This document shows, piece after piece, positions 1 through 14,275 of a DNA stretch of 14,275 bases; positions within the stretch are counted from its first letter, which is position 1; every line of letters starts with the position of its first letter. A program made the translations under genes and the position numbers. The stretch comes from an uncultured archaeon (GTDB lineage Archaea; Asgardarchaeota; Thorarchaeia; Thorarchaeales; Thorarchaeaceae), in assembly GCA_964590575.1 (NCBI GenBank), contig CAZPWM010000053.1, forward strand, positions 1-14,275, given 5' to 3'. The notes under the pieces are model-generated. The model was not told the DNA's origin and searched no databases. It saw nothing but the letters and a program-made list of their open reading frames with translations.

Positions 1-314
1 GGTCGAATTGTATGAATCATACAGAGATTGTCTTTCAAGAATATACAATCTCCATTCTTCATCTTCTTTAACGCAATATACGCAGGACCTTGCTCAGTGT
101 TTATAGCTGGAAAATCGCGAAGCCCTTCAGGTGGTTCTACACCCGACACCAGATAGAAATCAAAAGCCCTAATCACTTCGTCTGAACCAAGACCCAATCC
201 TGCGGAGATTGAAGCAATATCACTCCCAGTGACAGTGACAAGTATAGTGTCCTCTCGACAACATGCACCGCATTTTTTGCATTCAAACTGGATTCGGTCA
301 CCTTCAGGATTCAC
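1..314 (-). CDS. YkgJ-family cysteine-cluster (CxxCxxCC) Zn/Fe-S protein, 3' end outside window
   Basis: Not in the ORF track; translated by hand. GTG at 314 with GGAGG (323-327) upstream gives MNPEGDRIQFECKKCGACCREDT...KNGDCIFLKDNLCMIHTIRP, containing the FxCxxCGxCC, CxFL and CxIHxxRP motifs. Confidence 0.9.
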   Translation of the reverse strand, partial: MNPEGDRIQFECKKCGACCREDTILVTVTGSDIASISAGLGLGSDEVIRAFDFYLVSGVEPPEGLRDFPAINTEQGPAYIALKKMKNGDCIFLKDNLCMIHTIR

Positions 315-351
315 AAGAAAATCCTCCTGTCGAAGAATCAGACTGATCGGT

Positions 352-1518
352 CTATAGCAGTGTCGGAAGGAATTCAGATAGCAATGTTAGACCCTCTTTT
401 ATTTCAGCCAGATTAGTTGCATAGGAGAAACGAAGGTGGTTATCATATTTCTTACCGAAAGAGAGCCCAGGTGTTGATGTAACACCGGTTTTCTTCAGAA
501 TCAATTCAGCAAGGGTATTACTGCTAAGATTGTACGCTGAAAAGTCGGGGAAAACATAAAATGCTCCCATTGGATTGATGCAATCGATACCTCCCATATT
601 GTTGAACAAACTAGTAATCAAATCACGCCGCTTCTGATACTCATCCGTCATTTTCTTTACGGAACTCTGATCTCCACTCAAAGCCTTGGTCCCGGCATAT
701 TGTACAAAAGATGTAGCACACGATGTCGTATTCTGCTGTATACGGACCATATTGTTGATGGTTTCTTCATTACCTATAGCATAGCCAAGTCGCCAACCAG
801 TCATAGAATAAGTCTTTGAGAAACCATTGATGACCAAAGTGTGTTCCATATTGGGGTCAATCTCTAACATAGATGGTTGTTTGAATCCATCATAAACTAG
901 CATCTCATATATCTCATCGGAGAAGACGACAAAATCATGGTCCACAGCGAGATCATGGATGAGCTTTAATTGTTCTTTGTTAAGAACACCGCCAGTAGGA
1001 TTGTTAGGTGTATTGATTACAAGTGCGGTAACGGTTTTGGAACACTGGTTTTTGAGGGCTTCTTCATCAACCTCATACCCAGGTCGTGTCTTGACATCAA
1101 CAGGCTTAGCACCAACCATTCTTATCAAATCTTGGTAAGTTGGCCAAGCTGGGGATAGGACTAATACATCATCTATTGAATCGATTGTACTGAGAAAACC
1201 CTGAAAGAGGGCCATCTTTGCACCTGGTGTCACAATGATATTTTTAGACCCATCTATTGGAATTCCACGATTAGTATAGTGTTTTTCAATACCATCGAGA
1301 AGAGGAGGTATTCCTCGTGAAGAAGTATATCGTGTAAACCCATGTTCTAGAGCTTCAATTCCCGCAGCAACTACATGCTCCGGAGTTGGAAAATCAGGCT
1401 GACCTACCTCAAAATGGTAGATACGTTTTCCTTCGGCTTCTAGACGTGTTGCTAGCTCAAACATCTTGAGGGTTCCGGAAGCGGGAATCCGCTCCATAGT
1501 ATGAGATGTCCAGTCCAT
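352..1518 (-). CDS. aspC: PLP-dependent class I/II aminotransferase (aspartate aminotransferase-like)
   Basis: Motifs VGQPDF, TPGAK, NTPNNPTG, SDEIY, GFSKTYSMTGWRLG (PLP Lys), GAFYVF and HLRFSYA. Start moved to ATG 1518 (MDWTSH); the ORF track extends to 1557. Substrate not determinable from sequence. Confidence 0.9.
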   Translation of the reverse strand: MDWTSHTMERIPASGTLKMFELATRLEAEGKRIYHFEVGQPDFPTPEHVVAAGIEALEHGFTRYTSSRGIPPLLDGIEKHYTNRGIPIDGSKNIIVTPGAKMALFQGFLSTIDSIDDVLVLSPAWPTYQDLIRMVGAKPVDVKTRPGYEVDEEALKNQCSKTVTALVINTPNNPTGGVLNKEQLKLIHDLAVDHDFVVFSDEIYEMLVYDGFKQPSMLEIDPNMEHTLVINGFSKTYSMTGWRLGYAIGNEETINNMVRIQQNTTSCATSFVQYAGTKALSGDQSSVKKMTDEYQKRRDLITSLFNNMGGIDCINPMGAFYVFPDFSAYNLSSNTLAELILKKTGVTSTPGLSFGKKYDNHLRFSYATNLAEIKEGLTLLSEFLPTLL

Positions 1519-1615
1519 GTGAAACACCACTAGTGGGCAATTGCAGGCGATATTCAAAACGCCTTTGAGGTTTACTCGCAGGCTTTAACCATGTGATAAA
1601 GTCTTTCCTGATGAC

Positions 1616-2440
1616 CTATTTCTTGAAAAGCTGATTTAGTTCCTCGATCTGATGTATTGTTCCTCGTATGATGATTCTATCAAGTAAAGCTTCTCCCAAA
1701 CCAAGAGTGTGCGCAGTTTGCAGATAATCTATCTCCATTGGATCTATTCCAAGAAGACTTGAGCAGAAAGCATCGACTGCAACAGGGTCTGTTCCGACTA
1801 CAACGCCCCCAACATGCTTTGATTGTCCATCCTCTCTGTTTCCAATGACAACATCGGTGAGATCAATCACTGTGAGATTTGGTCTGTATGCTATTAGAAG
1901 GTCCATCAACACACTATCAATAGAGGCATGATAGACACTCTTATCCAACTCGGGTAGAAGTCCAAAGAGATTCTTAATCCCCGCTCCCAGTTTACAGATT
2001 TCTGGTTCAGCCTTCAATGTTGCTACATTAATCAGGAATGCATCATCATGCAGGATTCGAGGCATTTTTCGGTCTTCAAAGTAATGACCTGAGAAGGATA
2101 CTGAAACCATTTCATCATCTGAGAGGTTAACTAATTTTACTCGGTCATTTTCGAAATCAGTATAACCAGAGCGTGTGAACGCATCTTTTGTTGTTCGTAG
2201 TGGGTTATCGCTTTCCACTATACTCACTGGTCCCAGAGACCCGAACATCTGAAGGACTGCTCTAACCATCTCTGCATCAGTGTTTCCCGGTAGGTTTGGA
2301 TCATAGATTGATGGCTTGAGTACAATATGTGCTGTGCTCTTTGGTGGAACGATGGGTATATTCAATTTAGATAATGCGGCTCTCAGTGCCGCTCTAGGAC
2401 TTCTTCTTAGTCCAACTGCAACTTCAGATTTGGACTCCAT
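1616..2440 (-). CDS. DUF362 domain-containing protein (no fused ferredoxin)
   Basis: Motifs IVLKPS, VESD, INVATLK, GIKNLFGL and DPVAVD. ATG at 2440 preferred over TTG 2446. Confidence 0.85.
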   Translation of the reverse strand: MESKSEVAVGLRRSPRAALRAALSKLNIPIVPPKSTAHIVLKPSIYDPNLPGNTDAEMVRAVLQMFGSLGPVSIVESDNPLRTTKDAFTRSGYTDFENDRVKLVNLSDDEMVSVSFSGHYFEDRKMPRILHDDAFLINVATLKAEPEICKLGAGIKNLFGLLPELDKSVYHASIDSVLMDLLIAYRPNLTVIDLTDVVIGNREDGQSKHVGGVVVGTDPVAVDAFCSSLLGIDPMEIDYLQTAHTLGLGEALLDRIIIRGTIHQIEELNQLFKK

Positions 2441-2465
2441 AAGCAACCATAACTAATGTCCAAGG

Positions 2466-2472
2466 CTTTAAG
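2466..2472. promoter_or_regulatory. Putative bidirectional TATA box (CTTTAAG)
   Basis: Central in a 59-bp divergent gap, about 26-28 nt from both ATG 2440 (-) and ATG 2500 (+), which fits leaderless transcripts. Confidence 0.45.
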
Positions 2473-2499
2473 TGAGCCCCTGTGTTCATTATTAAAGAA

Positions 2500-3531
2500 A
2501 TGAAGCTCACAAACGACCAGCGAGAAAGATACTCGCGAATGCTTGCACTCCGCGATTTTTCGGAAAACGACATGGTAACTATAATGAATACGACTGTAGC
2601 TATGTTGGGAGCCGGGGGACTTGGAAGTCCAGCACTCCGGCTTCTTGCAGCCATCGGTTTTGGTAGAATCAGAATCGTAGACCGAGATATTGTTGAGCTT
2701 TCAAACATTCAGAGGCAGACTGTATTCAATACTGAAGATATTGGTAAACCAAAAGCAGAAGCAGCTGCTGATAATCTAGAGCTGATGAATCCAGAGGTCC
2801 ATTTTGATCCAATATGTGTGTCTATTGATGAAGAAAATGTGGTTGATGTACTAAAGGGAGTAGATATTATTATTGATGGACTGGACTCTTTCGAAGCCCG
2901 CAGAGCGGTCAACAGTGCAAGTCTATCACTCAAAATACCATACGTGTTTGCAGGAGCTGTTGAATATTATGCAAACCTGACAACATTCATCCCAGGAAAA
3001 ACCGGTTGTCTACAATGTGTAATGGGAGAAGCTCAAGACAACCCTGAAAACACATGTGCACGGGTCGGAGTTTCACCAACCCTACTTTCTATTGCAGCAT
3101 CAATTGAGGTGAACGAAGCTTTGAAATTAGCCTTGGGGAGAGAGCCAGACTTAGCAAACCGCTTGATGACCATCGATGCAAGCACATTGAGTTTTGATTT
3201 CTTTGACATTGGAAGAGCAGCAGACTGTGATGCATGTTCACAGCCCAAAACAGCACCTGTTAGTAGACAGAATGAGCTTACTGTTACTCAGCTTTGTTCT
3301 CAGAGTTTCAATGTGTCACCTAGAAAATTACAGAAAATTGATCTTGAGTCATTAGCAAAGCAGTTAGACTCCGAATACTCAGTCAAGCGGATGAAGCGTT
3401 TCCTCGTGGTAAACGTTAACAAGGAGATTCGAGTGACAATAATGCCCGGGGGAAATATTGTTGTTAAGGGTGTGACTAGTACAGCCGAAGCGTCCAGACT
3501 CTTTCGAGAAATTATTGGTGATGTAAACTAA
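2500..3531 (+). CDS. moeB: ThiF/MoeB/HesA-family adenylyltransferase (E1-like) with C-terminal extension
   Basis: Motifs RYSR, GAGGLGS, DRDIVELSNIQRQ, GKPKAEAA and DGLDS; Zn pairs CLQC and CDAC; catalytic-loop Cys in TCARVGV; C-terminal LCSQSFNVSP domain. Exact pathway (Moco, thiamine, SAMP activation) unresolved. Confidence 0.9.
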   Translation: MKLTNDQRERYSRMLALRDFSENDMVTIMNTTVAMLGAGGLGSPALRLLAAIGFGRIRIVDRDIVELSNIQRQTVFNTEDIGKPKAEAAADNLELMNPEVHFDPICVSIDEENVVDVLKGVDIIIDGLDSFEARRAVNSASLSLKIPYVFAGAVEYYANLTTFIPGKTGCLQCVMGEAQDNPENTCARVGVSPTLLSIAASIEVNEALKLALGREPDLANRLMTIDASTLSFDFFDIGRAADCDACSQPKTAPVSRQNELTVTQLCSQSFNVSPRKLQKIDLESLAKQLDSEYSVKRMKRFLVVNVNKEIRVTIMPGGNIVVKGVTSTAEASRLFREIIGDVN

Positions 3532-4475
3532 TCACCGAAGAAGAGCCTTCGAGCTCGTCGGCGTCGTTCATCTTCATCCTCATCGCTATCGGGTGGTGGT
3601 GGAGGTGATGGAGGCTCTGTAATAGGTTCAGGTTCATCGGTTGATTCAATATCAGCTTCATCTTCAATCGACTTACGCTCATATTCATCCGTAGAAAATG
3701 ATGGTGGCGCAGGAATTTCTATTGATTCTGATTCTGGTGCAGGTTCATCAAAAGATATTGGGGGTTCTGCTGATTCTAGCTCAATAGGAGGTGGAAGCTC
3801 AATCTCTTCATCTTCTTCAACAAGCTCTGGGTCATCAGTATCTCGAGTCACCGCTTTTTCATAATCAGCCCAAGTAAACGACGCCCTTTCTTCTGTATCG
3901 GAGGATTCCACTTCTGGTTCCGGTTCGTGTATCACATCACCCTCATGTGGTGCAGTAGATTGTTCGATAATAAGATCAGTAGGCTCAACAAGCTCAAAAT
4001 CAGATGTAAACTCCCGTGGAGGTCCATCTATCGAAAGGGCGTCCATCTCTTCCTCTTCAAGACGACCTACGGCGTCAATACTAATAGAATCAACATCACT
4101 TTCAGATTCAATTAACACCTCAGAAGCTCCAGGTGTCAAGTCTTCAGGAGTAACTTCAAAAGTGGGGTCCGAAAGTTCTTCGAATTCAGAATAGTCCCGT
4201 GAAGAAGAATCCAGTTCATAACCAGATGGAATTTGTTCATCATTTTTGGTTTCATCATGTGGCCTTCTGTCTTCTGCAAAGGTAAGACCTAAATCATCTG
4301 TCAAACAAGACTCACAGCGCTTAGCCGCAGCAACTAATCCGTCGTGGATAAAATCATCCAGACTCTTAGCACGTTTCTCATTTCTTCGGGCCCATTTAGT
4401 AAAACTATCAACCATCCGTAATGAATCACGAACGCCCATCCAGTATTCATCGGATCGTTTCTTCTCTGAATCCAC
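3528..4475 (-). CDS. Hypothetical protein: small helical N-domain with CxxC, long acidic/Pro-rich disordered region, basic-aromatic C-terminal peptide
   Basis: Long open frame. Likely GTG start at 4475 (MDSEKKRSDEYW) after GGTGT; the ORF track starts at 4535. Ends PPSPPPPPDSDEDEDERRRRARRLFFGD. Its stop overlaps the ThiF stop by 4 nt. Confidence 0.8.
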   Translation of the reverse strand: MDSEKKRSDEYWMGVRDSLRMVDSFTKWARRNEKRAKSLDDFIHDGLVAAAKRCESCLTDDLGLTFAEDRRPHDETKNDEQIPSGYELDSSSRDYSEFEELSDPTFEVTPEDLTPGASEVLIESESDVDSISIDAVGRLEEEEMDALSIDGPPREFTSDFELVEPTDLIIEQSTAPHEGDVIHEPEPEVESSDTEERASFTWADYEKAVTRDTDDPELVEEDEEIELPPPIELESAEPPISFDEPAPESESIEIPAPPSFSTDEYERKSIEDEADIESTDEPEPITEPPSPPPPPDSDEDEDERRRRARRLFFGD

Positions 4476-4509
4476 AATTGACACCAAGCTCTGAAGAATC
4501 TGGAATCGG

Positions 4510-4516
4510 AAAAAAA
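4510..4516 (-). terminator. Possible oligo-T (T7) archaeal terminator
   Basis: T7 run on the minus strand about 15 nt after the stop at 4532. Confidence 0.3.
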
Positions 4517-4531
4517 GGTTCGTGTTATGTA

Positions 4532-5050
4532 TCACTTTTTCTTAGAGGTCGGCTTCTTGTCCTTTTCCTTCTTTTTCTTATCTTTCGCTTTGTGTTCTTT
4601 CTCTTTCTGGGCAAGAATCTCTTCAATAAGCTCATCAAAGGTGTGATGTATTTCAGTACGTTTGTACTCATCAAGTTTAGACTCGACTGTTACAACTCTT
4701 GTAGGGATTTTCGCACCAAGATTTTCGCGAATCTCGTTTCTGTATATTGTTTCCAAGTCAGGATCAGGATCTTTTAAAACAATAATCACTGCACTTGCAC
4801 CTTTGAACGTTAAGGACAAGAGAATATCAAGTGCTGCGTGTTTCGGAGACATGAAGACAGCTCGAACTTCTGAACTATCTGTGGAATGTTCAGCAGATAC
4901 AATTCGAATACCATCAACTTTCACAACAGGGTCGAATGTAGAAAGAACTTCCTCTAGTAGTGAATCGTTAGGACCAACTACGGTGATCTTAAAGAGATAC
5001 TTTGATTTTACACTCTGGTGATTGGTTTTTTTAGTCTCAGTTGAAGGCAT
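4532..5050 (-). CDS. Degenerate Ras/Rab-like small GTPase-fold protein (pseudo-GTPase) with polybasic tail
   Basis: By-eye colinearity with Rab: YLFKITVVG (beta1), TFKGASAVIIV (cf. YYRGAxGxxxV), YRNEI, IPTRVV, IHHTFDELIEEIL (alpha5). No GxxxxGK[ST], DxxG or NKxD. Start ATG 5050 preferred; the ORF track extends to 5161. Confidence 0.65.
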   Translation of the reverse strand: MPSTETKKTNHQSVKSKYLFKITVVGPNDSLLEEVLSTFDPVVKVDGIRIVSAEHSTDSSEVRAVFMSPKHAALDILLSLTFKGASAVIIVLKDPDPDLETIYRNEIRENLGAKIPTRVVTVESKLDEYKRTEIHHTFDELIEEILAQKEKEHKAKDKKKKEKDKKPTSKKK

Positions 5051-5190
5051 CCTTTCAAACCCCCGCACCATGTTGTAGTCATTAAGATGGATTACTACAG
5101 TGGCGGCTTGGCAATAGCTAGTATCTAATTTGATGCTGATATGTCTTATGTGCGTTTTCAATAAAGTATCTTTCTAGCTTTGAGCCATAG

Positions 5191-5209
5191 TTTATTAGCC
5201 TTTCAGGAA
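5191..5209 (-). promoter_or_regulatory. Putative BRE-TATA element (TTCCTGAAAGGCTAATAAA)
   Basis: Purine-rich GAAAGG followed by an AT-rich box; 5194-5209 is 15/16 identical to 11982-11997. Confidence 0.5.
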
Positions 5210-5279
5210 ACGAACCCGTCGAGAAGTCCAGTGATTACAAACCCTGAGAAGTTAGCAAGGATTTGATGGAGAGTTATAA

Positions 5280-5648
5280 TTGAAGAATAAGGATCTGTTT
5301 ATAGTCACTATTGGATTCATCATTCTAGGTTTGGGTATTGCACTCTTGAATCTTGGAGAGAGTAGTACATTTTTTATTTTCCCCTTCTTCTTCGCAGGAA
5401 ACCTCGCTCCTATCCTAGTGATTCCAGTTCTTTTTATTATGATGATGTTTTTTTGGTGGGTGAACAAGAATTATGCAGATCATGCTCGTTTAACTCAATC
5501 ACATGAATTAAGACCTGTCTATCTTCGAACGTTTTCAACATGTCAGTTCTGTGGGAATCCTCTTCCTGAAAAAGCAGTGTTTTGTTCGTACTGCGGCAAC
5601 ACTGTCGAACGTAACTCGGAAGATAATGAATCCTTTCAGATTGATTAG
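5280..5648 (+). CDS. Small membrane protein with C-terminal zinc ribbon
   Basis: Two hydrophobic segments flanking FFIFPFFFAG, then CQFCGNPLPEKAVFCSYCG. TTG start preceded by GGAGAG. Confidence 0.8.
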   Translation: MKNKDLFIVTIGFIILGLGIALLNLGESSTFFIFPFFFAGNLAPILVIPVLFIMMMFFWWVNKNYADHARLTQSHELRPVYLRTFSTCQFCGNPLPEKAVFCSYCGNTVERNSEDNESFQID

Positions 5649-5663
5649 GAGTGACTAGATTTC

Positions 5664-6122
5664 ATGATTAGAAGAGTTCGACTGGAAGACCTGGATGATA
5701 TCATGAAGATTGAACGACAAAGTTTTCCAGTCGCGTGGGAATACTCAATTTTCCTCAATATCGGTCTTCAGGGGGGAAAGGTATCGTCAGGAGAATCAGG
5801 ATTACTACTAATGGATGTAATTGAGGAAAATGAAAAAATAATTGGCTACACAGTCTGGGAGATTGATACTCACAAAGCGGAAGGTCATATTCTCAATCTA
5901 GCAATTCAAGTGAATGAACGAAGAAAGGGAAGAGGTAGAATGTTGTTGAGTCATGTAGTCGAACATATGAAAACTAATAGTATTCACACTTGTCGCCTTG
6001 AGGTACGAGAGAGCAACATTGCAGCTAGATTGCTCTATGAGTCGAGTGGGTTTGTGCCCTCTGCTAAGATTCCAGGTTACTACTGGGATGAGGATGGTGT
6101 GATATACACAAAGGTTCTTTGA
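5664..6122 (+). CDS. rimI: RimI/Ard1-type GNAT N-acetyltransferase
   Basis: Motifs IERQSFPVAW, GHILNLAI, RRKGRG, LEVRESNIAARLLYESSGF and GYYWDEDG; GGAGTGA RBS upstream. Confidence 0.92.
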   Translation: MIRRVRLEDLDDIMKIERQSFPVAWEYSIFLNIGLQGGKVSSGESGLLLMDVIEENEKIIGYTVWEIDTHKAEGHILNLAIQVNERRKGRGRMLLSHVVEHMKTNSIHTCRLEVRESNIAARLLYESSGFVPSAKIPGYYWDEDGVIYTKVL

Positions 6123-9100
6123 TTAAGCTAATTTGCTCTGAATTAACTGAGTTCCTATAACATCATGGTAAAGCTTGAGATATGAGGCATCCTCGGAAAC
6201 TACCGCTAGCGGAGTATTCGAATCTTCAGTTCCTCCGATAAGGATCTCACGGTCATCAATAACTGCAAGAAGCATTGGAGTTTTTGTCTGCCACACACGC
6301 CAGCCTTCCATAATCTCAAGCACTGTTTCTGGATCATCTGTTTCTGGCATGATAAGGACTCTCCGTTTGGGAGTCTTTAACCTCGCAAGTTTCTTCAAAT
6401 CCAGACACGAAATGTCATGAACGGATATTACAACAGATTGCTCAGCTCGATGAGCCATATCGCTGATGTGCGCACAAGCCTCCTCAGTTCCACTTACATA
6501 CCAAGTTCGACTTGTCGAAACATCAAGCATTTTTTCACTTGCTTTGTGGACAGCGCTGAGATTTTCAACAGCCCTTGATGTCAATTCAGTGACCCCTGCT
6601 ATAGTTTCCTGCATGTTCTCACCTAGGGTGGTTAATTCATTCTTCTGTGTGCTTGACCATCGACGGAGTGATTTATCCACGTGATCACTGAATTTTGAAA
6701 GAGTATCGTTTCTTGTTTGGCGTAACAGAGTTACACCCTCACTCGACTGATTGCTTGCATTGGTAACAATTTCAGTTAGAACTAGATTCTTTGTAGCCAA
6801 ATCGGATTGTGCTTTTTCAATCATGGTAGAGGATTGAGTACTTAGTTGTGTCTTCAACTCTAACCCTATGGTTTCAAATTTCCTTGCTGAATGTTGATTG
6901 GTCAGATTTGCGCTCTCTTGTATTGCTGTAATTGCATCGTTCCGCGTCTCTGTGGTCTTAATTGATGCTTTTTCAAGAAGATTTCGAAACTCCTCTGTGG
7001 CTGACTCAGCTGAACGCTGGAATGCTGTGAATGAAGATGCTAGCTTTTCAGCCACCATTCCATAGTTTTGATTAGCTTCTTTGATGAATACCTTATCAAT
7101 ATCTGCGATTTTTTCAGCCATAGTATTAGGCATTGATGTGAATGCATCATTACCCTTGACTAAAGCAGTAGAACAATTGCCTCCAAAGTCATCAATTCGA
7201 GTAGTAATAGTGGATTCCACGTCTTGAAAGAGTGAGGAAGTGATCTTTGCTAGTCTGTTAATATCAGCATCTCCTCGTTCAATTATAGCTGCAGAAGCAT
7301 CTTCAGATACCTTTTGGAGACTTCTTTGCATCATTGTGAGTTCGTTACCAAGTTTGGTTCCAAAGGTTTCTAATGATGTCGCCATATTGGAAACAGTAGA
7401 GTCAACCCAGACTGAAGCGGCATCGAATGCTTGCGTAACTTCTGCCCTTCGAGCCTCAACTGCTTGAATAACCGCTTCTTTTGTTGAGTTTCTACTTTTC
7501 ACGCCACCTGTTTCACGCTCGGAGAGTTCTGTACGAAATTCGTCAATACTCCCTTTCGATGCTTTCACTCGTTTTGTTGCTAGTCGGTTAATCTTCTTGC
7601 TGGTGTCAGCTAAGTATCGCTGTTTGTGGTCTTTCTGTTCTGAGATGAATGTATCAGCTACACCTTTTGCTGCAGTTCCACTTTTCTCCAATGCATCAGT
7701 TGTTATTACCCGAATGTTATCCAACCTCTCTGTGATAGTATCACGTGCACCATCAACAGTAACATGGAACTCCTGACTGACTTGGTCAAGATTCTCTGTG
7801 AATTGTTTAATGATACCAGATTCCATATTGCGTAAATTGTCTTCAGAACTCCGAATTGAACTCTCCAAGGTAACTAGGGCCTCAGCCATACTTTCGGAGA
7901 TTTCAAATCTCTTTTTCACAGATAGCTCCTCTAATGCGTTTTTCACTGCGGCAACTGAGGAAGCGACTTCATCAATTTTGAGCCCAAACTCCGTAGAGTA
8001 CTCTTGTTGTGCTTTTTGGGAGTCTTCCTTAAGCCCAAGCATTTCTGATTTCAGGATGTTCTTAAACTCTGAATGAGTAGATGCAATCAGGTCTCGAGCT
8101 TCAACTGTCTGACTAGAAAGAAGACCATTGAAGGTTGCTTCAATTCCTTGGGTTAGAGTTGTAAACCGACGTGTAATATCTTCAAGGTGGGTATGAAACT
8201 CATCACGAATACCTGTTGCATGTTGATCGATTCGATCTACTTGCTGGGTGATGATAGCATCAATTTCGGTTTCAATCTTATCAGCTTGAGAACTTATCGT
8301 GATGACTCTCTCAGTCACTCGTTTATCAAGTCGGTCTCTCAGACGTTCATAGAGTTTCTTTGAATCAAGAACTTGCTTCTCTGTTGTGGTAGCAAAACGC
8401 CCAATTAGTTCTTCCAGAGTTGATCCAACGCTTGCTTCAAAGTCATGTGTTGTTTTTTTAACAGATGTGATTAATGTTTCATTCTTATTTGCAGTAGATT
8501 TAATGATTGAATTGAATGCGGATTTCAATCTACTATTCATTACTTCAGCGAGTGTGTTCAGCTCATTAGATTCTGTATCAAGAATGGATCTAATATCGTC
8601 AGATGTTGTTCTCAAATTCTTTTCGATAGTTTGACCAGTACCTTCTATCCATTTGTCAAGTTCTGAATGGAGCAAGTGAGCAGTTGCATCGCACCCTGCT
8701 TCTTCCGTATCATTCTGAGCCTGAAGGAGCTCAAGAACCAGAACACGAGTATCAGCAAGTGTAGTTTCACATTCAGTTCCAAGACTTGTTGCAAGACCTT
8801 GTACTTGATGATATTCTTCGTGAATCATTCCATTCAATTTCTCAATGTGTGAGGTGAGTGTGTTTTTCAGCACCTCTATATAGTTTGCATCTGTGGATGC
8901 TACCTGTTCAAGTTGGGAGGTCACGGATTGGGATGCTACTTCCATGAAATTAGATACCTCTTCTTTCCAGTTATCCACATCTCTGTTTGCACCTTCAACA
9001 ATTTCAATTGCGGAGCTTATCTCTTTCTTTGTGAAATCTCCAAACTCTGCGGGAATAGTTCGAGCTTGGACCATGACGTCTCGCAAAGATTCTTGGCCGG

Positions 9101-10016
9101 CTAAGTATGTCTGGTTCAAATCACGCTCCAAATTAGCAAGAAGCTGAGTGAGGTCTTCAGAAACTGAATTGAGAATCTCGACTCCTTTATCGGCTGCATT
9201 AGAAGTCATCGAGCTCAGTGTCATAGTCATTTCTTGAGTGATTTTTTGCAACGCTTGAGAGGATGCTTCAAGAGCTTTAGTAACAGCATCGCGCGCTACA
9301 TCTATGAGCGATTGCGCCTTAGCTTCAAACTCTGAAATTGTGACTAACGTGGACGTCCTTTCAACTTTCAACCACTTATCGAACTCACGGGAGATTCTTT
9401 TCGCATCTTTTTCTAGTTTCACTTGACTCTTGTCAATCTCACTTTGTATTTCAGTAAGCTTGGCACCCAGTCTGTTATCTAATGAAGTGTCTAGTTTGTT
9501 CAAAATGTCCTCAATGTCTTCAGAGAGAGCACTCATTACTTCGGTAGCTGTAACTTTTACCTGTTCAATGCGACTCCCTACTAAATCTAGCATATTATCC
9601 TCATACTTCGTTAGAGATGTTCTGAGAGATTCTAGTGATTTAGTTTGAGAAGAAATGACATCCTCAACATTGTTTTCAATCTCCGCTGCTTTTGAGCCGA
9701 AGGTTTTTTCAGACGACTTGGTCAGATTCTGTATTTCGCCTAAAATGCTGGATAGCTTATCGGAAAGGGCTAAGTTAGGTGGTACAGAACGATATACTGG
9801 AACGATACCATCAATCTCTTTGATCATTCCCTTTTCCACAAGTCGCTGAAGGGCTTTCTTGACTGTCGGGAAGTTCTCACCAGACATAAGAGATACTCCT
9901 CCAGCTGTCATATTCCCACCAAGGTAGACTGGTAGCAATACCTTGGACTCGACATCTGTGATGCCTAGATTCTTTTTCAATACGGATACTACTTCCGAAA
10001 TTGCTTCATCACTCAT
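6123..10016 (-). CDS. Giant TrmB-like protein: N-terminal winged HTH, ~1100-aa helical rod, C-terminal TrmB effector (PLD-like) domain
   Basis: N-terminal LGITDVESKVLL...MTAGGVS...LQRLVEKGMI...YRSVPP matches the TrmB wHTH pattern. C-terminal TWYVSG...DMAHRAEQSVVI...VIDDREILIG...VSEDASY matches the TrmB effector-domain pattern. ATG 10016 has GGTGG upstream; the ORF track starts at 10064. Confidence 0.8.
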   Translation of the reverse strand: MSDEAISEVVSVLKKNLGITDVESKVLLPVYLGGNMTAGGVSLMSGENFPTVKKALQRLVEKGMIKEIDGIVPVYRSVPPNLALSDKLSSILGEIQNLTKSSEKTFGSKAAEIENNVEDVISSQTKSLESLRTSLTKYEDNMLDLVGSRIEQVKVTATEVMSALSEDIEDILNKLDTSLDNRLGAKLTEIQSEIDKSQVKLEKDAKRISREFDKWLKVERTSTLVTISEFEAKAQSLIDVARDAVTKALEASSQALQKITQEMTMTLSSMTSNAADKGVEILNSVSEDLTQLLANLERDLNQTYLAGQESLRDVMVQARTIPAEFGDFTKKEISSAIEIVEGANRDVDNWKEEVSNFMEVASQSVTSQLEQVASTDANYIEVLKNTLTSHIEKLNGMIHEEYHQVQGLATSLGTECETTLADTRVLVLELLQAQNDTEEAGCDATAHLLHSELDKWIEGTGQTIEKNLRTTSDDIRSILDTESNELNTLAEVMNSRLKSAFNSIIKSTANKNETLITSVKKTTHDFEASVGSTLEELIGRFATTTEKQVLDSKKLYERLRDRLDKRVTERVITISSQADKIETEIDAIITQQVDRIDQHATGIRDEFHTHLEDITRRFTTLTQGIEATFNGLLSSQTVEARDLIASTHSEFKNILKSEMLGLKEDSQKAQQEYSTEFGLKIDEVASSVAAVKNALEELSVKKRFEISESMAEALVTLESSIRSSEDNLRNMESGIIKQFTENLDQVSQEFHVTVDGARDTITERLDNIRVITTDALEKSGTAAKGVADTFISEQKDHKQRYLADTSKKINRLATKRVKASKGSIDEFRTELSERETGGVKSRNSTKEAVIQAVEARRAEVTQAFDAASVWVDSTVSNMATSLETFGTKLGNELTMMQRSLQKVSEDASAAIIERGDADINRLAKITSSLFQDVESTITTRIDDFGGNCSTALVKGNDAFTSMPNTMAEKIADIDKVFIKEANQNYGMVAEKLASSFTAFQRSAESATEEFRNLLEKASIKTTETRNDAITAIQESANLTNQHSARKFETIGLELKTQLSTQSSTMIEKAQSDLATKNLVLTEIVTNASNQSSEGVTLLRQTRNDTLSKFSDHVDKSLRRWSSTQKNELTTLGENMQETIAGVTELTSRAVENLSAVHKASEKMLDVSTSRTWYVSGTEEACAHISDMAHRAEQSVVISVHDISCLDLKKLARLKTPKRRVLIMPETDDPETVLEIMEGWRVWQTKTPMLLAVIDDREILIGGTEDSNTPLAVVSEDASYLKLYHDVIGTQLIQSKLA
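7947..8276 (-). repeat. Protein-level 22-residue (2x hendecad) degenerate repeats
   Basis: IETEIDAIITQQVDRIDQHATG / IRDEFHTHLEDITRRFTTLTQG / IEATFNGLLSSQTVEARDLIAS / THSEFKNILKSEMLGLKEDSQK / AQQEYSTEFGLKIDEVASSVAA, with hydrophobic residues aligned at positions 5, 9 and 16. Confidence 0.65.
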
Positions 10017-10033
10017 TTGTGCATCCCACCACT

Positions 10034-10043
10034 GACAATATTG
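10034..10043. promoter_or_regulatory. GACAATATTG motif (palindromic core CAATATTG)
   Basis: Core lies ~20 nt upstream of ATG 10016; exact reverse complement at 11951-11960. Confidence 0.35.
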
Positions 10044-10079
10044 AACTGTGCCATGGTACAGCATATTGCCAGTTTATTC

Positions 10080-10895
10080 TTACTTCTCAAACTTTGATAC
10101 TCGTTCGAATAGGTCGCTCAATTGCCCTACTTCGAGATGTGATGATTCGTCACTAGCAATAACCTCAGCTTGGATTTTGACTGAATCTCCAATCTCAGTT
10201 GTGTAAATAGTATCAAAGCCCTTTAGTGATCCTGCCTTCAATTGACTCTTGGTACTGCCTACTGTGTGGCCCTCTACTTCAATAGAAAGAAGCCACCAAT
10301 TCAGAGTTAAATCAGTAACACTTGATTTCAGATTATAGTAATTTGAGAAAAGTTGAGAGTAGAGGTCAAACACCCTGAAATTATCGATTCGAGCATGTAT
10401 TGGATTGAGTGTGACAATTCCTCTCTCGAAATCAAAGCCGAACACTAGACTGTTGCCTATCACAAGCATTACATTGTCCTCATTTACTGATGAGAAGTTG
10501 TTCCATTCTTTCTTGAATTTAGTCGTGAAATGACGGATTGAACTGACATTTAACGTGGAAAGTAAATCCTTGATTGGTATTCTTCTATCCATCATATCTC
10601 GTCCTTTCTTCTCGAGGATAAACCGTCGTATCTGTTCGAGATATTGGCTGTAACAAAAAGCCGGTAAGTCCTGTGGTGTTACACCGATCTCAATAAGTGT
10701 GTTCAAGAAATTCCTATTCTTACAAGAAGGTCTAACAGTGCAGCTTAATCTATCCTCTTGACACGCAGTACACTTCTTCTCGTGTAACTCTATTAGTTCT
10801 AGAGCTAACTGATCATCAGCTGCCGCATCTAGAAAACCAACCCTGACTGCTAGTTCCTCTTTGTGTTTCTTAAGGTTCATGAATCCCAAATCCAT
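10080..10895 (-). CDS. Hypothetical protein with N-terminal Cys cluster
   Basis: CTACQEDRLSCTVRPSC (CxxC-x6-C-x5-C) plus PAFCY; beta-rich C-terminal half. Alternative start ATG 10880. Confidence 0.8.
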   Translation of the reverse strand: MDLGFMNLKKHKEELAVRVGFLDAAADDQLALELIELHEKKCTACQEDRLSCTVRPSCKNRNFLNTLIEIGVTPQDLPAFCYSQYLEQIRRFILEKKGRDMMDRRIPIKDLLSTLNVSSIRHFTTKFKKEWNNFSSVNEDNVMLVIGNSLVFGFDFERGIVTLNPIHARIDNFRVFDLYSQLFSNYYNLKSSVTDLTLNWWLLSIEVEGHTVGSTKSQLKAGSLKGFDTIYTTEIGDSVKIQAEVIASDESSHLEVGQLSDLFERVSKFEK

Positions 10896-10916
10896 TGAAA
10901 TATTGTAACTACCTGC

Positions 10917-10936
10917 GAGATGGACCTGTCCATCTC
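10917..10936. promoter_or_regulatory. Perfect 9-bp inverted repeat GAGATGGAC-CT-GTCCATCTC
   Basis: Seen directly; intergenic, between minus-strand TATAAA (10949-10954) and the start at 10895. Confidence 0.6.
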
Positions 10937-11054
10937 TAATCGTTCTCGTTTATAGCAGAATCACAGATAGTGAGTCATGTTGCGCATTGTGGTTTCACAG
11001 AAATAAACCTATGTAACAGGGACCTCAATTTTTCATGCTCGGGTCGAGTGAAAT

Positions 11055-11930
11055 TCAGTTACTGGTCGCTATTTCTTTGAGTTTACTTTTCCATGACTTT
11101 ATTTCACGACTTAGACTTGCAATATCGTTCTCATTCAAAGTCGCAGTTGGTGGATAAGACTTAAGCTCTCGGGCTCGTTTGCCAAATTGGAATAGCACCG
11201 GGGTGTGTCCCTTAATCATTGTAGTAAGTTTGTCACGTACTTCTTCAAGGGCTTCAGCCATCTCAGTTGCTTCAGTTTGGGGGATAACAAGTGTCATCAG
11301 GTTATCCATTATTGCATCAATGGTCGATGGCAAACTCGATTTGTTGGGAGTTTGAACTTTAGGTTTCTCTTCATCGTTTGTTTCATCTGGAGTTTTCTTA
11401 ACGGGTTTCTTGGAATCTAGAGATTCCGCAGCCCCTGATTTTATGAAGTCGGAGAGTGTATCAACCGCTTCCGTGACCCTATCGATTGCCAGATTATATT
11501 TACGCTCAATATCATCTAATTGACGGACTATGATTCCCACAATCTCGTTTGTTTCATCAAATTTTCCAGCAAGGTCTTGAACTTTCTCCTCTATACCTGA
11601 AAGCCCAGCAATATAATTCTGAAGATCATCCAATTTCTTTGGAACTGCTTCACCGTCAGCCAACGATACAAGTATATCATCAATCTTCTTTATGATAACT
11701 GTTGACTCTTTAGAATCTCTGATTTCTTTTACAGCTCCCTCAATCCCATCCAGTTTCTCTGTGTAATCCATTCCCTTCAAGGATTTAGCCAGATTGTCTA
11801 TCTTCTTGTTCATATCTGACACAGATGTGAGCTCTTTTAGCTCTTCACGTAGAGAAGAAAGTTCCTCAGAAAGTTTGTCTAAGTTTCCTTGGAGTTCCTT
11901 TATTCCAGCATCACTTTTTTCGGAGGCCAT
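11055..11930 (-). CDS. Hypothetical segmented coiled-coil protein with linker and C-terminal helical bundle
   Basis: Heptad segments in aa ~10-165, Lys/Pro/Glu linker, helical C-domain ending IKSWKSKL; AGGGGA RBS upstream. Confidence 0.85.
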   Translation of the reverse strand: MASEKSDAGIKELQGNLDKLSEELSSLREELKELTSVSDMNKKIDNLAKSLKGMDYTEKLDGIEGAVKEIRDSKESTVIIKKIDDILVSLADGEAVPKKLDDLQNYIAGLSGIEEKVQDLAGKFDETNEIVGIIVRQLDDIERKYNLAIDRVTEAVDTLSDFIKSGAAESLDSKKPVKKTPDETNDEEKPKVQTPNKSSLPSTIDAIMDNLMTLVIPQTEATEMAEALEEVRDKLTTMIKGHTPVLFQFGKRARELKSYPPTATLNENDIASLSREIKSWKSKLKEIATSN

Positions 11931-11950
11931 GACATCCCCTGCTAAGATAG

Positions 11951-11960
11951 CAATATTGTC
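11951..11960. promoter_or_regulatory. CAATATTGTC motif over the predicted transcription start
   Basis: ~21 nt upstream of ATG 11930 and ~25 nt downstream of the putative TATA element. Confidence 0.35.
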
Positions 11961-11978
11961 CGTTCAGTGTTAATGTGT

Positions 11979-11997
11979 GTAATTAGCCTTTCGGGAA
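11979..11997 (-). promoter_or_regulatory. Putative BRE-TATA element (TTCCCGAAAGGCTAATTAC)
   Basis: 11982-11997 is 15/16 identical to 5194-5209, in the same orientation relative to a minus-strand gene. Confidence 0.5.
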
Positions 11998-12037
11998 TGT
12001 AATCATCTGACAGAATGAGCGATATTCTACGAAAATT

Positions 12038-12883
12038 CTACGCACTCTTGGCTCGAATCACCTCAATATTGACATCCTCAAGCATTGGTAGAATATGCGC
12101 TTTGTTTTCTGCGTTCAATCCCTTCCAATCAATAATAGCAGATACGATTGGATTTGCTGAACGCGTAATCATTTGATTCAGGACATCAAGTGTTAGATCA
12201 TTGATAGCATATTTTGGAGCCATGTGGCCAATCTTATACCCTTTCTCCAATACAATCTTGTTGAACTTACTTGCATAGTGGGTGCCGCCAAAGCCAATCA
12301 CAGCATCACCAGAGAGTGGTTCATCAATGCAATCCATGACCGCAGCAGCTACAGCTTTTGCACCATCCTGATGAGTCCAAAACTCTTCTGAACTTCCTAG
12401 CTCCACAAACACAAGTGGTGTCTTCATTTTTGTAGGACCATGATGCGTCACTTCTAATGACACATCGAACTCAAAGAGGTCGGTTTTGTTTCGTATTTCA
12501 AACAACCTCTGAAGTGCAACCGAAACCAATGAAGGAGCTGAAACAGAGAGTTGATGAGGAGCTCCACCAAAGAGTGCTTCACTACCAAGATTCCCCGTGC
12601 TATGCACCAGGAGTGCTGGTTTTGCAGATTCAGCCTGATGTCTAGAGCAGAAGATGAATGCCTCAGTGTTAAAGTGACTCTCAAGATGGTCGCAATGAAT
12701 CATGTCACGAGTGGTTGTTATAAGCTGGGCATTTTTACCATTAGAAAAAATAGGGTTCCCTTCGAATGAATCATCTGTTGGAAAGAAACCATAATTTCTG
12801 AGAAGAATATCTTTGATTGTTATACTAGCAATATCTTGCTCTGAAGTAACTAGGGTCCTCAAATTAGATGTCCTCAATGTCAT
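12038..12883 (-). CDS. dtdA: D-aminoacyl-tRNA deacylase (archaeal DTD2)
   Basis: Motifs SRH, VHSTGN, EVTHHGPT, FVELGS..W, IGFGGTHYA, GHMAPKY and IDWKG. ATGA overlap with the upstream gene; alternative TTG start at 12862. Confidence 0.95.
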   Translation of the reverse strand: MTLRTSNLRTLVTSEQDIASITIKDILLRNYGFFPTDDSFEGNPIFSNGKNAQLITTTRDMIHCDHLESHFNTEAFIFCSRHQAESAKPALLVHSTGNLGSEALFGGAPHQLSVSAPSLVSVALQRLFEIRNKTDLFEFDVSLEVTHHGPTKMKTPLVFVELGSSEEFWTHQDGAKAVAAAVMDCIDEPLSGDAVIGFGGTHYASKFNKIVLEKGYKIGHMAPKYAINDLTLDVLNQMITRSANPIVSAIIDWKGLNAENKAHILPMLEDVNIEVIRAKSA

Positions 12884-14112
12884 TTAATCTTACACAAATC
12901 GAGTAATGGTTCAAGACTAACTTCTACATCAATGTTGACTTTCTCATTAAAAGCATCAAGGATTTCAGATTCGATGCGCTTCTTGAACTCTTTTACCTTG
13001 TCAATTTGCCTTGTGATATCATCCCTAATTCGAAGTAAATCATTACTGTGATATTCCAAGTTTTTCGAGGCTTCATTTAGAGCATTTTGAAGTGTTTCAG
13101 TCCGCGAATATACATCAGAACCCGCGTAGGTGTTACGCTTGTTTTCAATTTCCTTTGCTTGATCCTGAAACTTCTGCAAACCACCATTGCGAATTGCTTC
13201 AACTTCTTCAATAGCGCGTCTCGCAAGTCGATCTTTCAAAGGCAGCATCCCATTTTCGATTGCTTTCTGTAATCCAGTCAGTCCCTCAAGAAGCCCAGGA
13301 TATCCATCGGATTCCTCAGTAATCGCTGTATATGGATCTTCAAAGTACTCAGTCAAAGCTTTTTGACCAGCCGGTCCAACTCGAACACCAGTGTCATGTT
13401 GGAAGAATTTCTTTACCTGTTTCTTCAAAGGATTGAGTTTCATTCTTAGGAGACTACTCACATGTTCAGCCTGTTCATCAAGACTAAGCAGCTCTGCAAC
13501 ATTGGAAGCTTTTGTAAATTCAGTATACGCCTTCTTTGCAGTATCAAATTCATTTTGTGCTGTTTCAATCTTTTGACGGACTTGGCGAATCTGCTCTTCG
13601 AACGTTTCTTTGCTGAATGTCAAATCGTGAAGGGTGTCAATACGACCACCGATTCGCTCCAGATCTTTAACCCAACTATATTCGTACAATAGCTTGCCTA
13701 TCTTATTCATTTCTCGAGCTAGTTCTTTCATGTAGGTGTCAAGAGATTTGATCACATTCTTGTAACGCTTGTCCATCCTCCGGATCCACCGGGCTCCAGC
13801 CCCCCACAGTTCTTGAATAAAATGCTGAATTTCGCTCTGCATCGCCTCAGTGTTCTCATATGTAATTTCTTTATCAACATAGAAGTCAGAAACAATCTCG
13901 CCAATTTTCAATGCGAACCTCGCTGCGATACCTCCAGATTCGAGTTCTTCATCATCTTCCTCTTTAAATACCCGTGATACCTCTTCGATGTCCTTCAATG
14001 CGGTTTCTACAATTTTGTAGCTCTTTTCGGCTTGTTTGATGAAATCTTTCGATTTGTTTTGGAGCTGTTTCCGATACCATTTCTGGAGCTGTTCGACAGT
14101 AAGGTTAGTCAT
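12880..14112 (-). CDS. Hypothetical archaeal coiled-coil protein
   Basis: Two coiled-coil arms flanking a central PLKKQVKK...YFEDP...GYPGL region; no ATPase motifs; AGGTGAG RBS at 14121-14127. Confidence 0.85.
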   Translation of the reverse strand: MTNLTVEQLQKWYRKQLQNKSKDFIKQAEKSYKIVETALKDIEEVSRVFKEEDDEELESGGIAARFALKIGEIVSDFYVDKEITYENTEAMQSEIQHFIQELWGAGARWIRRMDKRYKNVIKSLDTYMKELAREMNKIGKLLYEYSWVKDLERIGGRIDTLHDLTFSKETFEEQIRQVRQKIETAQNEFDTAKKAYTEFTKASNVAELLSLDEQAEHVSSLLRMKLNPLKKQVKKFFQHDTGVRVGPAGQKALTEYFEDPYTAITEESDGYPGLLEGLTGLQKAIENGMLPLKDRLARRAIEEVEAIRNGGLQKFQDQAKEIENKRNTYAGSDVYSRTETLQNALNEASKNLEYHSNDLLRIRDDITRQIDKVKEFKKRIESEILDAFNEKVNIDVEVSLEPLLDLCKIK

Positions 14113-14206
14113 AGGACAAACTCACCTGGCCCTGTGAGGATTTTGTGGGTGGTTTATCAACTTTATGAAGTGTGAAATAGTGTATTGCAACCTAGATAGC
14201 ATGATG

Positions 14207-14213
14207 TTTATAT
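14207..14213 (+). promoter_or_regulatory. Putative TATA box (TTTATAT)
   Basis: Canonical archaeal TATA ~45 nt upstream of ATG 14258. Confidence 0.35.
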
Positions 14214-14257
14214 CAGACTATATTCAGTGTTCTGTAGCATTGGTAGCGTGATCAGTC

Positions 14258-14275
14258 ATGTCTGAGACCTTGGAA
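14258..14275 (+). CDS. Possible 5' end of a divergent gene (MSETLE...)
   Basis: ATG preceded by GTGAT RBS-like sequence and a TATA box; open to the window edge but only 6 codons visible. Confidence 0.35.

Follow-up and report, generated by a model that had tools for sequence, protein, structure and literature searches.

Can a protein keep the scaffold of a Rab/Ras-like GTPase after its nucleotide-binding motifs have been lost, and is such a protein maintained in an Asgard archaeon? The question is raised by a small gene in the window, by which we mean the whole 14,275-nucleotide stretch of contig CAZPWM010000053.1 from an uncultured member of the Thorarchaeaceae. The original prediction, made from the letters alone, described its product as a minimal pseudo-GTPase with an intact reading frame, colinear with Rab, in which G1 reads GPNDSLLE, G3 FMSPKH and G4 VTVESKL and from which the alpha4-beta6/G5 region appeared to have been deleted. 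It inferred a nucleotide-independent adaptor with a G domain. It expected that automated annotation would call the gene hypothetical, that fold and profile searches would return Rab/Ras-like G domains, that orthologues would show purifying selection and that the gene would not be a decaying singleton.

The features of the locus are collected in Table 1. The minus-strand frame of the gene, here called the pseudo-GTPase, was found to be uninterrupted over 172 codons from the ATG to the stop codon, as had been claimed. An alternative frame started by TTG extends the gene upstream to position 5161. The ATG was taken as the start because, in the 33 orthologues aligned, the chain starts about 15-20 residues ahead of the conserved stretch YLFKITVVG. 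The element AAAGATACTTTATTG upstream of the gene is a possible BRE/TATA-like promoter element. The C-terminus of the protein (...KKPTSKKK) contains no Cys, so the Rab-type C-terminal Cys prenylation motif is absent. The length of the Lys-rich tail is lineage-specific and many orthologues are without it; the tail is probably an accessory electrostatic tether.

Table 1. Positions of the pseudo-GTPase gene, its named parts and the adjacent elements in the window.
Feature	Position	Strand	Remarks
Pseudo-GTPase coding sequence	4532..5050	-	172 aa; ATG at 5050; TGA stop 4532-4534 included
G1/P-loop relic, G26-P-N-D-S-L-L-E33	4952..4975	-	From orthologue and GTPase alignments and the AF2 model
G3/switch II relic, F66-M-S-P-K-H71	4838..4855	-	Aligned to W-D-I-A-G-Q
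Helix-alpha3 motif, Y103-R-N-E-I-R108	4727..4744	-	Invariant; strongest family signature; not a GTPase motif
G4 relic, V120-T-V-E-S-K-L126	4673..4693	-	Aligned to (F)GNKIDL; Asn/Lys/Asp gone
Lys-rich disordered C-terminal tail, residues 148-172	4535..4609	-	From alignment and the AF2 model
Possible BRE/TATA-like element, AAAGATACTTTATTG	5155..5175	-	About 105-120 nt upstream of the ATG; by eye
Acidic neighbour gene	3528..4487	-	319 aa; TTG start at 4487, most likely
T-rich element	4505..4525	-	T7 at 4510-4516; lies within the 44-nt spacer, some 22-28 nt ahead of the neighbour start

To compare the motifs, a MAFFT alignment was made of the pseudo-GTPase, three Ras-family paralogues encoded in its own genome and four canonical small GTPases of Asgard archaea. 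GPNDSLLE, FMSPKH and VTVESKL, all present as described (residues 26-33, 66-71 and 120-126), aligned without gaps to GDGGVGKTS (G1), WDIAGQ (G3) and GNKIDL (G4), in keeping with the proposed colinearity. The G1 pattern GxxxxGK[ST] fails, with Leu in place of Lys and Glu in place of Ser/Thr, and neither DxxG of G3 nor [NT]KxD of G4 is found at the aligned positions. Switch I carries a deletion of 6 residues which removes the context of the G2 Thr. TSAK/SAK of G5 is absent: the chain stops after one helix and has no beta6 in either the alignment or the AF2 model, so that the deletion of the alpha4-beta6/G5 region was borne out. Since nothing is left of the P-loop Lys/Ser, the switch-I Thr, DxxG, NKxD or beta6/SAK, the binding and hydrolysis of GTP have probably been lost. 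The protein is not to be filed as a Ras-family GTPase because the defining motifs fail. Assignment to the GPN-loop GTPases was considered and rejected: most orthologues read GPD or GPE, and the 'GPN' of this protein sits at the P-loop position. The GPN loop of GPN-loop GTPases lies elsewhere.

The AF2 model was built on an alignment of 33 sequences; the best model had a mean pLDDT of 73 and a pTM of 0.65, and the four other models had pLDDT values of 49-57. The N-terminal half comprises beta1 (16-25), alpha1 (29-39), beta2 (42-56), beta3 (60-69) and alpha2 (71-82), and the C-terminal half comprises beta4 (87-92), alpha3 (97-110), beta5 (117-121) and a long helix (128-164). When this model was searched against the PDB with Foldseek, at least 500 matches reached E <= 0.001. 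The 43 matches listed, which lie within ranks 1-50, were all Rab or Rho, and the top match was Rab23 (8ynr, E 2.6e-7, TM about 0.6). VIA-align was run independently of Foldseek over 48,161 representative chains, and its best 50 matches were all GTPase-fold chains, headed by Rab23 (9rs9_C, Z 15.1, rmsd 2.5 Å, 138 residues aligned of 168) and followed by Ypt32, Rab3C, Sec4 and Rab32. The predicted fold is that of a G domain of the Ras superfamily, as the original prediction had expected.

Details of the model bear on whether a ligand could still be held. The modelled beta1-alpha1 loop consists of 3 residues (G26-P27-N28), alpha1 begins at residue 29, 2-3 residues sooner than it would after a P-loop, and the phosphate and Mg-ligand positions are taken by D29 and E33. 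On this model-based argument, the anion hole would therefore be closed. The pseudo-GTPase might still be a non-canonical binder of a nucleotide or other small ligand, either as a class ii/iii pseudoGTPase or with a rebuilt pocket, and continue to switch or sense. Invariant polar residues at the former P-loop (G26-P-x-D29), beta2 (D46-G-I-R49) and the former switch II (M67-x-P-x-H71) favour such a binder, as does H71, which lines up with the catalytic Gln of Ras-like proteins. A protein language-model look-up (Protein Atlas), which returned the protein's own Thorarchaeota cluster first and then G-domain families as leads, also included the atypical GTPases RabL5/IFT22 and Arl16 (0.87-0.88). However, no Lys or Ser/Thr is left for phosphate and Mg, the acidic D29 and E33 stand in the phosphate site, the modelled loop is very short, and NKxD and SAK, which confer guanine specificity, are gone, SAK with its whole strand. 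We regard a ligand-binding role of this kind as unlikely.

Similarity at the sequence level was faint when the pseudo-GTPase was compared with few relatives. In Pfam no family was found for it, with no match to Ras, Roc or Arf at E <= 0.1, and the gathering cut-off of Ras (PF00071) was not reached; its own genome has 27 Ras-family matches and the pseudo-GTPase is not among them. The narrow alignment (A1) gave an hhalign probability of only 39% against the Ras-family proteins of the same genome and E values of only 0.13-0.39 to Rab23/Ypt32 in the PDB sequences. The empty Pfam result and the 39% would suit a generic alpha/beta (flavodoxin-like) protein which has converged on the G domain, or the remnant of a decaying gene. 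Against this explanation stand significant sequence bridges to Rab/Ras, three in number. A profile (A3) built from 13 diverse members of the family and run over 400 genomes of the phylum matched canonical small GTPases (GDGGVGKTS, WDIAGQ, GNKxDL, TSAK) at about 1e-10 per genome. A relative from another Asgard family (L079), which has no P-loop, reads 'GPREE' and keeps only WD from G3, scores 26.1 bits for Ras and 32.5 bits for Roc, above their Pfam gathering cut-offs of 21.6 and 27. Finally, a broader alignment of 19 sequences from six families (A6) matched an alignment of 15 of the 27 Ras-family proteins of the same genome (A2) with an hhalign probability of 95.4% (E 1.8e-8, 83 columns). Searched against the PDB sequences, A6 gave 147 distinct matches at E <= 0.01; the best 60 of the 147 were all Rab/Ypt, with Ypt32 at E 1.5e-10 and Rab1 among the best. 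The colinearity of the motifs is therefore more than chance. Because of these three bridges, we conclude that the pseudo-GTPase descends from a Rab-like G domain, from which it has diverged, and does not owe its resemblance to convergence; the profile searches returned Rab/Ras as foreseen. Together with the intact frames and the low dN/dS described below, they make a generic fold or a gene remnant exceedingly improbable. A search for fused forms among longer homologues (7999 candidates scored) gave no close fusion, its sole protein being a 1634-aa multi-NTPase, which is weak evidence on fusions.

The expectation that the gene is not a decaying singleton was upheld by its distribution. A large protein collection contained 212 homologues at E <= 0.01, and the named ones were all 'hypothetical protein' of Thorarchaeota or Promethearchaeota, the annotation that had been anticipated. 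A 50%-representative library gave 15 matches at E <= 0.001. Two of these 15 (P0135 and P0136), long repeat proteins matched over short stretches, were judged spurious and set aside. The gene is carried by 43 species-level genomes and is single-copy in its own genome. In the A3 search, a strong match (E <= 3.6e-44) was found in 74 of the 85 genomes of the GTDB family to which the window belongs (f1); one more genome (G335) had a weak match only, and the ten genomes without a match are 62-93% complete. The ratio dN/dS was estimated by the Nei-Gojobori method over 132 core codons of 40 orthologues, all with an intact frame. Of the 780 pairs, 54 were usable (0.05 < dS < 1.5), and over these the ratio had a median of 0.106 and a range of 0.049-0.251. 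Most remaining pairs were saturated at synonymous sites, with proteins still 60-90% identical. The pseudo-GTPase is under purifying selection, in line with the original prediction.

Relatives without a P-loop were also read in other families. In the more remote families only directly read loci were counted, because the tallies at E <= 0.01 there include canonical GTPases. The sister family (f2) has GPND (1 locus read), f30 a tandem pair with GPND and GPDD (1 locus), f19 a protein of 272 aa with GPND and a Lys-rich tail (1 locus), f17 proteins of about 195 aa with GTSD (3 loci), and f16 proteins of 316-333 aa with GPREE and a Cys-containing C-terminal extension (2 loci). Four matches were inspected in f22, the largest Asgard family, and all were canonical. 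An unrooted maximum-likelihood tree was built from 20 canonical rows and 17 P-loop-less ones, the latter drawn from six families. A single branch with support 100/99 separated the two sets, a split which is favoured partly by the lost-motif columns themselves and by long branches. The tree is compatible with a P-loop-less Asgard clade that arose from a single ancient loss.

The residues that are conserved where the G motifs once stood suggest what the protein may do. Among 33 Thorarchaeota sequences, 32 columns were invariant: G26, P27, D29, L32, L36, F39 and D46-G-I-R-I50 in the N-terminal part; M67, P69, H71, L77, L78, T81, A85, I90, D96, P97 and E100 in the middle; and Y103-R-N-E106, R108, G112, P116, T117, E133 and I145 in the C-terminal part. 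With more distant members included, K21, G26, P27, G47, A73, V91, E100, Y103, G112 and P116 were still invariant. The family signature lies in the 'GP' that closes beta1 and in the alpha3 motif.

Such conservation is unusually high for a scaffold. The invariant columns, many of them charged, and the dN/dS of about 0.1 could point to a G-domain scaffold on which His71, Asp, Arg and Glu form a new catalytic site unrelated to GTP hydrolysis. However, H71 is lost in distant members, being Q in P0123 and P0129 and K, E or another residue in f30, f19, f17 and f16, and the widest alignment leaves only G26, G47, G112 and P116 invariant, all of them structural residues. Nor was there similarity to any enzyme family except GTPases among the matches listed from Pfam, the PDB profile search, Foldseek and VIA-align. 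The pattern of conservation is easier to reconcile with a conserved surface for binding than with a newly acquired catalytic site, and a ligand is still compatible with it; we consider a new enzyme highly unlikely.

The invariant polar residues, namely D29, D46, R49, H71, D96, E100, R104, N105, E106, R108 and T117, would suit a ligand-binding or catalytic site no less than an interface with another protein.

A likely explanation, and the one we prefer, is that the protein is a class-i-like pseudoGTPase, that is, a Rab-like descendant which has lost its nucleotide motifs and would serve as a switch-less binding module. CENP-M is a class i pseudoGTPase of eukaryotes. PMC12490416 defines class i by the lack of both nucleotide binding and catalysis and describes the pseudoGTPase domain (psGD) of AAGAB, which binds AP sigma subunits by a surface away from the switches. 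The domains pG1 and pG2 of p190RhoGAP (PMC5593906) are further class i cases from eukaryotes. The AAGAB psGD, p190 pG1/pG2 and CENP-M share a G-domain fold without the G-motif residues and act by protein-protein binding, and the off-switch surface of the AAGAB psGD parallels the conserved alpha3 surface of the pseudo-GTPase. By sequence and fold, the features on which the class assignment of the window's protein stands, the GTPase fold is predicted and the conserved G-motif residues are absent. The eukaryotic cases differ in architecture: those of p190 are domains in a large protein, whereas the present one is free-standing, trimmed and archaeal. CENP-M, the p190 pG domains and the AAGAB psGD were not among the matches listed in Foldseek, VIA-align and the PDB profile search, which leaves a relationship with them compatible with these searches.

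The nearest relatives of the protein are Rab-like GTPases of Asgard archaea and eukaryotic Rabs. Asgard Rab-like GTPases share with the pseudo-GTPase the core of the fold, FKITVxG in beta1, YKGAxGAIIV in the beta4 region and xIPxxxV in beta5, whereas GPxD, VDGIRI and YRNExR are its own. According to PMC10933270, Thor-Rab of Thorarchaeota SMTZ1-45 (PDB 7EZB) binds GDP and GTP-gamma-S, releases phosphate and is likewise without a C-terminal Cys prenylation motif. In contrast to Thor-Rab and to the Ras proteins of its own genome, the pseudo-GTPase is without G1-G5, beta6 and one helix, besides the shortened switch I. Eukaryotic Rabs (Rab23, Ypt32/Rab11, Rab1, Rab8 and Rab35) gave the best structural matches (Z 15.1-13) and profile matches (1.5e-10 to 1e-7); relative to them the pseudo-GTPase has neither nucleotide motifs nor a prenylatable Cys, and its core is about 30 residues shorter.

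The gene that follows the pseudo-GTPase encodes an acidic protein. The start of this acidic neighbour is most likely the TTG and not the GTG at 4535, which overlaps the stop codon of the pseudo-GTPase; the TTG is preferred because orthologues start there, 31-139 nt after the pseudo-GTPase. Its N-domain is strongly conserved (YWMGVRDALRMVDSF...GLxAAAKRCESCL; pattern YWMGVRDxLRMVDSF...AAAKRCESCL) and was modelled by AF as a two-helix hairpin with pLDDT 83. A disordered acidic region follows, with a net charge of -65 in the 335-aa frame counted from GTG 4535 and of -44 to -91 in orthologues, in which the short motifs GPxREFxSDFELVEP and SFTWADYEKAVTP are kept and which has a polyproline tract of 7-8 prolines. 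The C-terminus, RRRRARRLFFGD, is invariant across orthologues as EERRRRARRLFFG[DAT]; it is basic-hydrophobic, with RRLFFG, and presumably resembles the basic-hydrophobic membrane-targeting C-terminus of MinD. The neighbour protein matches no Pfam family, and its N-domain was without a usable match in the Protein Atlas. The idea that the neighbour serves as a ubiquitin-like substrate for the E1-like ThiF enzyme encoded beside it was considered and rejected: its orthologues end in FFG[DAT], FFSA or TFFF and not in GG, and the N-domain is a helical hairpin and not a beta-grasp.

The order of genes around the pseudo-GTPase was kept across the 43 loci compared, many of which end at contig ends, with gene families assigned from Pfam. 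The pseudo-GTPase (43/43) is followed by the acidic neighbour in 40/43 loci. It is accompanied by a TrmB-HTH/coiled-coil protein of 1313 aa (41/43), a GNAT (41/43), a Zn-ribbon membrane protein (37/43) and a ThiF-type E1-like enzyme (32/43), the last three on the opposite strand, and by DUF362 (35/43) and an aminotransferase (34/43). Of 39 spacers before the neighbour, 22 contain a T-run of at least 5, and most of the remaining ones have a CTTTATTC-type element. This T-rich element may be a BRE/TATA box for a leaderless transcript, an oligo-T terminator, or both. In the sister family (locus L082) the two genes are adjacent and divergently oriented. Because of the conserved promoter- or terminator-like element in the spacer and of this divergent arrangement, the two genes are regarded as less tightly linked than members of an operon. 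Two metatranscriptome libraries contained about a tenth of the sampled words; three short RNA contigs cover the neighbour gene only (3577-3864 and 4259-4460), and none lies over the pseudo-GTPase.

The pairing of the two genes is not uniform among families. Within f1 the neighbour N-domain was found in 74 of 85 genomes, the same ten genomes being without both genes and G335 being without the neighbour. Joint presence and absence is to be expected here because the genes are adjacent and the genomes incomplete. The N-domain was not found in four families with P-loop-less relatives, namely f16 (0/6), f17 (0/3), f19 (0/2) and f30 (0/5). The N-domain occurs in f14 (18/19) and f3 (1/1), two families in which no evident pseudo-GTPase turned up. 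At two f14 loci (L090 and L093), the neighbour-like gene consists of the N-domain, a Pro/Glu-rich linker and the C-terminus KRRTFFF; nearby are a Roadblock/LC7 gene (25.0 bits in L090 and 16.2 bits in L093, cut-off 23) and a thioredoxin, joined in L093 by an Arf-family GTPase. At one f17 locus the pseudo-GTPase adjoins a Roadblock/LC7 gene that falls just under the cut-off (22.7 bits against 23). These few, related loci hint that the pseudo-GTPase and neighbour families are associated with small-GTPase/Roadblock neighbourhoods. The charge of the Lys-rich tail did not correlate with the net charge of the neighbour (rho 0.06, p 0.71, n = 35, rows not independent). A complex prediction for neighbour residues 1-80 and pseudo-GTPase residues 13-155, both supplied as alignments, gave a score of 0.00 and a mark of 0.32 in a run without controls, and this outcome counts on neither side of the question of binding.

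A mechanism can be proposed from these observations. An Asgard Rab-like small GTPase would have kept beta1-beta5, alpha1-alpha3 and a single C-terminal helix as its G-domain core and, with its nucleotide motifs gone, would act as a constitutive, switch-less protein-binding module. The docking surface would be formed by the former P-loop, beta2, the former switch II and alpha3, where GPxD, VDGIRI, MSPxH, DPxxE, YRNExR and PTR are found. Rab effectors use helical hairpins. By analogy, the pseudo-GTPase of Thorarchaeota might bind the helical-hairpin N-domain of the neighbour, a suggestion we make with little confidence, and the motif-rich acidic linker and RRLFFG C-terminus of the neighbour could tether the pair to a membrane or a further partner. 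In its widest form the proposal holds that an ancient clade of Rab-derived class i pseudoGTPases serves as a switch-less recruitment module in several Asgard lineages and, in Thorarchaeota, docks on a membrane-anchored hairpin scaffold with a motif-bearing acidic linker and a polyproline tract, which would possibly provide a link to profilin and actin. Taken as a whole, this wider proposal is doubtful.

PseudoGTPases are known mostly from eukaryotes. In the main texts of the literature searched, no description of an Asgard pseudoGTPase was found. The word 'archaea' is absent from PMC12490416, on AAGAB, and 'pseudo' does not occur in the one paper that treats Asgard and Thorarchaeota small GTPases together with the P-loop. 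The present results describe a conserved, selected and free-standing family of Rab-derived pseudoGTPases that spans several Asgard families, and show that non-switching members had already arisen among the GTPases of archaea. The protein is small, looks soluble and lends itself to experiments, and an adjacent conserved candidate partner is rich in eukaryote-style short motifs. The wiring of GTPases by pseudoenzymes and disordered scaffolds is usually regarded as a eukaryotic elaboration. If the wider proposal is true, such wiring of the small-GTPase network would already have existed in the archaea related to eukaryotes.

On the far side of the acidic neighbour of the Rab-derived pseudo-GTPase lies an E1-like enzyme, which adjoins the acidic protein in 32 of the 43 target-bearing loci compared. 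The C-terminal stretch of this enzyme bears a weak, below-cut-off resemblance to the TBP fold (PF00352, E 4e-4). On the other side of the target, the genes for the zinc-ribbon membrane protein and the GNAT acetyltransferase are both divergent from it, the second beginning 16 nt past the first. The 1313-aa protein that follows carries its HTH (PF01978) at the N-terminus; an apolipoprotein-like coiled coil some 1000 residues long comes after it. The minus-strand run thereafter includes a 271-aa protein without family and coiled-coil proteins of 291 and 410 aa, together with an archaeal D-aminoacyl-tRNA deacylase (PF04414) whose start overlaps the stop of the 410-aa protein by 4 nt. The last genes of this run were not seen within ±6 kb across the 43 loci.

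Features of the window and of loci read in other Asgard families (f14, f16, f17, f30)
Feature	Position	Strand	Remark
ThiF/MoeB-type E1-like enzyme	window 2482-3531	+	PF00899, E 4e-67
Small membrane protein with C-terminal zinc ribbon	window 5280-5648	+	kept in 37/43 loci
GNAT (RimI-like) acetyltransferase	window 5664-6122	+	kept in 41/43 loci
TrmB-type HTH/coiled-coil protein, 1313 aa	window 6123-10064	-	syntenic in 41/43 loci
Minus-strand gene run	window 10080-14112	-	
f14 homologues of acidic neighbour	L090:3483-4196; L093:3501-4208	+ (both)	
f17 relatives and surroundings	L074:3140-3547, 3690-4055; L073:2034-2844	-, +; -	
f30 tandem pseudo-GTPase pair	L081:2995-3438 and 3698-4144	+	
f16 relatives	L079:2989-3939; L078:249-1250	+ (both)	GPREE at G1

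Homologues of the acidic neighbour in f14 combine the same N-domain with a Pro/Glu-rich linker and a KRRTFFF C-terminus, and Roadblock/LC7, thioredoxin and one Arf-family GTPase were found near them. A short paralogue of about 80 aa, consisting of the N-domain only, is located elsewhere in f14.

The f17 relatives of the pseudo-GTPase itself carry GTSD and a conserved C-terminal motif, GKPxYKxDEFGF; a borderline Roadblock/LC7 gene adjoins the relative at one locus and two SCP2-like genes adjoin it at another. The f30 pair consists of diverged paralogues, one with GPND and one with GPDD, immediately upstream of two genes, one for ribosomal protein L15e and the other of the RNA_binding family (PF01877). 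The f16 relatives retain the WD of G3, and their C-termini are extended by roughly 170 residues that include Cys motifs (CxxC...C) and a basic tail. These proteins still exceed the Pfam Ras and Roc cut-offs and therefore look like an intermediate form.
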